Source: Candidatus Cloacimonadales bacterium | Lineage (GTDB): Bacteria > Cloacimonadota > Cloacimonadia > Cloacimonadales > JAFGVF01 | Length of the DNA stretch: 64,000 nt | Reading direction: 5' to 3' | NCBI GenBank assembly: GCA_963677815.1 | Contig: OY782499.1 | Span: forward strand, 613,252-677,251 | Shown here: one piece after another, positions 1-64,000 of the stretch | Layout of the letters: every line of letters begins with the position of its first letter | How positions within the stretch are numbered: position 1 is the stretch's first letter | Made by a program: the position numbers and the translations under genes | The notes under the pieces: generated by a model | What the model was told of the DNA's origin: nothing | Databases searched by the model: none | What the model saw: only the letters and a program-made list of their open reading frames with translations

Positions 1-1
1 A

Positions 2-193
2 ACACTTCCAGCTGCTATCTCAAGATTATTCAATAGATCTATAGGTAGTATGATGGTCTGGGCATCTATTTTAGGATTAATCTTTACCCTACTTGGACTT
101 TGGTTGTCCTATTTATTAAACCTTCCTACTGGATCTGTTATAATTGTTCTAGCTGGCCTGACATATATTACTGGAGCTCTTTTGAAGAACTAA
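2..193 (+). CDS. C-terminal fragment of an ABC-3 family (ZnuB/MntB/TroD-like) metal-transport permease; 5' end lies off-window
   Basis: Frame 2 is open from the window edge to TAA 191-193. The translation ...SIGSMMVWASILGLIFTLLGLWLSYLLNLPTGSVIIVLAGLTYITGALLKN is a hydrophobic TM tail like the C-terminus of ABC-3 permeases. It is absent from the ORF track because no start codon lies in the window. Confidence 0.45.
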   Translation, partial: TLPAAISRLFNRSIGSMMVWASILGLIFTLLGLWLSYLLNLPTGSVIIVLAGLTYITGALLKN

Positions 194-210
194 TTTCTTC
201 CTCTTTGTAG

Positions 211-247
211 TAACACCCCCTATTTTCCCCCTCACTAAGGGGGATTC
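211..247 (-). repeat. Family F hairpin repeat, solo copy (minus orientation)
   Basis: The sequence taacaccccctattttccccctcactaagggggattc closely matches the right inverted repeat of DUF559 copy 2 (63761-63797). It contains the stem ccccc/ggggg. Confidence 0.85.
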
Positions 248-253
248 TTTAAA

Positions 254-414
254 CCCAGATAGTGTAGTAGAGCTTTAATGAAGAGTGCAGATTATTCTAG
301 CAAAATAGCTTACATAATTTTGACGCATATAATTAATATATTCGGAGAAATTATGAAAGTTACTTTTGCAGAATAATATAGTGCTATTCACAAAGGTCTA
401 CTGCATTATTTGGG
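254..414. mobile_element. Family B foldback MITE-like element (161 bp), copy B1
   Basis: The ends cccagatagtgtagtagagc ... ggtctactgcattatttggg are imperfect terminal inverted repeats. It is near-identical to 24106-24266. The flanks are TTAAA/TTAAG. Confidence 0.8.
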
Positions 415-422
415 TTAAGACT

Positions 423-488
423 CTTCCTTGATTGTTACTCTCTCAATATATTTCCAATGATCTATTGAGAGAGTAACAATCAAGGAAG
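423..488. repeat. Family C long palindrome (26-bp perfect stem, 14-nt loop), copy C1
   Basis: The arm cttccttgattgttactctctcaata (423-448) is the exact reverse complement of 463-488. It lies immediately 3' of the comM stop. Related copies are at 16428-16486 and 54652-54717. Confidence 0.9.
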
Positions 489-490
489 AA

Positions 491-2047
491 TTATCCCCAA
501 AAAGACTTCTCTAAAGAGCGGTATTGAATAGATTCTGAGATATGTTGAGCTTTAATATCTTTACTTCCATCTAAGTCTGCAACAGTTCTAGCAACCTTCA
601 ATATTCTATCATAAACCCTGGCAGAATAGCCTCTTTTTTCAATAGTGAGTTTAAGTAACTGATTACTGTCTTCATCAAGACGACAGTAAAGTCTGGTATG
701 TTTAGGATTCATCTGGGCATTACAAAAAATACTTTCTCCTTGGAATCTATCTAGTTGAATCTGTCTAGCCTGATTGACTCTTGCCCTAATATCTTTAGAA
801 TATTCACCATCAGGTATTCCTCCTAAATCTTTATAAGGAACAGCCGGCACTTCGATATGTAGATCTATTCTATCGAGAAGAGGTCCAGAAACTCTACTTC
901 TATAACGCTGAATCATATTAGGAGTACAAGTGCAATCATGACCCGGAATATTGCAATTAAAATAACCACAAGGGCAAGGATTCATGGAGGTTACTAAAAT
1001 AAATTTAGCTGGAAAATTAAGGCTTTGAGAAGCTCTTGAAACTGTAACAATACCATCTTCTAAGGGCTGCCTTAAAACCTCTAAAACAGACTTCTTAAAC
1101 TCTGGTAATTCATCTAAAAATAAGACCCCATTGTGAGAGAGTGATACTTCTCCAGGCTTTGGGTATGTACCTCCCCCAATAAGTGCAACATCACTAGTTG
1201 TATGATGGGGAGACCTATAAGGTCTATTTACAACAATACCATTCTTTTTATTAGTTGGAACTCCAGCAACTGAGTGGATTTTAGTAGTTTCCAAAGCTTC
1301 ATCAAGGGATAAATCAGGTAATATAGTAGCAAACCTTTTAGCAAGCATTGTTTTACCAGAGCCAGGAGGTCCTACCATCAAGATATTATGTCCACCAGCA
1401 GCTGAAACTTCTAGAGCACGTTTAACATGATACTGTCCTTTAACATCATGCATATCAATTTCTGATTCATTCAGGGATGAGAAAATTTTATCTAAATCTA
1501 AGACAAAAGGATTAATTTCAACCTTCCCTTCCAGAAATAAGATTGCTTCATTTAAAGAGTGCACAGGGACAACATCTATATCTTGGACAATAGCTGCTTC
1601 ACTAGCATTTTCAAAGGGTAATATAAGGCCTTTTAGTTTATCTTTTTTAGCCTCTAAAGCAATGGGAAGAGTTCCTTTAATAGCCTTTACAGTACCATCT
1701 AGAGATAGCTCTCCTAAGATTGCATAATCTAAGGGGTCTGCCACCTTGATTGCCTTATAAGATATTAACAAAGCTATAGCAATTGATAGGTCTAGAGCAG
1801 AACCATCTTTCTTCAAGTCTGCTGGAGCTAAATTAATAATTTTAGTACCTGGTTTGTTCATATATCCTGAGTTTGCTATTGCAGAAGAAACCCTTTCCTT
1901 ACTCTCTTTCACAGAATTTGAAGGCATACCAACCATAATAGTATTTCCAGAAATTTTTCCGTAGTGATCAACTTCTACTTCAATTTTATGGGCATCAATC
2001 CCAACAGTAGTATAAGAGATAGTTTTACCTAACATATAAACCTCCAT
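491..2047 (-). CDS. comM: YifB/ComM family Mg-chelatase-like AAA+ ATPase
   Basis: 518 aa. Has an N-terminal Lon-protease-like S5 fold, a Walker A motif (GPPGSGKTMLAKR), VLFLDELPEF and a C-terminal Mg-chelatase C domain. The true start may be the internal MLGKT. Confidence 0.9.
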   Translation of the reverse strand: MEVYMLGKTISYTTVGIDAHKIEVEVDHYGKISGNTIMVGMPSNSVKESKERVSSAIANSGYMNKPGTKIINLAPADLKKDGSALDLSIAIALLISYKAIKVADPLDYAILGELSLDGTVKAIKGTLPIALEAKKDKLKGLILPFENASEAAIVQDIDVVPVHSLNEAILFLEGKVEINPFVLDLDKIFSSLNESEIDMHDVKGQYHVKRALEVSAAGGHNILMVGPPGSGKTMLAKRFATILPDLSLDEALETTKIHSVAGVPTNKKNGIVVNRPYRSPHHTTSDVALIGGGTYPKPGEVSLSHNGVLFLDELPEFKKSVLEVLRQPLEDGIVTVSRASQSLNFPAKFILVTSMNPCPCGYFNCNIPGHDCTCTPNMIQRYRSRVSGPLLDRIDLHIEVPAVPYKDLGGIPDGEYSKDIRARVNQARQIQLDRFQGESIFCNAQMNPKHTRLYCRLDEDSNQLLKLTIEKRGYSARVYDRILKVARTVADLDGSKDIKAQHISESIQYRSLEKSFWG

Positions 2048-2133
2048 TAAGCTTATAAATCCAATATATCTTTTTCATAATAGGTTGTCAATATAAATAT
2101 TTATTACTACTATTATTTAGTAAAATAGATTAA

Positions 2134-2220
2134 TACTCTCCCCGGTCTACTCGACCACCCCTCTAACTGGGAACTCGGGCATCCTGCCCGAACTTAGTAT
2201 TAAAACACTGTAAGGGGATT
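2134..2220 (+). repeat. Family A hairpin repeat, variant copy with a different apical module
   Basis: It has the conserved ends tactctccccggtctactcgaccacccctct ... aaggggatt. The usual caagcgctccaaggagctg apex is replaced by aactgggaactcgggcatcctgcccgaacttagtattaaaacactgt, which contains its own hairpin. Confidence 0.8.
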
Positions 2221-2230
2221 GATTGATATC

Positions 2231-2690
2231 GGATTGCGGTATTCTAGCCCTTGGTTACGCAGGTGTCATATTTTTTTGAGTATAGAGTGGAAGTATCCTT
2301 ACTTCCACCTGAGACCAGAGATGGTCTCAGTCCATAGGTTTGCGGTATTCTAGCCCTTGGTTACACAGGTGTCATATTTTTTTGAGTATAGAGTGGAAGT
2401 AGCCTTACTTCCACCTGAGACCAGAGATGGTCTCAGTCCATAGGTTTGCGGTATTCTAGCCCTTGGTTACGCAGGTGTCACATTTTTAGAGTATGGAGTG
2501 GAAGTATCCTTACTTCCACCTGAGACCAGAGATGGTCTCAGTCCATAGGTTTGCGGGATTCTAGCACGCGGTTACGCAGGTGTCATATTTTTAGAGTATG
2601 GAGTGGAAGTATCCTTACTTCCACTTGAGACCAGAGATGGTCTCAGTCCATAGGTTTGCGGGATTCTAGCACGCGGTTACGCAGGTGTCA
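2231..2690 (+). repeat. Tandem array of about 4.4 copies of a 105-106 bp structured unit (H motif plus a two-hairpin J module)
   Basis: Unit starts (ggWttgcgg) are at 2231, 2337, 2443, 2548 and 2653. Each unit has ...attctagcccttggttacgcaggtgtca... followed by tatRgagtggaagtatccttacttccac ctgagaccagagatggtctcag tccatagg, which contains two perfect 9-bp stems. Confidence 0.95.
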
Positions 2691-2949
2691 CAGAAAATAT
2701 CCAACCTCCAAGGATCCAATAAGCTTCTTTATTCACTATTATATTTAGTTCACATCCTACTCTACTTTAAAGAGAATCTTAAATAACTGCTTGATAATTA
2801 TATTTTTTTTGATGAAAGAAATAGCTAAATATTAGTTATAATTTGAGTCTTAAAGCAACAGATAATTAGAACTTAGATTTTTTTCTTGCCATAATTGAGA
2901 CCTTTATTAATTTGTCATTCTTGAGATAAAAAAATAAAAAGAGGACTAT

Positions 2950-3510
2950 ATGGCTTCAACTTCTGATATCCGTAATGGAATGATTATAGAATGGAAAAAT
3001 GGAATTTACGAATTCGTTGAATTCCTACATGTTAAACCTGGTAAAGGTGCAGCATTTGTAAGATCTAAGCTTAGAAATGTTAGAACTGGTCAAGTAGTAG
3101 AAAACACCTTCAGAACCAGTGAAACATTCACAGAAATTAGAATTGAAAAAAGTAAAAAAGAATATTTATACAGAGATGGTGAATTCTACGTTCTCATGGA
3201 TTTAGATAACTATGAGATGATGAATGTACATGCTGATGTTATGGAGAAATATGCAAAATTCTTAAAAGAGAATATGCAAATCACTATCAAAACAACACCA
3301 GAGAATGAAATCATTGACTTAGAACTTCCTGTATACGTTATCCAAGAAATCGCAGAGTGCGAACCTAACATAAAAGGTAATACTGCATCAGGTAGTGGTA
3401 AAGTAGCTACAACAGAAACTGGTTTAAGAATCATGGTTCCTTTCTTTGTTGAACAAGGTGAGAAAATCAAGATTGATACAAGAACCGGCGAATATATTGA
3501 AAGAGCTTAA
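2950..3510 (+). CDS. efp: Translation elongation factor P
   Basis: 186 aa. The start (MASTSDIRNGMIIEW...) and the VKPGKGAAFVRSKLRNV loop are classic EF-P features. A purine-rich SD (aaaagagga) lies upstream. Confidence 0.95.
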   Translation: MASTSDIRNGMIIEWKNGIYEFVEFLHVKPGKGAAFVRSKLRNVRTGQVVENTFRTSETFTEIRIEKSKKEYLYRDGEFYVLMDLDNYEMMNVHADVMEKYAKFLKENMQITIKTTPENEIIDLELPVYVIQEIAECEPNIKGNTASGSGKVATTETGLRIMVPFFVEQGEKIKIDTRTGEYIERA

Positions 3511-3545
3511 TAAAACAATAATAAGATATCCTTAGGAGGAATAAA

Positions 3546-3758
3546 ATGGCAAAAGGAAAAGCATTTGCAGCAAAGCTTGCTCACGAACTTTCAACTGAAG
3601 GTAAAGTGATTTGTCCAGTTTGTAACACAGAAATTAAAAAAGTAAAATTAGTAAGATCCAGAAACAGCAAAGGTAACACTTGGGCTCCTAAATATCAATT
3701 CGTTAGCATGTGTAAATGTAATGAAAAAGATATCATGGCTGGAAAAGTTAACGCTTAA
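3546..3758 (+). CDS. Small (70 aa) four-cysteine zinc-ribbon-like protein of unknown function, co-transcribed with efp
   Basis: A strong SD (aggagga) lies 6 nt upstream. Has CPVC...CKC cysteine pairs. It sits 35 nt after efp and is followed by an intrinsic terminator at 3778-3814. Confidence 0.6.
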   Translation: MAKGKAFAAKLAHELSTEGKVICPVCNTEIKKVKLVRSRNSKGNTWAPKYQFVSMCKCNEKDIMAGKVNA

Positions 3759-3777
3759 TTTTGAATTGATTTATATA

Positions 3778-3814
3778 ATCCCTGTGCCCTACAAAAAGTA
3801 CAGGGATTTTTTTT
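3778..3814 (+). terminator. Rho-independent terminator after the efp/zinc-ribbon pair
   Basis: An 8-bp stem (atccctgt/acagggat) is followed by a T8 run. Confidence 0.8.
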
Positions 3815-3834
3815 AAATTCTTGTTTTTAAGGAG

Positions 3835-5127
3835 ATGAAAATGAAAAACATTATACCGGTTGAAGTTACTTCTGAAGTAGGTAAACTTGAGGGTGTAATT
3901 CTCCATAGACCAGGTAGGGAAGTGGAAAACATGACACCTGGTAATGCAGAAAAGGCTTTGTATAGTGATATATTGAACTTAAATGTTGCAGAAAAAGAAT
4001 ATTCTGATTTCTACGATGTTCTTTCAATGATTACTACAACCTACGAAGTTAGAGACTTACTAACAGAAGTACTTGTTAATGAAAAAGTTAAACACAATTT
4101 AATACATAAAATTTGTCATAATGAAAATGAGCCTAGAATCTTCAATTCTCTCATGGCTCTCAGCCCAAAAGAAACTGCTCGTCAGCTGTTTGAAGGAGTA
4201 ATTCTTAAGAAAAACAATTTAACCAACTTCTTAAGTCAAGAAAAGTATATTTTAAGACCCTTGCACAACTTCTTCTTCATGAGAGATGCATCAATGTCTA
4301 TTGGCAATGAAGTTCTTATTGGGAAAATGGCTAATCAGGTGAGAGAAAGAGAATCTATCATTATGGAAACAATCTTTGATTATCATCCTGATTTTAAGAC
4401 TCGAACCTTTAATCCAATAAATTCTAAGAAAGTATCTCCTAGTAAAATTACTATTGAAGGTGGAGATGTTTTAGTAGCTAATGAAAATACTATTCTCATT
4501 GGCATGGGGGGTAGGTCAACCTCTGAAGGTATTGATTATTTAATAGAACATTATAAAAATGCAGGAAAAGACTTCAATATTATAGTCCAAGAATTACCAT
4601 TAGCTCCAGAATCTTTTATTCATCTTGATATGGTATTTACCTTCTTAAGTTACAATCAATGTATGGTTTATGAACCTGTTATTTTAAAGAACAACAGATT
4701 AGAAACCGTATCAATTCATATCAGGAATGGACAAGTAAAAATCGCTTATGAAGACAATCTCATAAAAGCCCTAAAAAATATTGGTCATGAAGTTGAGCCA
4801 CTCTTCTGTGGTGGAAGAACAGATGTATGGACACAAGAAAGAGAACAATGGCATAGTGGAACAAACTTCTTTGCTGTTGGACCTGGCAAAGTGCTTGGTT
4901 ATGGCAGAAATACTCATACAATGGACGAGCTTGCTAAGAATGGTTATGCTATTCTTCCAGCTAGAGATATTGTTTCTAAAAAAACAGATCTAAGCAAGTA
5001 TGAAAAATATTGCATAGCTATTGAGGGTTCAGAGCTGGCTCGTGGTGGTGGTGGTTGTCGCTGTATGACAATGCCATTCAAGAGACAAGCTGTTAATTTA
5101 GAAACTTCTAGCAAAGAAACTAAATAA
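3835..5127 (+). CDS. arcA: Arginine deiminase
   Basis: 430 aa. Has N-terminal SEVGKLEGVILHRPGREVENMTP and C-terminal GGGGCRCMTMP carrying the catalytic Cys, the hallmark of the arginine deiminase (guanidino-modifying) family. Confidence 0.85.
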   Translation: MKMKNIIPVEVTSEVGKLEGVILHRPGREVENMTPGNAEKALYSDILNLNVAEKEYSDFYDVLSMITTTYEVRDLLTEVLVNEKVKHNLIHKICHNENEPRIFNSLMALSPKETARQLFEGVILKKNNLTNFLSQEKYILRPLHNFFFMRDASMSIGNEVLIGKMANQVRERESIIMETIFDYHPDFKTRTFNPINSKKVSPSKITIEGGDVLVANENTILIGMGGRSTSEGIDYLIEHYKNAGKDFNIIVQELPLAPESFIHLDMVFTFLSYNQCMVYEPVILKNNRLETVSIHIRNGQVKIAYEDNLIKALKNIGHEVEPLFCGGRTDVWTQEREQWHSGTNFFAVGPGKVLGYGRNTHTMDELAKNGYAILPARDIVSKKTDLSKYEKYCIAIEGSELARGGGGCRCMTMPFKRQAVNLETSSKETK

Positions 5128-5135
5128 AAGAACTT

Positions 5136-7094
5136 ATGGCAAAAATTGAAATAGTAGAATACTTTGAGGGAAATGAATCCCATTTCGCTAAGAAAGTTGA
5201 AGACAAAGATAGTAGAATTATCATAGAAAAAGGATCTAAGCAGAAAGCAAAACTTTCTTCAAGTAGAGTTCTTTTTAATCATATAATCAATTCAGATAAA
5301 GAGCTCTCAGATATTATTGATGACTTAATTAAGTCTATTGATGATAAGAAGACTATCTTTTCTGTAATTGACCTTTGGGAACTTGCCCAAGAAGATATTA
5401 AAGATTATTCCATGGAAGAACTAGCTTCTTTCTTTGTTGATGATCCAGATTCTATTATTCAGTCAGCCCTATTTCATTTAATAAGAGAAGAAAAGAATCA
5501 CTTCAAGCGTAAAGGAATTGTGGTTACTCCTCGTAGCCAAGAACAGATTGAAGAGATTATTATTCAAGAAAATAAGGAGAAAGAAAAACAAGAAGTTTAT
5601 TCTTTCTTTTCAGATAATATTGGGTTAGCAATGAGAAACGACTCACTCGCTAACCCAGAAATCTTTAATCATTTACAAACCTGGCTTAGAGATACTTCCA
5701 ACGAGGTATTAACATCTGTCATAGAAAAATATGCAAATGGACAAGATAGCCGTTACTTTATTTATAACATTTTAAAAGCTAATAAAATTATCCCTGAAGA
5801 TGCTGATAAATTTGCAACTATCTATGGAATAACAAATCAATTTTCAGCTAAATCTCTAGCAGAAGCAGAAGATTTTCAAGTTGAATTAACTGATAGGGAA
5901 GACTTGTCTCACCTAACTTCATATACTATTGATAGTGAAGAAACTAAAGAAATTGATGATGCTATATCTATTGATAAAATTCAAGATAATTATTTAATAG
6001 GTGTTCATATAACTGATTTAGCTTCATACATTAGTAAAGATTCTGCTTTAGATAAGGAAGCTAGTGAAAGGGTATCCACAGTTTATCTGGAAACTGGTGA
6101 AATCCCTATGTTTCCTGCTCAAATATGCCATGATAAACTTTCTTTATTGAAAGGAGAACTACGCCCTACTGTTAGTGCTCTCTTTACTTTTTCACCGACA
6201 TTTGAACTTCTAGAAAAAAGAATTACTCTTGCTAAACTAGCTGTTAAAGAAAAGATATCTTACCAAGAGGTAGATAAGCTAATCAGAAAGTCTAAAGGGA
6301 ATGATGATAATGATTTTATTATTCTTAAAAACTTAACTAATCAGCTTAGAAGTAAAAGGTTCGAAGCAGGGGCTATCGAAATTAATAGACCTGAAATTGA
6401 AATTAGAGTTATTGATAATGAGATAAAACTCACAGCTACAAATCAAAGGTCTGTTTCTAGGAGAATAGTATCAGAAATGATGATTCTCATGAATACAACA
6501 CTAGCAGAATTCGCTGCAAAGAACGATATTCCTTTCATTTATAGAATTCAAGAAATGCCTAATGAAGATTATAAACATTATCTTCAACCAGATTATTATG
6601 ATCCAATAATGAATGATAAGCTGATTAGAATGATTAGACCTTCCAGTTTCTCATCTCTGGCAAGCAAACATTACGGATTAGGACTTGATTACTATTCTCA
6701 AGTTACATCGCCTTTACGCCGTTATTTCGACTTGCTTACCCAAAGACAAATCGTAAGTTATTTACAGAAGAAAGAAGCTACCTATAGCCAGGAAGAACTC
6801 TTGAGTTTCATAAGTAATATTGAAAGCACTAATAAGTTATATTCCCAACTTTATAATTCTTCATTTAATTACTGGTTTTTGAAATATTTAGAAGAGAATT
6901 TGCAATATCAACCTATGCAAGCAGTAGTAGTTTCTGATAATCAAAACTCTTATACCTTCGAATTGTTAGATTTTGGCAAAAGATACAATATCAGAAGTAA
7001 AGAACAGCTTGAAGTTGGTGATATAATTTCACTAATGATTGAAAGAGTACAAGCTGAAAAGGATATAATTAAATTCTCATTGATTAATGACTAA
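5136..7094 (+). CDS. RNB-domain exoribonuclease (RNase II/R family)
   Basis: 652 aa. Motifs EIDDAISI, VYLETGEIPMFP and VTSPLRRYFDLLTQRQI are RNB catalytic-domain signatures. It starts 8 nt after arcA. Confidence 0.8.
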   Translation: MAKIEIVEYFEGNESHFAKKVEDKDSRIIIEKGSKQKAKLSSSRVLFNHIINSDKELSDIIDDLIKSIDDKKTIFSVIDLWELAQEDIKDYSMEELASFFVDDPDSIIQSALFHLIREEKNHFKRKGIVVTPRSQEQIEEIIIQENKEKEKQEVYSFFSDNIGLAMRNDSLANPEIFNHLQTWLRDTSNEVLTSVIEKYANGQDSRYFIYNILKANKIIPEDADKFATIYGITNQFSAKSLAEAEDFQVELTDREDLSHLTSYTIDSEETKEIDDAISIDKIQDNYLIGVHITDLASYISKDSALDKEASERVSTVYLETGEIPMFPAQICHDKLSLLKGELRPTVSALFTFSPTFELLEKRITLAKLAVKEKISYQEVDKLIRKSKGNDDNDFIILKNLTNQLRSKRFEAGAIEINRPEIEIRVIDNEIKLTATNQRSVSRRIVSEMMILMNTTLAEFAAKNDIPFIYRIQEMPNEDYKHYLQPDYYDPIMNDKLIRMIRPSSFSSLASKHYGLGLDYYSQVTSPLRRYFDLLTQRQIVSYLQKKEATYSQEELLSFISNIESTNKLYSQLYNSSFNYWFLKYLEENLQYQPMQAVVVSDNQNSYTFELLDFGKRYNIRSKEQLEVGDIISLMIERVQAEKDIIKFSLIND

Positions 7095-7234
7095 GGATAA
7101 GCTTTTTAATCCAAATAGTTGAGTAGAACTTGGAATAATAATCACCTTGAACAAACTTTACTCAAACTTTTCGTAAATAAAACCGAACCTTTACCGTCTG
7201 GATTCATTATAATAGTAGAAGACAAAGGAGATTT

Positions 7235-8461
7235 ATGAAATCTGAATTAAAAAAGCATTTAGAGAAACGTTGTTTATTAGCAATTCCCCTACTACAAAAC
7301 ATCATTAAGAAATACATTAAAGATTATAATGATCAATGCGATGCACTTCAAGAAATAATGTTAATTGCATGGAGAAAATTGCCAGAAATTAAAAAGCCAT
7401 ATAATATTGAAGGTTGGTTATCAACTATTACCAGAAATTATTGTTTGGGTTGGTTGAAACAGCAAACAAAAAATATTACCCTCCATGATGAATCAATCAT
7501 TGCTAATGATGAACAAGCTGACAATTCTATCACTAGAGATGAATATGAGCTGCTTATAGGTGGAATAAACAAACTTTCATACCTTCTTCGAACAGTAATT
7601 CAGATGAAATATTTCACTCACAATTCAATTAAGGATATTAGCAATTTGCTAAAACTACCAGAAGGTACAGTTAAACGTAGATTGCATGATGCCCGTCTAA
7701 AACTTAAAAAGGAGTTCAGAATGAACAACAAAAAAATAGCACCTGAGGTCACTGTTATTACTAGTAACATAGAGGAGCTTGTTGTAAAAAGGTTAGGATA
7801 TGGATTAAATTTTGGTTGCCCACTTGCAGGTGTAGGGGATGTTGAAATATATGAAGCTTATGAATATCCAGGAAGAATTATGATTAACAAATTTGCTACA
7901 GAAGTTACGCAAATTACTAAAATTATGGGTCAAGAAATTATAGAAGTACATGACAAATCAATAGTTAAAAAAAATAGTAAGGGGACAGAGAAATACTACT
8001 ATTATCAGTTCAATGGCGATACTTTGTCAATGGTCTTTCGAATCTCAAATTTCATCGATAAGCTAAAAGTTGATACTAATCAAGATGAACTCATGGAACC
8101 TGAAGAATGCACAATTAGGACTGGGACTATGAAAAAAGAAAAAGATAATCTTTTCTCAATTAATGATGTAGTTGAACTCCATATTGGAGAGAAAGTTTAC
8201 CAAAATGTTCTTAGACGCAGAGTTAGTTTAGATGATTATCATGGAAGATGTTTTATCGAAAAATTCTATACTGAAAATGGTAGAGAAGTATTGCACAGAA
8301 ATTATATAGGTGAAAATTGGAAGATGGGTGAATATGTAAAATGGGAAAAATGGAAGGATGCTCCAGAAACAACCTTCAATGGAGAAACATTCAGACTTTG
8401 GTTTGAGTTTATTTTAGTAGATAATTATACTAAAGAAAAAAATGATTCAAGTTCAAATTAG
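7235..8461 (+). CDS. ECF-type sigma-70 factor fused to a ~240 aa C-terminal domain of unknown function
   Basis: The N-terminal ~165 aa has a region-2-like segment (LQEIMLIAWRKL...WLSTITRNYCLGWLK) and a region-4 HTH (ISNLLKLPEGTVKRRLHDARLKLKKEF). I do not recognise the remainder. SD aaaggag lies upstream. Confidence 0.75.
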   Translation: MKSELKKHLEKRCLLAIPLLQNIIKKYIKDYNDQCDALQEIMLIAWRKLPEIKKPYNIEGWLSTITRNYCLGWLKQQTKNITLHDESIIANDEQADNSITRDEYELLIGGINKLSYLLRTVIQMKYFTHNSIKDISNLLKLPEGTVKRRLHDARLKLKKEFRMNNKKIAPEVTVITSNIEELVVKRLGYGLNFGCPLAGVGDVEIYEAYEYPGRIMINKFATEVTQITKIMGQEIIEVHDKSIVKKNSKGTEKYYYYQFNGDTLSMVFRISNFIDKLKVDTNQDELMEPEECTIRTGTMKKEKDNLFSINDVVELHIGEKVYQNVLRRRVSLDDYHGRCFIEKFYTENGREVLHRNYIGENWKMGEYVKWEKWKDAPETTFNGETFRLWFEFILVDNYTKEKNDSSSN

Positions 8462-8666
8462 TGGAAGAAAGTGGTTAAATATAAAATCTAAGGCTCTCTC
8501 CAAAGTAGGGTGGGAGCTATATATAATAATGAATCAAGTAACTTACGAATCCTCATAGCACCAGAAGAGCTATATCTTTGTAGATAAGAAAGCAAAAACT
8601 ATCTATAAGCTCCAGAGGAGCGACATCTCTATGGCTTTTTTGTGTTGCTCTCTGGAGCTTGTTTAA

Positions 8667-8712
8667 CCAGAATGGTGCAGTAGAACTTTGAAGCTCTACT
8701 GCACCTTCTAGG
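8667..8712. repeat. Minimal family-B-like foldback (termini only)
   Basis: In ccagaatggtgcagtagaactttgaagctctactgcaccttctagg there is an 11-bp perfect stem, ggtgcagtaga/tctactgcacc. The same terminal sequence occurs in B copies at 16315 and 40949. Confidence 0.75.
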
Positions 8713-8731
8713 TGAAAATCCTATTGACAGT

Positions 8732-9991
8732 TTGCTAGTTAGTAATATTATATTCTTTAATATGAAAAAACAAGAATTAAAGAAAATAATAAATCTTATC
8801 TCAGAAAAAATCAAAGGCAGTGAATTTGAGAATAATACCTTTTTAGTTGGTGGTTATGTGCGTGATTTCTTACTAAAAAACCCACTTAATGATTTAGATT
8901 TTGTAGTCAATTTACCACAAGGTGGGATTAAACTAGCAAGCTATCTTTTTAAAAAAAGGCTTTGTAGTCCACCAGTAATTTATAAGCGTTTTGGTACTGC
9001 TATGGTACATATCTCTAGCCATAAAGTTGAGTTTGTAATGACCAGATCAGAATCTTACCAAGCTAAAGACAGAAATCCAGAGGTAGTATTTGCTTCTCTG
9101 AGAGAAGATGCTTTTAGACGTGACTTCACCATCAATTCTCTCTATTATAACATTTCTACCCAAGAAATTATTGATGTTACAGAAAGAGGGCTTAATGATC
9201 TAAAAAGTAAGTTAATTAGATCTACTTCTGATCCAGATTTAATATTTAAAGAAGACCCTTTGAGAATCCTTAGAGCTATTAGATTTGCAGCTAGACTTAA
9301 TTTCACTATAGAAGAGAAAACTTTACAAGGTATCATTAAGTGGAAAGACCATCTGCAATATATCAGTATAGAAAGAATAAAAGATGAATTTATTTCTATG
9401 ATATTACATAAAGGTTTTTTGCAAGCTCTTTTCTTAAGCTATAAGACTGGGCTTATCATATATATCCTAAAACCTATGTGTGGTCTTGAAAAGTCTCTTG
9501 AGCAAATACTAGAAAACATAGATTTATATCCAAGGGACTTACTTATAAGATTAGCCTTATTAGCAATCCCTTGTCCTGATAAAAAGGCTTTGGCTCAAGC
9601 TTTATTTAGATTAACTATTAAGCAAAAGCTGGTTCAGAAAGCTATTAAGATAGCTGAATGCGTCCAAAACCTTCTAAATCTTAAGCAAATAGAATCTCTA
9701 AACTATTTCATCTATACCAATCTAGAAGTATTGCCATCTGCCTTAGAAATATTAACTTTGAGTTTTCCTGATTACAAAAAAAATCAAATGATTAAAGACA
9801 AAATTGAGATATTTAACCAGTCAAGTTATCCCCTAACAGGAATTAAAATAATCAAGAGATTGGGACTAAGAAGTAATGAGGAGAAGAATTATTATATTAA
9901 AAAAGCTAAGAGAATTTGGATTGAGAATCCTAGTCTTAGTGGGGAAGAAATAATTAGAGGATTAAAGAAACCCCAAACCACTAAAAATTAA
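8732..9991 (+). CDS. tRNA nucleotidyltransferase / poly(A) polymerase family protein (CCA-adding enzyme-like)
   Basis: The GGYVRDFLL...DLDFVV and RRDFTINSLYY motifs belong to the PolyA_pol head domain. The likely true start is the internal MKKQELKK at 8762. Confidence 0.8.
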   Translation: MLVSNIIFFNMKKQELKKIINLISEKIKGSEFENNTFLVGGYVRDFLLKNPLNDLDFVVNLPQGGIKLASYLFKKRLCSPPVIYKRFGTAMVHISSHKVEFVMTRSESYQAKDRNPEVVFASLREDAFRRDFTINSLYYNISTQEIIDVTERGLNDLKSKLIRSTSDPDLIFKEDPLRILRAIRFAARLNFTIEEKTLQGIIKWKDHLQYISIERIKDEFISMILHKGFLQALFLSYKTGLIIYILKPMCGLEKSLEQILENIDLYPRDLLIRLALLAIPCPDKKALAQALFRLTIKQKLVQKAIKIAECVQNLLNLKQIESLNYFIYTNLEVLPSALEILTLSFPDYKKNQMIKDKIEIFNQSSYPLTGIKIIKRLGLRSNEEKNYYIKKAKRIWIENPSLSGEEIIRGLKKPQTTKN

Positions 9992-10016
9992 CAGTCTGGG
10001 GTTTAAGCTATATTTT

Positions 10017-11450
10017 TTATACGTTATAGTATAAAGCCATTTCCATTGGATGAGGTCTATTATTAACTTCAGCAACTTCTTTACGCTTTAAAGCTATGAA
10101 AGATTCAATAAGTTCTTTATTGAAAACATCACCAGCAAGTAAGTAGTCATGATCAGCTTCTAAAGCATCTAAGGCACCTGAAAGATTTTCAGGGATAGAT
10201 TCGATAGTAGCTTTTCTTTCTTCAGACCAATTGAATACATTATCATCATGTGGACCAAAGTTATGTCCAGTTCCGTCTAATTTCCTATTAATACCATCTA
10301 AGCCGGCAAGTAAAAGAGCTGACATTGCTAAGTAAGGATTACAGGTTGCGTCACCTGTACGGTACTCAAATCTCTTAGTTTCTTCAGTTGTTGCATATTT
10401 AGGAATTCTTATAGCAGCAGATCTATTAGCTAAGCCAAAGAAGAGTTTAGTTGGCGCTTCAAATCCAGGTAATAATCTCTTATATGAGTTAGTTGATGGA
10501 TTAGTGAAAGCAGCTAAGGAACGCCCATGAGTTAATACACCTCTCATGAACCAAATAGCTTCATCAGATAAGTCAGCATAGCCACCTTTTTTCCAGAAAA
10601 TATTTTTTCCATTCTTCTTTAGCATCATATGGAAGTGCATACCATTTCCTGCTTCATTATAGATAGGTTTAGGCATAAAAGTAGCAGTGAAACCGTTTTC
10701 TAAAGAAACTCTTCTAATAATATCTTTAATAACTTTAGTGTCATCACATGCTTTAGGGAAAGCTAATAACTCAGTTTCAATTTCTTGCTGAGAAGATAAA
10801 CCAACTTCGTGATGATTATATCTTACATCAATGTTTAAACTTTCAATAATTTCACACATCTGTAAGCGAAGTCCATAGAATCTATCATGAGGATTATCCA
10901 TGTGATAACCCTTAGTATGAGATTGAGCTAAACCGTTATAATCAACACAGTCTTGAGGGAAACATTGTTTATCTTCTGAAGATGATATTTGACAGCTCAC
11001 ATTAAAATTTGAGTTAGTATATTTAACATCATCAAAGATATGGAACTCAAATTCAGGAATCCAGTAAGAAGTATCAGCAATACCAGTAGATTCTAAATAT
11101 TTCTGAGCTCTGATAGCAACAGAACGTGGGTCTTTTTTAACACCAATTCTTGTTTCTGCATCACATATTGAGCAAAGAATTCTAAGTACTTTACCATCGA
11201 ATTCATAATCTGAAATTGGGTCAATATGAGCTGAAGTTAAATCAGGCATTAAAACCATGTCACCAGATTCAACAGCCTTCATTCCTGGAATACTAGAGCC
11301 ATCAAAAGGGACTCCTAGTTCAATAACACTTTCTAGCCTAGCTGCTGGAAAAGAGATATGATACCACTTACCATCAAGGCCTGCATATTTCAAATCAACA
11401 GCTTTGATTTCTTTAGCATCAATCATCTCTTGAATTTTCTTTAATTCCAT
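10017..11450 (-). CDS. glnA: Glutamine synthetase, type I
   Basis: 477 aa. Has a beta-grasp N-terminus (VDLKYAGLDGKWYHISFP), a catalytic domain with NGMHFHM, and KRLLPGFEAP / SAAIRIP motifs. Confidence 0.95.
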   Translation of the reverse strand: MELKKIQEMIDAKEIKAVDLKYAGLDGKWYHISFPAARLESVIELGVPFDGSSIPGMKAVESGDMVLMPDLTSAHIDPISDYEFDGKVLRILCSICDAETRIGVKKDPRSVAIRAQKYLESTGIADTSYWIPEFEFHIFDDVKYTNSNFNVSCQISSSEDKQCFPQDCVDYNGLAQSHTKGYHMDNPHDRFYGLRLQMCEIIESLNIDVRYNHHEVGLSSQQEIETELLAFPKACDDTKVIKDIIRRVSLENGFTATFMPKPIYNEAGNGMHFHMMLKKNGKNIFWKKGGYADLSDEAIWFMRGVLTHGRSLAAFTNPSTNSYKRLLPGFEAPTKLFFGLANRSAAIRIPKYATTEETKRFEYRTGDATCNPYLAMSALLLAGLDGINRKLDGTGHNFGPHDDNVFNWSEERKATIESIPENLSGALDALEADHDYLLAGDVFNKELIESFIALKRKEVAEVNNRPHPMEMALYYNV

Positions 11451-11608
11451 CGATTCTCCTCGGAAATACAGAAGTATTCCCTTCTTTTTATTTTATTTTT
11501 GTCTTTATTTATCTAGAGAAGAAAATAGTGATAGTAGCCTATAAAACTATCTATCACCTTTTCTAACAATTTTCTAAGTAATTTATATATTTTCTCTTGA
11601 TCACTAAA

Positions 11609-12271
11609 TTAGAGAAGAATATTTATCATTTGTGCGAAGAAGCCCCAAATAATTTGAAAAGGTCTATTGATTATCAGTCCTATTATCGATATATTTAATA
11701 AAGAACCTGCCACAAGAGCACCAAGAATGATATACATTCCATAGCGTTCGAGTTTAGAGTATTTAATATAAGCTTCATCAGACAGAAAAGCACCTACAAT
11801 TCTAGAACCATCAAGAGGTGGTACTGGAATTAGATTAAACAGGGCTAAGAAAATATTAACTTGCATGGTAAGCCTTATAACATTGAAAGCTCTGACTGTT
11901 TCTCCAAGTCCAGCTCTTGCTAAAATCACATAAACAATAGCCAAAATGAAAGTTATTACAAAGTTAGCTAATGGGCCTGCAGCTCCAGTAATTCCCATGC
12001 CTTTCTTATAATTATTAAAGTTATAAGGATTTATCGGTACAGGTTTGGCATAACCAAAAGCAAATCCTGCTGTAGTAAATAGAATTATTGGTAAAATTAT
12101 AGTACCAAAAATATCTACATGATGCAGAGGATTTAGAGAAAGTCTTCCCATTCTTTTAGCTGTATCATCTCCTAATAAATATGCAGCATATCCATGACTA
12201 ATCTCATGAATTACGATAGACATAAAGATAAAGAAGAAGGCTAAAACTTGGGTTGGGAAATCCATATTCAT
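11609..12271 (-). CDS. Site-2 protease family (peptidase M50) membrane metalloprotease
   Basis: 220 aa and polytopic. Has HEISHGYAA (HExxH) and LNLIPVPPLDGSR motifs. Confidence 0.8.
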   Translation of the reverse strand: MNMDFPTQVLAFFFIFMSIVIHEISHGYAAYLLGDDTAKRMGRLSLNPLHHVDIFGTIILPIILFTTAGFAFGYAKPVPINPYNFNNYKKGMGITGAAGPLANFVITFILAIVYVILARAGLGETVRAFNVIRLTMQVNIFLALFNLIPVPPLDGSRIVGAFLSDEAYIKYSKLERYGMYIILGALVAGSLLNISIIGLIINRPFQIIWGFFAQMINILL

Positions 12272-12288
12272 AATTTGCTCCTAATTAT

Positions 12289-13491
12289 CTATTTTTTTAT
12301 AATTTTGGCAAATCTTCTTTTACCAACTTTGACAATAATCTCGCCAGATAATTCAATTTCTAGGTCTGGATTAGTAATCTTTTCACCATCAATGGAGACT
12401 GCATTTTGTTTAATCATTCTTTTAGCTTCTCCGTTTGTTTTACATAAATTTGTATCTGTAAGTAATTTAATAATCCAGATTTTATCTTCATCAAAAGAAA
12501 ATTCTTCTATATCATCAGGAATATTACCCTTAGCAAAAACAGAGTTAAAAGCATCATCTTCTGCTTGGGCAATTTCTTGACCATGATAGATTTTCACTAA
12601 TTCACGAGCTAATAATTGTTTTAGATTTTTTGGATTCTCACCTTGTTCTAATCTATTTTTTACTGCATCAATTTCTTCATCTGTGTAGTTAGTTGCATAA
12701 GTAAAGTAATTAATAATAAGACTATCCGGTATAGACATCACTTTACCATATTTATCTTTTGGTGTATCAAAAACTGCTATATAGTTATTTAAAGATTTGC
12801 CCATCTTATTAACACCGTCTGTACCCATTAAAATTGGAGACATTATGGCTACTTGTTCTTCCTGGTTATGGTAACGTTGCATATCACGACCAGCAAGAAG
12901 ATTAAATTTCTGCTCAGTTGCTCCAAGCTCAATATCAGATTCAATAGCTACTGAATCATAACCTTGTAATATTGGATACATAATTTCATGCATACCTAAG
13001 GGAAGTCCATTTTCATATCTCTTTCTAAAAGTATCATGGGCTAAGAACTGGGCTAAAGTAAACCTTCCCATTAATTTAATAACATCTGCCATAGTCATGT
13101 TACCAAACCATTCAGTCTGAAATCTCACCTCAGTTTTATCCTTATCTAAAACTGTATAAAGCTGATCCATATATTTTTCACAGTTCTTCATTATTTGTTC
13201 TTTAGTTAATGGAGGACGAGTTTCATTCTTTCCTGTAGGGTCTCCGATTTGAGCAGTGAAGTCACCAATAATAATTACCCCTATATGTCCTAAATCTTGG
13301 AATTGTCTCATCTTTCTGATTGGCACAAGATGTCCAATATGCACTTGTGACCCTGTTGGATCTATACCATATTTAACTCTTAGAGGTTTACCTGTTTTAG
13401 CTGATTTCTTTAGTTTTGCAATTAGTTGTTCTTCAGGGACTATTTCTTCAACCCCTTTTTTCAGCAATTTTACTTGTTCTTCTATAGTCAT
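12289..13491 (-). CDS. tyrS: Tyrosine--tRNA ligase
   Basis: 400 aa. Has a HIGH-type motif (VHIGHLVP), a KMSKS-type motif (KMGKS) and a C-terminal S4-like domain. Confidence 0.95.
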   Translation of the reverse strand: MTIEEQVKLLKKGVEEIVPEEQLIAKLKKSAKTGKPLRVKYGIDPTGSQVHIGHLVPIRKMRQFQDLGHIGVIIIGDFTAQIGDPTGKNETRPPLTKEQIMKNCEKYMDQLYTVLDKDKTEVRFQTEWFGNMTMADVIKLMGRFTLAQFLAHDTFRKRYENGLPLGMHEIMYPILQGYDSVAIESDIELGATEQKFNLLAGRDMQRYHNQEEQVAIMSPILMGTDGVNKMGKSLNNYIAVFDTPKDKYGKVMSIPDSLIINYFTYATNYTDEEIDAVKNRLEQGENPKNLKQLLARELVKIYHGQEIAQAEDDAFNSVFAKGNIPDDIEEFSFDEDKIWIIKLLTDTNLCKTNGEAKRMIKQNAVSIDGEKITNPDLEIELSGEIIVKVGKRRFAKIIKK

Positions 13492-13757
13492 TTTTATTAC
13501 CTCTTTTTCATATCTAAGATATTGCGATATTTTACTAACTGCATCATTTAAAAAGCCTTTTTTTACGTCAAGGAAAAAAGTAGGACAAGGAAAGCAGGTA
13601 AGATGTGATTATTGATGATAAATTATGTTCTATTTTTCCTGCTTTAATAAAAAAAATATTTTCATAGAAAAAATATCTTGCCATAATATTATTACTTGTA
13701 TAAATTTGCAACAAGATGTGAAATATTAAAACAAAAAAATGGAAGGAGAATTTAAGT

Positions 13758-15623
13758 ATGAAAAAAGCAACTATTTTTGCAATGTTGTTACTTAGTTTAC
13801 TTTCTCTTACAGCAGCTCAATTGAATGTTGTGGGAGAGGTGTTCACAGAATCTTGGTGAGGATACTGTCCACGCGCAAGAACAGGTCTGTTCAATCTTTA
13901 TAATAACCACCCTAATGTTGTCCCACTTATCTGGCAAGGTGACTCTTCTAATCAATCCCCAAACTACTCTTCAAGAAGAGGACTTGTAGGTTCTAATTCT
14001 CAAGGTATTCCTCAAACAGCTTTCCAAGGTACTGAATTAGAAGTTGGTGCAGCAACTGATGCTTACAATGCACAATTCTTACCTATCTATAACAATTTAA
14101 TCAATAATGAATCTCCAATGGTTATCAGTTCATTCTTGTTAGGTAGCAATGGAGAATTCACTATTAACGCTAACGTTGAGTTAGAACAAAACTTTGACAA
14201 CGCAGATGTAAAAGTTCTCTATGTTTTAACAAGATTTATCGATAACAGCTATTTTTCTTCAGTTATTGCTTATGCTGAAGAAGATTTTACTCTTTCAACA
14301 GCTGGGCAAAGTGAAAACTATAGTCATTCATTCTCTGTTAACTCAAACTGGGATGATTCAACAATCAAGGGTTTTGTTTTAGTTCAAAGAATGCTTACAG
14401 GTGATTCTGAAATTTATCAAGCTGATGAAGCAGGTTCTGCTGCTGTATCAATGACAGAAGCTAATTTCGGTCCAGCTTATATTGGTTCTAATTTCAGTAA
14501 AACTTTCTTAGTAGCTAATATTAGTACTTCAACTACAACAATTTCTATGACTATGGATGCTCCTGGTTTTGAAGTATCTGGTGAAATGAATTATACCTTA
14601 GAATCTGGTGCTATTCAAAGCCATACAATAACTTTCTTACCAACTGCAGAACAAAACTACGGTGGATTTATCAATATCTCAACAGATATCCCTGGTTTTG
14701 AAAATAATATGATTACTCTTTCAGGTTCAGGTTTTGCTAATGAAGCTCCTTCAGCTGAAAATTTCAGATTTGATGGTGTACTAATGAGAGAATTTTCTGT
14801 AGATGTGATTTATGATTTTGTAGATGCAGATGAAGATGCTGAAGGTCAAACAATGATGTCTTGGGAAATTTCTGATGATGGTGAAAACTGGTCTGATTTT
14901 ACAAACATTAATGCTGATATCCAAACCTTGTATTTTACTAGCAATCATGTTGGAAAATACTTCAGATTCACTCTTTTACCTTATGATGAGCACCAAATGC
15001 CTGGTCAAGAAATGTCTATTGTTACCCCTTATCCTGTTAGTGACTTAGTTGCTCCAAGTAACTTTGGCTTTACTGTAGAAAATGGTAATGATATTATTCT
15101 TTCTTGGGAAGCTCCAGCTTTACCAGAAGTTAGAAGCCTTTTCGGTTATAAAATCCAAAGAGATGGCCAATATATCGCTACTATCATGGAAGCAGAGACT
15201 CTTACTTATACTGATGAAGCTGTAGAAGATGGTACTCATACTTATGTGATTAGAAGTATTTATGCTCCTGGTGGCCTATCAACTCCTTCAGATCCAATAG
15301 AAATCTATATTAATAATGGGGTTTCTAATGAGAATGATACTCAAGAGTTGATTGTTAGTAATACAAGTTACCCTAACCCATTTAGTACAAACTCTAATCT
15401 TGACATTCAAACAAAAGGTAACCAACATGTCCAAGTTGCTATCTATAACTTAAAAGGTCAGTTGATTAAGACTTTAGCTAATCAAACTTTTACCCAAGGT
15501 AATCATCAAATTACTTGGGATGGCTCTGATCAAAATGGAAACAAATGTTCTGACGGTGTTTACTTCTATAAAGTAGTAACTCCTGAAAAAACATTCTCTT
15601 CAAAAACAATTCTTATCAAATAG
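13758..15623 (+). CDS. Secreted thioredoxin-fold-like protein with a T9SS C-terminal sorting domain. It contains an in-frame TGA (13857-13859) at the first position of a W-[U]-G-Y-C-P redox motif, making it a candidate selenoprotein
   Basis: ATG 13758 follows SD ggaaggag and encodes a signal peptide (MKKATIFAMLLLSLLSLTAAQ). The frame is open through to ORF 14118..15623 except for a single TGA. The context is GEVFTESW-TGA-GYCPRAR, and the C-terminus is YPNPFSTNS...GVYFYKV. The ORF track reports only the part downstream of an internal Met. Confidence 0.7.
13879..13892 (+). promoter_or_regulatory. Candidate bacterial SECIS apical hairpin (gaaca-GGTC-tgttc), 20-33 nt downstream of the in-frame TGA
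   Basis: A 5-bp stem with a GGUC loop, the same loop sequence as the apical loop of the E. coli fdhF SECIS (recalled from memory). The stem is short and I found no obvious lower stem. Confidence 0.4.
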
Positions 15624-15656
15624 ATTTTATCTATTTGTAGAAAATATTCCACAAAA

Positions 15657-15680
15657 GCAGGTCTGAAGACCTGCTTTTTT
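15657..15680 (+). terminator. Rho-independent terminator after the candidate selenoprotein gene
   Basis: The hairpin gcaggtc-tgaa-gacctgc is followed by T6. Confidence 0.85.
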
Positions 15681-15786
15681 ATATTATATTTCTTTATATA
15701 ATCCGAATGGTGCAGTAGAGATTTAGAAAGACTAGATCTAAGAAAGCTACAGAGTAACGACATCTTTGTATATAACCATAAATAAT

Positions 15787-16256
15787 GGCTCAAGTTCAAG
15801 TCTAGTGGAAAAAATTTAATAAAATATATAAAATTTTATCATTAGTGTGATTATCCAAAGTATCCCTGAAAGGGATTAATAATTTAGCCTGGGGTAAGAT
15901 CCTATAAGGATCGTCACCCCAGGAACAATATCCAAAATTACGACCTAACCCTGTAAGGGTTTAATATAATGGTAACTAATTTTAATATTAAATCATTGGT
16001 ATATAAGTTTTTATTAAACCCTTACAGGGTTAGGCTTTTTATATACATCATTACCCAGGGTTGCAATACCTTCAGGATTTTACCCTGGGCTAAACTATTA
16101 ATCCCCTTTAGGGATATAAGATCTATCCTTTCAGGATTATGTCTTATTCTGCTAAAATAATACTAACAATAGTAACTTATAATCCGTAAACTACTGTAAT
16201 ACAATATCTAGTGCAAAATAATGCAACATAATTTCCACCAGACTTGAACTTGAGCC
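15787..16256 (+). mobile_element. Family D MITE-like element (470 bp) with 25-bp terminal inverted repeats and an 8-bp target-site duplication
   Basis: The terminal inverted repeats are ggctcaagttcaagtctagtggaaa and tttccaccagacttgaacttgagcc (24/25 complementary). TAAATAAT occurs at 15779-15786 and again at 16257-16264. The interior is two inverted ~150-bp halves, each with three hairpins. There is no credible ORF. Confidence 0.9.
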
Positions 16257-16314
16257 TAAATAATTGCTATATCCCCAAGGGATGAAAATACAGGGTTCGC
16301 TAGGCACTTTTTAT

Positions 16315-16413
16315 CCCAGATGGTGCAGTAGAGCTTTAGTAATACTTCGCTAAAGCTACGCCCTCACAAGAATAATATAGTGCTATTTTCAAAGTTCTAT
16401 TGCATTATTGGGT
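16315..16413. mobile_element. Family B element, short variant (99 bp), copy B3, with a 5-bp TSD
   Basis: Ends are cccagatggtgcagtagagc ... ctattgcattattggg. TTTAT lies at 16310-16314 and again at 16414-16418. Confidence 0.8.
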
Positions 16414-16427
16414 TTATATTAATTATC

Positions 16428-16486
16428 TCTTCCTTGTTACTCTCTCAATATAATAACAGTATTCTATTGGGAGAGTAACAATCAGC
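16428..16486. repeat. Family C palindrome, copy C2 (imperfect)
   Basis: The sequence ctcttccttgttactctctcaata ... tattgggagagtaacaatcag is homologous to C1. As at the window start, it sits just downstream of a B element. Confidence 0.8.
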
Positions 16487-16596
16487 TAACCTAGATGAAT
16501 GAACCCAAGCAATAAATAAAGAAAACTCCAAAGCATAATTTGACAAAAAGCTAAAGAATATTATTATGTATTAAATAATAAAAAATCGAGGATAAT

Positions 16597-17895
16597 ATGA
16601 AAATACTACTATTAATAGGAATCATTTTAACAAGTTTTACATTTCTTTCAGCAGACCTAGAAGATGATTTTATTCAAGCTTTAACTTCTAATAAATTCGA
16701 AGAAGCAGAAGCTTATTATAGTCCTGAACTAGCGAATGCTATTCAAAAGGGTAAATTAGAGGTGATTTGGAAGGGAATTCTGAGAAACACAGGTGATTAT
16801 GAGTATCTTGTAGAAAGCAAGAGAGAAGAGAGAGATGATTTTTATTCAGCAGTAGCAACTCTTAAGTTCGTAAATGTCTATATGGATGTGGTAATGACGG
16901 TCAACCAAGAAAATCAATTATCAGGTTTATTCTTCAGACCATCAGAGTACACAGGTGATTTAGAGCAGTTTCCAACTTATGTAGATAATGATAAGTTTAT
17001 TGAAGAAGATGTTCAGTTTGATTGCCAAGATTTTAGAATGTATGGAACTTTAACTGTTCCAAAAAATCAACGAGCATTTCCTATCGTAATTATGGCCACA
17101 GGTTCAGGTCCAAACGACAGAGATGAGAAAATCGGAGCAAACAAACCATTCAAAAATATTGCCCAAGGTTTAGCATCTTTAGGTGTTGCTAGTTTACGTT
17201 ATGATAAAAGGACCTATACTTATAAAAATGAAATTTTAAAAAAGATACCTGACTTCAATATAGACCATGAATACACTCAAGAAGTTTCTGCTGCAATTGA
17301 CTTTCTTGAAGAAAAGTATGCAGGTAGAAATATTTATTATTTAGGACACAGCATGGGAGCTTTCATGGTACCTAGAGTCTTAAACAAAAATCCTGAGATT
17401 AGAGGAGCTGTAATGTTAGCAGCAAATGCTAGACCACTAGAAGATTTAGTCCTAGAACAAACTGAATATATCATGGTAGAAACAGATGATGTAAATTCTG
17501 TGCGGTATGCTCTAATCGAAAAAGGTGTTGCTGAAGTTAAGAAGCTTAAAGATCTCGATAGCAAAGTAGAAGAACCCTTATTATTAGGTTTATCAAAAGA
17601 TTATTGGTTATCATTAAATCAGTATTCTCCTCTTAAAGAAGCTAAGAAAATTAATAGTCAAGTCTTGGTCCTTCAAGGTGAAAGAGATTACCAAGTCACA
17701 ATGGAAGACTATAGTATCTGGTTTAAGAAGTTTGGGAATAACAAGAGTTGGAGATTTCAATCTTACCCCGACCTTAACCACTTATTTATGTCAGGTCAAG
17801 GTAAATCTTTACCTAAAGAATATATGCAACCTGGTTTCGTAGCAGAAAAAGTAGTAAATGATATAGCAAGATTTATAAATAGTTTAGAGAAATAA
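16597..17895 (+). CDS. Secreted alpha/beta-hydrolase (serine hydrolase) with an N-terminal accessory domain
   Basis: 432 aa. Has a signal peptide, a GHSMGA nucleophile elbow and a C-terminal DLNHLF histidine motif. Confidence 0.8.
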   Translation: MKILLLIGIILTSFTFLSADLEDDFIQALTSNKFEEAEAYYSPELANAIQKGKLEVIWKGILRNTGDYEYLVESKREERDDFYSAVATLKFVNVYMDVVMTVNQENQLSGLFFRPSEYTGDLEQFPTYVDNDKFIEEDVQFDCQDFRMYGTLTVPKNQRAFPIVIMATGSGPNDRDEKIGANKPFKNIAQGLASLGVASLRYDKRTYTYKNEILKKIPDFNIDHEYTQEVSAAIDFLEEKYAGRNIYYLGHSMGAFMVPRVLNKNPEIRGAVMLAANARPLEDLVLEQTEYIMVETDDVNSVRYALIEKGVAEVKKLKDLDSKVEEPLLLGLSKDYWLSLNQYSPLKEAKKINSQVLVLQGERDYQVTMEDYSIWFKKFGNNKSWRFQSYPDLNHLFMSGQGKSLPKEYMQPGFVAEKVVNDIARFINSLEK

Positions 17896-17982
17896 TAGAT
17901 TTATATTTGACTAAAAAAAAAGCTTGCTACTTTTTACCCTTAAATTTTTGTGACATAGTTGAGTAACTCAAAAGGAGATATC

Positions 17983-18384
17983 ATGACTGATAAACAACAA
18001 ATGGAAGAAATATTAGATGAGCCATTAACTCTCACCTTAACCTTGGATGATGGAAAAGAATTGAATTGCGAAGTTTTAGCAACTCTTGAACACAATGATA
18101 AAGAATATATTGCTGTACTTCCAGAAAATGAAGATGAATTCTGGATTTATGAATATTCAGAAAACGAAGATGGTACTCTCAACATTGATAATATCGAAGA
18201 TGATTCAGTCTTTGATGAAGTTGGCAAAGCTTTTGAAGAAATGTTTGACGCAGAAGAAGATGTTGATGCTATGTTAGAAAATGACGAAGAAGATGATGAA
18301 GATAAATGCAATTGCGATTGTGATGATGATGATTGTGATTGTGATGATGATGACTGCGACTGCGGTTGTCATGACAAAAAATAG
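17983..18384 (+). CDS. DUF1292-like small acidic protein with a Cys/Asp-rich C-terminal tail
   Basis: ATG 17983 is preceded by SD aaaggag; the track's earlier TTG start is less likely. The core (...LDDGKELNCEVLATLEHNDKEYIAVLPENEDEFWIYEY...) resembles DUF1292. The tail is KCNCDCDDDDCDCDDDDCDCGCHDKK. A terminator lies at 18401-18427. Confidence 0.6.
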   Translation: MTDKQQMEEILDEPLTLTLTLDDGKELNCEVLATLEHNDKEYIAVLPENEDEFWIYEYSENEDGTLNIDNIEDDSVFDEVGKAFEEMFDAEEDVDAMLENDEEDDEDKCNCDCDDDDCDCDDDDCDCGCHDKK

Positions 18385-18400
18385 ATTTTTCTTTTAAAAA

Positions 18401-18427
18401 ACAGGGAAATATCCCTGTTTTTTTTTA
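18401..18427 (+). terminator. Rho-independent terminator after the DUF1292-like gene
   Basis: The hairpin acaggga-aata-tccctgt is followed by a T-run of about 10 and preceded by an A-run. Confidence 0.85.
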
Positions 18428-18504
18428 TTTCACTCTTTTCAAAGAAAAAAGCCCACAAATTTACTTAATCAATCCAAAAAATCAAACTTCTTAGGGAGGC
18501 CTTT

Positions 18505-20226
18505 TTGTTAAAGAGATTTATTGCTTTCTATAAACCTCACAAACTTCTATTTTTTATTGATATCATTGCTGCTATTCTCGTTTCTTTATTGAACATAATC
18601 TTTCCTACTGTTACTAGACAACTAATAAGAGAAAAAATTCCTGCAAAAGATGTCAGGATGATAGTTATTTTCTTCATTTTCCTACTGCTTATTTTTTCGG
18701 CTAGGGCCATCTTGAACTATATCAGGGTAAAGTGGGGGCATATCTTAGGGGTAAGAATGGAAGCTGATATGCGTTCAAAGTTATTTAGACATCTCCAAAA
18801 GCTATCTTTTACTTATTATGACAATACTAAAACTGGACATATTATGTCTAGGATAACTAATGATTTGAATACTATTGCTGAAGTTGCTCATCACGCTCCT
18901 GAAGACTTAATTATTTCCATTTTCACAATAATTGGTTCTTTTATCTTTATGTTCAAATTTAATGCTAGTCTAGCTTGGTTTGCTCTTATCCCCATCCCCC
19001 TTATGGTTATTTGGGGATTGACCTTAGGAAGAAAGATGAAACTAGGCTTCAGACTTGTCAGAAAGAAAATAGCTGATATGAATTCTTCAGTTGAAAACTC
19101 AGTGCAAGGTATTAGGGAAGTAAAATCTTATGCTAATGAAGATGTTGAAATTGAGAAATTCGGCAATGTAAATATTCATTTCCAGCAATCAAAAGAAAAA
19201 ATGTACTCTTTGATGTCTCTTTTCCATACAGGTATGGGTTTTATTACAGATATTTATTATGGTGTAGTTTTAGCTGGAGCAAGTTGGTTGATTTTAGCTA
19301 ATAGACTTGAAGTTGCTGATTTACTTGTCTTCATCCTCTATATTAATTTTATTTTAAATCCAATTAATAGACTCATAAACTTTGTGGAGCAATATCAACA
19401 AGGAACTACGGCATTCGAAAGATTTACAGAAATTATGGATATTGAGCCAGACATCAATGATATAGAAAATCCTCTGCAACTAAATGATGTTAGAGGGCAA
19501 ATTGAACTAATCAATCTTGATTTTAAATATTCAGGCTCTACCGATATGATTCTTTCTAATATTAATATAAAAATCAATGCAGGACAAACTGTTGCTTTAG
19601 TTGGTGAATCAGGTGCAGGTAAATCAACTTTAGTTTCTTTAATACCCCGTTTCTATGAACCTATTAAAGGTGATATATTGATTGATGATGTGAGTGTTAA
19701 AGACTTAGAGCAAAAGTTTTTAAGAGATAATATTGGAATTGTTCAGCAAAATGTCTTTCTCTTTGACACCAGCATTAAGGAAAATATTCTCTATGGAAAA
19801 CCAGAAGCAAGTGACCAGGAGATTATTGAAGCTGCCAGAAAAGCAAATATTCTTGACTTTATCCTGGGCCTCCCTGATGGTTTCGATACTTTAGTTGGGG
19901 AGAGGGGAGTTAAATTATCTGGAGGACAAAAACAAAGAGTTTCTATAGCAAGAGTCTTTTTAAAAGACCCTCCAATCTTAATATTTGATGAAGCAACTTC
20001 TTCACTTGATACTGAATCAGAAGTCTATATTCAAGAAGCCTTGAATGAACTTAGTATTGGTAGAACAACCCTGATAATTGCCCATAGACTCTCAACTGTA
20101 GCAAGTGCAGATTATACTTATGTAATGCGTCAGGGCCAAATAGTAGAAGCTGGAAAACACCAAGACCTACTTAGTGAAAAAGGGTACTATTATAGTTTAT
20201 GTTCAAGAATGAACGTTTTTGACTAA
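18505..20226 (+). CDS. ABC exporter, fused permease/ATPase (MsbA/ABCB type)
   Basis: 573 aa with six predicted TM segments. Has Walker A (GESGAGKST), the signature LSGGQKQRVSIAR and Walker B (ILIFDEATSSLD). Uses a TTG start with SD gggagg. Confidence 0.9.
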   Translation: MLKRFIAFYKPHKLLFFIDIIAAILVSLLNIIFPTVTRQLIREKIPAKDVRMIVIFFIFLLLIFSARAILNYIRVKWGHILGVRMEADMRSKLFRHLQKLSFTYYDNTKTGHIMSRITNDLNTIAEVAHHAPEDLIISIFTIIGSFIFMFKFNASLAWFALIPIPLMVIWGLTLGRKMKLGFRLVRKKIADMNSSVENSVQGIREVKSYANEDVEIEKFGNVNIHFQQSKEKMYSLMSLFHTGMGFITDIYYGVVLAGASWLILANRLEVADLLVFILYINFILNPINRLINFVEQYQQGTTAFERFTEIMDIEPDINDIENPLQLNDVRGQIELINLDFKYSGSTDMILSNINIKINAGQTVALVGESGAGKSTLVSLIPRFYEPIKGDILIDDVSVKDLEQKFLRDNIGIVQQNVFLFDTSIKENILYGKPEASDQEIIEAARKANILDFILGLPDGFDTLVGERGVKLSGGQKQRVSIARVFLKDPPILIFDEATSSLDTESEVYIQEALNELSIGRTTLIIAHRLSTVASADYTYVMRQGQIVEAGKHQDLLSEKGYYYSLCSRMNVFD

Positions 20227-20262
20227 TTACAAATTAGAGATATAATATAAGGACTATATAAT

Positions 20263-21114
20263 ATGAAACTAAAAGAACAGGCTATAATCTGGATGCTTGT
20301 ATCTGCTCTTGCCTTTGCTATTATGGGAGCTATGGTAAAATTAGCTGACCAAGTTCCGGTATTAGAAAAAGTCTTTTTTAGAAATTTAATCACTTTCTTC
20401 TTAATGCTAGTTATTATTATCAAACAAAAGGAAAACCCTTTCAAACAAGCGTCAGCTACTAAATTTCTCATCATCCGCTCTTTGGCTGGTTTAATAGGAG
20501 TAGTTCTCTACTTCTATGCTATTACTAATATGCCTTTAGCTGATTCTACTATGCTAAACAAATTATCTCCCTTCTTTGTTATCCTGTTTGCAGGAATCTT
20601 TCTTAAAGAAGGATTTAATCTTAGAAAAGTTCTGGTAATTATTTTGGCCTTTGTTGGAGCTCTACTAGTTATAAAACCACAATTTGATATGACTATCTTA
20701 CCTGCTTTAGCAGGCCTTTTATCTGCTGTTTTTGCAGGTTTAGCCTACACCATTGTTCGCTTTCTAAAAGACAAAGCTTCTTCTAGCATGATAGTTTTTT
20801 TCTTTTCAACTATTTCTGTTATTGGAACTTTTCCTCTAATGCTAGGAACTTTTGTTATCCCTGATTTATTAACCTTACTAATTTTGATTTCAATAGGTGT
20901 ATTTGCTGGAATAGGTCAGATTTGTCTTACTAAAGCCTACCACTTAGCCCCAGCTTCTGAAATTTCTATCTATAATTACACCTCTATTCTCTTTGCTACT
21001 ATCCTAGGAATATTAATTGGAGATTCTTTCCCAGACTATCTATCTATTCTCGGAGGGAGTATTATTTTCCTAACAGCTTTATATAACTATAAATTAATGA
21101 GCAAAAAAAAATGA
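20263..21114 (+). CDS. EamA/DMT family transporter
   Basis: 283 aa with about 10 TM segments in a duplicated EamA-like architecture. The stop codon is TGA (21112-21114). Confidence 0.85.
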   Translation: MKLKEQAIIWMLVSALAFAIMGAMVKLADQVPVLEKVFFRNLITFFLMLVIIIKQKENPFKQASATKFLIIRSLAGLIGVVLYFYAITNMPLADSTMLNKLSPFFVILFAGIFLKEGFNLRKVLVIILAFVGALLVIKPQFDMTILPALAGLLSAVFAGLAYTIVRFLKDKASSSMIVFFFSTISVIGTFPLMLGTFVIPDLLTLLILISIGVFAGIGQICLTKAYHLAPASEISIYNYTSILFATILGILIGDSFPDYLSILGGSIIFLTALYNYKLMSKKK

Positions 21115-21188
21115 AAAAACTTAATGGAATATAACTTGCATTAATATACATAAAAACAGATTATAATAATAAATATAGAGAGGATTTT

Positions 21189-23540
21189 ATGAGAAAAAGT
21201 TTACTTTTATTACTTTTAGCTACAACAAGTTTACTTTTTAGTCAGGGCACACTACCAGATTGCTACCCTACTAATCAAGAAATAACGGATCAGTTACTTC
21301 AATACCAAGAAGATTATCCTGATATTTGTCAAGTCACTATTGCTGGTTATTCACAAGAAGATAACTTACCTATTTATTTAGTGAAATTATCAGAAAATGT
21401 TGAAGAGTTTCAAGCAGAAAAACCAGTCATTCTCTTTAGCTCACTTATTCATGCTGAAGAAGTTTTAGGTATTCCAATTGCCCTCAAGACTATTGATGAA
21501 ATTCTTACTCATCACACCAGCACACCATATTCATCATGGCTGCAACAACTCCAAATATATTTAATACCTACTCTAAATCCTGAAGGATATCAAGTTGTTA
21601 GAGATGGTATTGATACTTCATTCAGAAAAAATAAAAGAGATAACAACGAGAATGGTATCTTCGACTTTAGTGCTGTGGTAGGACACGATGTTGATGGTGT
21701 TGACCCTAACCGTAACTTCCCTCTAAACTGGGTTCATGGTGATACTCTTTATTCTACTTCAGGTCTAGAAGTTTATGACTACTATCGTGGTCCAGCTCCT
21801 CTTTCAGAAAATGAAGTAAATGTTATCTGGGATTTCTGCCAAGAATACAAACCTGTTTATTCAATTCAATGGCATTCATCTAGAACTGGTAACCTATCTG
21901 AAAAAGCTTACTACCCATGGAATTGGTATAACTTAAGACCTTCTCCAGATATGGATATGTCTGAACAACTCGGACAAGGTGTAGCCAGCAACATGCTTAA
22001 AGAAAATCAAGCTAATACTTATGAATGCTACCCAGGAACTGGCCGTAAAGGTTCCCAAGACCACTCTCTTTATCAAGCTTTCGGAACTCTCCAAATCTTA
22101 GTAGAGTGTGGTACTTTGAACTTGCAACCTGAAGAAGATGAAATGGACTTTGTTGCTCAACAAGGCTATAATGCTTCTGCCTGGATGCTTAATAGAGCTC
22201 TTCTTAATAGTATTGAAACAGAATCAAACTCTATGCTTACTGGTGTAGTAACCGATGCTATTACCGGTCAAGCTCTAGAAGCTGAAATTCAAATTGATGG
22301 TAGAAATCAAAGATATTTAGCTCCTAGATTATCTTTTGCAGAAAGTGGAAGATTTTTCCGACCTCTTGTAAATGGTCAATACACTTTGATTGTCAAAAAA
22401 CCAGGTTATTATACCTATAATCAAAATGTTACAGTTTATAATATCAGAACAAATAGAAATGTTGAACTTACTCCTCTACCTGCACCCAATTCTTCACTTG
22501 CTCTAAATATTAGTGGTTTCTGGGGACAAGGTAAAGTAAAATTCGAATACTTAGATATAGCTGACCATGTAGTTGAAGTTGATGATATATCTCCTGATAA
22601 TGTTAATAATATTGACCTCATTTCTGGTGATGTTATCCTTACTTTTGAAAGTGAAGATAGATACTTCTCTGACCAATTCACTATTCCTAATGGTCCAACT
22701 GCTATTAATATCGACTTATCTAATTTCCAAGACCTCTTTACTGACAATTTTGAGAACTTAGATAATTGGACTGGTACCGATAACTGGGACATAACTTCAT
22801 ATACCAATTCTGAAGGTTTACCTCAATCATTTATGTCAGATTCTAAACACTGGAGTTTCACTTTTGAATCAGGTTTTGATAATTCTTTCTATGAACATAA
22901 TTGTGATTATCATCTTACTACCCTTGAACCCATTACTATTAATTCAAACAATATTAACTACATTGAATTAGAACACTGGCTTCATACTGAATGGGATTAT
23001 GACTGGGCTAGTATCTATATTAGTTCTGATGGGGAAAACTGGATAGAAAACCCTGTTTGGTCTGAATCCGGACAGTTTGATTACCTACATAAAGACTGGA
23101 TTAAAATTCCGGCTGACTTTGATTCTGACCAGTTATATATTACTCTTTCTCTCACTGATGACGGTGCCGAACAAAGATTAATTGACCCAGGTTGGAATAT
23201 TAACAAAATCTCTGTTAAATCATTCTCTCCTGTAGTTACTGCAAATGATAATGATGCTCAACAAGTTTCAAATTCTCTTCTAGGAAATAATTATCCTAAC
23301 CCATTTAATCCTGAAACATCTATCAGCTTTAACCTCCAAAATAAAGCTAGCAAGAATGCTAAGATTGAAATTTATAACTTAAGAGGACAAAAAGTGGAAC
23401 AAATAACCTTACACGATAATGACATCAAGGCTGGAAAAGTTACTTGGAATGCTGAAAAACAAGCTTCTGGCGTTTACCTTTATCGTTTGACTTCTGATGG
23501 TATCGTGATTGATACTAAAAAAGCTACTTTAATGAAATAA
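21189..23540 (+). CDS. Secreted M14 zinc carboxypeptidase with a T9SS C-terminal sorting domain
   Basis: Has a signal peptide, HAEEVLG (HxxE zinc ligands), NPEGY and DPNRNFP motifs, and a CarboxypepD_reg-like segment (LTGVVTDAITGQAL). The C-terminus is NYPNPFNPETSISF...GVYLYRL. Confidence 0.85.
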   Translation: MRKSLLLLLLATTSLLFSQGTLPDCYPTNQEITDQLLQYQEDYPDICQVTIAGYSQEDNLPIYLVKLSENVEEFQAEKPVILFSSLIHAEEVLGIPIALKTIDEILTHHTSTPYSSWLQQLQIYLIPTLNPEGYQVVRDGIDTSFRKNKRDNNENGIFDFSAVVGHDVDGVDPNRNFPLNWVHGDTLYSTSGLEVYDYYRGPAPLSENEVNVIWDFCQEYKPVYSIQWHSSRTGNLSEKAYYPWNWYNLRPSPDMDMSEQLGQGVASNMLKENQANTYECYPGTGRKGSQDHSLYQAFGTLQILVECGTLNLQPEEDEMDFVAQQGYNASAWMLNRALLNSIETESNSMLTGVVTDAITGQALEAEIQIDGRNQRYLAPRLSFAESGRFFRPLVNGQYTLIVKKPGYYTYNQNVTVYNIRTNRNVELTPLPAPNSSLALNISGFWGQGKVKFEYLDIADHVVEVDDISPDNVNNIDLISGDVILTFESEDRYFSDQFTIPNGPTAINIDLSNFQDLFTDNFENLDNWTGTDNWDITSYTNSEGLPQSFMSDSKHWSFTFESGFDNSFYEHNCDYHLTTLEPITINSNNINYIELEHWLHTEWDYDWASIYISSDGENWIENPVWSESGQFDYLHKDWIKIPADFDSDQLYITLSLTDDGAEQRLIDPGWNINKISVKSFSPVVTANDNDAQQVSNSLLGNNYPNPFNPETSISFNLQNKASKNAKIEIYNLRGQKVEQITLHDNDIKAGKVTWNAEKQASGVYLYRLTSDGIVIDTKKATLMK

Positions 23541-23574
23541 ATTCATTTATAACTAATCAATAAACTAAACTTAA

Positions 23575-23596
23575 AGCCCCGTAACTGGGGCTTTTT
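23575..23596 (+). terminator. Rho-independent terminator after the M14 carboxypeptidase gene
   Basis: The hairpin agcccc-gtaact-ggggct is followed by T5. Confidence 0.75.
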
Positions 23597-23633
23597 AATA
23601 GTCCAGTATCAGTTGTGAGTTTGGCAGAGTAAC

Positions 23634-23693
23634 AATCCCCTTTCAGCTCCTTGGAGCGCTTGAGAGGGGTGGTCGAATAGACCGGGGAGAGTA
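23634..23693 (-). repeat. Family A hairpin repeat, solo copy (minus orientation)
   Basis: The sequence aatcccctttcagctccttggagcgcttgagaggggtggtcgaatagaccggggagagta is the reverse complement of the A consensus. Confidence 0.9.
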
Positions 23694-23836
23694 TTTGTTG
23701 GACGGTGGAGAATAATAGGAGACCGGAGTTCCTCAGCCTAGGCAAGGGACTTCGGGCGAAACTAATGCTAAACAATTTCCAAAAAATATAAAATTCTTTG
23801 TTACTTTTTTCATTATTCTCTTATAATAAAAAAAAC

Positions 23837-24469
23837 GGCTCAAGTTCAAGTCTTGTGGAAATTATGTTGCATTATTTTGCACTAGATATTGTATTACAGT
23901 AGTTTACGGATTATAAGTTACTATTGATAGTATTATTTTAGCAGAATAAGACATAATCCTGAAAGGATAGGTCTTATATCCCTAAAGGGGATTAATAGTT
24001 TAGCCCAGGGTAAAATCCTGAAGGGATTGCAACCCTGGGTAATGATGTATATAAAAAGCCTAACCCTGTAAGGGTTTAATAAAAACATATATATCAATGA
24101 TTTAACCCAGATTGTACAATAGAGCTTTAGAGAAGAGTGCAGATTCTTTTAGCAAAATAGCTTACAGAATTTTGACGCATATAATATATATATTCGGAGA
24201 AATTATGGAAGTTACTTTTGCAGAAGAATATAGTGCTATTCACAAAGGTCTACTGCATTATTTGGGTTTAATATTATAATTAGTTACCATTATATTAAAC
24301 CCTTACAGGGTTAGGTCGTAATTTTGGATATTGTTCCTGGGGTGACGATCCTTATAGGATCTTACCCCAGGCTAAATTATTAATCCCTTTCAGGGATACT
24401 TTGGATAATCACACTAATGATAAAATTTTATATTTTATTAAATTTTTCCACCAGACTTGAACTTGAGCC
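23837..24469 (-). mobile_element. Family D element, second copy, inverted relative to D1 and interrupted by a family B element
   Basis: It has the same terminal inverted repeats (ggctcaagttcaagtcttgtggaaa ... tttccaccagacttgaacttgagcc). The interior is collinear with the reverse complement of D1 except for a 161-bp insertion at 24106-24266. I see no matching TSD at its own ends. Confidence 0.9.
24106..24266. mobile_element. Family B element copy B2, nested inside D2, with a 5-bp TSD (TTTAA)
   Basis: TTTAA lies at 24101-24105 and at 24267-24271. The corresponding uninterrupted site in D1 reads caatgatttaatatt (reverse complement), with a single TTTAA. Confidence 0.9.
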
Positions 24470-24480
24470 ATATGTTATCG

Positions 24481-24660
24481 CCCTTCCAGGGCTAAGATAA
24501 ATTTAGCTTTCATATATACAGGGTCTAGCGAACCCTGCCTATTAGATGGCATCCTTTCGGGATTAAAAGTAAATTAAATTGCTTAAATAGAATCAATATT
24601 TGTTAACCTTGTTCGACAATATTTATTGCTACCCACTCTATTCTGGAGAGAGCCTTATAT
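24481..24660 (+). repeat. Family G element (~180 bp), copy G1
   Basis: The sequence cccttccagggctaagata...gctttcatatatacagggtctagcgaaccctgcct...catcctttcgggattaa...cttaaatagaatcaatatttgttaa...cgacaatatttat...cactcta is collinear with 54801-54975. It lies immediately 3' of kdsB. Confidence 0.8.
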
Positions 24661-24665
24661 AAAGC

Positions 24666-25403
24666 CTAGTTAGAAAACTCTTTGAGGTATTTTTCAGCTA
24701 ATACTAAATCAGCTGGAGTATCAATGCCAATACCAGTATAAGTAGTTTCAACCATCTTAATTTTATAGCCATTTTCAAGAAATCTTAACTGCTCAAGTTT
24801 CTCAATCTTCTCCAAAGCACTTTGTTCAAGATTAACAAAATCAAGTAAGGCTTGTTTTCTATAAGCGTAAACTCCGACATGTTTGTAATATTTAACATCA
24901 GTGATCTTATCACGATTAAAAGGTATTGGAGAGCGGGAGAAATACAAGGCTTGGTGCTTTACTCCACAAACAACTTTTACATTATTAGGATTAGAAATCT
25001 CTTCTTGGTCTTTAATTTCATGCATCAAGGAGGCTAAATTAACACTTTTGTCTTCAAAAGCTGCTATAAGCTCTTTGAGGGGTTGAATTTTAATGAAAGG
25101 TTCATCACCTTGAACATTTATTACAAGGTCATAATCAAGGTCTTTGACAACTTCAGCTATTCTATCTGTACCACTTTGATGTTTATCAGAAGTAAGCATA
25201 CATTTGGCCCCAAATTCTTCAACTCTTTGTTTAATCATCTCATTGTCTGTTGCTATAATTACTGGTAAGTTAAGTCCAAGAACAGCTTCATATACATGTT
25301 GAATAATTGGTTTGTGAGCAAGAGAAACTAGTGGTTTTCCAGGAAAACGAGTTGATGCAAATCTAGCAGGGATAACAATAATAGTTTTCAGTTTTTGAGT
25401 CAT
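24666..25403 (-). CDS. kdsB: 3-deoxy-manno-octulosonate cytidylyltransferase (CMP-Kdo synthetase)
   Basis: 245 aa. Has IIVIPARFASTRFPGKPL and VNVQGDEPF motifs. Confidence 0.9.
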   Translation of the reverse strand: MTQKLKTIIVIPARFASTRFPGKPLVSLAHKPIIQHVYEAVLGLNLPVIIATDNEMIKQRVEEFGAKCMLTSDKHQSGTDRIAEVVKDLDYDLVINVQGDEPFIKIQPLKELIAAFEDKSVNLASLMHEIKDQEEISNPNNVKVVCGVKHQALYFSRSPIPFNRDKITDVKYYKHVGVYAYRKQALLDFVNLEQSALEKIEKLEQLRFLENGYKIKMVETTYTGIGIDTPADLVLAEKYLKEFSN

Positions 25404-25405
25404 AA

Positions 25406-26239
25406 TTACTCCTTAACATCAATTTTAGATATCTGGTATCTAGGTTGCCATTTCAATTCAACATAAGCTTCATAAACCCAGGCATTGTCGGCCTTTCTAA
25501 GGACAAGAGAATTTCTAGTATTCTTAATATTTTCTATAATTAGGGAAGCATCAATTTCTACGAATTTCTCTTGGTAATCATTGCTGGAAATAATAGCAGC
25601 CTTTACTTGAGTTTTAATTCCTCTAATTAGATTATAAACAGCCTCATTATAAGCTCGATTATAAGCAGTTAACATATCAACAGCAGTATATTTACCACTA
25701 GAGAGTAAATCATTTTTGTTAGTTTGGATAAGATCTTGCTTATACCATGAGGGGGCTCCATTCACAGGAAGAGTTAGGCTATCAAGTAGAACTTCACTAG
25801 AAGCATTACCCACAAGACCGATTGTCATTCCTAGTAAGTCACTAGTAGCAAGAATCTCGCATTCAGAGAAATAATCTTTTAGGCCAGGTATATCACTAGC
25901 AACTTGCAAATTAAATTCTGATATTATTGGGGTAGCTACTCTTTGATCTTCTCGCATCTTCATCTTAGCAATCACAATTGATGATCTCTTCCTTTGGGCT
26001 TGAATTGCAGCGTTTTCTTTTATCTTTTCTTGGGTAGTTCCTGAGTCATAGATATAAGTTGGAGCCATACCAATTGAGACTTCATCAGATGGGACTTCTA
26101 AAAACCAATTAGGTAGATTAATAGGATGAGTTACTTGATTATAATTAGTATTATCATCTAGTTTTTCAGAGTTATTTCCTTGATTATTAGAGCAGGAAAT
26201 TATGATTATTAAGATAATAAAGATTCCAAACTTTCTCAT
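25406..26239 (-). CDS. Lipoprotein of unknown function
   Basis: 277 aa. Has a lipobox (IIIISC) and is packed at 2-3 nt spacing between mnmG and kdsB on the same strand. Confidence 0.6.
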   Translation of the reverse strand: MRKFGIFIILIIIISCSNNQGNNSEKLDDNTNYNQVTHPINLPNWFLEVPSDEVSIGMAPTYIYDSGTTQEKIKENAAIQAQRKRSSIVIAKMKMREDQRVATPIISEFNLQVASDIPGLKDYFSECEILATSDLLGMTIGLVGNASSEVLLDSLTLPVNGAPSWYKQDLIQTNKNDLLSSGKYTAVDMLTAYNRAYNEAVYNLIRGIKTQVKAAIISSNDYQEKFVEIDASLIIENIKNTRNSLVLRKADNAWVYEAYVELKWQPRYQISKIDVKE

Positions 26240-26242
26240 AAT

Positions 26243-28084
26243 CTATCCTTTTCTATAATACTTTTTAAGATAAACTAATAAAGAAGATACATCGGTAAAA
26301 TTGACTCCGGGAATACGAGACATCTGGCCAATGTTAGTTGGTTTAATCTTATTCAATTTCTCTCTTGCTTCATAGGCAATTGATTCAATTTTCATAAAAT
26401 CTATATCTTGAGGTATTCTTTGACTTTGCACATTCTCAAACTTATTAATATCTGCTAATTGCCTTTTAAGATACCCTTCATACTTGCATTCTAAAGAAAC
26501 TCTTTCGGCGACATCTGCTGGTATATCTTCATTAAATTTGAATCCAAATCGAGTTAAATCATTGAAAGAAATATCTGGTCTCTTCAATAATTTGATAAAC
26601 TTAATTGGTTCTTTAACACCTTCTATTGCTAGGCAATTATTATTCTCTAGTTTATCAATAATTCTATCTTTTAAGTCTTGGTTTTGACTGAATTTTTGCC
26701 ATCTTTCATCAGACACCAGCCCTAATTTGTAACCTAGAGGCATTAGTCTTTCATCAGCATTATCCTGTCGCAAGAAAAGTCTGTACTCCGCTCTAGAAGT
26801 GAACATCCTGTAGGGTTCATTAGTTCCTTTAGTTACTAAATCATCTAAGAGAACACCTATATAAGATTTTGACCTATCAAAATGAAGTGGCTCTTGTCCT
26901 TCTAGAGATAGCACAGCATTAATGCCAGCAGATATTCCCTGAGCACCAGCTTCCTCATAACCTGATGTACCATTTATTTGCCCTGCTAAATATAAACCTG
27001 AAATAGATTTAGTTTCCATAGAAGATTTTATATCAGATGGAATAACATAATCATACTCAATTGCATAAGCATAACGGATTAACTTAGCTTTTTCCAGTCC
27101 TGAAATAGAATGAATAACCTGAATTTGCACGTCAGGTGGGAGAGAATTACTAACCCCATTTACATAAGCTTCGTAAGTATTTGTACCCTCGGGTTCAATA
27201 AAAACATGATGTTGATTCTTATCAGAGAATTTAACGATTTTATCTTCAATTGAAGGACAGTATCTAGGTCCAATTCCAGATATTTTACCACCATAAAGAG
27301 CCGATCTATCTAGATTCTCCTGAATAATTTCATGAGTTCTTGGATTAGTATGGGTAAGCCAACAATCAACTAAATTTTTAACCTTAACATCTCGATAAAA
27401 AGAAAAACCTGTTGGGTCTTCATCTCCAGGTTGAACTTCAAGTTTAGAATAATCAATACTTCTTAAATCTATGCGAGCAGGTGTTCCAGTTTTAAATCTA
27501 GCTAAATTTAAGCCTAATTTCCTTAAAGAAGCTGATAATTCGTTGGATGCTGGTTCTCCAGATCTACCACCTGGATACTGTTTATGCCCTATATGAATGG
27601 CACCTTGTAAAAAAGTTCCATTAGCTAGAATAACCTTAGGTGCATAATAATTATAGCCCACTTGAGAAGTCACGCCCACAACAGTCTTCTTTGAATCTAC
27701 TAAAACTTCAGCAATAGTATCTTCAATGACTTGTAGATTAGGTTGATTTTCTAGATGCTGACGCATAATTTTGGAATATAAGTCTCTATCATTCTGAGAA
27801 CGTGGTGCCCATACTGCAGGCCCTTTCTTCTTGTTTAGCATCCTGAATTGAATTCCGCTTAAATCAGCTACATAACCTAATTCACCACCTAAAGCATCAA
27901 TTTCCCTTGCAAGATGCCCCTTAGCAGGTCCACCCACAGAAGGATTGCAAGACATTCTGCCGATACTCTCCAATTTTATCACAAAGATAGCAGTATTAGC
28001 CCCCATTCTCGCTGAAGCTAAAGCTGCTTCAACTCCTGCATGACCAGCCCCAACTACTATTACATCAAATTTATTCATCATCAA
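26243..28084 (-). CDS. mnmG: tRNA uridine 5-carboxymethylaminomethyl modification enzyme MnmG (GidA)
   Basis: 613 aa. Has an FAD-binding VIVVGAGHAGVEAA motif and GQINGTSGYEEAGAQG. Confidence 0.95.
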   Translation of the reverse strand: MMMNKFDVIVVGAGHAGVEAALASARMGANTAIFVIKLESIGRMSCNPSVGGPAKGHLAREIDALGGELGYVADLSGIQFRMLNKKKGPAVWAPRSQNDRDLYSKIMRQHLENQPNLQVIEDTIAEVLVDSKKTVVGVTSQVGYNYYAPKVILANGTFLQGAIHIGHKQYPGGRSGEPASNELSASLRKLGLNLARFKTGTPARIDLRSIDYSKLEVQPGDEDPTGFSFYRDVKVKNLVDCWLTHTNPRTHEIIQENLDRSALYGGKISGIGPRYCPSIEDKIVKFSDKNQHHVFIEPEGTNTYEAYVNGVSNSLPPDVQIQVIHSISGLEKAKLIRYAYAIEYDYVIPSDIKSSMETKSISGLYLAGQINGTSGYEEAGAQGISAGINAVLSLEGQEPLHFDRSKSYIGVLLDDLVTKGTNEPYRMFTSRAEYRLFLRQDNADERLMPLGYKLGLVSDERWQKFSQNQDLKDRIIDKLENNNCLAIEGVKEPIKFIKLLKRPDISFNDLTRFGFKFNEDIPADVAERVSLECKYEGYLKRQLADINKFENVQSQRIPQDIDFMKIESIAYEAREKLNKIKPTNIGQMSRIPGVNFTDVSSLLVYLKKYYRKG

Positions 28085-28087
28085 CCC

Positions 28088-28696
28088 TTAAAATAGTAAT
28101 TTTTCAACCCAATTGGTAACTTTTTCGATACCAACTTTCTTAATGGATGAAAAAGGAATTACCTCAACATCTTTTAGTTCAAACTCTTTCTTAATCCGAG
28201 CAATCTCTTTAGGAATTACAGTCTTCTTTATCTTATCACACTTGGTTGCTACAAAACAGAAAGGTATTCCAGATTCAACAAGTAAGTCTTTCATTATCAA
28301 ATCTTTTGGGTCTGCTTTTCTTCTTATATCTACCAGTAAGGCTATGCCCTTTAACTGATATCTTTCAGTGAAATATGTAGCAATCATCTTCCTCCAGGAA
28401 TCACGTTCTTCTAGCGAGACTTTAGCAAAACCATAACCAGGTAAGTCACATATTGTGAAGTAACCAGACTCTTGGCTATCAGGAAATTTAACTCTAATTT
28501 TGAAGGTATTTAATAACCTAGTTTTACCAGGTTTACCAGAAGTTTTGGCTAATAACTTCCTGTTTGTTATAGTATTAATTAGAGTTGATTTCCCAACATT
28601 AGATCTTCCAGCAAAAGCGATTTCACCAAAAACAGTCTCAGGATAATCCTTAGGATAAACAGCACTTTTTACAAATTCTGATTCAACTATACGCAT
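28088..28696 (-). CDS. engB: Ribosome biogenesis GTPase EngB/YihA
   Basis: 202 aa. Has G1 (GRSNVGKSTLIN), DLPGYG and ATKCDK motifs. Confidence 0.9.
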   Translation of the reverse strand: MRIVESEFVKSAVYPKDYPETVFGEIAFAGRSNVGKSTLINTITNRKLLAKTSGKPGKTRLLNTFKIRVKFPDSQESGYFTICDLPGYGFAKVSLEERDSWRKMIATYFTERYQLKGIALLVDIRRKADPKDLIMKDLLVESGIPFCFVATKCDKIKKTVIPKEIARIKKEFELKDVEVIPFSSIKKVGIEKVTNWVEKLLF

Positions 28697-28698
28697 AA

Positions 28699-29067
28699 CT
28701 ACTCAGAGTAAATTACTGATGATTTTTCAGATTCCCAAACTTCAATTTCGTAAACTTGACAACCATCAATATCAATCATATCTGCTAATCTCTGATAAAG
28801 ATACTTAGCTATATTCTCGGAAGTTGGGTTCAATTCAGTAAATGGCTCTATGGTGTTTAAATGCTTGTGATCTAATTCAACCATCAAAGCATCTAGCCAT
28901 TTCTTAGCTATGGTAAAATCAACAGCCATCCCTAATTCATCTACTTTTTCACATTTTAAACAAATTCTTACTTTCCAGTTGTGACCATGAATATTCTTAC
29001 ACAATCCAGGATACTCTCTTAAATTATGAGCAGCTGAAAAGTGGGAAGTTACATTTATTCTATACAT
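28699..29067 (-). CDS. queD: 6-carboxy-5,6,7,8-tetrahydropterin synthase (QueD / PTPS family)
   Basis: The core has the CxxxHGHNW motif and SHFSAAH. I chose the internal start (MYRINV) at 29067 because a strong SD (aaggag, minus strand) precedes it. The track ORF extends to 29133. Confidence 0.85.
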   Translation of the reverse strand: MYRINVTSHFSAAHNLREYPGLCKNIHGHNWKVRICLKCEKVDELGMAVDFTIAKKWLDALMVELDHKHLNTIEPFTELNPTSENIAKYLYQRLADMIDIDGCQVYEIEVWESEKSSVIYSE

Positions 29068-29381
29068 TATTTTCTCCTTATTTTCATAAATAGATGCTGT
29101 AAAACTTGGTCCAATGCAAGTTCTTTTAAACATTGAACAAGCATCTACAGCCTCATTTAGCTATATGTATAAATCCAAATTACAAGTTACTAGACAAGCT
29201 TCTTATGTCAATAAAAAGATTGAGTAATACAAAGAAGAAAGTAAGAGTAATTTTATAGCCTAAATTGTGTAAATAATTCACATAATGAAATTATAAATAA
29301 AATATAACTCATACTTTTATGAAATTTTACTTTACATTTTTTAGTAGGTTAGAATTATTAGTATAATAAGGATTGTACACC

Positions 29382-31724
29382 ATGACAAAAGATAGTATTC
29401 AAACAGAGAACATCATGAATTTATTACAGAAGGCTCAAGAGATTATACATATATCTCCTGATTTGAGTCTAAAGTATGCCCTCCTAGCTCAGGATAGAGC
29501 CTCAGCTAGTGAGAAGCAAGCATATTATGGTATTTTCAATAAAATATTAGGTGAATGTTACTATCTTTTAAACGAGTTAAATTTAGCTGAAGAATATATA
29601 TCTAAGGCCAGAGACTATTATTACAAAAAAAGTGAATTACTTCCCAAATTAGAAATAAATTCACTTATGGCCAAGCTTCACATAAAAAATAAAGAAACAG
29701 ATAAAGCTGTTGAAATATATCATGAAATGCTGCTAGCATCTACTAGTCTAAAATTCTCTAAAGGAATAGTGATGGCTCTTCTAGAAATGGCGACCATGTA
29801 TATTCAAGTTAGAGAATATAGATTAGCTTATGATGTCTTATACTCCATTAACGATGAAGATTTAGCTGATACTACAGATATTATTAAGTTTAAAGTTTAT
29901 AGCAATCTAGCCATAGCTTCCATCAAATGCAACATTACCGAGAAAGTTCAATCTGTTCTCAAAAAATCCCATATACTTGCTGAAAAAATACAAGATAAAT
30001 TATTTCTAAAAATATCTTATGAAAATTATTATTTATTTTTCAAACTTATTAACAACATCCCCAAAGCTTATGAATACCTTGAAAAGAGTTATAATTTAAA
30101 CAATGAAATTAATCTCCATAATTCCCAAACAAACATTGCTAAACTTTTAAATCAATTTGAAATAGATAAAACCAAACAAGAGATTAATGAAAGTGAAGAA
30201 AAAAGAATTGCTTTGGAAGAAGCTAATAAAACTATCAGAAAACAAAAACTCTTTTTAGAAACAATCTTAGATACTATACCTAACGCAATCTATTATAAAA
30301 ATCTATCCGGTAAGTATTTAGGCTATAACAAAAAGTGGCTAGACCTATTTGTTGGTAAATCTAAACAACAGAATCTTACTAATCTCTACGATGTATTACC
30401 TAAAGAACAAGCTGATATTTTGACTAAAGATGATAAAGAGCTTCTATATAAAAAACGACAAACTAAGGGTGAGTATAAAATCCTGTTATCTGACAAACAA
30501 GAGCATTCTTTAGTAATCTACAAGGATATATTTAGGGATGAAAGAGGAGCCATAGACGGTATTATTGGCGTGGTAAACGATGTTACAGAATATAAAAACA
30601 CTTACCTTGAGGCTGCTAAAAATAATACTTTCCTAAATGCAATTTTTGACTATGCTCCTATAGGAATTTGTATTTTTTATAATGATGGTAAAATTGAAAA
30701 AGCTAACAACTATTTAAAAAGTATCCTTCTCAAACAAATTGATAACCCCTTCGATAATATTTTAGATTTTGTTTTAGATGAAGATAGGGAAGAAGTAAAA
30801 ACTTCTCTAGATAAAACATTAGAAAATAATCAAACAAAATCTATTGAACTGAGAATTCAAGCACAAAGTGGGTTGATTATTTATGCTGAAATATCATATT
30901 CTCCAGTCTTTAACCCAAAAGCAAACAAGACAAGCAATCTTGCCATTATTAAAGACATTACTGATAGAAAGATTTATAATGAATCTCTTCTAAGATCAGA
31001 GAGAAAATTAAAAGATGCTAATTATGCAAAAGATAGATTTTTCTCTATAATTGCTCATGATTTGAGAGGTCCTATAGGTAATTACCGAGAAGTTTTCAAA
31101 TTGTTATCAACTAAAAAGGATGTCTTTTCTGAAAAAGAAAGAACAAACCTCATGGCAGAATTATATAAATCAGCTGACCATACTTTTGATTTGCTAGAGA
31201 ACTTATTACAATGGACTAGAAGTCAAAAGAATGAGCTCCAAATAATACCTAATTATTATTCTGTGTTTGAGATTACTGCAAATGCTCTTAATACTCTATC
31301 ACCAATTGTAGAAAATAAAAAACTAACAATTGAAAATAATGTAAAAGTTAATCATACTGGTTATTTCGATATTAATATGATTTCAACAGTTATTAGAAAT
31401 TTAGTTTCTAACGCTATAAAGTTTTCCTATCCTGATTCTAAGATAATTATTTCTTCTAGAATAGAGCACGACCTAATCTTAGTCTCTGTACAAGACTTTG
31501 GGGTAGGTATTCCTATTGAGAGACAAGAATCTATATTTGATGCTAAAGAGATGTCTTCTACCTTAGGAACTGCAAAAGAGAAGGGTACAGGATTGGGCTT
31601 AGTCCTGTGCAAGAACTTTGTTGAACTTAACCATGGAGAAATATATATTAAAAGTCAACGAGGACAAGGTACTACTTTCACTTTCTCACTACCTTTAGAG
31701 AACTCTCTGCATGAGAACCACTAA
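29382..31724 (+). CDS. Sensor histidine kinase with an N-terminal TPR-like region, two PAS-like domains, HisKA and HATPase_c
   Basis: Has an H-box (FFSIIAHDLRGP), an N-box (LVSNAIKFS) and G-boxes (DFGVGI, GTGLGLVLCK). ATG 29382 is preferred over the upstream TTG at 29373. No cognate response regulator is adjacent. Confidence 0.85.
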   Translation: MTKDSIQTENIMNLLQKAQEIIHISPDLSLKYALLAQDRASASEKQAYYGIFNKILGECYYLLNELNLAEEYISKARDYYYKKSELLPKLEINSLMAKLHIKNKETDKAVEIYHEMLLASTSLKFSKGIVMALLEMATMYIQVREYRLAYDVLYSINDEDLADTTDIIKFKVYSNLAIASIKCNITEKVQSVLKKSHILAEKIQDKLFLKISYENYYLFFKLINNIPKAYEYLEKSYNLNNEINLHNSQTNIAKLLNQFEIDKTKQEINESEEKRIALEEANKTIRKQKLFLETILDTIPNAIYYKNLSGKYLGYNKKWLDLFVGKSKQQNLTNLYDVLPKEQADILTKDDKELLYKKRQTKGEYKILLSDKQEHSLVIYKDIFRDERGAIDGIIGVVNDVTEYKNTYLEAAKNNTFLNAIFDYAPIGICIFYNDGKIEKANNYLKSILLKQIDNPFDNILDFVLDEDREEVKTSLDKTLENNQTKSIELRIQAQSGLIIYAEISYSPVFNPKANKTSNLAIIKDITDRKIYNESLLRSERKLKDANYAKDRFFSIIAHDLRGPIGNYREVFKLLSTKKDVFSEKERTNLMAELYKSADHTFDLLENLLQWTRSQKNELQIIPNYYSVFEITANALNTLSPIVENKKLTIENNVKVNHTGYFDINMISTVIRNLVSNAIKFSYPDSKIIISSRIEHDLILVSVQDFGVGIPIERQESIFDAKEMSSTLGTAKEKGTGLGLVLCKNFVELNHGEIYIKSQRGQGTTFTFSLPLENSLHENH

Positions 31725-31750
31725 CTAAAAAGGCAAGAACATACAAATAA

Positions 31751-32728
31751 ATGAAAATACTAATAATCAGATTTTCTTCTTTAGGTGATATCATCCTAAC
31801 TAAACCCATAATAGATGAACTAAAAGCTAAATTTCCTCAAGCTCAAGTTGATTATTTAACAAAATCCGCTTTTGCTCCCTTAATAAATACTTATTTTCCT
31901 ATTGATAGCGTACTAACCCAATATAAGAGCCTAAAAGACCTTCTCAAAATTAAAGCGGTAAAATATGACTTAGTAATCGACCTTCATAATAAATTTAATT
32001 CATGGTTAACCAAAAAAATTATTCTTGGGAAGCAGACTATCACTTATGATAAAAAAAGACACTTGAGACAGAGAATAGTAGCCCATAAAACAAGCAAGAC
32101 TATTAATTCAACTCTTGATTTATATAATTCTGTTTTTAAAAAACTGAATATTGACTTTTCCTTCAAGTACCCGAAAATACTTCTTGATAATCTAAATCAA
32201 GAAGAACTTCTACCTTCTAATGCTAAGCTGAAAGTTGTTATCTTTCCAGGAGCAACTCATAACACAAAAAGGATTCCCTGCCATAAATTAATTGCTTTTA
32301 TCAATAACTATCAACATGATGACACTATTTTTTATCTGATGGGATCGCCTAATGAAAAAGAAATAACAAGCGCTATTAAAGATAAAAGCAATAAGGAGAC
32401 TTATGACTTAGCGGGCAAATTTAACCTAGTTGAGCTGGTTGCTGCTATCAATCAAGCAGACCTTGTAATCACAAATGATTCTGGTCCTATGCATATAGCT
32501 GCAGCTTTAGAGAAAGCTCAAATAGCCTTCTTTGGCTCTACTAATATAGCTTTAGGTTTTCGTCCCTTGAATGATAAAGCAAGGATAATTTCCTATCCTA
32601 TTAAATGTTCACCTTGTACTCTACATGGTGAAAAAGAATGTCCTTTAGGGCATTTTTCTTGTATGCAAAATATATCTCCTGACACTATTTATGCAAACTA
32701 TGTTGAGTTACTTACCCTAATCAAATGA
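31751..32728 (+). CDS. Glycosyltransferase family 9 (LPS heptosyltransferase-like)
   Basis: The start (MKILIIRFSSLGDIILTKPII) and the C-terminal ITNDSGPMHIAAAL motif are typical of GT9. Ends with a TGA stop. Confidence 0.85.
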   Translation: MKILIIRFSSLGDIILTKPIIDELKAKFPQAQVDYLTKSAFAPLINTYFPIDSVLTQYKSLKDLLKIKAVKYDLVIDLHNKFNSWLTKKIILGKQTITYDKKRHLRQRIVAHKTSKTINSTLDLYNSVFKKLNIDFSFKYPKILLDNLNQEELLPSNAKLKVVIFPGATHNTKRIPCHKLIAFINNYQHDDTIFYLMGSPNEKEITSAIKDKSNKETYDLAGKFNLVELVAAINQADLVITNDSGPMHIAAALEKAQIAFFGSTNIALGFRPLNDKARIISYPIKCSPCTLHGEKECPLGHFSCMQNISPDTIYANYVELLTLIK

Positions 32729-32745
32729 ATAAATCAGGAATATAA

Positions 32746-33639
32746 ATGACAACAAACTTAATAAATGGAATCCTTGCCTTTGTTTTGTGGGGATTATTTC
32801 CAATATACTGGAGAGCATTGCAAGAAGTAGCAGCTCTTGAAATTTTCGCTTATAGAATCGTAGGCTCTCTCATCTTTATAGTTTTTCTTCTTATGATAAT
32901 TAAAAGTGGAACTTGGATTAAAGAGTTAACCTTTAAAAGATTCTCATATTATGGTTTAACATCTCTTTTTATTTCAACAAACTGGTTAGTTTATATCTGG
33001 GCTGTTAACAACAATCAAGTTCTTGAAGCAAGTTTAGGTTATTACATAAACCCGTTAATGAATGCCTTATTAGGAAGATTATTCTTGAAAGAAAAGCTTA
33101 GAAGTCTTCAAAAATTAGCAATCCTTACCGCCTTATGTGGAGTGGCTTTTTTAACCTATAAATATGGAAAACTACCTTGGGTCTCACTTGTACTTGCTAC
33201 TTCTTTTTCTATTTATGGCCTCCTTAAAAAGAAATCAAAATTAGGAGGAATTCAATCATTTTCACTAGAATCATTTATCTTATCATTTCCAGCATTAGCC
33301 TATATTGTCTGGCTTATAAGTCAGAATAGATCTTCACTAGGAACTATTAGTATAGAAGTTGATTTACTCTTGCTTGGAGCTGGAATTGTCACAGGGGTTC
33401 CCTTGGTTCTTTTTAATCTGGCTGCTCAAAAGCTAACACTTACTACTTTAGGAATGCTCCAATACATATCTCCAACTTTTCAGTTATTAATAGGTCTCTT
33501 AGTCTTTAAAGAAGCTTTTCCTATGGACAAGTTAGTTGGTTTCATTATTATTTGGTTTGCTTTGATAATTTACACTTTTGAACTAATTTCCTTTAATAAT
33601 AGGAAGCAAAAAGTCAATATTTTAGCTAAAAGACATTAG
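32746..33639 (+). CDS. rarD: RarD/EamA family transporter
   Basis: 297 aa with 10 TM segments. Has N-terminal GILAFVLWGLFPIYW and LGYYINPL motifs typical of RarD. Confidence 0.8.
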   Translation: MTTNLINGILAFVLWGLFPIYWRALQEVAALEIFAYRIVGSLIFIVFLLMIIKSGTWIKELTFKRFSYYGLTSLFISTNWLVYIWAVNNNQVLEASLGYYINPLMNALLGRLFLKEKLRSLQKLAILTALCGVAFLTYKYGKLPWVSLVLATSFSIYGLLKKKSKLGGIQSFSLESFILSFPALAYIVWLISQNRSSLGTISIEVDLLLLGAGIVTGVPLVLFNLAAQKLTLTTLGMLQYISPTFQLLIGLLVFKEAFPMDKLVGFIIIWFALIIYTFELISFNNRKQKVNILAKRH

Positions 33640-34568
33640 TTCTTCTTAATTTTCTGAGTATTCTTAAAATGTAGTTTTGCAATATCTCTTAAGATATCAG
33701 AACCTTTTTGAGCAATAATCTTCTTGCCAAAAGTAATAGTGCTTGCACCACCCCCCTTAGGTATCTGTGATCCACATTCTCTTGAATAATAATCTATTCC
33801 AGCATTAAACTTAGCCCTTGCTAGAATGGAAGCAGTAGCAACAGCTAAATCTCTTTCCCCTTTATGCTCTTGGACAATATCGCATTGGTCAATACTTTCC
33901 GAATTTAAGTAATATTCTACCAATCCCTGCCTAGCAAACCTATCAACAAATATTCCTTGTGGATTAAACTTTCTAGCTAAAGTGGCTATAACCTTAGAAT
34001 GACACCAAGCTAAAAGATGGTTGAGATTCTTCTTGCTCTGAGTAAAGCTCTCATAAAGTTCATTATATTTTTTAGGGGTAAGTGTGATAAGCTGATAGCG
34101 ACCTGGAAACCTTTCCATTACCTTCTCTGCGATAATATTGATTTGCTTATCCTGTAAAAGCTTACTGTCTTTTACTCCAAGTCTCTCTAAACTTATGAGA
34201 TCTTTACTTTGGCAATAAAAAGCAGCAACTACTAAGGGACCATAATAATCCCCTTTCCCTGATTCGTCACTTCCTATCCAGTTGTCCCAACCATGTAATG
34301 TATCAATAGTTATATTGCTAGCCTTTCTTTCTAATTGAACAACAATCTCATTTAACTTGCGATTAATCAAGTTGTCTTTAGGCGGAATTACAAATGACAC
34401 TGTCTTCTTCTTGTTAGAATAATAGATATTTATTTTACTCTTCTCTTCTAACCAAGAATATTCTAGCTGTATGCCATAATCTATCTCTTTTTGACTTAAC
34501 AAAAACAGTTTCTCTTTAAGAGCAAGGCTTTTAAACTTACTAACTTTATCACTAAATACTTGATTCAT
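33636..34568 (-). CDS. rnhC: Ribonuclease HIII
   Basis: 310 aa. Has an N-terminal TBP-like domain and an RNase HII-fold core (GSDESGKGDYYGPLVVAA ... VDSKLL). It converges on rarD with a 4-nt overlap. Confidence 0.85.
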   Translation of the reverse strand: MNQVFSDKVSKFKSLALKEKLFLLSQKEIDYGIQLEYSWLEEKSKINIYYSNKKKTVSFVIPPKDNLINRKLNEIVVQLERKASNITIDTLHGWDNWIGSDESGKGDYYGPLVVAAFYCQSKDLISLERLGVKDSKLLQDKQINIIAEKVMERFPGRYQLITLTPKKYNELYESFTQSKKNLNHLLAWCHSKVIATLARKFNPQGIFVDRFARQGLVEYYLNSESIDQCDIVQEHKGERDLAVATASILARAKFNAGIDYYSRECGSQIPKGGGASTITFGKKIIAQKGSDILRDIAKLHFKNTQKIKKN

Positions 34569-34712
34569 ATTATCTACCTCAACAAAAACTTTTATTGTCC
34601 TTGGAATATGTCAACATTTATCCTAAATTTACTAAAAGTCTAATAAAAATTCATTACAAATTATTTGACTAATTCATTAAAAACTATTATTTTGTATTGT
34701 AGGAGTGTGAAT

Positions 34713-35153
34713 ATGAAAAAAGATATTTTTTCTCAATTAAAAACCATAGAAGATGGTATGAATAACTTATTAGGAGCTATGTCTTCATTAACTCATAGTA
34801 AATACACTTTCCAAGATAATTATGATGAAGTATGGACTCCTAACTGTGATGTATATATATCGAACTCAAAATTAAATATTGTTATAGAATTAGCTGGAGT
34901 TGATAAAGACTCTATTGAATTAACTTTTAATGATAGCTATCTTTTGTTGAGAGGCTCAAGAGATTTTGGAGTTCCTTGTAGCGATGTCTGTTTTTACCAC
35001 ATGGAAATTGAAACAGGCTCTTTTGAAAGAGCTATTTATTTCCCTGACGTTCTCCTAGATAAAGAAAACCCACAAGTAACATTTGAAAAGGGAATCCTAA
35101 AAATTCAATTTGCTTTGAGTGAGAATAAAGAATCAATTATAACAGTAGAATAA
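34713..35153 (+). CDS. Hsp20/alpha-crystallin family small heat-shock protein
   Basis: ATG 34713 is preceded by SD aggag. The alpha-crystallin domain includes LNIVIELAGVDKDSIELTF and GILKIQF. Confidence 0.85.
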   Translation: MKKDIFSQLKTIEDGMNNLLGAMSSLTHSKYTFQDNYDEVWTPNCDVYISNSKLNIVIELAGVDKDSIELTFNDSYLLLRGSRDFGVPCSDVCFYHMEIETGSFERAIYFPDVLLDKENPQVTFEKGILKIQFALSENKESIITVE

Positions 35154-35268
35154 AACTAAAGCAATTTTTGCATATTAGATCTTTTATTAATAATTTCTGG
35201 TGAGTTCACTATATAAACATTGACAGAATAGGCTCTTAGCTTTTTTTGGATTTTAAGGAGTTTATATT

Positions 35269-36423
35269 ATGTTTTATCCAGATTTTAATAATAATTTGCT
35301 AAATTTGACAGCATCAATATCTTTATCTTATGGATGCCAGACGTCTTATCAGCCTTTATTAAATATATCAGCTGATAAGCTTTCTCAGAAAGAAAATATT
35401 ATACTTATGGTTATTGATGGTTTAGGGTATAATTTTTTTAACAAATTTGTTTCTGAAAAAATATTACAAGACAATACTTTAGGGTCTATAACATCTGTAT
35501 TCCCTTCTACAACCGCAGTTGCAATTACCTCTATTTTAACAGGTAAATCGCCAAAAGAGCATGCATTAACAGGCTGGTTTGTTTATTTGAAAGAACTTGG
35601 TTCTGCCTCTAAAATATTACCTCTTGAACCAAGATATTCTACTAGCACATATTTTGATAATCATGCTGATTCAAACATTATCTATGATTTAGATTCTATC
35701 TTTGATAACTTTAATGCTCAAGCCCACTTTGTACATCTAAATAAGTATAAAGATGACTATTATCAAAAGATTCTTAGAGGGCAATCTATTTTCCATGGAT
35801 TTGACCAACTTGACCAAATATCTTCCTCTATAAGCAATATTCTAGAAAACAAAGTTTCTCAAAGGAATTTCATATATACCTACTGGAATGGCTTAGATGC
35901 AATTTCTCATCAATATGGTTATGATTCTGAACAAGCAATAGATCACTTCAATAAAATTCAAGAAGAAATTGTCAATATCGTGAATTCTATCGATAGAGAA
36001 AATACTAGTCTAATTATTACAGCAGACCATGGTTTCATCAATGTTAATAATGATAATAAGCTGAGAGTTAAGGATATTCCAGGATTAAGAGATTGCTTAG
36101 TCTTACCGCTTATGGGAGAACCAAGATCACCCTACTGCTATTTAAGATCTGGGAAAGAAGAAAAATTTAAACAAATATGGAAACAATATCTTTCGCCTTA
36201 TTCTCAACTTTTTCATATTGACGAAATGATCGATAAACAAGTTTTTGGATTAAACAAGATGAATAACAAGTTTACTGATAGAGTAGGAGACTATATCATA
36301 GTAATGAATGATGGTTATGTCTTGATTGATAATGTATTATTAGAAAAGGAGATGGATTTAGTTGGATACCATGGTGGTCTTTCTGAAAATGAGATGATGG
36401 TTCCTCTAATCTACATTACTTAG
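35269..36423 (+). CDS. Alkaline phosphatase superfamily protein (type I phosphodiesterase/nucleotide pyrophosphatase-like)
   Basis: Motifs MVIDGLGYNF, PSTTAVAITSILTG, ITADHGF and GYHGG are typical metal-ligand and nucleophile motifs of this superfamily. Confidence 0.7.
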   Translation: MFYPDFNNNLLNLTASISLSYGCQTSYQPLLNISADKLSQKENIILMVIDGLGYNFFNKFVSEKILQDNTLGSITSVFPSTTAVAITSILTGKSPKEHALTGWFVYLKELGSASKILPLEPRYSTSTYFDNHADSNIIYDLDSIFDNFNAQAHFVHLNKYKDDYYQKILRGQSIFHGFDQLDQISSSISNILENKVSQRNFIYTYWNGLDAISHQYGYDSEQAIDHFNKIQEEIVNIVNSIDRENTSLIITADHGFINVNNDNKLRVKDIPGLRDCLVLPLMGEPRSPYCYLRSGKEEKFKQIWKQYLSPYSQLFHIDEMIDKQVFGLNKMNNKFTDRVGDYIIVMNDGYVLIDNVLLEKEMDLVGYHGGLSENEMMVPLIYIT

Positions 36424-36424
36424 A

Positions 36425-36901
36425 ATGAAAAGAATACTTGTTTTAATTATAACTTGCCTCTTGCTGTTTGCCTGTAAGTATGAGACTAATAAAAAAAATG
36501 AGGACAATAATCAAAAGCTAGCTGATACATTAACAACTAGTCAGATTAATTATGACTTGTCTGAGTCACAAATAGTTGTTAATCCAGAAACTGGAGATAC
36601 TCTTTACTTAGATTTCGACCTGCAATTAGAGAAAGATGTACAGGTAAAAAAGTATCAAAAATACTATATTGTCTCAAGCTATTCTTCATATACTAGAGAT
36701 GAGAAGCTAGACAAAGAGCTTGCTCGTTGGAATAAACTAGAATCAAAAGCTAAGTTAGAAGAAGTAAAATTTGGACAAGCAAGTAAGTATTATATCTCTC
36801 TTGGAAAATATGATTCTAGAACTGAGGTTATGGATAAATTTGAAGAATACAAACTCAAATATCCTGGCGAAAGAATTAATATTCAAACAATTTCCCAGTA
36901 G
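36425..36901 (+). CDS. Small lipoprotein of unknown function (possible SPOR-like C-terminus)
   Basis: Has a lipobox (LLLFAC) and starts 1 nt after the preceding gene's stop. The domain assignment is weak. Confidence 0.5.
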   Translation: MKRILVLIITCLLLFACKYETNKKNEDNNQKLADTLTTSQINYDLSESQIVVNPETGDTLYLDFDLQLEKDVQVKKYQKYYIVSSYSSYTRDEKLDKELARWNKLESKAKLEEVKFGQASKYYISLGKYDSRTEVMDKFEEYKLKYPGERINIQTISQ

Positions 36902-37054
36902 ATTTTTTATAAACTATCTACATTATTTACAAGGTATTATGACTTTTAAATCCCAATCAATACAACTTTTCTGATTAATGGATAAGAAATTGCATTAAAT
37001 ATATATAGAGATTGTGATTATTAAAATTTAGATATAAAGAAATGAGGAGAAAAA

Positions 37055-40000
37055 ATGAAGAAATTTATTTTATTAATTTCACTGATTATGTCTATCACAA
37101 TGGTGATGGCACTTCAGGAAAACTTAATGGATTTACATCAAAACAGCATTACTCTGCAAAATAGTAATGATTATGGTGTAGATATTAGTTATGAATTAGG
37201 AACAATCGAGATTAAAATCCAAGACACTCGTGGTGGTCAATATGCTGAGATTTCAGCAAAAGACTTCTCTTTGACTAAAGATGAAGGTTTACCTCAACTA
37301 CCATATAGTCAAAAAATTATCTCAGTTCCTCTTGGAGCAAGCATTCAAGCATCTGTTGATGTTAAATCAGCAAGCAGTGTAAATTTGAATACTAGAGGTA
37401 TTAATGCCCAAATTATCCCTGCTCAAGCATCTGTAGCTAAATGTGAAAATGTAGAAGACCTACCTTTCGCTAAAAATATTGAAATATATAGTGCTAACAA
37501 ATCCTTTAAATACCAACCTGTAACTGTTAATGAAATCGGTATTCTTAGAGGAATGAGACTTTTTGAAGTAAATTTCTACCCTGTTGAATACAATCCAGTT
37601 TCTGGTGATATCAGAGTAATCAATAGTGCTGATGTTAATGTTGAATTTATCAACGGCGACATCTATGCTACTGAAGAATTAAAAGCTAAAACTAGATCTT
37701 TCATGTTTGAAGGTATCTATGCCCAAAACATTTTTAACTACTACCCTTCAAGATCTTCTTTAGAAAACTACCCTTTAGGCTACATTATAGTTACTCCTAA
37801 TCAATTCCTTGATACTTTAGAACCTTTCATCACTTGGAAACAAGAACAAGGGTATGATGTTACTGTAGCAACTACTGAAAATATTGGTTCTTCAACTACA
37901 GCTATCAAAAACTATATTCAAGGCATTTGGGATGCAGCTACTCCTGATAATCCAGCTCCATCTTACTTATTGTTAGTTGGTGATACTCCTCAAATCCCAG
38001 CTTATGCTGGTTCTACAGACTCTGGTCATGTTACAGACCTTAACTATGTAAGATTAAGCGGAACTGACTATCTTCCAGAAATGTATTACGGAAGATTCTC
38101 TGCAACTTCTGTTGCTCAGTTAACACCTCAAGTGAACAAAACTCTTACTTACCAAAAATATGAAATGGCCGATCCTTCTTACCTAGAAAAAGCTACTCTT
38201 ATCGCTGGTGTTGATAGCTATTACGCTTCAACTCATGGTAATGGTACATTAAATTATGGTAGTGATAACTATTTTAACGAAGCTCATGATCTAGATGTAA
38301 ATACTTACTATTACCCACAATCAGGCAATTCAGCGGCTGCTATCGTTAGTGATGTTAGCCTTGGTTTAGGTTACTTAAACTATACTGCTCACGGCTCTGA
38401 AACCACTTGGGCTGATCCTAGCTTCACAATCGCGAACATTAACAGTCTTCAAAATTATGGAAAATATCCAGTTGTTGTTGGTAACTGCTGTTTAACTAAC
38501 CACTTCAATACAGGAACTTGCTTTGGTGAAGCCTGGTTAAGAGCTACCAATGGTGCTGTTATTTATATTGGTGGAACAAACTCTACTTACTGGGACGAAG
38601 ATTACTGGTGGTCTGTTGGTCACTTTACACCAACATCTACTGATAGTCCAACCTATGCTGGAACAGGTTTCGGTATGTTTGATGCTTTATTCCATGAACA
38701 TAATGAAGCTTTTGAAGACTGGGCTCATACTGCTGGTGCTATGGTTGTTACTGGTAATATGGCTGTTCAATCATCTTCTTCTTCTAGAAAAAATTACTAT
38801 TGGGAAATCTATTCTATCATGGGTGACCCTTCATTAATGCCATACATCGGCGTGCCTGATGCTCAAAATGTAGATTATACAAATACTATGCTTGTTGGTA
38901 TGACTTCTCTTAATATTACAGCTGCTCCTTATAGCTACGCAGCTCTTTCAAAAGATGGTCAATTACTGGGCACTGTTCTTACAGATGGTTCTGGTAACGG
39001 AACTATTAACTTTGAAGCTATCAATGTTCCTGGAAATGTTAAATTAGTCGTTTCTCACACTGATTACCAACCTTTTATTACTGATATTGAAGTTGTTCCT
39101 GCAGAAGGTCCTTTCTTAGTAATCGATAACCAACAAATCACTGGTAATGTTGCAGCTGGTCAAGAACTTGATCTTGCTTTCACAATTGCTAATGTTGGTG
39201 TTGAAGCAGTTTCTAATGTTAATGTTACTTTAACTAGTACAGACGGAAATGCAAATATAGTTAATGGTGCTACTACTATTGCTAATATCGATGCTGAAGC
39301 TACTGCCCAACTTGCCTCTGCTTTAGAAGTTACCCTTGCAGATGGTTTAAATCATGGCGAAGTAGTAGCCTTCAATCTTGAATTAGCTTCTTCTGATGAT
39401 ACTTGGAATTACCAATTTGCCCTAACTGCTGTAGGTCCTCATTTTATTATTACTGATGTAACTGTAAATGATGGTGATAATAACTTACTTGACCCTAACG
39501 AAACAGCAGAACTACTTATTTGCTACCAAAATAACGGTTCATTTGTTGCAAATAATACAATAGCTAACCTGATTTCTACTACTCCTGGAATCACTGTTAC
39601 AGACACAAATATTGAACTTGGAGATATTGCTGTTAATGCTAGTGGTCAATTAGCTGTAACTGTTGAAACTTCAGCTTATATGGAAACAGGAACTATGGCT
39701 GATTTCACTACTACTTTTACTAGTGATAATGAAGTTAACTCTTCAGATAACTTCACTCTTTCTGTAGGTTTACTCTTTGAAGATTTCGAATCTGGTGATT
39801 TCTCAAGTGATTTCAACTGGAATACTCCTGGTTGGACTGTTGTTTCTAGTGATGCTCATCAAGGTAGCCATTCTGCTAAATCAAATACTATTTCTCATAA
39901 CCAATCAGCTAGCATGACTGTCCAAATGGATGATGTTACTGCTGGTCAAATCTCTTTCTGGGTAAAAGTATCTTCTGAACCTGGCTATGATGAATTAACT

Positions 40001-40819
40001 TTCTACATAGACAACGTCGCCCAAGATACTTGGAGTGGTACTGTGGCTTGGCAAGAAGTTTCTTACGATGTAACTGATGGCAACCATACCTTCAAGTGGG
40101 AATATGATAAAGATATTAGTATGAATGAAGGTAGTGACTGTGCTTGGATAGATTATATTGTCTTCCCTAGTGCTATTAGTGAAGTTGGAGACCCTGTTAT
40201 TGCCGTTGATATGACAGAATATGACTTCGGTAGTGTAACTACAGGTGAAACTCAATTCAATATTTCTAACACAGGCCAAGGTATCTTAGCAGGTCAAATT
40301 ACTCTTAACCAAGAAAGTGTTTTCTCAGTTTCTATTAATGATAACCCAGCAAGTAGCCAAATTAACTACTCACTCGATCCTGCTCAAAGTATTGAAGTAA
40401 CTCTTTACTTCAACCCAATCGCAAATGATGAATATTCAGACAACATCCTTATTACATCTAATGATCCTCAACAGGAACAACTTGTAATCACTGTTAACGG
40501 AACAGGCTCTGGTGTATCTAATGATAACAATAATATTCCTCAAATTACTGAACTTCAAGGAAACTACCCAAATCCATTTAATCCAGAAACCGCTATTAAA
40601 TATGCAGTTAAGAAAGATGGTGATGTTTCCTTAAAAATATTTAACCTAAAAGGCCAGCTTGTTAAAACTCTTGTTAATCAACAGGTTAAAGCTGGTTATC
40701 ATAGAATCGTCTGGGACGGTAAAGATAATTTTGGAACAGATGTTGCAACAGGTATATACTTGTATCGTCTAGAAACCAAAACATATAACCAAACCAAAAA
40801 GATGATGCTGATGAAATAA
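37055..40819 (+). CDS. Gingipain-like peptidase C25 with a T9SS C-terminal sorting domain
   Basis: 1254 aa. Has a signal peptide and an N-terminal propeptide-like region. The catalytic region has YLLLVGDTPQIPAY, YLNYTAHGSETTW (His) and VVVGNCCLTNHF (Cys). The C-terminus is NYPNPFNPETAIKY...GIYLYRL. Confidence 0.9.
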   Translation: MKKFILLISLIMSITMVMALQENLMDLHQNSITLQNSNDYGVDISYELGTIEIKIQDTRGGQYAEISAKDFSLTKDEGLPQLPYSQKIISVPLGASIQASVDVKSASSVNLNTRGINAQIIPAQASVAKCENVEDLPFAKNIEIYSANKSFKYQPVTVNEIGILRGMRLFEVNFYPVEYNPVSGDIRVINSADVNVEFINGDIYATEELKAKTRSFMFEGIYAQNIFNYYPSRSSLENYPLGYIIVTPNQFLDTLEPFITWKQEQGYDVTVATTENIGSSTTAIKNYIQGIWDAATPDNPAPSYLLLVGDTPQIPAYAGSTDSGHVTDLNYVRLSGTDYLPEMYYGRFSATSVAQLTPQVNKTLTYQKYEMADPSYLEKATLIAGVDSYYASTHGNGTLNYGSDNYFNEAHDLDVNTYYYPQSGNSAAAIVSDVSLGLGYLNYTAHGSETTWADPSFTIANINSLQNYGKYPVVVGNCCLTNHFNTGTCFGEAWLRATNGAVIYIGGTNSTYWDEDYWWSVGHFTPTSTDSPTYAGTGFGMFDALFHEHNEAFEDWAHTAGAMVVTGNMAVQSSSSSRKNYYWEIYSIMGDPSLMPYIGVPDAQNVDYTNTMLVGMTSLNITAAPYSYAALSKDGQLLGTVLTDGSGNGTINFEAINVPGNVKLVVSHTDYQPFITDIEVVPAEGPFLVIDNQQITGNVAAGQELDLAFTIANVGVEAVSNVNVTLTSTDGNANIVNGATTIANIDAEATAQLASALEVTLADGLNHGEVVAFNLELASSDDTWNYQFALTAVGPHFIITDVTVNDGDNNLLDPNETAELLICYQNNGSFVANNTIANLISTTPGITVTDTNIELGDIAVNASGQLAVTVETSAYMETGTMADFTTTFTSDNEVNSSDNFTLSVGLLFEDFESGDFSSDFNWNTPGWTVVSSDAHQGSHSAKSNTISHNQSASMTVQMDDVTAGQISFWVKVSSEPGYDELTFYIDNVAQDTWSGTVAWQEVSYDVTDGNHTFKWEYDKDISMNEGSDCAWIDYIVFPSAISEVGDPVIAVDMTEYDFGSVTTGETQFNISNTGQGILAGQITLNQESVFSVSINDNPASSQINYSLDPAQSIEVTLYFNPIANDEYSDNILITSNDPQQEQLVITVNGTGSGVSNDNNNIPQITELQGNYPNPFNPETAIKYAVKKDGDVSLKIFNLKGQLVKTLVNQQVKAGYHRIVWDGKDNFGTDVATGIYLYRLETKTYNQTKKMMLMK

Positions 40820-40877
40820 CCTCCTTGTATGCTAGCAGAAAAGGTTGGGCTCCCCGCCCAACCTTTCTGCATTTATA
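40762..40877 (+). repeat. 116-bp direct repeat, copy 1 (last 19 codons of the C25 gene plus its terminator hairpin)
   Basis: Identical to 41704-41820 apart from one 1-nt indel (cagaaaagg versus cagacaaagg). Confidence 0.95.
40835..40870. terminator. Long GC-rich hairpin after the C25 gene (probable terminator; duplicated at about 41778-41813)
   Basis: The stem is gcagaaaaggttgggc / gcccaacctttctgc with loop tccc. The T-run is 9 nt downstream, so it is not a textbook intrinsic terminator. Confidence 0.55.
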
Positions 40878-40948
40878 GCCTTTTTTTTATCAAGATTTAT
40901 TATTAATTTATTTTTTTTGAGATCTCTCTAAAGTAGAGTTGCGTTAAA

Positions 40949-41177
40949 CCCAGATGGTGCAGTAGAGCTTTAGTAATACTTCGCTAAAGCTACGTATCAC
41001 AGGCGAAGAGTGCATATTCTTTTAGCAAAATCCCCTTCTTTGAGGGGGATACAGGGGATGATTCCTTTGATACGCATATAATATATATATTCAGATGAAT
41101 TATCTAAGTTACTTTTGCAATGAGTCTTCGCTAAAGCTACGCCCTCACAAGAATAATATAGTGCTATTTTCAATAAA
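40949..41177. mobile_element. Family B-related element (left part), carrying an internal family F hairpin
   Basis: The left terminus cccagatggtgcagtagagctttagtaatacttcgctaaagctacg matches B3. The interior matches B1/B2 (gaagagtgcatattcttttagcaaaa ... acgcatataatatatatattc ... aagttacttttgca). The canonical right terminus is missing here; a right-end-like sequence (ctattgcattatt) occurs at about 41683-41695. Confidence 0.6.
41028..41066 (+). repeat. Family F hairpin copy inserted inside the B-related element
   Basis: The sequence aaatccccttctttgagggggatacaggggatgattcc interrupts the segment that is contiguous in B1/B2 (tagcaaaa|tagcttac...). Confidence 0.75.
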
Positions 41178-41213
41178 GTTAAATTGTCGGAGAAAAGCTC
41201 AACTATCCAAAAA

Positions 41214-41337
41214 ATACTCTCCCCGGTCTTCACGACCACCCCTCTCAGGCGCTCCAAGGAGCTGAAAGGGGATTGTTTACTCTCCCCGGTCTACACGACC
41301 ACCCTTCTCAAGCGCTCCAAGGAGCTGAAAGAGGATT
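41214..41337 (+). repeat. Family A hairpin repeat, 2 tandem copies
   Basis: The sequence is atactctccccggtcttcacgaccacccctctcaggcgctccaaggagctgaaaggggatt followed by a second, slightly diverged copy. Confidence 0.9.
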
Positions 41338-41703
41338 TATTTATTGATGTGCAAAATTTGCTATATAAACCACTTTAAAAAGTTTATAAACATTATTAGA
41401 TAAACTCTTAATAGAATTATATTCCTACTAATCTATTACTGAGCTGTTCTATGCATTGCTAAAAAGCCCATCCTATAGTACACTTAGTTTACTAGTGATA
41501 AGGATTTTTTCGTAACTATGTAGACACTTCTCATTAAAGGCAAGCAAGTGTCAATTTACTTACTTTTATGCACATAAATATATCCTATATGTGTGATTTC
41601 TTAATCTGCTGATAATAAACATTTTAACTAAGTGTTTTATAAAAATTGTTATTTTTTTTAAAATTTAATTTGTTTGGAACAGCTATTGCATTATTATATA
41701 AGC

Positions 41704-41820
41704 GTATCGTCTAGAAACCAAAACATATAACCAAACCAAAAAGATGATGCTGATGAAATAACCTCCTTGTATGCTAGCAGACAAAGGTTGGGCTCCCCGC
41801 CCAACCTTTCTGCATTTATA
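41704..41820 (+). repeat. 116-bp direct repeat, copy 2 (orphan duplicate of the C25 gene 3' end plus terminator hairpin)
   Basis: See 40762-40877. It lies 14 nt from the stop of the convergent TPR gene. Confidence 0.95.
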
Positions 41821-41833
41821 AGACTTTTAAAAT

Positions 41834-42529
41834 TTACTTCTTCCAATAATCACATTCAGGAAATCTCTCCCTCAAGCTCTTTTCTAGCTTGTTACTTTCC
41901 TTTTTCATTTTATTAGCTTTTAAGATATCTAATTTCAAGAAGGCTTCTTCTTGAGAAGAAAATTCTTCTTCTGGATCTTCAGTATCTTTTCCTTTATAAG
42001 ACATGCCTGTCTCAAAAGTTTTTAAAGCTTCCTTATTTTTATTTAGCTTGAGCTGTACTCTAGCTAACCATAAATAAGCATCATAATGTTCAACTCTTGT
42101 TTCAATAGCCTTATTTAAAGCTTTTTCAGCTTCTTCCCATTCTTGCAAATTATAGTAAGCTTCACCTTTGTGTCTCCAAGGACATGACCAATTAGCATAG
42201 TTTTCATTCAAAAAATCATAATGCTTAATAGCATCTTCTTCTCTTCCTATTCCTAAGTAGATGTTAGCTAATTGAAATCTCTGAGCTGGTTGTAAATCAT
42301 CAATCATTGCTTCCATTTTATTCATAGCTTTTGTCATTTCAGTATAATGAAGAATTAGAAGGTTGTAGTTAGCGCTTGCTTGGTTCTTAGACTGACTAGC
42401 ATCATCTAGTAGGGCTTTAATATTAACTAAAGCGTCATCTTCAAGATAAGAGTTTAGTAGGTCCTGACTAGCGGCAAAGACAAATCCTGTGGTCATAAGT
42501 AACAGAAGTAAACATGTTAGTTTTTTCAT
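41834..42529 (-). CDS. Secreted TPR-repeat protein
   Basis: 231 aa. Has a signal peptide (MKKLTCLLLLLMTTGFVFA) and several TPR-like helical repeats (AEKALNKAIE, YDAYLWLARVQ). Confidence 0.7.
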   Translation of the reverse strand: MKKLTCLLLLLMTTGFVFAASQDLLNSYLEDDALVNIKALLDDASQSKNQASANYNLLILHYTEMTKAMNKMEAMIDDLQPAQRFQLANIYLGIGREEDAIKHYDFLNENYANWSCPWRHKGEAYYNLQEWEEAEKALNKAIETRVEHYDAYLWLARVQLKLNKNKEALKTFETGMSYKGKDTEDPEEEFSSQEEAFLKLDILKANKMKKESNKLEKSLRERFPECDYWKK

Positions 42530-42772
42530 TTTTTTCTCCGAAAAATTAGTTTGAAACTTAAATTAATAGACTCCTTTATACATGTCAATTTTTAAAATCA
42601 CTTAATTTGTTAACTAACTATAACATAAATAAAAAATTACTACTAATAAATCAGCTAATGATGCTTTGAAAATCTCTAATAAAAGGATTCTTTAGCCAAA
42701 TCACAAAAATATGCCCACAAAAAACTTGTCAGATTTATGATGTTCATTAACTTAGATTTAAGAGGCAATCCT

Positions 42773-44476
42773 ATGATAAAAAAGATATATTTACTTCTTG
42801 TTATCCTGTTTTTCATTCTTGGAATTAGGGCTAATGAGTGGACTATTTTAATTTACATGGCAGCTGATAATGGTCTTCATGATAATGCTCTAGCAGACAT
42901 TGAAGAAATGGAAGAATCAACCTTTAGCAGTCAAGCAGATATAATAGTGCAAATGGATGGTGATAATAACAGTGATTTACCAGGAACTTATAGATATAAA
43001 ATATCTCAAAATCCTCAAGCAGGGATTCAATCTTCAGTTATCAAGAATCTAGGTGAGACTAATTCTGGTTCTTACCAAACATTGAAATCTTTTGTTGAAT
43101 GGGGATTTAACAAATATAAATCTTCCAAAAAAGCCCTTATTATTTGGTCTCATGCTAATGGCTGGTCGAAAGAAATTACTGAGAAGGGAATAGCTCCAGA
43201 TAACTCTTCTGAGAGCTTTATCAGCATGTCTAACCATGAAATGCGTAAGGCTTTAGCTAACACCCAGCTTGATATTCTTATCTATGATGCCTGTAATATG
43301 CAAACAATAGAAAATTTAGTTGAACTTGAGGGTAAGGCTGATTATATAATTGCCTCAGAAGCTACAGTACCTGTTACAGGTTTACCTTACTCCCAAATTT
43401 TTGATTATTGGCAATCCTCCACAGATATTGATTCCCTAGCTATTCAGATACCAAAAATCTATGTTCAAGCCTATAGACCTGGTGGAATATATAATTCAAG
43501 TGGTAACTTAAGAAGAATCACTGCTTCAACAGCTAAAATGCACTTTGTCTCAAATGTTGAATACCTTTTAAATTATTTTTTATATAAATATAGTACAGAT
43601 ACTAGAGAGTTTGTTCTTGCTAGAGAAAATTTAAATGAGTTTGGTATAAGTAACACTGATATAGACTTAAAAGAGCTTCTAGACAATCTAGCTCAACAAA
43701 ATGACAACATTATGCTACAAAATGATGCAAAATACCTTAAAACACACTTAAATCGTCTCTTTATTTCTTATGATTCATCTTCCTTTGATTATAAAGTTGG
43801 ACCTGCTACAATGTGGTTTCCGCGTTATTCTCACCAATTTATTAATAACTGGCAAGTATATAGAAATCTCTATTTTGCACAAGGATCTATTGGTAACTTC
43901 TTAAATAAAACTTTTGGACAAGATGAGATTCCCCCATTTCCATTTGAAATAACCCAAGCCCAAATTGTTAATGAAACAATTTATCTAGAATGGGAAAATC
44001 ATCTTGATCCTGACCTTCTATCTTATCAAGTAAACTTCTTATACAATGATGGTAGTAATCAAACTATTTCCCTAGCAAATACTGATAACTATCAAGCTAG
44101 AGTAAAACAAGGTGGCCAAGTTTATATTACTGCCATTGATGCTTCAGGTAATCAAGAATCTTCACCAGTTAAAGAATTTAAAGTGTTATTTGATTTTGGG
44201 AAAGTCTATATAGCACCCAACCCTCTAAAAGATAAATCAGAGGGAAGTATTGTCTTTTATGAAGCTAATTCTGGAGGCAAGAAGGCTGAAATAGCTATCT
44301 ATACTGCTAGTGGTAAGCTTGTAGCAAAAAATAGCTTCTTATTAGCAGATGACATAAATGAACATAAGTTTCCTCTTTCTGAAATTATTAATATAGAGTT
44401 GAGTCCTGGTATCTACTTTTGTAGCTTAGAACTTGATAATAGATTCTATCGTACAAAATTTGCAGTAGAATATTAA
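42773..44476 (+). CDS. Clostripain-related (peptidase C11 family) secreted cysteine protease with a C-terminal beta-sandwich/sorting-like domain
   Basis: ATG 42773 follows SD aagagg. Has WTILIYMAADNGL, IIWSHANGW (His) and LIYDACNM (Cys) motifs. The C-terminal tail is GIYFCSLELDNRFYRTKFAVEY. Confidence 0.8.
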   Translation: MIKKIYLLLVILFFILGIRANEWTILIYMAADNGLHDNALADIEEMEESTFSSQADIIVQMDGDNNSDLPGTYRYKISQNPQAGIQSSVIKNLGETNSGSYQTLKSFVEWGFNKYKSSKKALIIWSHANGWSKEITEKGIAPDNSSESFISMSNHEMRKALANTQLDILIYDACNMQTIENLVELEGKADYIIASEATVPVTGLPYSQIFDYWQSSTDIDSLAIQIPKIYVQAYRPGGIYNSSGNLRRITASTAKMHFVSNVEYLLNYFLYKYSTDTREFVLARENLNEFGISNTDIDLKELLDNLAQQNDNIMLQNDAKYLKTHLNRLFISYDSSSFDYKVGPATMWFPRYSHQFINNWQVYRNLYFAQGSIGNFLNKTFGQDEIPPFPFEITQAQIVNETIYLEWENHLDPDLLSYQVNFLYNDGSNQTISLANTDNYQARVKQGGQVYITAIDASGNQESSPVKEFKVLFDFGKVYIAPNPLKDKSEGSIVFYEANSGGKKAEIAIYTASGKLVAKNSFLLADDINEHKFPLSEIINIELSPGIYFCSLELDNRFYRTKFAVEY

Positions 44477-44571
44477 GTAATAATAAATTTTTGCTTAAGA
44501 TATAATATATAAGTAAGTAGTATAATCCCTTATAAGCGAGTAATAATCTGAAAAATAGACTTTTAGTAATC

Positions 44572-44764
44572 TGTGGACAAATCTTTTGGTTGATAATGTG
44601 GAAAAGATAATATCTGAAATTTATAACTAATTAATAAAACAAGCATCTAGAAGATTTGCCCACATTGTGGATAACTTGTGAGTAACTAACTATCTCAAGT
44701 CTCTTATATTTCTTTATATTATTGTTCTTCATGCATTTAACTACGTTGTGGATAATGTGGATAT
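44572..44764 (-). promoter_or_regulatory. Cluster of DnaA-box-like 9-mers (complement of TTATCCACA) upstream of the glycosyltransferase operon
   Basis: TGTGGACAA is at 44572, TGTGGAAAA at 44597, TGTGGATAA at 44666 (perfect) with TGTGAGTAA 11 bp later, TGTGGATAA at 44747 (perfect) and TGTGGATAT at 44756. All are in the same orientation. Confidence 0.5.
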
Positions 44765-44909
44765 AATGTGTAAGTAGTAGTTAATTTTGCTTAGGAAATA
44801 TTGGTTCAATCTAGTAAATTTAAAATAATAGTAAAAAATAGTGAGTATATCTTGACATAGCTAATTTAGAGATTATTTTGGTAAAAAAATAAGTTAAAGA
44901 AAAGGGATT

Positions 44910-46565
44910 ATGATAGCAGTATATATTGATGATAACAGTAATAACAATTTGAACTCTATGATAAGCTACATAGTAGAGTTTACCTTTGTCACCTTAGGTT
45001 ATAGCTATAAGATAATTTACTCTCTCAAGGGATTAACAGAGTTTGATGTCTTAGTTTGGTATGATTCTAAGGGTATTCAGAAGGATCAAATAGCTAACTT
45101 TGCTAAGAAAATACCTATTATTGTAGTTAGATATCATGAGAATCTTTATATACCAAGTCAGTTAAAAGGCAACAATTTAACTTCGAAAATTAAGAAAATC
45201 AAATTCTACAATGAAGTAATTCCTATAATACACAACAATTTATTAACTAATATAGTTGAAGAGGTTAAACAAAGCGATATTGCTTTGACTATCTTAAACT
45301 TTGATATCTTTGGAAACCTCTACTTTCATATTACTGATTGCGAATTTAGGGCTAAGAAATCTGATGATGGAGTTATTGAACAAGGTAGTGTTTTTGACGA
45401 GTATTATCATGAACCTATAGTTAACTATCTTCTATCTTTTATTGAAAAAATAATCCTTAATTGCTGTCAGAAACTTGATTTTTTATTAATAAAAAAAGAA
45501 TACTGGCCACATGGTGAAGATTATGCTGTGATATTTACCCATTCTATTGATAAGTTAGAAAAATGGGGAAGAGGTGTTTTTGGTGAATTTCTTTTAGATT
45601 GCCTCCCTCTAATATTAAAAGGTAAATTTTCAGATGTTTTTAGAAATTTATCAAGTGGTATTAAGTATTTTTTCACTGATGAAGAACAATATTGGAACTT
45701 TGAAAATTATCTCAAGTTAGATAATAAATACGGTATAATTTCAACCTGGTTTGTTTCACTTTTAGAAGATAATGGCTTTGTCTATAATGTTGATGAAAAG
45801 AAGATGCTTAAAGAGTTAAATGAAATATTAGGAAATGGTCATGAGTTAGGCATTTTAGTAAATCCTTATGAAATGGATCAAGTGAAAATCAAGACAGCTT
45901 TCAGCAAATTATTAAAAATTACTAAAGAAGAGCAAAGTGGTATTAGGGTTGCCGGACGCCCTCTTCATGAAAGTATTTCGTTAGCAACTCACAGAAATAA
46001 TCTTCAATATGATTGTTCTATTGTATCTCCGAATATAGACCTTTTTAAAAATGGGAACATCTTACCTCATCATAAATTGATTGAGGGTATCAGAACTTTC
46101 CAGTTAGAAATACCAATTACTTTTTCTGACGAGATTCTTAAATCTTCAAAATATTCTTACCGTTCCTATGAATCAACAAAGCAAAAAATGGATAATTTAC
46201 TTATGAAGGTCAATAAAAGTGGTGGTTTGATTTGCTTTGACTTCACTATTTCTAACTTTAAGGATATTAGTTATTTAGAAAAGCTTTATACTTATACATT
46301 AGAGAGGATTAAAGAAACTAATTACTATAATAATTCCTGTAAAAATATAGCAAGCTGGTGGAAAAGTAGAAAGAATGTTATTATCACAAATGTAGAATGG
46401 GGAGCAAACATCCTCTTCCTTGATGATTTCCCTTTCTTTACCTTTAAAGTTCATTCTAAAAAGAAAATAAGAAAAGTAACCATGGTTGACCATCAAATTG
46501 AAGATAATATTATCACTATGTCTAACATAAAAGCTAACACAGTAGTAGATATTGAAATGGAGTAG
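44910..46565 (+). CDS. Hypothetical protein, first gene of the glycosyltransferase operon
   Basis: 551 aa and cytoplasmic-looking. I recognise no confident motif. It is tightly coupled to the next gene (stop 46565, next start 46569). Confidence 0.55.
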   Translation: MIAVYIDDNSNNNLNSMISYIVEFTFVTLGYSYKIIYSLKGLTEFDVLVWYDSKGIQKDQIANFAKKIPIIVVRYHENLYIPSQLKGNNLTSKIKKIKFYNEVIPIIHNNLLTNIVEEVKQSDIALTILNFDIFGNLYFHITDCEFRAKKSDDGVIEQGSVFDEYYHEPIVNYLLSFIEKIILNCCQKLDFLLIKKEYWPHGEDYAVIFTHSIDKLEKWGRGVFGEFLLDCLPLILKGKFSDVFRNLSSGIKYFFTDEEQYWNFENYLKLDNKYGIISTWFVSLLEDNGFVYNVDEKKMLKELNEILGNGHELGILVNPYEMDQVKIKTAFSKLLKITKEEQSGIRVAGRPLHESISLATHRNNLQYDCSIVSPNIDLFKNGNILPHHKLIEGIRTFQLEIPITFSDEILKSSKYSYRSYESTKQKMDNLLMKVNKSGGLICFDFTISNFKDISYLEKLYTYTLERIKETNYYNNSCKNIASWWKSRKNVIITNVEWGANILFLDDFPFFTFKVHSKKKIRKVTMVDHQIEDNIITMSNIKANTVVDIEME

Positions 46566-46568
46566 ACT

Positions 46569-48974
46569 TTGCAGAAAATATTAATTATTACGATAAGTCA
46601 TAAAGCTAAAGATGTAAGACTTTACTACAAGTTAGCAAAAACACTTTCAGAGAAATTTCAGGTATCTATTCTCCATAATAATTCTAATTCTGGTGATTAT
46701 GATGAAGATATCAGACTAATAGCTTTAAATAAGCTTAGTAAGGCCCAATTTATTATACAAGCTGCTATTCAAATTAAGTTACTCATGGCAGATATTGTTG
46801 TCCTTGTTGAGCCGATATTGCTAACCTTAGTCAATCCTAGTTCTAAAACAAAGTTTGTTTATGATTGTCATGAATTCTTTAATCTTGCTCAAAAAGAGAA
46901 GTCCTTGAACAAAAGCAAACAGTTTATTGATTCTTTTCTGCATGATAAACTAGAAAAATCTTTTGTCCCAAAACTAAATGCTTGTATTACAGTAAATGAT
47001 CTTATTACTCAGAAATATCAAGCAATGGGAACGCATAGTATAACTATTCCTAATTATCCAGAGATTCATGATATAAGCAATCCAGAGACTAGTGAGATTG
47101 TTTATGACTTTATCTATGCAGGTGGTCTTTCTCCTATGAGGGGAATTAAAGAGATTATTCAAGCCACTTTTGCTATCAAGAAAATAATGCCAAATATAAA
47201 GGTTTTATTAATTGGTACCGAGCAGATAACAGGCTTCAGAAATGAATGTTTAGATTTAATAGATAGGCTTAATTTAAAGGCTTCTATAAGCCTAATGGAA
47301 TCAATTCCTTTTGAGCAAATATATGCTAAATATCACCAGTCTAGGTGTGGAATATGTATGCTATCACCTGAAATAAGCCGTTACAAATATGCTTTACCTA
47401 TCAAATTACTTGAATACTTGAATGCAGGCCTCTTGGTAATCACTAATGATTTCCCTATGACAAAGCAAATATCACAGTCTTCCAAGGGTATCTTAACTGC
47501 TAAATTTTCAGCTGAAGATATAGCTAACAAGATGTTGAAGATTATCACTATGACTGAGGAAGACATTACTGAGCATAAAGATATTGCTAAAAAATTGATT
47601 ACTGAAAAATATAATTGGCAGCTTCTAGCACCTAAACTTATAAATCTTTTTGACCAATTAGCATCAACAAGAAAGACAGCCTTATTAATATCGTATTTCT
47701 TCCCACCTTTAGGAGGAGCAGGGGTTCAAAGACCGCTCAAACTTGCTAAGTATGCAAAAGACTCAAACTGGGATTTAGTAGTATTAACTATTGAAGATAT
47801 AGTATTTCATTCTTATGATGAATCTTTGTTACAGGAAATAGAGTCTGAAGTAATTAGAGCTGATTCTTGGGATATTATGTCTTTAATCCAGAAAATTAAG
47901 ATTTTTAGAAAAGAAAGTCTAGGAGATAAAGTAGATAAAGCTTATTTTGAAACAAATGACTTCAAAAAGAGGCTTGTAAAATCTCTCTTTTTCATAGATG
48001 AAAAGATTGGTTGGTTTATTCCAGCTGTTCTGCGAGGTATTAAGCAAGTAATAAAGCAAGACTTCAATGCTATCATTGTTACTATTTACCCTCCTTCATC
48101 TCTCCTAATAGCCTATACCATAGCTAAACTTACTAATTTACCCCTCTTTATTGATTATAGAGACCACTGGACCTTAAGTTCTTACTTCGATTTCACTAAT
48201 CAAAGTTCTAGAGATTCTTATCATAAGCTTGAGAAATTCTTTCTTACAAGAGCTCGAGGTATTATCACTATTGGTCAGATTATGAAAGAAGAATTAGCTG
48301 ATAGTTTTAAGCTAGCTAAAGATAAAATTGCTGTTTCTTACAATGGTTTTGATGATGAGGATTTTAATGAAGATAGCACAAATTTACTCCTATCTGCAAA
48401 GAATAAAAGGACTTCTATGAAGGGTAAAATTTCTATTGGCTATATAGGCAATATGTACAAACACAGGACTTCAAAATACTTCTTACAAGCATTACAAGAG
48501 TTGATTAGTGAGGGAAAAGTAAAGAAAAATGAAATTGAAATCAACTTCATGGGCAACTACTATGTTGAAGAAATTGAAGTCTTTAATAATTCAGCTTTAT
48601 CAGATATTATAAATATACAAGCTCAACAAGAGCATCAGATTGCTATAAAAGAAATGCAAAGGCAGGATATTCTCTTATTGTTAATAGCTAGTAAGAGTGG
48701 AAAAAATGTTTTAACTGGTAAAATATTCGAATATCTAAGAACTAATAAACCAATCTTAGCATTGGTTCCTCAAGGAGGAGAAGCTGAAGCTTTACTTAAG
48801 AAAGTTGGTAACCCTTGGATAGCAAGCCTTGAGGATATAAATACCATTAAAGAACAGATTTTATTAGTTTTAGATTTCATAAGAAATAATGGCTCTGTCT
48901 CCTTTGATATCGGAGAATATAGCAGAAGAAATCAAGTTAAGAAGTTTTTTGCTTTCATAGAGGAAAAACTTTAA
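46569..48974 (+). CDS. Large two-module glycosyltransferase (GT4-like modules)
   Basis: 801 aa. Uses a TTG start with ggag 6 nt upstream. The N-module ends with ...PIKLLEYLNAGLLVITND and the C-module has GKIFEYLRTNKPILAL, both like GT-B C-terminal nucleotide-sugar binding motifs. Confidence 0.75.
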   Translation: MQKILIITISHKAKDVRLYYKLAKTLSEKFQVSILHNNSNSGDYDEDIRLIALNKLSKAQFIIQAAIQIKLLMADIVVLVEPILLTLVNPSSKTKFVYDCHEFFNLAQKEKSLNKSKQFIDSFLHDKLEKSFVPKLNACITVNDLITQKYQAMGTHSITIPNYPEIHDISNPETSEIVYDFIYAGGLSPMRGIKEIIQATFAIKKIMPNIKVLLIGTEQITGFRNECLDLIDRLNLKASISLMESIPFEQIYAKYHQSRCGICMLSPEISRYKYALPIKLLEYLNAGLLVITNDFPMTKQISQSSKGILTAKFSAEDIANKMLKIITMTEEDITEHKDIAKKLITEKYNWQLLAPKLINLFDQLASTRKTALLISYFFPPLGGAGVQRPLKLAKYAKDSNWDLVVLTIEDIVFHSYDESLLQEIESEVIRADSWDIMSLIQKIKIFRKESLGDKVDKAYFETNDFKKRLVKSLFFIDEKIGWFIPAVLRGIKQVIKQDFNAIIVTIYPPSSLLIAYTIAKLTNLPLFIDYRDHWTLSSYFDFTNQSSRDSYHKLEKFFLTRARGIITIGQIMKEELADSFKLAKDKIAVSYNGFDDEDFNEDSTNLLLSAKNKRTSMKGKISIGYIGNMYKHRTSKYFLQALQELISEGKVKKNEIEINFMGNYYVEEIEVFNNSALSDIINIQAQQEHQIAIKEMQRQDILLLLIASKSGKNVLTGKIFEYLRTNKPILALVPQGGEAEALLKKVGNPWIASLEDINTIKEQILLVLDFIRNNGSVSFDIGEYSRRNQVKKFFAFIEEKL

Positions 48975-48975
48975 T

Positions 48976-50079
48976 ATGCCTAAAGTTCTACATCTTGGAC
49001 TAGTTCCTATCCTCTCTGGGGTTCAGAATGTTATGTTACAAATTTTAGCAGCTATTGAGGTTGATGCTTATGAGATTTTGGTAGCATCTGCTCCAAATGG
49101 AGAGCTAATTCCTGAAGTTGAAAGAAGAGGATGGAAGCATATTCCTATCCCTTCTCTAGTTAGAGAAATCAATCCTGTAAAAGATATATTAGCTATGAGA
49201 GAATTGGCTAAGATTATCAAAGAAGAAAAGATAGATATCCTACATACTCATTCCTCCAAGACTGGTTTAATTGGCAGGCTAGTGGGTAAAATATGTCAAG
49301 TTCCCATAATCATACATACTGTTCATGGTTATCCTTTTCATAAATATCAAAATCCTTTACTTTATAAATTTTATGAGTCTGCTGAATGGTTTGCTGGTCA
49401 TTTTTGTGACTATTTAATTTCTGTTAATCAAGAGGATGCCCTTTTAGCCCATAAAAGATTGAAAATTCCCCAAAGTAAAATTCGCTTTATTCCTAATGGG
49501 GCTCAGGCAGTTAAAGAATCTGATATACTTAAGAATGATGAAATTGTTATCGGTTCTCTTTCCCGTTTCTGGAAGCAAAAAAACATGATAACTACGGTAA
49601 AGGTAGCAATTAAGGCCTGTCAATACCAAGCCAAACTCAAGTTTATTTTTGTTGGTGACGGTGAAGATTTGAGTATTTGTCAGGATTTAGTAAATTCAGC
49701 TAATTTATCTGATAGAATTATCTTACCAGGCTGGTCTTTAGATAAAGATAAATGGCTCAAGCTTTTTGATGTTTTCCTCCTTTATTCTCTTTGGGAAGGA
49801 CTTCCCTTATCTATGCTAGAAGCAATGTCTTATGGCTTACCGATCATAGCTTCAGATATCAAAGGCAATAGAGAATTAGTTACTGATAATAATGGTTATT
49901 TAGTAAATGCCGATGATTCTTCTGAGTTGTTAAATCTCTTACTAAAATTAGCAGACATTAAAGATGATTTAAGAGAAAAAGGAAGAGGAAGTTATAATAA
50001 AGTTGTAACAAGCTATTCCTTAGATAATTTTAATGACAGCTATCGAAAACTATATCAAAAGATAAATAGAGATATATAA
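48976..50079 (+). CDS. Glycosyltransferase family 4 (GT-B, Glycos_transf_1)
   Basis: 367 aa. Has the EGLPLSMLEAMSYGLPIIASDIKGNRELV motif (E-x7-E type). Confidence 0.9.
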   Translation: MPKVLHLGLVPILSGVQNVMLQILAAIEVDAYEILVASAPNGELIPEVERRGWKHIPIPSLVREINPVKDILAMRELAKIIKEEKIDILHTHSSKTGLIGRLVGKICQVPIIIHTVHGYPFHKYQNPLLYKFYESAEWFAGHFCDYLISVNQEDALLAHKRLKIPQSKIRFIPNGAQAVKESDILKNDEIVIGSLSRFWKQKNMITTVKVAIKACQYQAKLKFIFVGDGEDLSICQDLVNSANLSDRIILPGWSLDKDKWLKLFDVFLLYSLWEGLPLSMLEAMSYGLPIIASDIKGNRELVTDNNGYLVNADDSSELLNLLLKLADIKDDLREKGRGSYNKVVTSYSLDNFNDSYRKLYQKINRDI

Positions 50080-50080
50080 T

Positions 50081-51199
50081 ATGATGAACTTTTTACCTAT
50101 CCCCCTTTCACTTACTCTTAATAGCCATCTTAATGGTTCTGCCTTGATTCAGAGCTATTGGAAGTATCTTCTTGCTGGAATAGTAGTCTTTGTCTTAACT
50201 TACCTTCTAGTACCAGTAAACATCAAATTTGCTAACAAGAAAGGCTGGTTAGATTACCCAAACGAAAGGTCTGCTCATCCCAAACCTATTCCTATCAGTG
50301 GAGGTTTAGCTTTTGGCTTAGTAATCTGTTTTGCTCAAGTTGCCTTTGGCTTTCTTTTTTGGGATAAACGATCTTCAGTCATGATTTATGCTTTAGCTAT
50401 GATAAATATCCTGATTCTTACGGTGGGGCTTGTTGATGACCTCTTAAAACTAAAAGCAAGAGATAAATTAATTTTGCAACTGCTTATTTCATCCCTCTTG
50501 TATATTGTAGGTTTCAGGATAGAAATCTTAACAAACCCATTTGGACCAGACCTTTATCTCCAGTATCTAAGTCTTCCTTTTACAATATTCTGGTTTTTAG
50601 CTATTAGCAATGCTATCAATTTGATTGATGGTTTAGATGGCTTAGCGGCAGGAATCACTTCAATTAGCGGAATTGTCCTTTGTTTAGTAGGGTTGATTTC
50701 TGGGAATCCATTAGTTTTCTATTTAGCTCTAATATTAGTTGCAGGTAATTTAGCCTTTTTAAAATATAATTTCTTTCCAGCTAAAATATTCATGGGAGAT
50801 GCAGGTTCCCTCTTTAATGGTTTTAATCTAGCAGTCTTATCTGTAACAGGTTTTGCCCAATTTAAGGGAATTACAGCTATGACAATTGCCCTACCAGTTG
50901 TTGTTATGATGTTTCCTATTATGGACACTATTATGGCTATGGTAAGAAGAATTAAGAAAAAACAGAGTATTTTTCTAGCAGATAAGGAGCATATCCATCA
51001 TAAATTGTTAAAATTAGGTCTTTCTCAAAAAGGAATTTGTTATATTGCTTACTTTCTAACATCTTTGTTTGGACTATTAGCAATAGGTTTTTACTTTTCC
51101 ACAAAGCAAATCTTCTTAGTTGCTTTAACTATTCTTATAGCTTTATGTTTTATATTCGCCTGGCTGTTATTACAGTCTATTTTTAAAGATACAAAGTAG
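50081..51199 (+). CDS. Polyprenyl-phosphate sugar-1-phosphate transferase (MraY/WecA family)
   Basis: 372 aa and polytopic. Has GLVDDL, NAINLIDGLDGLAAG and FMGDAGSLFNG motifs. Confidence 0.9.
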   Translation: MMNFLPIPLSLTLNSHLNGSALIQSYWKYLLAGIVVFVLTYLLVPVNIKFANKKGWLDYPNERSAHPKPIPISGGLAFGLVICFAQVAFGFLFWDKRSSVMIYALAMINILILTVGLVDDLLKLKARDKLILQLLISSLLYIVGFRIEILTNPFGPDLYLQYLSLPFTIFWFLAISNAINLIDGLDGLAAGITSISGIVLCLVGLISGNPLVFYLALILVAGNLAFLKYNFFPAKIFMGDAGSLFNGFNLAVLSVTGFAQFKGITAMTIALPVVVMMFPIMDTIMAMVRRIKKKQSIFLADKEHIHHKLLKLGLSQKGICYIAYFLTSLFGLLAIGFYFSTKQIFLVALTILIALCFIFAWLLLQSIFKDTK

Positions 51200-51210
51200 G
51201 AGTTCTAAAA

Positions 51211-53748
51211 ATGAAAAAATTTATTATAACATTAATCATATCAATCTGGGCACTAGCAATATGGTCTCTTGAAAGATGGGAGGTTTATACCAATACTTCT
51301 CATATATACCAAACTTATTTTAAAGATTCTGAATTAATATCTGTCTCTTGGGGTGGGATTGAAGAATATGATTTTACTAGCGTGGGAGAAGAAGTTAAAT
51401 TAGAATTAACTAATAAATATACAACCATAAATGGCTTATCCTCAAACGAGGTTAGAAGTTTATACTTAAAGGACAACAAAATTTGGGCAGGTACTTACAA
51501 TGATGGACTTACTATCATTGAAGATAATCAAGTGTATAACATAAACTCTGATAATGGTTTAATTTCCAATAAAGTCATAACTATTAAAACAATAGATCAA
51601 GTGGTTTGTGTAGTTACAGAGGGGGGATTTTCTACATTTTATAATCTTGATGAAGTCTCTTTTCCTATTCTTTCAAGAAAATATTCCCCTGCTTCAACTT
51701 CTGGTGCTCTAATTTCTGAAACAATTAGTGACTTAGTTATCTATCAAGACTATGTTTTTCTAGCAACTGATTCTGGACTTATTTACTTTCCTCTTACAGA
51801 CTTAGATAACTTTGACCAGTGGGAATATCTTAATACTTCTAATTCACTTTTGGCTGATAACCAAGTAAACAAATTAGCTGTTAAAGATGAGAAACTTGCT
51901 ATAGCAAGTGATAATGCAATCCAGGTTGTTAGTAACTTATTTGATAATCCTAACTGGGAAACTTATTCTTTTGAAGCTGATGATTTATCAGATTCTGATG
52001 AAGATATATTTATCCAAACTATCCAATTCAGAGATAATGGTCAACTCTTGTTTTCCACAGGTATCTGGGATGAATCTATTACTACTATGTCAGCTTTATC
52101 ATCTTCAATCCTGCAAGTAATTAATTTGGATGGTAGTATCGAAAGTATTCTATCCACAAACACCTCAGTGAAAGATATTTCTTCTGGGAATATAGAACTA
52201 ATCAAGCTAAATCCTATAGGGATTAAGTATATAGAAAATTCTTCTAATGACATTATTGTTTCTACCTGGGGAGCTGGTTTATTAATTTTCCATAATAATG
52301 AATGGTATCAATATGAACCTAATGGTATTGGCTTTAATGCTATTAACCACCTAACAGTAGATAATAACTACACACTTTGGGCATCATGTGGCTATTATGG
52401 TACTGCTGCTCTGAGAAAAGGTGCTAGAGGTGTTTCTTCCTTTGATGGTGATAACTGGCAAACCTTGAATATGAACAACTCTCCTATTCAGAGTGATAAT
52501 ATCAATGCCATCACTATAGGTAGTGATAATAAAAAGTGGTTTGGCTCATGGTATAGCGGAGATGATCACCCTCAAGGTTGGAAAGGTGGTGTTACTTCTT
52601 ATGATGAAGAAAATCAAGAATGGAAATGGTATCATACTTCTGGAGTATTCTCCTATAACACTCAAAGCCAATCTTTTTCAGATTTAGAAAGTTCTATTGC
52701 TAGCTTACCTTCACAAACAGTATCTTTTCTTAATACTGATAGACAGGGAAATATTATGATGTCACTTCAAGGTTATGGCCTAGCCTTCTATTCTCCCCAA
52801 GGAGACCAAAGATTAGCCATTTCTCCCCTTTATGGCTCACAAAGCAACTTTACTAGAAGATCCTTTCACAACCAGTACGGCTATTTCTTTAGTAAATCAG
52901 CTGCTGCTGCTTCAGGTGAATCTGCAGGTCTTCTCCATTGGAATTCCCAAGAAATACCTAGCGAAAATGATATAAGCTCATGGGAAAATATTCCTATATC
53001 TGATATTAGAAACTCTGCTATAAATGACATTATTGAAGTTCCTACTCCTTATGGTAATCAACTTTGGGTTGCTGGTAATAATGGACTCTTTATGTATGAT
53101 GGTAATTACTGGTATCGCTATGGGATTAATATTAAAAGAGAAAGATGGTCTGCTGGCTGGCAAATTGAAACCCGTTATATAATAGGTGAAACTAAGCTCT
53201 TTGCTGCAAAAGATACCTATCCTACAGCCTTAGCTATTGATGATTATGGATGCCTTTGGATAGGTTCTGAAGAAGCCGGTTTGACTAAGTATGACACTAA
53301 TACAGAAGAATATTTTGTCTATGATAAAGATTCATATCCCCTAATTAGCAATCAAATCAAAGCCTTAGCTTATGAAGCTAGATCTGGAAAACTCTATATT
53401 GGAGCAGGTGAAGGACTTTGCTCTGTCACAGTAGGCTCTTCTGCAAACCCTCAGAAGGATTTTAATAAAGTAGTGGCTGTTCCTAATCCATTTTATCCTG
53501 AACGTGGAGATATTGTAAGAATTTACAATGACCCTGATGATTTTATGCCTAAATCAGCAAAAGTTTGCAAGATTTTTGATATATCTGGTCAGCTTGTTTA
53601 TGACCTTCCTCTGAATAAATATCAGTCCTTTAGCTGGGATGGAAGAAATAAAAATGGTAAAAAATGCTCTTCAGGGATTTACTTCTATACTATTAGTTCT
53701 TCAGATGGGCAAACAAAAAAGGGTAAAATTGCCCTGATAAGAGATTAA
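51211..53748 (+). CDS. Secreted beta-propeller repeat protein (two-component-regulator-propeller-like repeats) with a FlgD-Ig/T9SS-like C-terminal domain
   Basis: 845 aa. Has a signal/anchor and repeated W-x-G-T/S-x-x-G-L motifs (IWAGTYNDGLTII, LWVAGNNGLFMYDG, LWIGSEEAGLTKYD, LYIGAGEGLCSV). The C-terminus is VPNPFYPERGD...GIYFYTI. Confidence 0.75.
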   Translation: MKKFIITLIISIWALAIWSLERWEVYTNTSHIYQTYFKDSELISVSWGGIEEYDFTSVGEEVKLELTNKYTTINGLSSNEVRSLYLKDNKIWAGTYNDGLTIIEDNQVYNINSDNGLISNKVITIKTIDQVVCVVTEGGFSTFYNLDEVSFPILSRKYSPASTSGALISETISDLVIYQDYVFLATDSGLIYFPLTDLDNFDQWEYLNTSNSLLADNQVNKLAVKDEKLAIASDNAIQVVSNLFDNPNWETYSFEADDLSDSDEDIFIQTIQFRDNGQLLFSTGIWDESITTMSALSSSILQVINLDGSIESILSTNTSVKDISSGNIELIKLNPIGIKYIENSSNDIIVSTWGAGLLIFHNNEWYQYEPNGIGFNAINHLTVDNNYTLWASCGYYGTAALRKGARGVSSFDGDNWQTLNMNNSPIQSDNINAITIGSDNKKWFGSWYSGDDHPQGWKGGVTSYDEENQEWKWYHTSGVFSYNTQSQSFSDLESSIASLPSQTVSFLNTDRQGNIMMSLQGYGLAFYSPQGDQRLAISPLYGSQSNFTRRSFHNQYGYFFSKSAAAASGESAGLLHWNSQEIPSENDISSWENIPISDIRNSAINDIIEVPTPYGNQLWVAGNNGLFMYDGNYWYRYGINIKRERWSAGWQIETRYIIGETKLFAAKDTYPTALAIDDYGCLWIGSEEAGLTKYDTNTEEYFVYDKDSYPLISNQIKALAYEARSGKLYIGAGEGLCSVTVGSSANPQKDFNKVVAVPNPFYPERGDIVRIYNDPDDFMPKSAKVCKIFDISGQLVYDLPLNKYQSFSWDGRNKNGKKCSSGIYFYTISSSDGQTKKGKIALIRD

Positions 53749-53765
53749 TCTCCTGATAGGTGAAT

Positions 53766-54015
53766 CTATCCCCTTTCAGTTCGTAAGAGCGTTTGAGAGG
53801 GGTGGTCGTGTAGACCGGGGAGAGTAAACAATCCCCTTTCAGCTCGTAAGAGCGTCTGAGAGGGGTGGTCGAGTAGACCGGGGAGAGTAAACAATCCCCT
53901 TTCAGCTCGTAAGAGCGTCTGAGAGGGGTGGTCGAGTAGACCGGGGAGAGTAAACAATCCCCTTTCAGCTCGTAAGAGCGCTTGAGAGGGGTGGTCGTGT
54001 AGACCGGGGAGAGTA
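53766..54015 (-). repeat. Family A' hairpin repeat array: 4 tandem copies, 63-bp period, minus orientation, abutting the DUF559 copy 1 start
   Basis: The motif atcccctttcag starts at 53768, 53831, 53894 and 53957. The unit is atcccctttcagctcgtaagagcgtctgagaggggtggtcgagtagaccggggagagtaaaca. The array ends 2 nt before ATG 54018. Confidence 0.95.
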
Positions 54016-54017
54016 AT

Positions 54018-54398
54018 ATGAATACAATAAATTACAACAAAAAATTAAAGAAATATTCTAATAAATTAAAGAAAAATCTAACTCTACCAGAAGTACTATT
54101 TTGGAATAAAGTAAAAAATAAACAACTTGGATATAGATTCTACAAGCAGAAACCAATTGGAAATTATATAGTGGATTTTTATTGTGCTAAATTTAAATTA
54201 ATTATTGAAATTGATGGAAGGGATCATGATTTCAAAGAAGAATATGATGAAAAGAGAGAAATTTATCTAGAAAAATTAGGGATGAAGATTATTAGGTTCT
54301 CAAATTATCAAATATACAAACAGTTAGATGGTTGCATTGAATATATTCAGGGTTTTTTAAAAGGAAATCAAGAGTGTAATGATAAAAGACCAATATAA
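54018..54398 (+). CDS. DUF559 (Vsr-like / PD-(D/E)xK endonuclease fold) protein, copy 1
   Basis: 126 aa. Has LTLPEVLFWNKVK...YIVDFYCAKFKLIIEIDGRDH...MKIIRFSNYQI, which matches my recollection of the DUF559 core (aDFyc...liiEiDG..H ... RF.N.ei). The ORF abuts repeat arrays at both ends. Confidence 0.85.
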   Translation: MNTINYNKKLKKYSNKLKKNLTLPEVLFWNKVKNKQLGYRFYKQKPIGNYIVDFYCAKFKLIIEIDGRDHDFKEEYDEKREIYLEKLGMKIIRFSNYQIYKQLDGCIEYIQGFLKGNQECNDKRPI

Positions 54399-54644
54399 TA
54401 CTCTCCCCGGTCTACACGACCACCCCTCTCAGGCGCTCCAAGGAGCTGAAAGGGGATTAATACTCTCCCCGGTCTACACGACCACCCCTCTCAAGCGCTC
54501 CAAGGAGCTGAAAGGGGATTAATACTCTCCCCGGTCTACTCGACCACCCCTCTCAAGCGCTCCAAGGAGCTGAAAGGGGATTAATACTCTCCCCGGTCTA
54601 CTCGACCACCCCTCTCAGGCGCTCCAAGGAGCTGAAAGGGGATT
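54399..54644 (+). repeat. Family A hairpin repeat array: 4 tandem copies, 62-bp period, plus orientation, starting at the nucleotide after the DUF559 copy 1 stop
   Basis: The motif tactctcc starts at 54399, 54461, 54523 and 54585. The unit is tactctccccggtctacacgaccacccctctcaggcgctccaaggagctgaaaggggattaa. Confidence 0.95.
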
Positions 54645-54651
54645 AATACTT

Positions 54652-54717
54652 ATAGCTTGATTGTTACTCTCTCAATAGATTCTCATTGATTTATTGAGAT
54701 AGTAACAATCAAGCTAT
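54652..54717. repeat. Family C palindrome, copy C3
   Basis: The arms are atagcttgattgttactctctcaata and tattgagatagtaacaatcaagctat, forming a ~26-bp stem with one mismatch. Confidence 0.85.
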
Positions 54718-54800
54718 CATGAGATAACATTGGTCTACAAAGATGTCGCTCCTGATCGAGCTTTTAAGCTTTTATTTCATTTTGATTCTACAAAAATGCC

Positions 54801-54975
54801 CCCCTCCAGGGCTAAGATAATTTTTGCTTTCATATCTACAGGGTCTACCTAACCCTGCCTCTTAAATAAACATCCCTTCGAGATTAATGTGAGATAAATT
54901 ACTTAAATAGACTCCATATTTGTTAATTAATCTTTTACGACAATATTTATCATGTCACTCACTCTACTATGGAAA
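54801..54975 (+). repeat. Family G element, copy G2
   Basis: Collinear with G1, about 75% identical by eye. It lies immediately 3' of the racemase gene. Confidence 0.8.
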
Positions 54976-54993
54976 GAAACAAAAAAAATACTT

Positions 54994-56073
54994 TTATCCG
55001 TTATTCACAACCTTTTTTTCTATATATCTAGAATTCATGAGCTTTAGAAGTCCCATATAGTCCATACTAAAGGTTAATTCGTCACCTACTTTATAATTTT
55101 TAGGATTATTTTTTAGATCCATAACAATCATATCAGAGCTAGCTCCTACGAATTCAAGACTTTTATCGTCACACCAGAGGTGCTTGTCATCTACATCAAG
55201 TAAGCCTAAACCTATAATAGCTCGATAAGAAGTATCAGAAGCCTGTGCTGGGTCAAAATCAAATGATTCCCCTTCAATATTAGTTCCGAAATCACCTGTA
55301 GGAACTTTTGGTTTTTCTATAAGCTCGATAATTTCCACATGCAAGGTAAAGATATCATGGGACATATCTTTGATTTTGGTGTCATTATAGACATTAGTAC
55401 CTAGATAGAGAGTCTCTCCTAGTCTGAAATGATTAATTCCTTTGGGCAGAATTCCATTTAAAAGAAGAGGGAATACAACAGAGCTTCCACCAGAAACATA
55501 AGGAATTTGACGGTCAAATTTAGCTTCTATAAGTTGTTCATAAAGACTCAGTTGGATAAGTTTATCTGGATTAGGAAGAACGCCATACAGACAAGAGAAA
55601 TTAGTTCCTATTCCAACAACTTTGATATTTTCTAATTGGAAAACCTTTTCATAGAAGTCTATAAAATCATCACGTAAGACACCTTCTCTTAGCTCTCCCA
55701 TTTCAATCATAATAATAATTTTATGTGTTTTATTTTGTTTTTTGGCAGCTTTGGCTAATGATTTAATAGTAGATATTTCTGTATTAACACTAATATCAGC
55801 ATATTTTACTATATTGGCGACATCACGTTTAGAAGGTGGTTTAATATAGATTGTTTCTATTTTATCATTTAGAGCTTTTATATTTTTGAGATTGGAGATT
55901 CTTGAGTCACATACCTGAGTCACACCTAACTTAAGTAACTCAGTTAGAAAAGTCTTATTTCCACAAAGGACTTTAGTTACAATAGACCAGTTTATATCAT
56001 TTTCAGTAAATATTTTGTCTAGATAATCGTAGTTGTTCTTCAAAGATTCTACATTCATCTCAAGATAGGCCAT
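54994..56073 (-). CDS. PLP-dependent amino-acid racemase (alanine racemase N-terminal fold, YhfX/ornithine racemase-like)
   Basis: 359 aa. The WSIVTKVLCGN segment is a candidate PLP-lysine site in a TIM-barrel plus C-terminal beta domain. Its start overlaps the stop of the upstream GNAT gene (TAATG). Confidence 0.7.
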   Translation of the reverse strand: MAYLEMNVESLKNNYDYLDKIFTENDINWSIVTKVLCGNKTFLTELLKLGVTQVCDSRISNLKNIKALNDKIETIYIKPPSKRDVANIVKYADISVNTEISTIKSLAKAAKKQNKTHKIIIMIEMGELREGVLRDDFIDFYEKVFQLENIKVVGIGTNFSCLYGVLPNPDKLIQLSLYEQLIEAKFDRQIPYVSGGSSVVFPLLLNGILPKGINHFRLGETLYLGTNVYNDTKIKDMSHDIFTLHVEIIELIEKPKVPTGDFGTNIEGESFDFDPAQASDTSYRAIIGLGLLDVDDKHLWCDDKSLEFVGASSDMIVMDLKNNPKNYKVGDELTFSMDYMGLLKLMNSRYIEKKVVNNG

Positions 56074-56525
56074 TATTTAGCCTCTCTTTGGTATCTCATT
56101 TCTAGGTACTTGTTGGTAAAACCTATTTTTTCATAGAGGAATTTAGCAGGGTTATCAGGTTCAACATGAAGTGCGATATTGCCTTGACTGATTTCAATTG
56201 CCTTGTTCATAAGTTCTTTACCAATTTTTCTTCCTCGGTAGTCATGATGAACTGCTATATAGACTAAGATATTTTCAGGAATATAGTCTTTCATACCTGT
56301 TTTGTTAAGGACCACAGAAGCAACTATTTGATTATCTAAGTACTTAACAATGATAGCCCCTCCGAAAGAATTTTCAGTTGTCAAAGCAAAATTCATTGCT
56401 TTCTGGATGTCTGGAAGAGGGTCTCCATATTCTTCTAAATGTTCTTGTAAAAAGTTTGCAATTTTCGTATATTCTTCGTCTGTTGTTTTTTGGTCTGGTG
56501 TAAATATATTTACACTATTATTCAT
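56073..56525 (-). CDS. GNAT family N-acetyltransferase
   Basis: 150 aa. Has the acetyl-CoA binding motif IAVHHDYRGRKIGKELMNKAIE. Confidence 0.85.
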   Translation of the reverse strand: MNNSVNIFTPDQKTTDEEYTKIANFLQEHLEEYGDPLPDIQKAMNFALTTENSFGGAIIVKYLDNQIVASVVLNKTGMKDYIPENILVYIAVHHDYRGRKIGKELMNKAIEISQGNIALHVEPDNPAKFLYEKIGFTNKYLEMRYQREAK

Positions 56526-56601
56526 ATTATCTCCTTTTTATTTTTGATTAATAAATCGTAATATGAAGATAATCAATATTTTAACCATGTCAAGTTTTTT
56601 C

Positions 56602-57351
56602 TTAGTTAATTTTTCTCCAATAGAATAAGAAAATTGCTTGAATAAATATCTGAAAACTTAGGGCTGTTAAAATTATTAATAACAAATAGGAAAAAACTTC
56701 GTTCATATTATAAAAAACTCTGGCATTGTTGAAAAGGAAACCAATTCCATTTTGACAACCAACATATTCACCTAAGATAATTATCTTTAGAGATAAGGCA
56801 GTACAAACCAAGAAGTTAGTTTTGAAGACTGGTAAGAGTTTTGGAAAATATACATGTTTAATAATATCAAAATATCCTCCTCCAAATACATTTATAACTT
56901 CAACCAGTTCCTTAGTGTGATCTAAAAGGCCATTAACTGTATTTGTAGCAACTATAGGCGTAATCATAACAATTATCATACCAATAGGAACGGATGAACC
57001 AAGTCCATAGAAAAGAATGAAAAATGAACCCACAATAACACCTGGTATTACTTGAAGAAGAGACATAATATTTTCAATATAATTGTTGATTTTTAGAATA
57101 AATGATAAAATACCAATTAGACTTCCCAAGAAAAAAGAAACTAAAAATCCTAAGAAAAGTCTATATAAAGTTAGAGAATAATGATATCCTAGAGCTTTTT
57201 CGTAAAATAATGAAGTGAAAGAAGAAATTACTTGTAAAGGAGATGGAACAATATATGACTCATAAGCAAGGGAAAAAAGAGTCCATACTCCTAAAAGTAT
57301 TAAAAATCCTAGCAGACTTTTCTTAATTGAGTTCCAAAATTCTTTCAGCAA
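56602..57351 (-). CDS. ABC transporter permease (NitT/TauT-type binding-protein-dependent family)
   Basis: 249 aa with six TM segments. It overlaps the upstream binding-protein gene by 29 nt. Confidence 0.75.
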   Translation of the reverse strand: MLKEFWNSIKKSLLGFLILLGVWTLFSLAYESYIVPSPLQVISSFTSLFYEKALGYHYSLTLYRLFLGFLVSFFLGSLIGILSFILKINNYIENIMSLLQVIPGVIVGSFFILFYGLGSSVPIGMIIVMITPIVATNTVNGLLDHTKELVEVINVFGGGYFDIIKHVYFPKLLPVFKTNFLVCTALSLKIIILGEYVGCQNGIGFLFNNARVFYNMNEVFSYLLLIILTALSFQIFIQAIFLFYWRKIN

Positions 57352-58243
57352 GATGATTTTCCTTATTAAGTATTTTGAAAAGTGAATCTAAAGATGTTGA
57401 TAAATCTTGTCCATCAAGAAAATTATAAGCTGTTCTTTGGATAGTTTGCAAGTTATAAGCATTTCTATTAGGAAAATCTTGGTCTAGTCTATCTAAGAAA
57501 ACTTGAGGGTGGTTTTTAAGACTATCAATATATACTTTTGATAGATAATGAATAGCTCCAATAGATCTTAAATCTAAATCTCTAGCTAAAAGAACAACTT
57601 GGCTAGCAGAAATACCTTTTATATGCTCTTTAAAAAGTTGGTCAAGCGATAGAGAAACTTTTTGCTTAAATTTATTTTCAGCTAAGGAAGCAAAAGGTTC
57701 AGGAAGCCAAACGAGTAAATCAGATGTTTCTTGGAGGAGCTGAAGAGAGGTAGAGAATGGCATATATTGGAGCTTGTAATCAATATCTTTTGTGAGATTA
57801 TTCAGACTAGCGATTTTTGTGAAGAGGATTTCCATAGGGGAGTCTGCAAAAGGAAAAACTAAAGTCTTGCCTTTAATATCCTCAATTTTTTCTATATATT
57901 GATTAGCAACTAGATGGGTTAAGTTGTCCACTTGAGCATTAAGTAAATCGAAATCTAAGCCCTGTTTACTAAAAGAATTTGCAACTGAAAGTCCTGTTAA
58001 GAGTAATTTCGCATCACCTCTTAAAAACTTAGCATTAGCTTGGGAATGGTTTAAGAATAATTCAATATTAAACATTGGATTATCTTTTAAGGCAAAATAC
58101 AAAGGAAGAGATGAGGGGGTTTGAGGTAATAATACTGTGATTTTAGTTAATTCTTGACTTTCTTGTTTAATCTGATTATCCTTATTACATCCTCCGATTA
58201 GAAGCATTAGTAGTAAAGCTATCACTAATAATATGTTTTTCAT
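57323..58243 (-). CDS. ABC transporter substrate-binding lipoprotein (NMT1/SsuA-like)
   Basis: 306 aa. Has a lipobox (LLIGGC) and a periplasmic-binding-protein-like length and context. The family assignment is tentative. Confidence 0.6.
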   Translation of the reverse strand: MKNILLVIALLLMLLIGGCNKDNQIKQESQELTKITVLLPQTPSSLPLYFALKDNPMFNIELFLNHSQANAKFLRGDAKLLLTGLSVANSFSKQGLDFDLLNAQVDNLTHLVANQYIEKIEDIKGKTLVFPFADSPMEILFTKIASLNNLTKDIDYKLQYMPFSTSLQLLQETSDLLVWLPEPFASLAENKFKQKVSLSLDQLFKEHIKGISASQVVLLARDLDLRSIGAIHYLSKVYIDSLKNHPQVFLDRLDQDFPNRNAYNLQTIQRTAYNFLDGQDLSTSLDSLFKILNKENHLAERILELN

Positions 58244-58314
58244 TTTGACCTCTTAAATAAATAATTTCTTTATTTTTTGACAAAGATATAAGATGGTAAA
58301 ATTGTCAAATTGTT

Positions 58315-58397
58315 TATGGAGTGGATGCATCTTGCATCCACAACAGGCTCTGAAAGCCTGTTAATCTGGCGGCAAGATGCCGCCAGTCCATAGTGTG
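58315..58397 (+). repeat. Cloverleaf-like three-hairpin J module (83 bp), copy 1
   Basis: The layout is tatgga g [gtggatgca tct tgcatccac] aa [caggct ctgaa agcctg] ttaat [ctggcggca aga tgccgccag] tccata gtgt. The closing stem is tatgga/tccata. It is identical to 58578-58659. Confidence 0.9.
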
Positions 58398-58410
58398 TTT
58401 ACTCTTTTTT

Positions 58411-58531
58411 ACTCTCCCCGGTCTACTCGACCACCCCTCTCAAGCGCTCCAAGGAGCTGAAAGGGGATTGTTTACTCTCCCCGGTCTACTCGACCACCCC
58501 TCTCAAGCGCTCCAAGGAGCTGAAAGGGGAT
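58411..58531 (+). repeat. Family A hairpin repeat, 2 tandem copies (62-bp period)
   Basis: The motif tactctcc starts at 58411 and 58473. It is followed by a further hairpin, gcggatgtggtcatccgc. Confidence 0.9.
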
Positions 58532-58577
58532 GCGGATGTGGTCATCCGCTTTCCCAGTTATTGAGCTGAAAGGGTTT

Positions 58578-58659
58578 TATGGAGTGGATGCATCTTGCAT
58601 CCACAACAGGCTCTGAAAGCCTGTTAATCTGGCGGCAAGATGCCGCCAGTCCATAGTGT
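58578..58659 (+). repeat. Cloverleaf-like three-hairpin J module, copy 2
   Basis: A perfect direct repeat of 58315-58397. It ends at the stop codon of the O-methyltransferase gene. Confidence 0.9.
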
Positions 58660-59276
58660 TATTTCAAAACACTAATAGTAATTCCATCACCAACAGGTAA
58701 AATTGTTGTTTCGAGTAAGGGGTGCTTGATTACATAATGGTTATATTGATCCATAGGTTTGGCTAATCTATCCTTAAAACCCATAGGTAAGAAAAGTGTG
58801 TCATCTGCATAAATGATTCCTTTAGGGTTAAGAAGATTGATACAAGAATCAATAACCTTATTATAGAGTGGTTTATTTGAATCGATAATAATAATATCAT
58901 ATTTGTCTTTTAGGTCTTTAACTACTTCAATAGCATCACCAGCGATTACTTCAATTCTATCAGCTAGTCCTGCTTTTTCAATATTTACCACATTTTCTTT
59001 TACAAATCTTTCATCAATTTCGATTGTGGTTAGTTTACCCTTAGTTTTCTTCAGTGCTTCGCCTGCCCAAATAGCAGAATAGCCCAAACAAGTACCTATT
59101 TCTAAAACATTTTTAGCATCCTTCAAGATAATGAACCATGACAAGAGCCGGGCACCTTGTTTAGTGATATTTGGTTGAACGTTAATTCTTTCTTGATGTG
59201 CTATTTCAAGTTCTTTTAAGATTTGGTTAGGGTAGCTGATAAATGAATCAATATAGCTGTTAATTTTATCTTGCAT
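58659..59276 (-). CDS. Class I SAM-dependent O-methyltransferase (family 3, caffeoyl-CoA OMT/YrrM-like)
   Basis: 205 aa. Has a SAM motif (VLEIGTCLGYSAIW) and an IIIDSNK motif. Confidence 0.85.
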   Translation of the reverse strand: MQDKINSYIDSFISYPNQILKELEIAHQERINVQPNITKQGARLLSWFIILKDAKNVLEIGTCLGYSAIWAGEALKKTKGKLTTIEIDERFVKENVVNIEKAGLADRIEVIAGDAIEVVKDLKDKYDIIIIDSNKPLYNKVIDSCINLLNPKGIIYADDTLFLPMGFKDRLAKPMDQYNHYVIKHPLLETTILPVGDGITISVLK

Positions 59277-59461
59277 AAATACCTCAAAGTGATTTTAATT
59301 ATTATTTTATTGACATCTTATTAAATATTTCATAACTTTACATTTATTGGACAAAAATACATATCTTATGTAGAGTTAAACACATCATTCTTAAGAGTTG
59401 TTTACTGGCAACTTTTTTTTAATTAAGTTTCATAACTTTTAAAATTTTAAGGTAATCTATA

Positions 59462-60805
59462 ATGAAAAAAGCAAAAATCTTGATAGCTGATGATGATTAT
59501 ATTTTTTGTGAACTTACAAAATATATTCTTACTGAAAATAACTTTGAAGTCATTCTCGCCAATGATAGTGCTACAGCGATAAATTTTATTGAGAAAGATT
59601 CTTGTGATTTAATACTTCTTGATTTATATTTTCCAGACTACAAGACAGGAATTAACACATTAAAAACTATTAAGAATAAAAATATTAATATTCCAATAAT
59701 AGTTATTACAAGTGATAACATGACTCTTATTAGTAGATTTCAAGATTTAATTCATACTGGTGCTTATGATATTATTGAAAAACCTGTCCAAGAAGAAAGA
59801 TTACTTTTAACCATAAGAAATGCTGTAGACCACTTTTCCTTCAAAAAGAATAAGAATATCTATCGAGAAGCAAAATTAATCCACTTGATAGGTAATTCTC
59901 CTGCCATAAGTAAAGTAAGAAATAAAATCGAAAAGAATTTTGATAGTGAAAACAATTTAGTGATATATTGTGAGAGCGGAACTGGTGCTAAAAATATTGT
60001 TAAAAAGATTCATCAAAAGTCATCTAGAAAAGATAATAAAATTTACAGTATTGAGTGTTCTAAATTAACTAATAAAGATATGGAAATAGAGCTTTTTGGA
60101 GACCCTAAAGAAAGTAACTATCAGAAAAAATATGAAAATTTAAAGGTTGTTAAAGCTCAATCTTCTATTCTTTTAATAAATGACCTTCATCTAATGCCAT
60201 TAAAAACCCAAGAAAAATTTGCAAGAACTTTATTAGGAAGAAAACTAAAAAATCTTGGAGGAAGAAGTTTAGAAAATCTAGATGTTAGATTAATCTTCAT
60301 AACAAGTAAAGAAACTTATAATAAATCTTATAATCCAAATTTATGTTCTACCTTAATTGATTTATGCCAAGATGAACTGCTTTTACCATCTTTAAATGAG
60401 AGAGTTGAAGATATTCCTTTATTAGTTAATCACCTAATTAGTGAGTTTAATCAAGCCACAGATTCTAATATTTCTATTCAAGAAGCAGCATTAACTAATT
60501 TAATGAAGCATAAATGGAAAAATAATATTGCAGAACTTGAAAAAGTAATCTTAAAAATCCTGCATGAATTAGATTGTGATTTAATCAGTAATAAAGATAT
60601 AATTTTTAAAGAAGAAGGTTTTGAATACTTCATACCTATAACTTTCAAAGAAGCAACTAGAAACTTTGAAAAATTATATTTAAAACAAATAATGGAATAT
60701 CATGATGGAAATTTAAACAAGTCTGCTGAAACCTTAAAAATTGATAGATCAAACCTCTTTAAAAAACTGCAAAAACATGGGATAAATATTAAGAAAAAAG
60801 CATAA
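59462..60805 (+). CDS. NtrC-family response regulator (REC + degenerate AAA+ + Fis-type HTH)
   Basis: The REC domain has ILIADDD...LILLDLYFPD. The central domain aligns to sigma-54 activators but has CESGTGAKN in place of GESGTGKE, no GAFTGA (ELFGDPKESNYQKK) and LLINDLHL in place of LFLDEI. The C-terminal HTH is NLNKSAETLKIDRSNLFKKLQKHGI. Confidence 0.8.
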   Translation: MKKAKILIADDDYIFCELTKYILTENNFEVILANDSATAINFIEKDSCDLILLDLYFPDYKTGINTLKTIKNKNINIPIIVITSDNMTLISRFQDLIHTGAYDIIEKPVQEERLLLTIRNAVDHFSFKKNKNIYREAKLIHLIGNSPAISKVRNKIEKNFDSENNLVIYCESGTGAKNIVKKIHQKSSRKDNKIYSIECSKLTNKDMEIELFGDPKESNYQKKYENLKVVKAQSSILLINDLHLMPLKTQEKFARTLLGRKLKNLGGRSLENLDVRLIFITSKETYNKSYNPNLCSTLIDLCQDELLLPSLNERVEDIPLLVNHLISEFNQATDSNISIQEAALTNLMKHKWKNNIAELEKVILKILHELDCDLISNKDIIFKEEGFEYFIPITFKEATRNFEKLYLKQIMEYHDGNLNKSAETLKIDRSNLFKKLQKHGINIKKKA

Positions 60806-60816
60806 ATAAGAAGTCA

Positions 60817-61150
60817 TTATCCACAAGTTATCCACATAGAAAAATCTTTTAAATATTCTATTGATTACTAAAGCATATATACAAGTATTTCAGACACTTA
60901 ACTAAAAAGCAAACAATAAACATTAAATAAAATATTCAGGAAGGTACTCAACTTCTCCACAGGGGTGGATAAATAAATGTGAATAAATAAGGATAAAGAA
61001 GAAAATAAGATTGATATACTCTAAAAGAAGTGGATAAATAAGGATAATTAAGAGAAGTATCCACAAGATATCCCCAATTACAATAGTTTTTAAGAAGCAT
61101 ATTTTTCAGATTCTTATAATTTCACTTGACGACTTATCCATATATCCACA
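60817..61150. promoter_or_regulatory. Second cluster of DnaA-box-like 9-mers between the NtrC-like gene and the lipoprotein gene
   Basis: TTATCCACA is at 60817 and 60828 (both perfect, 11-bp spacing). GTATCCACA at 61057 pairs with ATATCCCCA at 61068. TTATCCATA is at 61134 and ATATCCACA at 61142. Opposite-strand GGTGGATAA is at 60964, TGTGAATAA at 60978 and AGTGGATAA at 61029. Confidence 0.5.
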
Positions 61151-61196
61151 CAGACTACTACTAATACTAATTAATAAAAAGAAAAGGTAATATAAT

Positions 61197-62435
61197 ATGT
61201 ATTTAATGATTAAGAGACTTATATTTTTGGCAACTTGTACACTCCTTCTATTTGCTTGTAATAACAAAGAAAATAATATTGGAATTACTCAATCTGATCT
61301 AATACCAATGGCTGGACAAATTGATTCTTTTTCTCAAGAATTTTCCTTCAGAGATAGTATTTCTGTTAATGGAGAAAACTATAAACTCTTAGTAGCAAAT
61401 ACCCAAGAAGTAGAATCTCAAGCTATTGTTTCTTTTGCTTATTTACCAGATAATGTTGAGTATATAGCTGATGCTACTTTAACTTTTTATACTGATCTAA
61501 AGCCTGAAGGTGATATGGAATTCAAAATTAAGAGAATCGAACAAGATTATTTAGAATCTCAAGCTACTTGGCAAGAAGCTAGCGAGGGAGAAACTTGGGA
61601 TGAAGATTTAATATTTGAAAGTATAACACCAGCTGTAACATTAACTGATACTGTTGCAGGAAGAATAGATTCCTTAGTATTTAATCTTCCTGTTGAAGAA
61701 ATAAAAACTTGGACAGAAACAGATCAAGCACTTTTCACACTTATGGTTTATACTGAGTCAAACAATTATATAGAGCTTTATTCATCCGAAAACTCTAAAA
61801 ATCCTATATTGAACTTCAAATATATGCTTAACAGTGAAACAGAAGAAAAGGAATATAGTAGAAATGCTTTCAAGGATACCTATATTGTTAACGACAAGCT
61901 GGGATTAGAGCAAGTATGGGCTCCTATGATTTCTTTAAGTAATATGACGCCTAAACGAGCATTTTTGAAGTTTGACCTTGATACAAATTTAATTTTAAAT
62001 CAAGAAGGGGATAATTTAACTCAATTCCAAAAAGATCATCTTACTGTTAATAGTGCTTACATCAGATTGTATGTAAAAAACTTTTCTTTCTTTGATGGTA
62101 ATAGATCTGTTTATATCACACCTTACAGAGTAATGGAAGAAGTTACTGATATAGCTATGATTGATAAAATTAATAATTTAGAATATTTAAATAATACTGG
62201 TACTAGTGTGGCAACTATTGAATCTGCTCCTGATTCTACTCAGTATGTTGATGTTAAAATAACCCCAATTTTGCAAGGCTTTATCTCTGGTGAAAAAGAT
62301 AATTTCGGTATTGTTATGACCTCTTCTTATCAATCAACTAACTTTGATGCTATTGAATTTTATGGAAAAGAGGCAGAAGATGAGAGTTTAAGACCTAAAG
62401 TACATTTCGTTTATACTTTACCTATGGAAGATTGA
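61197..62435 (+). CDS. Lipoprotein of unknown function
   Basis: 412 aa. Has a lipobox (LLLFAC). I recognise no catalytic motif. The start could be the internal MIKRL at 61206. Confidence 0.6.
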   Translation: MYLMIKRLIFLATCTLLLFACNNKENNIGITQSDLIPMAGQIDSFSQEFSFRDSISVNGENYKLLVANTQEVESQAIVSFAYLPDNVEYIADATLTFYTDLKPEGDMEFKIKRIEQDYLESQATWQEASEGETWDEDLIFESITPAVTLTDTVAGRIDSLVFNLPVEEIKTWTETDQALFTLMVYTESNNYIELYSSENSKNPILNFKYMLNSETEEKEYSRNAFKDTYIVNDKLGLEQVWAPMISLSNMTPKRAFLKFDLDTNLILNQEGDNLTQFQKDHLTVNSAYIRLYVKNFSFFDGNRSVYITPYRVMEEVTDIAMIDKINNLEYLNNTGTSVATIESAPDSTQYVDVKITPILQGFISGEKDNFGIVMTSSYQSTNFDAIEFYGKEAEDESLRPKVHFVYTLPMED

Positions 62436-62448
62436 AGACAGGAAGGAA

Positions 62449-63196
62449 GAAGATTCTTTACACTAATTAACACGAATTAGAGCGAATTTCACGAATAAGA
62501 AGAAGTCTATCCACGGATTTCACTAATTACACGAATTACTTTTTGCTAAAAAGGGATTGTTCGTTTTTGGTCGAGGTATTCCAGTCCGTGGTTACGCAGA
62601 TGCCAAGATATAGATAAATCCCCCTTTGAGAGGGGGACGACAGGGGGGGGGCCTTTGTTTCCTTAACACAGAGTTTAGAAAAGAAGATTCTTTACGCGAA
62701 TTAACTCGAATTAGAGCGAATTTCACGAATAAGAAGAAATCTATCCACGGATTTCACTAATTACACGAATTACTTTTTGCTAAAAGTGTTAGTCTATGGG
62801 GAGCAGGATTCTAGCCTGTGGTTACGCAGATGCAAAGATATAGATAAATCCCCCTTTGAGAGGGGGACGACAGGGGGGGCCTTTGTTTCCTTAACACAGA
62901 GTTTAGAAAAGAAGATTCTTTACACTAATTAACTCGAATTAGAACGAATTTCACGAATAAGAAGAAGTCTATCCACGGATTTCACTAATTACACGAATTA
63001 CTTTTTGCTAAAAAGGGATTGTTGGTTTTTGGTCGCGGGATTCCAGTTCGCTATTACGCAGGTGACATGGATATAGATAAATCCCCCTTTGGGAGGGGGA
63101 AGACAGGGGGAGTTCCTTTGTTTTCTTTAACACAGAGTTTAGAAAAGAAGATTCTTTACGCGAATTAACTCGAATTAGAACGAATTTCACGAATTT
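62449..63196 (+). repeat. Tandem array of 3.2 copies of a ~228-236 bp composite unit (CGAAT-rich segment + H motif + family F hairpin)
   Basis: The motif gaagattcttta starts at 62449, 62683, 62911 and 63147. Each full unit ends with ...ggttacgcagRtg...atagataaatccccctttgagagggggacgacaggggg...tttcc. Confidence 0.95.
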
Positions 63197-63351
63197 ACTG
63201 GTTTAAAGGTTTGTAAGATATTGGAAGATTAATAGATAAAGAAAAGTGAGTGATTATATTTATATGTTTTATAATCATCCATTAGTTAGAAAAAAAAATT
63301 ATCCCGAAGGGATAACAGCCTGTGGTTACGCAGATGTCAAGATATAGATAA

Positions 63352-63388
63352 ATCCCCCTTTGAGAGGGGGAAAATAGGGGGTGTTTCC
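63352..63388 (+). repeat. Family F hairpin, left inverted repeat flanking DUF559 copy 2
   Basis: The sequence atccccctttgagagggggaaaatagggggtgtttcc is the exact reverse complement of 63761-63797. It ends 4 nt before ATG 63393. Confidence 0.95.
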
Positions 63389-63392
63389 ATAT

Positions 63393-63758
63393 ATGTTAAC
63401 AAAAGTACCTTATAGGTTACCTTATAATAAAGATTTAAAAGAAAAAGCTAGGTTTTTAAGAATTAATCAAACTAATGCTGAAAAGAAGCTATGGTATCAA
63501 TATTTATCACCTCACAAAGAAAAATTTAATAGACAGAAAATAATAGATAATTTTATTGTTGATTTTTATTGTGCTAGGCATAAATTAGTAATTGAAATTG
63601 ATGGTGAAACACATAATAGTGATAGATCTTATAATTATGATAAAAGAAGAACTCAAGTTCTAAATTCTTATGGATTAATAGTTATAAGATTTTCGAATTA
63701 CGAAATATATAATGAATTTGATAGTGTGATAGAAAGAATTGAAGAATATTTGAAATGA
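63393..63758 (+). CDS. DUF559 (Vsr-like / PD-(D/E)xK endonuclease fold) protein, copy 2
   Basis: Has QTNAEKKLWYQYL...FIVDFYCARHKLVIEIDGETH...LIVIRFSNYEI. By eye it is about 40% identical to copy 1 over the core. I chose ATG 63393; the track uses GTG 63381, which lies inside the flanking repeat. Ends with a TGA stop at 63756-63758. Confidence 0.85.
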   Translation: MLTKVPYRLPYNKDLKEKARFLRINQTNAEKKLWYQYLSPHKEKFNRQKIIDNFIVDFYCARHKLVIEIDGETHNSDRSYNYDKRRTQVLNSYGLIVIRFSNYEIYNEFDSVIERIEEYLK

Positions 63759-63760
63759 TA

Positions 63761-63797
63761 GGAAACACCCCCTATTTTCCCCCTCTCAAAGGGGGAT
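63761..63797 (-). repeat. Family F hairpin, right inverted repeat flanking DUF559 copy 2
   Basis: The sequence ggaaacaccccctattttccccctctcaaagggggat begins 2 nt after the TGA stop (63756-63758). Confidence 0.95.
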
Positions 63798-63822
63798 GTG
63801 GAGGAAAGGAAGCAAAACATAT

Positions 63823-64000
63823 ATGAAAAAAAATATTTTACTAGTAATAATATTAATGATAGCTTTAATATCTAGTGCTGAAGTGTTAGATAGGATAATT
63901 GCTAAAGTGGGTAATGATATAATATTGCAGTCTGATTTAGAAAAACAAATGATGCAGATGCAAAGTGCTGGAATGTTAGATGAATCAATGACAGAGCAAG
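63823..64000 (+). CDS. N-terminal fragment of a SurA-like periplasmic chaperone/PPIase; 3' end lies off-window
   Basis: ATG 63823 is preceded by ggaggaaagga. The translation MKKNILLVIILMIALISSAEVLDRIIAKVGNDIILQSDLEKQ resembles the SurA N-terminal domain (LDRIVAVVG...IL.SDL). Confidence 0.55.
   Translation, partial: MKKNILLVIILMIALISSAEVLDRIIAKVGNDIILQSDLEKQMMQMQSAGMLDESMTEQ

What the first reader, a model, noticed from the sequence alone, without database searches (positions are those of the whole stretch)
2231..2690. Tandem array of a 105-bp structured unit whose hairpins show compensatory changes relative to a second locus
Each unit contains a J module: tatRga-g[gtggaAGTA-tcct-TACTtccac][ctgAGACca-gaga-tgGTCTcag]tccata. 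A closing stem encloses two perfect 9-bp hairpins.

At 58315 and 58578 the homologous module reads [gtggaTGCA-tct-TGCAtccac] and [ctgGCGGca-aga-tgCCGCcag], with a third hairpin inserted between them. The outer base pairs and the closing stem (tatgga/tccata) are conserved. The inner stem positions differ but remain complementary, at 2 and 4 compensated pairs respectively.

That is covariation, indicating selection on structure (RNA or cruciform/ssDNA) rather than on sequence. Within the array, one unit has ccacTtgag, which turns a C-G pair into a U-G wobble. The array occupies the divergent comM/efp promoter region.
Basis: seen in the sequence. Interest (0 to 1): 0.7.

Follow-up and report, generated by a model that had tools for sequence, protein, structure and literature searches.

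The report
REP-type hairpin repeats of a Cloacimonadales transposase
The tandem array is real and its hairpins do keep their pairing through compensatory changes, but it is best explained as a new family of REP/REPIN-type palindromic DNA repeats tied to a RAYT-like tyrosine transposase in an uncultured Cloacimonadales bacterium, not as a structured RNA gene.

Summary
There is a 105-bp tandem array at 2234-2690 with 4.3 copies. Each unit carries the 56-nt J module. Two 78-nt J copies with a third hairpin lie at 58315 and 58578.

J is a family: 63 distinct copies were found in Cloacimonadota MAGs. In these, 94.8% of stem cells pair, 8 pairs change on both sides, and there are 4 (hairpin 1) and 9 (hairpin 2) perfectly complementary stem variants.

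Nothing favours RNA over DNA:
- There is no Rfam match.
- There is no G:T versus A:C asymmetry.
- J shows no orientation bias relative to flanking genes.
- Both strands fold alike.
- The array is absent from the efp upstream spacer of relatives.

The decisive evidence is genomic context. In three genomes, orthologues of one Y1/HUH transposase are directly flanked on both sides by J arrays. That transposase matches Pfam Y1_Tnp, and its best NCBIfam hit is REP-associated tyrosine transposase (below cutoff). Other paralogues carry other repeat families. The window's genome appears to encode the J-linked orthologue (89% identical).

J is itself a head-out inverted doublet of two related REP units, which explains the "closing stem".

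Verdict: a REP/REPIN-RAYT system, and a new member of a known kind.

The parts
2234..2690 (+). Head-to-tail array of 4 units [module A + T-run + J] plus a fifth module A; period 105-106 bp
   Evidence: TRF; the repeat finder D2/D5; sequence
2281..2336 (+). J copy 1. TATAGA head, hairpin 1 at 2287-2308, hairpin 2 at 2309-2330, TCCATA tail
   Evidence: 71.4 bits
2387..2442 (+). J copy 2 (hairpin 1 loop variant tagcct)
   Evidence: 69.1 bits
2492..2547 (+). J copy 3 (TATGGA head, perfect 6+9+9 bp fold)
   Evidence: 76.5 bits; DNA fold -20.2 kcal/mol, z -8.5
2597..2652 (+). J copy 4 (C-to-T at the foot of hairpin 2 gives T:G)
   Evidence: 72.5 bits
2234..2268 (+). Module A (TTGCGGKATTCTAGCNNNNGGTTACRCAGGTGTCA). 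Further copies at 2340-2374, 2446-2480, 2551-2585 and 2656-2690. It is unstructured. On the minus strand it reads as a sigma-70-like (A/G)TGACA-17-TAGAAT site. Related copies lie at 62565-63340
   Evidence: (D5)
2128..2215 (+). Composite of other repeat modules abutting the array on the left. A 63-bp-unit 5' part is followed by AACTGGGAACTCGGGCATCCTGCCCGA (Q-type hairpin), then the 63-bp-unit 3' end
   Evidence: (D4)
58315..58392 (+). J, three-hairpin form. Hairpin 1 at 58321-58341, inserted middle hairpin at 58344-58360, hairpin 2 at 58366-58386
   Evidence: 72.4 bits; -31.7 kcal/mol, z -10.6
58578..58655 (+). Second, identical three-hairpin J. It ends 3 nt from the stop-codon end of the O-methyltransferase gene 58659-59276 (minus)
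   Evidence: (D16)
58404..58556 (+). Other modules between the two J copies: two 63-bp units, then GCGGATGTGGTCATCCGC + TTTCCCAGTTATTGAG (Q-type module)

Best explanation
J is the REP-type repeat of a REP-associated tyrosine transposase (RAYT, a Y1/HUH enzyme) lineage in Cloacimonadales.

Each J is a head-out inverted doublet of two related stem-loop units:
- REP-a: TATGGA-G-TGGAAGCA-loop-TGCTTCCA-C.
- REP-b, read on the other strand: TATGGA-C-TGnnnGCA-loop-TGCnnnCA-G.

Some copies carry an extra hairpin between the two units.

Shown here:
- The family exists in several genomes.
- It is extragenic.
- Its stems covary.
- It directly flanks the RAYT gene on both sides in three genomes.
- Other RAYT paralogues carry other repeat families.

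Inferred from what is known of RAYT and IS200/IS605 enzymes:
- The hairpins form in single-stranded DNA, for example during replication.
- The RAYT recognises and cuts or rejoins them in trans.
- This is why pairing, not sequence, is conserved.
- It also explains how copies spread to new intergenic sites.

The 105-bp array in the comM-efp spacer is a lineage-specific, head-to-tail amplification of one J plus an adjacent 49-nt segment (module A). It was probably made by slippage, unequal recombination or RAYT strand transfer. It sits between the two core promoters and is not a conserved regulator of either gene.
For: Family and covariation:
- The genome scan found 54 stretches. Forty of them are in Cloacimonadota MAGs, and with the window they give 63 distinct J copies.
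- 94.8% of stem cells pair, against 33-36% when the partners are slid. Eight pairs change on both sides (105 cells). 0 of 500 shuffles reach the observed percentage of cells paired, cells changed on both sides, or covariation score; the count of pairs with a both-sided change was reached in 81 of 500.
- There are 4 perfectly complementary inner-stem variants of hairpin 1 and 9 of hairpin 2.

Link to the RAYT:
- L018:3397-3948 matches Pfam Y1_Tnp at 43 bits (cutoff 23). Its best NCBIfam hit is REP-associated tyrosine transposase.
- HUH (MPNHVH), Trp and Tyr are invariant in 28 homologues. Distant homologues show YIExNPVKAGL.
- J copies lie 14-52 nt from both ends of this gene in L018, in L071 with a 70% identical protein, and in L073 with a 76% identical protein.

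One repeat family per paralogue:
- L072 carries a 178-bp compound repeat, L074 the P/Q modules, and L075 long REPIN-like hairpins.

Doublet architecture:
- The 5' half of J and the reverse complement of its 3' half agree at 20 of 28 consensus positions, including the head and loop.
- The model scores both strands.

The window's genome:
- The window's DUF559 protein, a RAYT 89% identical to L018's, and a second RAYT all lie on contigs of 2,879,990 bp.

DNA-level behaviour:
- Gene configurations are >J> 9, <J< 8, >J< 7, <J> 6.
- There are 11 G:T against 30 A:C cells in stems, or 14 A:C without two doubtful pairs.
- Both strands fold equally.
- Related genomes differ by module-sized indels.
- The array is absent upstream of efp in relatives.

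Agreement with the literature:
- REPs keep their palindromes through complementary mutations, flank rayt genes, form clusters, and each RAYT has its own REP family (PMC2817692, PMC6006769).
- Tandem reiteration of REPs together with flanking DNA is described in PMC3733652.
Against: - No biochemical or transcript data exist.
- The NCBIfam RAYT score (65.2 bits) is below the curated cutoff (80).
- The Cloacimonadales proteins end at YIRENG and lack the NP(L/V)(R/K)xG tail.
- PDB searches reach only ISDra2 TnpA, weakly (E 0.0025), and not the E. coli RAYT.
- The RAYT gene is not in the window. Its presence in the same genome rests on matching contig lengths.
- The flanks of that copy could not be fetched, because exact look-ups for proteins of this genome failed.
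- Whole J units flank the RAYT head-to-tail on the gene's strand. The classical description is two oppositely oriented REPs.
- There is no common GT[AG]G head: REP-a has GTGG and REP-b has CTG[AG].
- The search pattern fixed 21 positions, so the outer pairs and the closing stem cannot show covariation in A1.
- One J is kept at an orthologous site about 65 nt upstream of a gene start in two genera whose flanks have diverged. This hints at a host-level role or at concerted evolution.
- Genome-wide copy number is unknown.
Confidence: 0.8

Rival explanations
1. J, or the whole 105-nt unit, is a structured non-coding RNA or cis-regulatory mRNA element. On this reading the arrays yield repeated small RNAs or stabilising and terminating structures.
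For: - Strong, covarying hairpins.
- RNA folding z-scores of -5.6 and -5.4 for two units.
- One J is retained at an orthologous site upstream of a gene in two genera.
- E. coli REPs are known to act on mRNA 3' ends (abstract of bioRxiv 10.64898/2026.03.23.713779). A secondary RNA-level effect of transcribed copies is therefore plausible.
Against: - No Rfam family at gathering or E-value thresholds.
- Sense and antisense placements between co-directional genes are equal, 9 versus 8.
- No excess of G:T over A:C in stems.
- No hairpin followed by a T-run, on either strand, within the array.
- Absent from efp upstream spacers of relatives.
- The RAYT association explains the same covariation.
Confidence: 0.1
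2. J is a miniature inverted-repeat transposable element. On this reading the 6-bp TATGGA/TCCATA ends are terminal inverted repeats, and it is moved by a DDE transposase or by the DUF559 nucleases seen in the window.
For: - J has inverted termini and is interspersed in intergenic DNA.
- Two DUF559 genes in the window are bracketed by inverted copies of other repeat modules.
Against: - No DUF559 gene lies in any other J locus.
- The repeat bracketing DUF559 number 2 (P module) is the flanking repeat of a different RAYT paralogue.
- No recurrent target duplication is visible in the flanks of about 66 copies. This was by inspection only.
- The termini are explained by two inverted REP heads.
- No DDE transposase was found next to J.
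Confidence: 0.05
3. The hairpins are double-stranded palindromic operator sites for a dimeric DNA-binding protein. The array would then be a bank of binding sites in a divergent promoter region.
For: - Perfect 9-4-9 palindromes.
- Location between two divergent genes.
Against: - Different inner-stem sequences coexist in one genome (AGTA, TGCA; AGACCA, GCGGCA). Both half-sites always change together. This fits hairpin formation, not one protein's base-specific readout.
- Copies lie in all intergenic contexts.
- The array is absent in relatives.
Confidence: 0.03

Closest known systems
REP/BIME elements and their RAYT (TnpA_REP, YafM) in E. coli, Stenotrophomonas and Pseudomonas; the 'REPtron' arrangement (PMC2817692, PMC6006769)
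   Same: - Extragenic stem-loop repeats in many copies.
- Palindromy is kept by complementary mutations.
- The repeats cluster.
- They directly flank a single-domain Y1/HUH transposase gene.
- Several RAYT paralogues occur per genome, each with its own repeat family.
   Different: - The host phylum is Cloacimonadota, which is not mentioned in any of the four REP/RAYT papers searched.
- There is no common GT[AG]G head. Instead the two units share a longer head, TATGGA.
- The units are fixed head-out doublets, sometimes with a third hairpin inserted.
- Arrays are head-to-tail and lie on the same strand as the RAYT gene on both sides.
- The protein is C-terminally short (YIRENG, no NPxxxG).
REPINs of Pseudomonas fluorescens (two inverted REPs plus a spacer; PMC3116915, PMC3337134) and the 'HH dimers' of GTAG/CGTC repeats (PMC3733652)
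   Same: The mobile or amplified unit is a doublet of two REPs in inverted orientation. Singlets and truncated copies coexist with it. Clusters are reiterated in tandem together with flanking DNA.
   Different: In J the two REPs have different stems. Each folds on itself, and only the 6-nt heads pair with each other, giving a three- or four-way junction rather than one long hairpin. Spacing between the units is 0-6 nt, or a 17-20-nt extra hairpin.
TnpA_REP subclass 2.6 and class 3 with 'atypical secondary structures' (Bacteroidetes, Planctomycetes, Acidobacteria; PMC6006769)
   Same: About 180-aa proteins with an NH[LIV]H/NHVH HUH motif. The flanking repeats lack GT[AG]G and had to be found by hand. 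The hosts include Bacteroidetes, and my recollection is that Cloacimonadota is grouped with Bacteroidetes in the FCB group (not checked here).
   Different: Subclass membership of the Cloacimonadales proteins was not tested by phylogeny. The Tyr motif YIRENG fits none of the published signatures exactly. J hairpins are strong (9 bp, G+C rich), not weak.
IS200/IS605 subterminal hairpins (IS608, ISDra2)
   Same: A Y1/HUH enzyme family that recognises imperfect hairpins in single-stranded DNA. The profile of the Cloacimonadales proteins hits ISDra2 TnpA in the PDB.
   Different: There is no IS structure, no tnpB and no distinct left and right ends. The gene is single-copy per lineage and syntenically variable, with dozens of solo repeats.

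Membership tests
REP/REPIN-RAYT (REPtron) system | Short stem-loop repeats confined to extragenic DNA | tested here: met
   All six window copies lie in gaps between long ORFs. Of the 47 J-bearing intergenic sites examined in the window and loci, all but 7 lie between ORFs, and those 7 overlap crude ORF calls.
REP/REPIN-RAYT (REPtron) system | High copy number per genome (tens to hundreds), often clustered | tested here: inconclusive
   The window has 6 copies in 64 kb. The strict pattern alone gives about 23 matches in 13 stretches of chromosome OY829950 and about 30 in MAG JAEKNW01. The model finds more in the same stretches. No whole-genome census was possible. Clustering into arrays of period 60, 68, 105, 109, 116 and 138 bp was seen.
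REP/REPIN-RAYT (REPtron) system | A Y1/HUH tyrosine transposase gene of RAYT type directly flanked by the repeat | tested here: met
   Seen in L018, L071 and L073. J copies lie within 14-52 nt of both gene ends. Pfam Y1_Tnp is above cutoff.
REP/REPIN-RAYT (REPtron) system | Flanking REPs present in inverted orientation | tested here: inconclusive
   Every J contains two related REP units in inverted orientation, so both orientations occur on each side of the gene. However, whole J units are all head-to-tail on the gene's strand. This differs from the classical picture (PMC2817692).
REP/REPIN-RAYT (REPtron) system | Conserved GT[AG]G head at the foot of the hairpin | tested here: not met
   REP-a has GTGG, although the search pattern fixed it. 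REP-b has CTG[AG]. The shared head is TATGGA. REP types without GT[AG]G are already accepted for subclass 2.6 and class 3 (PMC6006769).
REP/REPIN-RAYT (REPtron) system | RAYT-specific protein features (HUH, catalytic Tyr, N-terminal Thr, NP(L/V)(R/K)xG) | tested here: inconclusive
   HUH, Trp and Tyr are invariant. ITFRT is present. The Cloacimonadales proteins stop at YIRENG, whereas distant homologues in the same alignment carry YIExNPVKAGL. NCBIfam REP_Tyr_transpos is the best hit but scores 65.2 bits against a cutoff of 80.
REP/REPIN-RAYT (REPtron) system | Each RAYT paralogue has its own repeat family (co-evolution) | tested here: met
   L072, L074 and L075 paralogues (56-67% identical) are flanked by three other repeat families. 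The hairpin 2 sequence differs between the J copies of L018, L071 and L073.
REP/REPIN-RAYT (REPtron) system | The enzyme binds and cleaves or rejoins the repeat as single-stranded DNA | not testable with these tools
   This needs purified protein and oligonucleotides.
Structured non-coding RNA family | Match to a curated RNA family | tested here: not met
   There are 0 matches at gathering score over the window. Over 2000-2950 there is only a chance SNORA64 hit at E 0.15.
Structured non-coding RNA family | Strand-specific signal: G:U tolerated, A:C not; constant orientation relative to transcription | tested here: not met
   There are 11 G:T against 30 A:C cells. Sense and antisense placements number 9 and 8. 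The reverse strand folds and scores alike.
Structured non-coding RNA family | Covariation supporting the fold | tested here: met
   A DNA hairpin predicts the same covariation.
E. coli-type BIME | REPs in regularly alternating orientation separated by defined linker motifs | tested here: not met
   Whole units are head-to-tail. Alternation exists only inside each J.
MITE | Terminal inverted repeats plus target-site duplication, related to a DDE-transposase IS | tested here: inconclusive
   There is only a 6-bp inverted terminus. No recurrent duplication was seen on inspecting the flanks, and no formal test was run. No such IS was found.
CRISPR array | Identical repeats separated by unique spacers | tested here: not met
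   The whole 105-bp unit repeats at 96% identity, so there are no unique spacers.

The most novel reading that the evidence does not exclude
J may represent an undescribed compound class of RAYT substrate. It would be a fixed head-out REP doublet that folds in single-stranded DNA as a three- or four-way junction. The enzyme would amplify it head-to-tail. Hosts in some places retain it, for example at an orthologous site across genera, or use it. In the comM-efp array it was amplified together with an adjacent segment (module A) that reads as an outward sigma-70-type promoter. Such arrays could therefore act as mobile promoter or structure cassettes that rewire neighbouring genes.
Probability: 0.2. 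Interest if true: 0.55.

Novelty: new member of a known kind. Interest (0 to 1): 0.35.

Why it matters
- It extends REP/RAYT biology to Cloacimonadota, an uncultured phylum common in anaerobic digesters. These genomes turn out to be dense with several co-existing REP families and RAYT paralogues.
- The J doublet has a clean architecture and many natural compensatory variants. That makes it a ready-made substrate set for testing how a RAYT reads hairpin shape versus sequence.
- Practically, such arrays break short-read assemblies and can be mistaken for RNA genes or CRISPR-like loci. Knowing what they are helps annotation and binning.
- It does not open a new kind of biology.

Tried and rejected
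1. Known RNA family: Rfam gave nothing at gathering or permissive thresholds.
2. Wider sampling. The metagenome scan with a hairpin-1 anchored pattern gave only 3 loci. The viral scan gave one chance match inside a coding region. Fourteen of the 54 genome hits were single chance matches in unrelated taxa without complementary stems, and I excluded them.
3. Array copy number in other assemblies of the same strain. Exact look-ups of the window's EF-P and DUF559 proteins found no indexed contig. Only more distant relatives could be compared, and they lack the array and even the comM neighbour.
4. DUF559 nuclease as the partner of J. Two DUF559 genes in the window are bracketed by inverted repeat modules. 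However, no DUF559 lies in any other J locus. One of those modules belongs to another RAYT paralogue.
5. Module A as the functional core. It reads as a minus-strand sigma-70-like promoter in every unit. J orientation relative to neighbouring genes gives no support, and RAYT-flanking arrays lack module A.
6. Intrinsic terminator: no hairpin plus T-run on either strand within the array.
7. Solved-structure relatives. A single-sequence search found none. A profile search found only weak ISDra2 TnpA hits.
8. Literature. Nothing turned up on Cloacimonas/Cloacimonadota repeats or on DUF559-repeat links.

Full report
**1. What is in the sequence**

The window is low in G+C, about 32%. Its longer intergenic gaps hold G+C-rich repeats.

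TRF reports one array at 2234-2690 with period 105, 4.3 copies and 96% identity. Each unit has three parts:
- A 35-nt segment I call module A (TTGCGGKATTCTAGC....GGTTACRCAGGTGTCA).
- A short T-rich linker.
- The 56-nt J module: TATRGA, G, hairpin 1 (GTGGAAGTA-tcct-TACTTCCAC), hairpin 2 (CTGAGACCA-gaga-TGGTCTCAG), TCCATA.

Two identical 78-nt J copies lie at 58315-58392 and 58578-58655. Their inner stems differ from the array copies but still pair, and they carry a third hairpin between the other two.

The J pattern occurs six times in the window, against none in 100 shuffles. A covariance model finds no further copy.

J folds into the proposed closing stem plus hairpins on either strand, as DNA or RNA, with z-scores of -8 to -10. 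Module A folds no better than shuffles.

The flanking genes are a ComM/YifB-type ATPase on the minus strand and EF-P on the plus strand. One correction applies: only half of the 105-bp unit is structured.

**2. J is a family, and its stems covary**

I scanned one genome per species with a pattern that leaves the inner stems free. It returned 54 stretches.
- Forty are from Candidatus Cloacimonadota/Cloacimonadales MAGs.
- The other fourteen are single hits in unrelated taxa without complementary stems, and I treat them as chance.

EF-P homologues also place the window in Cloacimonadales.

With the window, this gives 63 distinct J sequences. On the proposed structure:
- 94.8% of cells pair, against 33-36% when partners are slid by 1-3 columns.
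- Eight pairs show changes on both sides (105 cells).
- No shuffle of 500 reaches the observed percentage of cells paired, the number of cells changed on both sides, or the covariation score. The number of pairs with a both-sided change was reached in 81 of 500 shuffles.

Counting stems directly gives four perfectly complementary inner variants of hairpin 1: AGCA, AGTA, AGCG and TGCA. Hairpin 2 has nine, for example ATGGCA, ACAGCA, AGACCA, AGGGCA, GTGGCA, GCGGCA, GCAACA, AGAGCA and GGGGCA. The inserted middle hairpin also switches between CAGGCT/AGCCTG and CCAAGCT/AGCTTGG.

Two caveats apply. The pattern fixed 21 positions, so the outer pairs and the closing stem cannot show covariation in this set. 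The copies are paralogues, so cell counts are not independent events.

**3. RNA or DNA?**

Five tests bear on this, and none favours RNA.
- Rfam has no match at gathering scores. Under permissive settings the only hit is a chance snoRNA match.
- Non-Watson-Crick cells in stems comprise 11 G:T and 30 A:C. Leaving out two doubtful terminal pairs gives 14 A:C. The plus strand is therefore not favoured as an RNA would be.
- Relative to flanking ORFs, J lies sense 9 times and antisense 8 times between co-directional genes. It lies 7 times between convergent genes and 6 times between divergent ones.
- No hairpin followed by a T-run lies within the array on either strand.
- In four relatives the spacer upstream of efp has no J. 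Only about the last 90 nt before the ATG is conserved.

In the window the array sits between that conserved block and a strong promoter-like site next to comM at 2063-2091.

Related genomes differ by module-sized insertions and deletions. One example is a 45-bp deletion between TTCC microhomologies that removes hairpin 1 of a J copy.

One observation points the other way. A J copy is kept about 65 nt upstream of a gene start in two genera whose surrounding spacer has diverged.

**4. The link to a transposase**

While inspecting the locus richest in J (L018, chromosome OY829950), I found a 183-aa ORF between two J arrays.
- It matches Pfam Y1_Tnp at 43 bits (cutoff 23).
- Its best NCBIfam model is REP-associated tyrosine transposase, at 65.2 bits. 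This is below the curated cutoff of 80.
- J copies end about 52 nt before its start codon and resume 14 nt after its stop. All are on the gene's strand.

I then fetched the contexts of homologues.
- The 70% identical orthologue in another 3.1-Mb genome (L071) is preceded by a 116-bp-period array of five J copies that ends 22 nt before its ATG. It is followed by one full and two partial copies.
- The 76% identical orthologue in L073 is likewise bracketed by J copies.
- Three more distant paralogues (56-67% identical) are bracketed by three other repeat families. These are a 178-bp compound of five hairpins inside its own closing stem (L072), P/Q modules (L074) and long REPIN-like hairpins (L075).

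In an alignment of 28 homologues the HUH motif (MPNHVH), a Trp and the Tyr are invariant. Distant members carry the RAYT-type YIExNPVKAGL. The Cloacimonadales proteins end at YIRENG.

The window contains no such gene. However, three proteins each sit on a single contig of 2,879,990 bp: the window's own DUF559 protein (100% match), a RAYT 89% identical to that of L018, and a second RAYT. I infer that they share one genome. This was not shown directly.

**5. What J is**

I aligned the 5' half of J with the reverse complement of its 3' half. The two are versions of one unit:
- TATGGA-G-TGGAAGCA-TCYT-TGCTTCCA-C.
- TATGGA-C-TGnnnGCA-TCnT-TGCnnnCA-G.

They agree at 20 of 28 consensus positions, including the head and the loop. 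This is why the model scores the reverse strand at 50-57 bits.

J is therefore a head-out inverted doublet of two REP-like stem-loops. The "closing stem" is the pairing of the two inverted heads.

This matches published descriptions:
- REPs flank rayt genes, keep their palindromes through complementary mutations, cluster, and co-evolve with their RAYT (PMC2817692).
- REP doublets in inverted orientation (REPINs) are the likely mobile unit (PMC3337134, abstract).
- Clusters arise by tandem reiteration of singletons or dimers with flanking DNA (PMC3733652).
- Several tnpA_REP genes in one genome each have their own REP family, and some subclasses have atypical repeats without GT[AG]G (PMC6006769).

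None of these four papers mentions Cloacimonadota. Two literature searches found nothing on repeats in this phylum.

**6. Mechanism, with shown and inferred steps**

Shown:
- The family exists.
- It is extragenic.
- Its stems covary.
- It has a doublet architecture.
- It is tightly and repeatedly adjacent to one RAYT lineage.
- Each paralogue has its own family.
- Copies are gained and lost at module scale, and there are truncated copies.

Inferred from the biochemistry of RAYT and IS200/IS605 enzymes:
- The hairpins extrude in single-stranded DNA.
- The enzyme recognises shape plus a few bases near the foot, then cuts and rejoins.
- This maintains pairing and spreads copies.

The head-to-tail array in the comM-efp spacer is a local amplification of J plus neighbouring DNA. 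Whether slippage, unequal recombination or the enzyme made it cannot be told.

**7. The mosaic context**

J recombines with other modules.
- A Q-type hairpin plus TTCCCAGTTA lies next to J in six other loci, at 58523-58556, and in reverse at 2150-2195.
- The P module precedes J in four loci.
- Hairpins 1 and 2 occur with other partners in a 109-bp array.
- Hairpin 1 occurs alone in a 531-bp array.

**8. Verdict**

The finding is real and the covariation argument holds. The object is a REP/REPIN-RAYT system: a new family in a new phylum with a tidy compound architecture, not a new kind of element or an RNA gene.

- Confidence in this reading: about 0.8.
- Interest: moderate to low, 0.35.

Noticed in passing
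window 63352-63388 and 63761-63797, around the gene 63393-63758: A DUF559 (Vsr-like PD-(D/E)XK) gene is bracketed by a perfect 37-bp inverted repeat, ATCCCCCTTTGAGAGGGGGAAAATAGGGGGTGTTTCC. Each arm contains a hairpin. Orthologues in two other genomes (L067, L068) sit at the same syntenic site and are bracketed by diverged versions of the same inverted repeat. This P module is also the repeat that flanks a second RAYT paralogue (L074). The arrangement looks like a gene sitting inside a REPIN-like doublet.
   Followed up: partly
window 53764-54015 (minus-strand units), 54018-54398 (gene), 54396-54650 (plus-strand units): A second DUF559 gene, 45% identical to the first, is abutted on both sides by four-copy arrays of a 63-bp unit in inverted orientation (arms 90-94% complementary). 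No literature linking DUF559 to repeats was found.
   Followed up: partly
window 41150-41335, 53764-54015, 54396-54705, 58404-58531; singles at 2128 and 23631: A 62-63-bp repeat unit, TACTCTCCCCGGTCTACNCGACCACCCCTCTCAAGCGCTCCAAGGAGCTGAAAGGGGAT, occurs in arrays of 2-4 copies on both strands. It is the most abundant repeat in the window. Its cognate gene, if any, was not identified.
   Followed up: no
window 2234-2690, minus strand; also 62565-63340: Read on the minus strand, module A is a sigma-70-like promoter, (A/G)TGACA-17 nt-TAGAAT, at 10 of 12 matches in all five copies. Two copies have TG before the -10. Diverged copies in the 228-bp array keep both hexamers and the 17-nt spacing (TTGGCA..TGGAAT, TTTGCA..TAGAAT, TTGACA..TGTTAT). 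Whether it fires is unknown.
   Followed up: partly
window 62447-63194: A 228-bp-period array of 3.2 copies lies just upstream of the DUF559 gene. Each unit is built from 9-bp sub-repeats (TTACACGAA-like), a module A copy and a P-type hairpin module.
   Followed up: no
window 249-418, 24101-24271, 40943-41119: An approximately 170-bp element occurs three times in the window. Copies in many loci of other Cloacimonadota MAGs are 83-94% identical (a few diverged ones 74-77%), whereas the neighbouring genes are about 74% identical. It contains a long imperfect palindrome (41-nt arms, 76% complementary) and shared terminal motifs (AACCCAGATGGTGCAGTAGAGCTTT). There is no Rfam match. It is a candidate MITE or non-coding RNA.
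   Followed up: partly
window 427-484, 16429-16486, 54656-54713: A 58-bp near-perfect palindrome (CTTGATTGTTACTCTCTCAATA...TATTGAGAGAGTAACAATCAAG; 30-nt arms, 97% complementary) occurs in three copies.
   Followed up: no
L002, L006, L010, L030, L032 and other JAEKNW01 loci: In one MAG most J copies carry the same C:C mismatch at the fifth pair of hairpin 2. It appears in two different stem backgrounds: GCGGCA/TGCCCC (19 copies) and GCGCCA/TGGCCC (9 copies). A conserved mismatch may be a recognition feature.
   Followed up: no
window 3546-3758: A 70-aa ORF with CxxC...CxC spacing lies directly after efp. It has no Pfam hit on record in relatives. It is kept in the same efp-ORF-arginine deiminase order in all relatives examined (L058-L065).
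   Followed up: no
L075 1-959: The third RAYT paralogue of chromosome OY829950 lies next to a gene with a reverse-transcriptase (RVT_1) domain.
   Followed up: no

What the first reader, a model, noticed from the sequence alone, without database searches (positions are those of the whole stretch)
53766..54644. DUF559 endonuclease-fold gene embedded exactly between two inverted 4-copy arrays of a 62-63 bp hairpin repeat (REP/RAYT-like architecture with a different protein fold)
Seen directly in the sequence:
- The left array (53766-54015) has 4 head-to-tail copies with a 63-bp period in minus orientation.
- The right array (54399-54644) has 4 copies with a 62-bp period in plus orientation.
- The 126-aa DUF559 ORF fills the gap precisely. 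ATG 54018 is 2 nt after the last left unit, whose end (accGGGGAGAGta) supplies the only SD-like sequence.
- The stop TAA (54396-54398) runs straight into the first right unit.
- The two arrays are reverse complements of each other except for the hairpin apex (gctc-GTAA-gagc on the left versus gctc-CAAG-gagc on the right).
- Each array is internally nearly homogeneous, which suggests array-level concerted evolution.
- The same repeat is dispersed at 2134, 23634, 41214 and 58411.

Known analogy: REP/REPIN elements flank their cognate RAYT (IS200/IS605-like tyrosine transposase) genes in inverted orientation.

Inference: a small PD-(D/E)xK-fold DUF559 protein may be the cognate nuclease or binding factor that disperses or maintains this hairpin repeat family. 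I am not aware of such an association having been described.
Basis: partly seen in the sequence, partly recalled or inferred. Interest (0 to 1): 0.85.

Follow-up and report, generated by a model that had tools for sequence, protein, structure and literature searches.

The report
Nuclease gene framed by triplex-motif repeats
A small nuclease gene (DUF559) sits exactly between two mirror-image arrays of a repeat that belongs to the enigmatic BoxC/PIT "triplex motif" class, and the same pairing recurs in many unrelated bacteria, which points to the long-missing protein partner of these repeats.

Summary
A 126-aa DUF559 ORF (54018-54398) is flanked by 4 x 63-bp and 4 x 62-bp inverted arrays, and six more copies lie elsewhere in the window.

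The unit is more than a hairpin. It has a C-rich arm, a G-rich arm and a third G-rich strand that mirrors the G-arm. That is the known BoxC/PIT/TMECO intrastrand triplex motif (TM), whose function and origin are unknown.

The association is systematic:
- A second DUF559 paralogue in the window (63393-63758) has its own inverted TM pair.
- An 86% orthologue in another Cloacimonadales genome sits among different genes, and homology ends at the TMs.
- 36 of 55 small DUF559 genes from metagenomes have a TM within 100 nt upstream (background 0.18 per kb).
- Cyanobacterial, Deinococcus and Neisseria DUF559 genes are TM-flanked.
- The sole TM in 20 kb around E. coli ycjD lies 170 nt from it.

TM type tracks the protein clade. 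Convergent TM pairs are either gene-less (3-42 nt apart) or hold a DUF559 ORF (about 350-390 nt).

My best reading is a selfish TM-DUF559-TM cassette with a homing-like nuclease. This is inferred, not shown. No paper in the searched library describes the link.

The parts
53768..54016 (+). Left array: four 63-bp family-1 triplex-motif (TM) units, at 53771-53824, 53834-53887, 53897-53950 and 53960-54013. On the + strand each unit reads Y-arm CCCCTTTCA, then loop 1 (mini-hairpin GCTC-GTAA-GAGC), R-arm TGAGAGGGG, loop 2 (mini-hairpin GGTC-N5-GACC) and third strand GGGGAGAGT. The third strand points toward the gene, and the last one doubles as the SD-like sequence.
54018..54398 (+). DUF559 ORF, 126 aa. 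Predicted Vsr-like PD-(D/E)XK nuclease with invariant D53, E64, G67 and H70 (D66 in at least 90% of sequences).
54396..54650 (-). Right array: four 62-bp family-1 TM units in the opposite orientation, at 54401-54454, 54463-54516, 54525-54578 and 54587-54640. Their third strands are on the - strand and again point toward the gene. The apex is CAAG instead of TTAC.
2136..2222 (-). Solo family-1 unit with a different hairpin module nested in loop 1.
23638..23691 (+). Solo family-1 TM (CAAG apex).
41217..41336 (-). Two tandem family-1 units (CAAG apex). The second is degenerate.
58412..58528 (-). Two tandem, identical family-1 units (CAAG apex).
63353..63382 (+). Family-2 TM upstream of the second DUF559 paralogue: CCCCCT-TTGAG-AGGGGG, then AAAAT, then AGGGGGTG. 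It is part of a perfect 37-nt inverted repeat (63350-63388 against 63761-63797).
63393..63758 (+). Second DUF559 paralogue: 121 aa from the ATG (125 aa from GTG 63381), 45% identical to the first. Pfam DUF559 E=4.8e-31.
63767..63796 (-). Family-2 TM downstream of the second paralogue, convergent with 63353-63382.
62447..63194 (+). 228-bp composite tandem repeat (3.2 copies) upstream of the second cassette. Each copy holds a family-2 TM (62619-62648, 62849-62878, 63082-63111) plus other modules.
215..244 (-). Solo family-2 TM, about 20 nt after the stop codon of an upstream membrane-protein ORF.

Best explanation
The locus is a TM-DUF559-TM cassette. A small Vsr-like PD-(D/E)XK nuclease gene is framed by convergent copies of an intrastrand triplex motif of the BoxC/PIT/TMECO class. 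Here each copy has been tandemly amplified to four units.

The cassette behaves as a discrete, selfish and evolutionarily mobile unit. The solo, tandem and gene-less doublet copies elsewhere are its non-autonomous relatives.

Proposed mechanism (inferred):
1. The gene is expressed by read-through, using the third-strand G-run as its ribosome-binding site.
2. The nuclease recognises the structured TM DNA, or the junction of a convergent TM doublet, and nicks or cuts it.
3. Repair from a gene-bearing copy, with the TMs as homology arms, copies the ORF into the doublet (homing-like). Slippage and unequal exchange at TMs generate arrays, deletions and solos.

Shown: the anatomy, the systematic association, co-variation of TM type with protein clade, relocation of the cassette, decay products, purifying selection and the fold.

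Inferred: any enzymatic action on TMs, triplex formation in vivo, and the homing route.
For: 1. Systematic flanking.
- Both paralogues in the window are flanked.
- The 86% orthologue in L001 is flanked.
- 22 of 50 metagenomic small DUF559 genes have flank inverted repeats scoring at least 26, against 0 of 90 control ORFs.
- 36 of 55 have a TM within 100 nt upstream with the third strand toward the gene. Background is 0.18 TM per kb (binomial p about 5e-60).
- The same holds in Picosynechococcus, Pseudanabaena, Deinococcus and N. gonorrhoeae.

2. The unit is a triplex motif.
- The third strand mirrors the R-arm in every sequence family examined, including TMECO, with A or T opposite A.
- The finder detects 22 TMs in the window against 0-1 in shuffles.

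3. Cassette identity.
- Window and L001 share nucleotide homology only over 53942-54471.
- Many pairs with 75-90% identical proteins share only 10-160 nt beyond the ORF.
- Cassettes sit between carA and carB, inside an RND operon, and in frame inside a type I restriction hsdR gene.

4. TM type co-segregates with the DUF559 clade: 61% identity within a type against 49% between types, p=2e-37.

5. Gaps between convergent TM pairs are bimodal: 3-42 nt (gene-less doublets) or about 350-390 nt (a DUF559 ORF).

6. Decay products exist in CAXXJV. There is a frameshifted copy in L017, a C-terminal remnant between TMs in L006, and a TM+ATG followed by an IS in L004.

7. Selection.
- dN/dS is 0.02 with saturated synonymous sites.
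- The three triplex strands are identical between the two genomes, and the loop-2 hairpin changed with compensation.

8. Fold.
- AF2 mean pLDDT is 89.5.
- The best PDB matches are 3HRL (DUF559), 3R3P (homing endonuclease I-Bth0305I catalytic domain) and Vsr.
- D53, E64 and H70 are invariant.

9. E. coli.
- TMECO no. 9 lies 167 nt from ycjD.
- In a spread sample, ycjD-positive genomes carry 16-30 motif-like hits. ycjD-negative genomes carry 2-23, median about 5.
- This is consistent with Holder et al. Table S1 and with the phylogroup distribution of ycjD.
Against: - No biochemical evidence exists for any DUF559 protein acting on TMs.
- A PD-(D/E)XK hydrolase cannot itself perform strand transfer.
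- No target-site duplication is visible.
- Repeat abundance does not follow gene integrity. OY782831 has an intact gene but only 3 copies. CAXXJV has about 40 copies but only decayed genes of this type among the loci fetched. Some ycjD-negative E. coli keep 16-23 hits.
- The E. coli correlation is confounded by phylogeny.
- Polarity is not universal. 14 of 55 genes have an upstream TM in the opposite orientation. Neisseria has direct repeats and Deinococcus has the third strand distal.
- E. coli ycjD has a single co-oriented TM 170 nt away, not a frame.
- Triplex formation was seen in vitro but not in vivo for TMECO (PMC4666352).
- I found no clean occupied-versus-empty site polymorphism.
- The metagenomic loci are not phylogenetically independent.
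Confidence: 0.55

Rival explanations
1. Passenger at a hotspot. TMs are fragile or recombinogenic DNA, or preferred insertion sites. DUF559 genes are unrelated small selfish, defence or repair genes that tend to land and survive between them. The protein has no specific action on TMs.
For: - TM loci are unusually unstable in E. coli (PMC4666352).
- An IS3-like element abuts TMs at two CAXXJV loci.
- Another repeat module is nested in the TM apex at window 2136-2222.
- TM-rich genomes exist without an intact cognate gene.
Against: - In about 400 kb of fetched loci, the occupied convergent pairs checked against the tblastn matches enclose a DUF559 ORF or its remnant. The gap distribution shows only two classes.
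- The TMs travel with the gene into unrelated contexts, and homology stops at their outer edge.
- TM sequence type co-varies with the protein clade.
- The third strand abuts the start codon (0-20 nt) across phyla.
Confidence: 0.2
2. Expression module only. The flanking motifs are cis elements of the DUF559 transcript. The G-run acts as ribosome-binding site, and the 5' and 3' hairpins act as mRNA stabilisers, insulators or terminators when the gene sits inside foreign operons. They have no role in DNA mobility.
For: - The third strand is the only SD-like sequence. It lies 2-20 nt from the ATG in most loci.
- Cassettes sit co-oriented inside operons, between carA and carB and within an RND operon.
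- The G-rich strand folds as a stable hairpin, leaving the G-run free.
Against: - This does not explain the inverted copy after the stop codon.
- It does not explain the mirror (not direct) relation of third strand to R-arm.
- It does not explain the dozens of solo, tandem or doublet copies far from any DUF559 gene.
- It does not explain in-frame cassettes inside hsdR, where no RBS is needed.
- Purine-motif triplexes do not form in RNA, according to the introduction of PMC4666352.
- There is no terminator signal above chance.
Confidence: 0.15
3. Guardian or repair role. DUF559 is a Vsr-type repair nuclease that processes mismatches or non-B structures arising at TMs and so limits their mutagenic effect. 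The Y/R hairpin of both window families carries a conserved T.G mismatch. The gene is linked to TMs because the element benefits from carrying it.
For: - Vsr is among the closest folds.
- A T.G mismatch sits in the stem of both family 1 (CCCCTTTCA/TGAGAGGGG) and family 2.
- TMs cause instability (PMC4666352).
Against: - The most common TM families next to DUF559 genes have perfect stems without a T.G mismatch.
- No cognate cytosine methyltransferase is adjacent in the window.
- It does not explain why the ORF sits exactly between convergent TMs, or why gene-less doublets exist.
Confidence: 0.1

Closest known systems
BoxC / PIT elements / TMECO intrastrand triplex motifs (Bachellier et al. 1990s; Hoyne et al. 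2000; Holder et al. 2015, PMC4666352)
   Same: - Same three-block architecture: a pyrimidine arm, a loop, a purine arm, a loop, then a purine or G/T third strand that mirrors the purine arm (class II purine motif).
- Intergenic and multi-copy.
- Occur as solos and as closely spaced inverted pairs made of two subtypes.
- Associated with local instability.
- No promoter or terminator activity.
   Different: - The sequence differs from the TMECO consensus.
- Family 1 has long loops that are themselves mini-hairpins (17 and 14-16 nt against 1-6 nt), and it forms 62-63-bp tandem arrays.
- The host is an AT-rich Cloacimonadales MAG, not a proteobacterium or cyanobacterium.
- Here the motifs frame a DUF559 gene. 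Holder et al. state they never found mobility-related genes near TMs. They list ycjD as a neighbour of TMECO no. 9 without comment.
REP/REPIN elements and their RAYT transposases
   Same: - A nuclease gene flanked by inverted copies of a dispersed structured repeat.
- Gene-less inverted doublets elsewhere.
- Repeat subtype matches the gene's clade.
- The gene decays while repeats persist.
   Different: - A RAYT is an HUH/Y1 (IS200/IS605-like) single-strand transposase. This protein is a Vsr-like PD-(D/E)XK hydrolase.
- A REP is a simple hairpin with a GTAG-type tetranucleotide, not a three-strand mirror motif.
- No mechanism for dispersal of solo copies can be borrowed from RAYTs.
EDxHD / Vsr-like homing endonuclease I-Bth0305I (PDB 3R3P)
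   Same: - The second-best structural match (Foldseek E=1.6e-4).
- A selfish nuclease gene that propagates by cutting an empty site and being copied in during repair.
- The E-x-D-G-x2-H motif is shared.
   Different: - I-Bth0305I is encoded in a phage group I intron and has an extra DNA-binding domain.
- The present gene is free-standing and only 126 aa.
- It is framed by a repeated, structured target-like sequence rather than a unique host gene site.
- Homing has not been shown.
Vsr very-short-patch repair endonuclease
   Same: The same fold family and catalytic core. Sources often annotate these proteins as 'very-short-patch-repair endonuclease'.
   Different: - There is no adjacent Dcm-type methyltransferase.
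- Pfam assigns it to DUF559 (PF04480), not Vsr (PF03852).
- It is multi-copy, relocating and repeat-framed.
Rickettsia palindromic elements (in-frame selfish insertions in genes; recalled from memory)
   Same: In nine metagenomic loci and one Pseudanabaena plasmid, the whole TM-DUF559-TM unit is read through in frame inside a large host ORF.
   Different: RPEs are short non-coding palindromes with no gene of their own. Here a whole nuclease domain is carried.

Membership tests
DUF559 (Pfam PF04480) | Match to the family HMM above the gathering score | tested here: met
   110.3 bits against a cutoff of 20.6, E=5.4e-32, covering profile positions 2-108 of 109. The second paralogue scores 107.3 bits.
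DUF559 (Pfam PF04480) | Equivalog of E. coli YcjD (NCBIfam PRK09767) | tested here: not met
   68.8 bits against a curated cutoff of 218. It is a family member, not a YcjD orthologue.
Vsr-like PD-(D/E)XK nuclease fold | Fold similarity to solved members | tested here: met
   AF2 mean pLDDT 89.5 and pTM 0.83. Foldseek matches: 3hrl E=1.1e-7, 3r3p E=1.6e-4, 1vsr E=0.019. phmmer against 3HRL gives E=1.1e-18.
Vsr-like PD-(D/E)XK nuclease fold | Conserved acidic and His catalytic residues | tested here: met
   D53, E64, G67 and H70 are invariant, and D66 is present in at least 90% of 33 sequences. dN/dS is 0.02.
Vsr-like PD-(D/E)XK nuclease fold | Nuclease activity | not testable with these tools
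   Needs purified protein.
Intrastrand triplex motif, class II purine type (BoxC/PIT/TM) | A pyrimidine arm and a purine arm forming a Watson-Crick hairpin | tested here: met
   Family 1 pairs CCCCTTTCA with TGAGAGGGG (one T.G). The ssDNA fold is -12.3 kcal/mol, z=-3.2. Family 2 pairs CCCCCT(T) with (G)AGGGGG.
Intrastrand triplex motif, class II purine type (BoxC/PIT/TM) | A third strand that mirrors the purine arm (G opposite G, A or T opposite A) | tested here: met
   Family 1: GAGAGGGG mirrored by GGGGAGAG. Family 2: GAGGGGG mirrored by GGGGGTG. The same rule holds in the other families and in TMECO. A perfect mirror occurs 84 times against 24 for a perfect direct copy, Wilcoxon p=3e-7.
Intrastrand triplex motif, class II purine type (BoxC/PIT/TM) | Short loops (1-6 nt in the ITxF definition; 0-10 nt in Hoyne et al.) | tested here: not met
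   Family 1 loops are 17 and 14-16 nt, each a mini-hairpin. Family 2 meets the criterion (5 and 4 nt).
Intrastrand triplex motif, class II purine type (BoxC/PIT/TM) | Match to the TMECO consensus CCCTCNCCC N3-6 GGGNGAGGG N3 GGGNGAGGG | tested here: not met
   The arm sequences differ. It is the same architecture, not the same sequence family.
Intrastrand triplex motif, class II purine type (BoxC/PIT/TM) | Triplex formation in vitro or in vivo | not testable with these tools
   CD and NMR evidence exists only for TMECO. In vivo footprinting there was negative.
REP/REPIN-RAYT system | Gene encodes an HUH/Y1 (IS200/IS605-like) transposase | tested here: not met
   Pfam reports only DUF559 and a sub-threshold MTES_1575 match.
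REP/REPIN-RAYT system | Gene flanked by inverted copies of a dispersed repeat, with gene-less inverted doublets elsewhere | tested here: met
   Doublets occur in related loci and in E. coli. None occurs in this window.
Homing endonuclease gene | Occupied and empty alleles of the same site; the enzyme cuts the empty site | tested here: inconclusive
   Gene-less doublets and gene-bearing pairs both exist, but not at one orthologous site. The search for an empty allele of this locus failed. Cleavage cannot be tested here.
Insertion sequence / transposon | A transposase and target-site duplication | tested here: not met
   There is no transposase domain. No direct repeat of flanking host sequence is seen at the cassette edges in the window or L001.

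The most novel reading that the evidence does not exclude
DUF559 proteins are the long-missing cognate nucleases of the BoxC/PIT/TMECO intrastrand triplex repeats. Together, TM-DUF559-TM cassettes and their gene-less solo and doublet derivatives would form a previously unrecognised and very widespread class of selfish DNA. The enzyme would be a Vsr-like PD-(D/E)XK hydrolase that recognises a non-B (hairpin or triplex) DNA structure and spreads by a homing-like route. The class is seen here in Cloacimonadota, cyanobacteria, Deinococcus, Neisseria, a Planctomycetes MAG, many metagenomic loci of unassigned lineage and, weakly, E. coli. These cassettes can even persist as in-frame insertions in host genes such as hsdR.
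Probability: 0.45. Interest if true: 0.9.

Novelty: new variant of a known kind. Interest (0 to 1): 0.85.

Why it matters
BoxC/PIT/TMECO repeats have been catalogued since the 1990s. Holder et al. counted thousands of TMECO copies in 262 proteobacterial genomes. A stable triplex forms in vitro, yet no function, origin or associated protein is known. The 2015 survey states explicitly that no mobility-related gene was ever found near them.

DUF559 is one of the commonest uncharacterised nuclease families. It includes E. coli YcjD and the solved N. gonorrhoeae protein in PDB 3HRL.

Linking the two gives each a concrete hypothesis that can be tested at the bench:
- a structure-specific nuclease with a defined DNA substrate;
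- an explanation for TM dispersal, inverted A/B pairs and local genome instability;
- a reason why metagenome assemblies break around these genes.

It would also add a second, mechanistically unrelated example of the REP/RAYT principle.

Tried and rejected
- Rfam (gathering threshold) and ARAGORN on the whole window found nothing. The repeat is not a known RNA family or tRNA-derived.
- The promoter/terminator scan of 53400-55100 found no signal above shuffles. I did not pursue a terminator explanation.
- PADLOC gave only weak partial hits (mREase_II at 6.5e-5, a homing-endonuclease model at 3e-5 for the paralogue). This is not a recognised defence system.
- A look-up of the exact protein's contig failed, although a 100% identical protein on a 2.88-Mb contig is indexed. 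The window's own genome could therefore not be censused. The single genome-contig scan found the motif only in two other Cloacimonadales MAGs.
- Empty-site search. Orthologues of the neighbouring racemase (P0124, P0125) lie next to different genes, or on contigs that end in another repeat. The result is inconclusive.
- E. coli ycjD as a typical cassette: rejected. Its flanks carry no inverted repeat (score 19) and only one co-oriented TMECO 170 nt downstream.
- The E. coli count of motif-like 'places' also includes hits to other parts of the 571-nt query, and it is confounded by phylogeny. I use it only as weak support.
- Alternative Watson-Crick pairing of the third strand with the Y-arm: rejected, because the third strand is a mirror of the R-arm, not a direct copy.
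- The first version of the mirror test is noisy (overlapping windows, both orientations). I report it alongside a curated table of families.
Full report
**1. Observation**

- Tandem Repeats Finder reports 53768-54016 (period 63, 4.0 copies, 96% matches) and 54396-54650 (period 62, 4.1 copies, 98%).
- The only substantial ORF between the arrays is 54018-54398 (+), 126 aa. It matches Pfam DUF559 at E=5.4e-32 over nearly the whole profile.
- The ATG follows the last left unit by 2 nt, and the TAA stop runs into the first right unit.
- A 31-nt core of the unit occurs 14 times in the window with up to 3 mismatches, against 0 in 100 shuffles. Besides the eight flanking copies, the sites are 2136, 23661, 41217, 41280, 58412 and 58475.
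- The left array carries the apex TTAC (read in unit orientation). The right array and all dispersed copies carry CAAG.
- There are no Rfam or tRNA matches.

**2. Where the window comes from**

- An identical protein is indexed on a 2.88-Mb contig, but that contig could not be fetched.
- A scan of 185,579 species-representative genomes for the hairpin core found it only in Candidatus Cloacimonadales MAG records from two isolates.
- CAXXJV010000001 (2.90 Mb) has about 40 copies in 23 loci.
- OY782831 (2.48 Mb) has only three copies. A separate contig record of the same isolate, CAXXQH, carries the same sites.

**3. The association repeats itself**

- In OY782831, two of the three copies flank an 86%-identical DUF559 orthologue (L001 10001-10378). 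The neighbouring genes are entirely different.
- Nucleotide homology between the window and L001 is confined to 53942-54471, that is, one repeat unit, the ORF and one repeat unit.
- CAXXJV holds a frameshifted or deleted copy between inverted units (L017). It also holds a remnant of the last ~33 codons between inverted units (L006).
- At a site syntenic with window 61768-62431, CAXXJV has a unit ending '...GGGGAGAGTAAACATG' followed by an IS3-like element instead of the ORF (L004).
- The window contains a second DUF559 paralogue (63393-63758, 45% identity, Pfam E=4.8e-31). It is flanked by its own perfect 37-nt inverted repeat of a different but related motif.

**4. What the repeat is**

Read on the G-rich strand, every unit has five parts in order:
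1. a C-rich arm;
2. a loop;
3. a complementary G-rich arm;
4. a second loop;
5. a second G-rich block.

The last block is the mirror image of the G-arm, not a direct copy. G lies opposite G, and A or T lies opposite A.

| Family or locus | G-arm (R-arm) | Third strand |
|---|---|---|
| Family 1 (window) | TGAGAGGGG | GGGGAGAGT |
| Family 2 (window) | GAGGGGG | GGGGGTG |
| Related loci | AAAGGGAGA | AGAGGGATTT |
| Related loci | AAAGAGGGG | GGGGAGATT |
| Related loci | GGAGGGG | GGGGTGG |
| Related loci | GAGAGGGG | GGGGTGTG |

- In a test that first finds hairpins and then asks which relation the following block obeys, a perfect mirror occurs 84 times and a perfect direct copy 24 times (Wilcoxon p=3e-7).
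- A finder for this architecture detects 22 motifs in the window against 0-1 in shuffles.
- This is the class II purine-type intrastrand triplex motif. It was described as BoxC, then as PIT elements, then as TM/TMECO.
- TMECO reads CCCTCNCCC-N3-6-GGGNGAGGG-N3-GGGNGAGGG. There are 23 copies in E. coli K-12, including five inverted A/B pairs, and 3,610 copies in 262 proteobacterial genomes.
- A triplex was shown in vitro by CD and NMR, but not by in vivo footprinting.
- No promoter or terminator activity is known. [quoted passage not shown]
- Family 1 here departs from that definition. Both loops are long mini-hairpins. The loop-2 hairpin changed with compensation between genomes, from GGTC-N5-GACC to GCC-TTAC-GGC.

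**5. Generality**

*Metagenomic loci.* Eighty loci encode relatives with 42-53% identity.
- Of 50 small genes with at least 150 nt on both sides, 22 have an inverted repeat between their flanks scoring at least 26. None of 90 control ORFs from the same loci does (Mann-Whitney p=6.5e-9).
- 36 of 55 have a TM within 100 nt upstream with its third strand toward the gene. Background is 0.18 TM per kb (binomial p about 5e-60).
- 19 of 53 have the convergent partner after the stop codon, and 14 of 52 have both.
- The third strand typically ends 0-20 nt before the ATG and is the only SD-like sequence.
- TM sequence type tracks protein relatedness: 61% identity within a type against 49% between types (p=2e-37).
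- Many pairs with 75-90% identical proteins share only 10-160 nt beyond the ORF, although 1.5 kb of flank was available.

*Insertion contexts.*
- One clade sits between carA and carB.
- One cassette sits between the outer-membrane and adaptor genes of an RND operon.

*Spacing of convergent pairs.*
- The distance between convergent TMs is bimodal: 3-42 nt with no gene, or about 350-390 nt with a DUF559 ORF.
- The short-gap doublets were checked by eye. They often combine two TM subtypes, like the E. coli A/B pairs.

*Named genomes*.
- Picosynechococcus PCC 7002 plasmid pAQ6: the DUF559 gene is TM-flanked.
- A Pseudanabaena plasmid: the DUF559 segment is TM-flanked.
- Deinococcus sp. NW-56: inverted TMs, with the third strand distal to the gene.
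- N. gonorrhoeae, the gene family of PDB 3HRL: about 100-bp direct repeats, each holding a TM.

*E. coli K-12.*
- The only TM in 20 kb around ycjD lies 170 nt downstream of it.
- It is TMECO no. 9 in Holder's Table S2, where ycjD is listed without comment.

**6. E. coli co-occurrence (weak evidence)**

- ycjD is present in 3,377 of 5,426 complete genomes.
- In an evenly spread sample, ycjD-positive genomes have 16-30 motif-like hits. ycjD-negative genomes have 2-23, median about 5.
- Published counts agree: 1-2 in B2 strains, 19-30 in A/B1/C strains and 6-15 in D/E/F strains.
- ycjD occupies the sapF-fabI site in phylogroups A, B1 and C (PMC12817139).
- This pattern is phylogenetically confounded. 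TM-rich genomes without ycjD exist.

**7. The protein**

- dN/dS against the L001 orthologue is 0.02, with saturated synonymous sites (pS=0.74). The three triplex-forming blocks of the flanking unit are nevertheless identical in the two genomes. Both gene and motif are therefore constrained.
- D53, E64, G67 and H70 are invariant in 33 sequences.
- The AF2 model (pLDDT 89.5) matches 3HRL best. Next come the catalytic domain of the homing endonuclease I-Bth0305I and then Vsr.
- PADLOC and NCBIfam add nothing specific.

**8. Interpretation**

- The evidence shows a discrete TM-DUF559-TM cassette that is conserved, relocates and decays. Gene-less solos, tandems and doublets appear to be its relatives.
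- Action of the nuclease on TMs is an inference. So are a homing-like copy mechanism using TMs as homology arms, and array formation by slippage.
- Points against the inference:
  - no biochemistry;
  - no target-site duplication;
  - variable polarity;
  - repeat abundance that does not follow gene integrity;
  - no orthologous occupied-versus-empty site.
- Rival readings are scored separately: a passenger at a fragile hotspot, an expression module only, and a repair 'guardian'. The first two are not fully exclusive of the main model.

**9. Novelty**

- The repeat class and the protein family are each known.
- Full-text searches for DUF559, COG2852, ycjD, TMECO/PIT/BoxC and intrastrand triplex found no paper linking them.
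- The library does not cover most subscription journals, so prior description elsewhere cannot be excluded.

Noticed in passing
L071 1948-5661 (TMs at 2906-2947 and 3324-3359); also L045, L065, L077, L081, L086, L091, L101, L102: The whole TM-DUF559-TM unit is read through in frame, with no start or stop codon, inside a type I restriction enzyme R-subunit gene. It lies between the N-terminal domain and SWI2/SNF2 motif I. The TMs are translated, for example as FYSPPLEGWQTQSAGVVE.
   Followed up: partly
L118 (Pseudanabaena galeata plasmid NZ_CP112876.1, 152507-153970): A DUF559 segment flanked by convergent TMs (465-503 +, 880-918 -) lies inside an annotated 1,621-aa ORF. This would be a second host gene with an in-frame cassette. 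In Picosynechococcus and Synechocystis plasmids the cassette neighbours DUF1156 genes.
   Followed up: partly
L120 (N. gonorrhoeae NZ_CP119142.1, 48999-50459): The gonococcal DUF559 gene (the family of PDB 3HRL, NGO0050) is flanked by about 100-bp direct repeats. Each contains a triplex motif, CCCTCTCCC-TGT-GGGAGAGAG-CTA-GAGAGAGGG.
   Followed up: partly
L035 11205-11237 (E. coli K-12 NC_000913.3, about 1351204-1351236): TMECO no. 9 of Holder et al. is the only triplex motif in 20 kb and lies 170 nt downstream of ycjD, the E. coli DUF559 gene. Across 5,426 genomes, ycjD-positive strains carry more motif-like hits than ycjD-negative ones, with exceptions.
   Followed up: partly
L004 1404-2870 and L006 1-90 (CAXXJV010000001.1): An IS3-like element (orfA/orfB, ORFs 1462-1884 and 1890-2675) abuts triplex motifs at two loci. 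In L004 it replaces the DUF559 ORF directly after 'GGGGAGAGTAAACATG'. This is reminiscent of IS elements that target REP/BIME structures (from memory).
   Followed up: partly
window 62447-63194; L004 700-1340; L017 5340-6000: Composite tandem repeats of 228 bp (window) and about 360 bp (CAXXJV). They combine TMs with other conserved modules, for example 'ttctttacacgaattaac.cgaattaga.cgaatttcacgaataagaa' and 'ctaactgggaatgcgggcatccctgcccgcggttacgcag'. The intergenic DNA of this lineage is a mosaic of several GC-rich hairpin families in an AT-rich genome.
   Followed up: no
window 2234-2690: A 105-bp tandem repeat (4.3 copies, 96% matches) with two internal hairpins (gtggaagtatccttacttccac and gagaccagagatggtctc). 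It lies immediately after the variant TM at 2136-2222.
   Followed up: no
window 58310-58400 and 58578-58660: Two direct copies of an ~85-nt element with three hairpins (ggatgcatcttgcatcc, caggctctgaaagcctg, ctggcggcaagatgccgccag). They bracket the tandem TM pair at 58412-58528.
   Followed up: no
window 247-355 and 41060-41110; L122 6150-6236; L123 5735-5766: Another dispersed repeat ('ctttaaacccagatagtgtagtaga...gacgcatataat.aatatattcggagaaatt'). Metagenome contigs of close relatives end inside it. It may be an IS or MITE end.
   Followed up: no
L078 1596-3117; also L051, L055, L061, L074, L079, L085, L100: In one metagenomic clade the DUF559 cassette occupies the carA-carB intergenic spacer. 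In L029 it sits between the outer-membrane and adaptor genes of an RND efflux operon. In both cases it is co-oriented with the operon.
   Followed up: partly
L001 10443-10487; L006 320-400: Microsatellites built from the C-rich box of the motif, (TCTCTCCG)n and (ATCTCTCA)n, extend outward from the outermost TM.
   Followed up: no
L030 / L031 (JGI Ga0216261_1000840, 13.2 kb): A 2.5-kb segment containing the DUF559 cassette and part of the RND operon is tandemly duplicated on this contig, but not on the 1.5-Mb contig L029. This is either a real duplication mediated by the cassette or an assembly artefact.
   Followed up: no
table: Most close DUF559 homologues lie on very short contigs (0.5-2 kb). 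This is consistent with short-read assemblies breaking at the flanking repeats.
   Followed up: no

What the first reader, a model, noticed from the sequence alone, without database searches (positions are those of the whole stretch)
62449..63196. A ~234-bp tandem array with helically phased CGAAT pentamers, ending in hairpin repeats, immediately upstream of DUF559 copy 2
There are 3.2 units, starting at 62449, 62683, 62911 and 63147.

In each unit the first ~90 bp carries C(G/T)(G/A)AT pentamers. Within unit 2, cgaat begins at offsets 15, 25, 35 and 44, then cggat at 66, ctaat at 75 and cgaat at 84. This 9-10 bp phasing places all sites on one face of the helix, as in iterons or nucleoprotein-filament and bent-DNA sites.

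Each unit then has a variable ~35-bp segment, the H motif (attcYagYc.gtggttacgcagRtg, shared with the array at 2231-2690) and a family F hairpin. The G-tract after the F hairpin varies between units (9, 7 and 5 G). The array begins 14 nt after the stop of the lipoprotein gene.
Basis: seen in the sequence. Interest (0 to 1): 0.6.

Follow-up and report, generated by a model that had tools for sequence, protein, structure and literature searches.

The report
Mosaic repeat array after lipoprotein gene
The 750-bp tandem array is real, but it is a lineage-specific amplification of short repeat modules that litter the gaps between genes in these uncultured Cloacimonadales bacteria. Its "CGAAT" module is not an iteron or bent-DNA site; it is an order-wide repeat of unknown function that sits just after stop codons, pointing the same way as the gene before it.

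Summary
Observation confirmed. Window 62447-63196 holds 3.2 tandem units (234, 228, 236 and 52 nt). Each full unit has seven C(G/T)(G/A)AT pentamers at identical offsets, spaced 9-10 bp.

Interpretation only partly supported. Each unit is a mosaic of short modules (A, B, C/H, F hairpin, T) that also occur separately across this 2.88-Mb Cloacimonadales genome and its relatives. The final 52-nt "0.2 unit" is exactly one module A. This fits amplification by unequal recombination between two A copies.

The syntenic gap between the lipoprotein gene and surA is about 35 nt in one congener and about 150 nt in another. The closest relative carries a different 132-nt array there.

Module A is a roughly 48-nt block with sharp edges. 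The triple-CGAAT pattern is found in 27 of 81 Cloacimonadales genomes. In this genome, 11 of 12 loci start 16-87 nt after a co-oriented stop codon (chance expectation 12%).

Predicted curvature is average. The sites drift about 150° around the helix. No replication gene is nearby. DUF559 presence does not track the motif.

Earlier notes of this scan on other DNA of the same genome already described this module repertoire. The function of module A is not resolved. I think a role at the 3' end of the transcript is most likely.

The parts
61197..62435 (+). Upstream gene: 412-aa lipoprotein-like protein (Disaggr_repeat/CBM96); its stop codon TGA is at 62433-62435
62447..63196 (+). Tandem array: three full units (62447-62680, 62681-62908, 62909-63144) plus a terminal 52-nt piece that equals one module A
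62447..62505 (+). Module A, unit 1 (AAGAAGATTCTTTACA + four CGAAT-type pentamers spaced 10, 10 and 9 bp). Further copies at 62681-62739, 62909-62967 and the terminal solo copy at 63145-63196
   Evidence: Copies occur elsewhere in the genome and in relatives
62506..62550 (+). Module B, unit 1 (TCTATCCACGGATTTCACTAATTACACGAATTAC + half of an AT-rich hairpin; three more pentamers at 9-bp spacing). Copies at 62740-62784 and 62968-63012
   Evidence: The TCTATCCAC part is dispersed separately
62551..62617 (+). Variable segment C plus H motif, unit 1. This looks like a decayed REP-type hairpin; its intact form in the relative G003 is CGCGGG-ATTCCAG-CCCGCG-GTTACGCAG. Copies at 62785-62847 and 63013-63080
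62618..62651 (+). F hairpin, unit 1 (ATCCCCCT-loop-AGGGGGA..GGGGG, followed by a G run of 9). Copies at 62848-62879 (7 G) and 63081-63114 (5 G). All three point the same way and look like terminators only on the minus strand
62652..62680 (+). Module T, unit 1 (CCTTTGTTTCCTTAACACAGAGTTTAGAA; a member of the dispersed CACAGAG minisatellite family). Copies at 62880-62908 and 63115-63144
63298..63316 (.). Short hairpin TTATCCCGAAGGGATAA; the same hairpin occurs at the syntenic site in G004, with a variant in G002
63312..63388 (+). H + F copy next to DUF559 (81-88% identical to the array copies). Positions 63352-63388 form the left arm of the perfect 37-nt inverted repeat
63381..63758 (+). DUF559 gene, copy 2 (125 aa)
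63761..63797 (-). Right arm of the 37-nt inverted repeat (an F hairpin in the opposite orientation)
63796..64000 (+). Start of the surA-like PPIase gene, the conserved downstream neighbour used as the synteny anchor

Best explanation
**Layer 1 (largely shown).** The array is a lineage-specific tandem amplification of a mosaic of short intergenic repeat modules. It most likely arose by unequal recombination or slippage between two copies of module A that flanked a B-C/H-F-T segment. That would produce n copies of [A-B-C/H-F-T] followed by one solo A, which is the structure seen. The array sits in a hypervariable gap that also holds a DUF559 cassette bracketed by inverted F hairpins. I see no reason to assign the array a function as an array.

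**Layer 2 (inferred).** Module A is a roughly 48-nt block built from four 10-bp repeats, which explains the phasing. It is found across the order Cloacimonadales and is tied to gene 3' ends in a fixed orientation. The most likely reading is that it is transcribed as part of the upstream gene's 3' untranslated region and is recognised there, or selected there, in single-stranded, orientation-dependent form. One candidate role is a multi-site platform for an RNA-binding protein or RNase. It also serves as portable homology for recombination.

My confidence is about 0.85 for layer 1 and about 0.4 for layer 2.
For: **Mosaic and dispersal**
- Modules A, B, H, F and T each occur separately elsewhere in the genome.
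- Every congener has many copies.
- Other tandem arrays built around module A exist in G003: 132 nt x 2.2 at the syntenic site and about 350 nt x 3 after another gene.

**Amplification**
- The final 52 nt of the array match module A only.

**Hypervariable site**
- The gap between the lipoprotein gene and surA is about 35 nt (G005), about 150 nt (G006), about 815-965 nt with DUF559 (G002, G004), about 2.5 kb with an IS3 element and no DUF559 (G003), and 1361 nt here.

**Module A as a unit**
- In 81 copies the conserved block runs from -13 to +35 with sharp edges, and the flanks are random.
- Within the array, A+B is 96-98% identical between units, against 59-89% for C and 85-94% for H-F-T.

**Link to 3' ends**
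- All 20 copies in this genome are intergenic.
- In 11 of 12 loci the first copy starts 16-87 nt after a co-oriented stop codon. Random expectation is 12%, binomial P = 8e-10.
- Two such loci lie between convergent genes, so they cannot be promoters.
- At one locus the module lies between the stop codon and a canonical terminator hairpin.
- The upstream genes are functionally unrelated.
- The orientation bias recurs in G003 (28 co-oriented, 12 opposite, 1 unassigned) and in a different family, G069 (18 co-oriented, 7 opposite).

**Order-wide presence**
- 27 of 81 genomes and 18 of 42 genera carry the pattern. The pentamers are kept while the spacers differ between lineages.
Against: - There are no transcript data.
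- At one locus the module lies after the terminator.
- The orientation bias in G003 and G069 is weaker and rests on crude ORF calls.
- No RNA structure or Rfam family was found, and no binding factor is identified.
- The patchy distribution (18 of 42 genera) fits a selfish mobile module as well as it fits a host function.
- Only 5 of 12 loci are shared with the closest relative.
- A function for the array itself, such as multiplied binding sites, cannot be excluded.
Confidence: 0.6

Rival explanations
1. The pentamers form a double-stranded DNA binding array, like iterons or a partition site. An oligomeric DNA-binding protein (winged-helix, ribbon-helix-helix or similar) would coat the 9-10-bp direct repeats, and the tandem array would multiply the sites for a nucleoprotein complex.
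For: - Three to seven direct repeats spaced 9-10 bp are typical of such sites.
- The pentamers are the best-conserved positions, and they persist across families while the spacers change.
- A+B is the most conserved part of the array units.
Against: - No rep, par or other initiator gene lies nearby.
- The motif occurs at 12 scattered intergenic loci, almost always just after a co-oriented stop codon. A double-stranded DNA operator has no obvious reason for that placement.
- The sites drift about 150° around the helix, and predicted curvature is average.
- The array is missing from the same site in two congeners.
- DUF559 presence does not track the motif.
Confidence: 0.12
2. Module A is purely selfish or neutral DNA. 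It would be a non-autonomous mobile module copied by an unidentified enzyme, or minisatellite DNA spread by recombination, with no benefit to the host. Its position after stop codons would only reflect where insertions are tolerated or targeted.
For: - Copy number varies widely between congeners, from 4 to 118 hits.
- The distribution across genera is patchy.
- Many copies sit at contig ends in fragmented assemblies.
- Only 5 of 12 loci are shared with G003, and a decayed copy is seen in G002.
- Earlier notes of this scan read the module repertoire as selfish repeats.
Against: - Module A has no terminal inverted repeats or hairpin.
- No transposase is linked to it. The Y1 transposase genes are not adjacent, and the three tyrosine-recombinase matches lie more than 880 kb from the array.
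- Tolerance alone predicts both orientations, yet 12 of 13 paired CAC[GT]AAT sites are co-oriented, while the CACAGAG module shows no bias.
- The pentamers are conserved at the level of the order.
Confidence: 0.2
3. The array is the promoter, operator or leader region that controls DUF559 and/or the downstream surA gene.
For: - It lies directly upstream of DUF559 in the same orientation.
- The scan lists a few sigma-70-like hexamer pairs in the region.
Against: - Promoter-like hits are not clearly enriched: 11 found against 6.8 ± 2.7 in shuffles.
- surA is expressed without the array in G005 and G006.
- Module A elsewhere follows genes and can sit between convergent genes.
- G002 and G004 have DUF559 at this site without the array.
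Confidence: 0.05

Closest known systems
BIMEs (bacterial interspersed mosaic elements: REP palindromic units plus linker motifs) of enterobacteria. Defined in PMC2817692 and PMC3333891; REP325, a tandem cluster of six repeats, is described in PMC4550694.
   Same: - Extragenic mosaic of a G+C-rich hairpin module (F) plus several conserved non-palindromic linker modules.
- Found after gene ends and often in tandem clusters.
- Copy number and composition change quickly between relatives.
- In E. coli one linker motif carries a protein-binding (IHF) site, which is a possible analogy for module A.
   Different: - In BIMEs the REPs alternate in orientation (abstract of PMC2817692). Here all three F hairpins point the same way.
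- The dominant conserved module here is a non-palindromic run of 10-bp direct repeats with a strict orientation relative to the upstream gene. This is not a described BIME feature.
- No RAYT gene adjoins this array.
Neisseria intergenic mosaic elements (NIMEs: RS repeat units flanked by dRS3 inverted repeats). Recalled from memory; not checked in a paper here.
   Same: Arrays of 50-150-bp repeat units downstream of genes, built from a shared repertoire and thought to act as recombination substrates at variable loci.
   Different: - The lineage and the sequences differ.
- No dRS3-like 20-bp inverted repeat frames each unit.
- The direct-repeat pentamer module has no NIME counterpart that I know of.
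Plasmid and phage iterons, and partition-site repeats such as parC
   Same: Several short direct repeats spaced about one helical turn apart.
   Different: - The repeats here are 9-10 bp, not 17-22 bp.
- There is no neighbouring rep or par gene.
- The sites are chromosomal, dispersed at many gene ends, and tied in orientation to the upstream gene.
REPtron-like DUF559-plus-hairpin partnership proposed by earlier notes of this scan (e1-3519315, e1-3519314)
   Same: The array's F hairpins belong to the family that brackets DUF559 copy 2 as a perfect 37-nt inverted repeat. Each unit therefore carries an extra copy of the cassette's left flank (H+F).
   Different: The CGAAT module is independent of DUF559. 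Their distributions across 81 genomes do not track each other, and most module A loci have no DUF559 nearby.

Membership tests
Iteron-type replication origin | Direct repeats next to a cognate initiator (rep) gene and an AT-rich unwinding region, forming one functional origin | tested here: not met
   The neighbours are a lipoprotein gene, DUF559, surA, pgpA and an NtrC-like regulator, with no Rep gene. The motif lies at 12 separate chromosomal loci. There is no match to plasmids or phages.
Iteron-type replication origin | Repeats phased with the helix so that the bound proteins lie on one face | tested here: inconclusive
   Spacings of 9-10 bp are real. At 10.5 bp per turn they rotate about 86° over four sites and about 150° over seven. 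This is arithmetic; the helical repeat in vivo is unknown.
Intrinsically bent DNA (phased A-tracts) | Predicted curvature well above the genomic background | tested here: not met
   The wedge-model end-to-end ratio is 0.96-0.97, the 33rd-57th percentile of 1500 noncoding 90-mers. The A6N4 control gives 0.63. The parameters were recalled from memory, so this is indicative only.
BIME (REP mosaic) | Extragenic mosaic of REP hairpins and conserved linker motifs | tested here: met
   The F hairpin family has about 30 genomic copies. Linker modules A, B, H and T are dispersed separately.
BIME (REP mosaic) | Regularly spaced REPs in alternating orientation | tested here: not met
   All three F hairpins of the array, and the one next to DUF559, are direct copies. 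Only the copy after DUF559 is inverted.
BIME (REP mosaic) | Cognate RAYT (Y1 transposase) flanked by the same REPs | tested here: inconclusive
   There are four Y1_Tnp matches in the genome, none near this array. The nearest F copies lie about 4 kb from two of them. I did not examine their flanks.
MITE | Terminal inverted repeats and target-site duplication framing a unit of defined length | tested here: not met
   The logo from 81 module A copies shows a block with sharp edges but no inverted termini. The purine-rich AAGAAGA found on both sides is also the lead-in of other modules, so it is not a clear target-site duplication.
Integron cassette array (ORF + attC) | Nearby IntI integrase, and an imperfect-palindrome attC after each ORF | tested here: not met
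   The genome has only three tyrosine-recombinase matches, all more than 880 kb from the array. Module A is not palindromic.
Structured non-coding RNA | Match to a curated family, or a conserved structure with covariation | tested here: not met
   There are no Rfam matches in the window or in 8 loci of G069. The unit folds no better than shuffles (z = -1.5 and -2.1). Eleven G069 composites give no consensus structure.
3'-UTR cis element | Located in the transcript between the stop codon and the transcript end, in sense orientation | not testable with these tools

The most novel reading that the evidence does not exclude
The run of three to four CACGAATT repeats spaced 9-10 nt is a previously undescribed gene-end cis element of Cloacimonadales. 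It would be read in one orientation, in the 3' UTR RNA or on one DNA strand, by an oligomeric factor that affects transcript ends, stability or operon polarity. Tandem arrays such as this one would be amplified forms of it.
Probability: 0.2. Interest if true: 0.7.

Novelty: new variant of a known kind. Interest (0 to 1): 0.35.

Why it matters
Taken alone, the array is one more repeat cluster in a repeat-rich genome and needs no special explanation. The follow-up did turn up one useful observation. A short, non-palindromic, internally periodic motif is shared by many Cloacimonadales families, and in this genome it sits almost always just downstream of stop codons in the sense orientation. REP, BIME and MITE elements are defined by hairpins or inverted ends, and this module has neither.

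If a factor reads the motif, it would mark gene ends in a phylum for which transcription termination and mRNA decay signals have, as far as I know, not been studied. It would be directly testable with metatranscriptomes from anaerobic digesters. The result also removes DUF559 as a candidate partner of the pentamers. Finally, it shows that the gap between the lipoprotein gene and surA is a hotspot where cassettes, IS elements and arrays turn over between species.

Tried and rejected
- **Metagenome scans.** Two scans, one for the junction between the gene and the array and one for the unit-to-unit junction, found nothing. No strain comparison was possible.
- **Phages and plasmids.** blastn of the array gave no match.
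- **RNA gene.** There was no Rfam hit, and neither a single-sequence fold nor an alignment fold gave significant structure.
- **Bent DNA.** The curvature model gave average values.
- **"CAC every 9-10 nt" superfamily.** A regex for a general periodic-CAC motif found only 2 genomic hits, so I dropped the idea.
- **DnaA-box reading of module B.** TCTATCCAC matches the DnaA-box consensus at 7 of 9 positions. TATCCAC is not enriched after stop codons (7 of 50 noncoding copies), so I did not pursue this.
- **DUF559 as partner.** There is no co-distribution.
- **Integron-like cassettes and NusG-paralog (ops-like) targets.** No integrase or NusG-like gene lies near the module-rich 667-735 kb region.
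- **Rho-loading site.** The C-to-G ratio is too balanced, by inspection of the sequence. I did not test this formally.
- **Literature.** Searches for Cloacimonas intergenic repeats, and for DUF559 with inverted repeats, found nothing relevant.
- **Void call.** One search was a mistaken call and gave no result.

Full report
**1. What is there**

The window is positions 613252-677251 of a single-contig genome of 2.88 Mb with 32.5% G+C. Relatives that carry the same motif are named in public records as Candidatus Cloacimonadales or Cloacimonadota MAGs.

Tandem Repeats Finder reports an array at 62447-63194 with period 228, 3.2 copies and 88% matches. I place the units at 62447-62680 (234 nt), 62681-62908 (228), 62909-63144 (236) and 63145-63196 (52).

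C[GT][AG]AT pentamers lie at identical offsets (14, 24, 34, 43, 65, 74, 83) in units 1-3. There are 25 pentamers with 18 spacings of 9-10 bp, against 0.02 such spacings in 500 dinucleotide shuffles.

- the H motif shared with the array at 2231-2690;
- the F hairpin in every unit;
- the G runs of 9, 7 and 5;
- the start of the array 11-13 nt after the lipoprotein gene's TGA.

**2. The unit is a mosaic of dispersed modules**

blastn of one unit against the genome, and of its parts separately, shows that each part has its own copies elsewhere:

| Module | Sequence | Copies elsewhere |
|---|---|---|
| A | AAGAAGATTCTTTACA + four CGAAT pentamers | about 13, clustered at 675.7-679 kb and 728-735 kb, plus scattered sites |
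| B | TCTATCCACGGATTTCAC... | 8 |
| H | ATTCYAGCC..GGTTACGCAG | a few |
| F | ATCCCCCT-loop-AGGGGGA-N5-GGGGG | about 30 |
| T | CCTTAACACAGAG... | 5 |

The triple pattern CGAAT-N4-6-CGAAT-N4-6-CGAAT occurs 23 times in this genome, although CGAAT itself occurs fewer than 2000 times on both strands.

A profile of 81 distinct copies from five genomes shows a conserved block from -13 to +35 relative to the first pentamer, about 48 nt long. The edges are abrupt and the flanks are unrelated. Most spacer positions are conserved as well, so the module is inherited as a whole.

Noncoding DNA here is rich in other short-period tandem modules. Of 142 short-period tandem repeats (period 7-12 bp), 86 lie in the 11% of the genome that is noncoding. 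A 10-bp phase is therefore what a tandemly built module would show anyway.

**3. How the array arose**

The last, partial unit (52 nt) is module A and nothing else. The structure is [A-B-C/H-F-T] x 3 followed by A. This is the expected product of unequal recombination or slippage between two A copies that flanked a B-to-T segment.

Identity between units differs by segment:
- A+B: 96-98%
- C: 59-89%
- H-F-T: 85-94%

The C/H segment looks like a decayed form of a REP-type hairpin that is intact in the relative G003 (CGCGGG-ATTCCAG-CCCGCG-GTTACGCAG). In the array units it no longer folds better than shuffles.

**4. The site is hypervariable**

I used the lipoprotein gene and the surA-like gene as anchors in all six congeners and read the gaps between them.

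| Genome | Gap | Content |
|---|---|---|
| G005 | about 35 nt | empty |
| G006 | about 150 nt | one F hairpin in terminator orientation |
| G002 | about 815 nt | DUF559 bracketed by F hairpins; a decayed module A; the DUF559 match contains a TGA stop |
| G004 | about 965 nt | DUF559 bracketed by F hairpins; a B-like module |
| G003 (closest relative; SurA 86% identical) | about 2.5 kb | no DUF559; a different tandem array (132 nt x 2.2, 99% matches) that also contains module A; an IS3-family insertion |
| G001 | contig break | assembly breaks inside the gap; B, T and A modules follow the stop codon |
| This genome | 1361 nt | the array plus DUF559 |

G003 also has a tandem array of about 350 nt x 3 built around module A after another gene. 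Arrays around module A therefore form repeatedly, and this particular array is specific to its lineage.

**5. Module A is tied to gene ends**

All 20 merged sites in this genome are intergenic. They fall in 12 intergenic regions. In 11 of these the first copy starts 16-87 nt after the stop codon of a gene on the same strand. Random noncoding positions with a random strand do so 12% of the time, giving a binomial P of 8e-10.

Further points:
- Of 13 paired CAC[GT]AAT sites, 12 are co-oriented with the upstream gene. The CACAGAG module shows no bias (5 co-oriented, 6 opposite).
- Two loci lie between convergent genes, so the module is not a promoter element there.
- The upstream genes include a thiolase, ABC-type ATPases, pgpA, a sugar transferase, a PD-(D/E)XK gene, a kinase-like gene, a peptidase and a DNA methyltransferase. 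They have no common function.
- At one locus the order is stop codon, module, then a canonical terminator (GCCCTGC...GCAGGGCTTTTT). At another locus the terminator comes first. At a third, the gene's TAA lies inside a B module.
- The bias recurs in G003 (28 co-oriented, 12 opposite, 1 unassigned) and in G069 (18 co-oriented, 7 opposite), but it is weaker there and rests on crude ORF calls.
- Five of the 12 loci are shared with orthologous sites in G003.

**6. Range**

The triple pattern is present in all 7 genomes of the genus, with 4 to 118 hits each and 0-1 hits for the reversed-pattern control. Across the order it is present in 27 of 81 genomes and 18 of 42 genera.

In G069, which belongs to a different family with higher G+C, 24 copies of TTTCCA-CGAATTACACGAATTAACACGAAT form the 3' end of a composite of about 135 nt. 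That composite has no consensus RNA structure.

Between lineages the pentamer plus a following T is kept while the spacers differ. This is the strongest hint that something reads the pentamers.

**7.

- **One face of the helix.** At 10.5 bp per turn the observed spacings rotate successive sites by about 86° across the first four and about 150° across all seven. This is arithmetic.
- **Bent DNA.** A wedge-model calculation gives end-to-end ratios of 0.96-0.97 for the 90-bp A+B segments, the 33rd-57th percentile of noncoding 90-mers. A phased A6 control gives 0.63. I recalled the parameters from memory, so this result is indicative only.
- **Iteron or origin.** No rep or par gene is nearby, and there is no match to phages or plasmids.
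- **DUF559 as binder.** G020, G069 and G077 have 16-24 motif hits and no stand-alone DUF559. G013 has 11 stand-alone DUF559 matches and no motif hit.
- **NtrC-like regulator.** There is no evidence for or against it.
- **F hairpins.** The F hairpins of the array match a terminator pattern only on the minus strand.

**8. Reading**

Shown or largely shown: the array is a local amplification of a module mosaic at a hotspot. It has not been shown to be a conserved functional array.

Inferred: module A acts, or is tolerated, only in the sense orientation just after genes. The simplest account is that it is part of the 3' UTR and is recognised in single-stranded form. A selfish, targeted module is the main alternative, and a duplex-DNA binding array is the less likely one.

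All DUF559, PDDEXK_3 and 23S_rRNA_IVP genes of the genome lie at 667-734 kb, as do 13 of the 20 module A copies. One PDDEXK_3 gene has module A on both sides. This fits a role for the modules as portable homology in a fast-changing envelope and polysaccharide region.

**9. Relation to known elements and to earlier notes**

The closest described kind is the BIME type of mosaic repeat (PMC2817692, PMC3333891, PMC4550694). The alternating-orientation rule for BIMEs is not met, and module A is not palindromic.

Earlier notes of this scan on other parts of the same genome describe the same situation:
- an interlinked repertoire of short modules filling intergenic gaps (e1-2448994);
- repeats that abut or supply stop codons (e1-2449001);
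- REP-type arrays (e1-3519318);
- the DUF559-plus-hairpin cassettes (e1-3519315, e1-3519314).

What this report adds is the amplification model, the comparison of the syntenic site across congeners, the order-wide range of module A and its bias to positions after stop codons, and the negative results for curvature and for a DUF559 link.

**10. Limits**

- ORF calls are crude.
- Related genomes are not independent samples.
- The function of module A remains unproven.

Noticed in passing
G000:C1:1039177 region (outside the window): The last codons and the stop codon of a 341-aa ATPase-like gene (TCT ATC CAC TAA) lie inside a module B copy (TCTATCCACTAATTTCAC). A repeat module therefore supplies the gene's stop codon. 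In G001 the lipoprotein gene's TAA is followed directly by TCTATCCAC.
   Followed up: partly
window 60813-60836: AAGAAGTCATTATCCACAAGTTATCCACA starts 8 nt after the stop codon of the NtrC-like gene, and its first TTATCCACA box starts 12 nt after that stop. It shares the AAGAAGTC..TATCCAC lead-in with module B. The 'DnaA-box pair' noted earlier (e1-3519324) may belong to the same class of modules found after stop codons rather than being a DnaA titration site.
   Followed up: partly
L061 (G003:C1:688400-691400) and L101 (G003:C1:1652800-1662500): In the closest relative, the same IS3-family element (orfA/orfB) is inserted at two different loci, each time directly after a copy of the 63-nt G+C-rich repeat (...GGGGAGAGTAAACATGTGTCGTTC). 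This suggests the IS targets that repeat.
   Followed up: no
G000:C1:667-734 kb (window 54018 onwards and downstream; L031, L032): All DUF559 (2), PDDEXK_3 (3) and 23S_rRNA_IVP (2) genes of the genome lie within about 67 kb of envelope and polysaccharide genes. Several are flanked on both sides by direct copies of a short-period module: PDDEXK_3 at 731730-732104 by module A, and the IVP gene at about 733.65-734.05 kb by AGATTGAG / AGACTGAG runs.
   Followed up: partly
G032 and G018 (same order): The control pattern (TAAGC-N4-6-TAAGC-N4-6-TAAGC, the query read backwards) has 33 hits in G032 and 4 in G018, and 0-2 in every other genome searched. Another lineage therefore appears to carry a different periodic pentamer repeat.
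   Followed up: no
window 62618-63114 and 63352-63388, minus strand: All F hairpins of the array fit an intrinsic-terminator pattern (stem followed by a T-rich tail) only when read on the minus strand: 9 terminator-like sites against 0.8 expected. They would therefore block antisense transcription, not sense transcription. In G006 a single F hairpin in the opposite orientation follows the lipoprotein gene like an ordinary terminator.
   Followed up: partly
many loci: Several different modules (A, T, the TAACTGGGAATGCGGG repeat, and B) begin with the same purine-rich lead-in AAGAAGAT(T/C)CT. This may be a common joint or recombination point between modules.
   Followed up: no
G000:C1:2846877-2847040 (outside the window): Four head-to-tail F hairpins with a 42-nt period. 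G004 has two tandem F copies directly upstream of its syntenic DUF559. F therefore also amplifies on its own.
   Followed up: no
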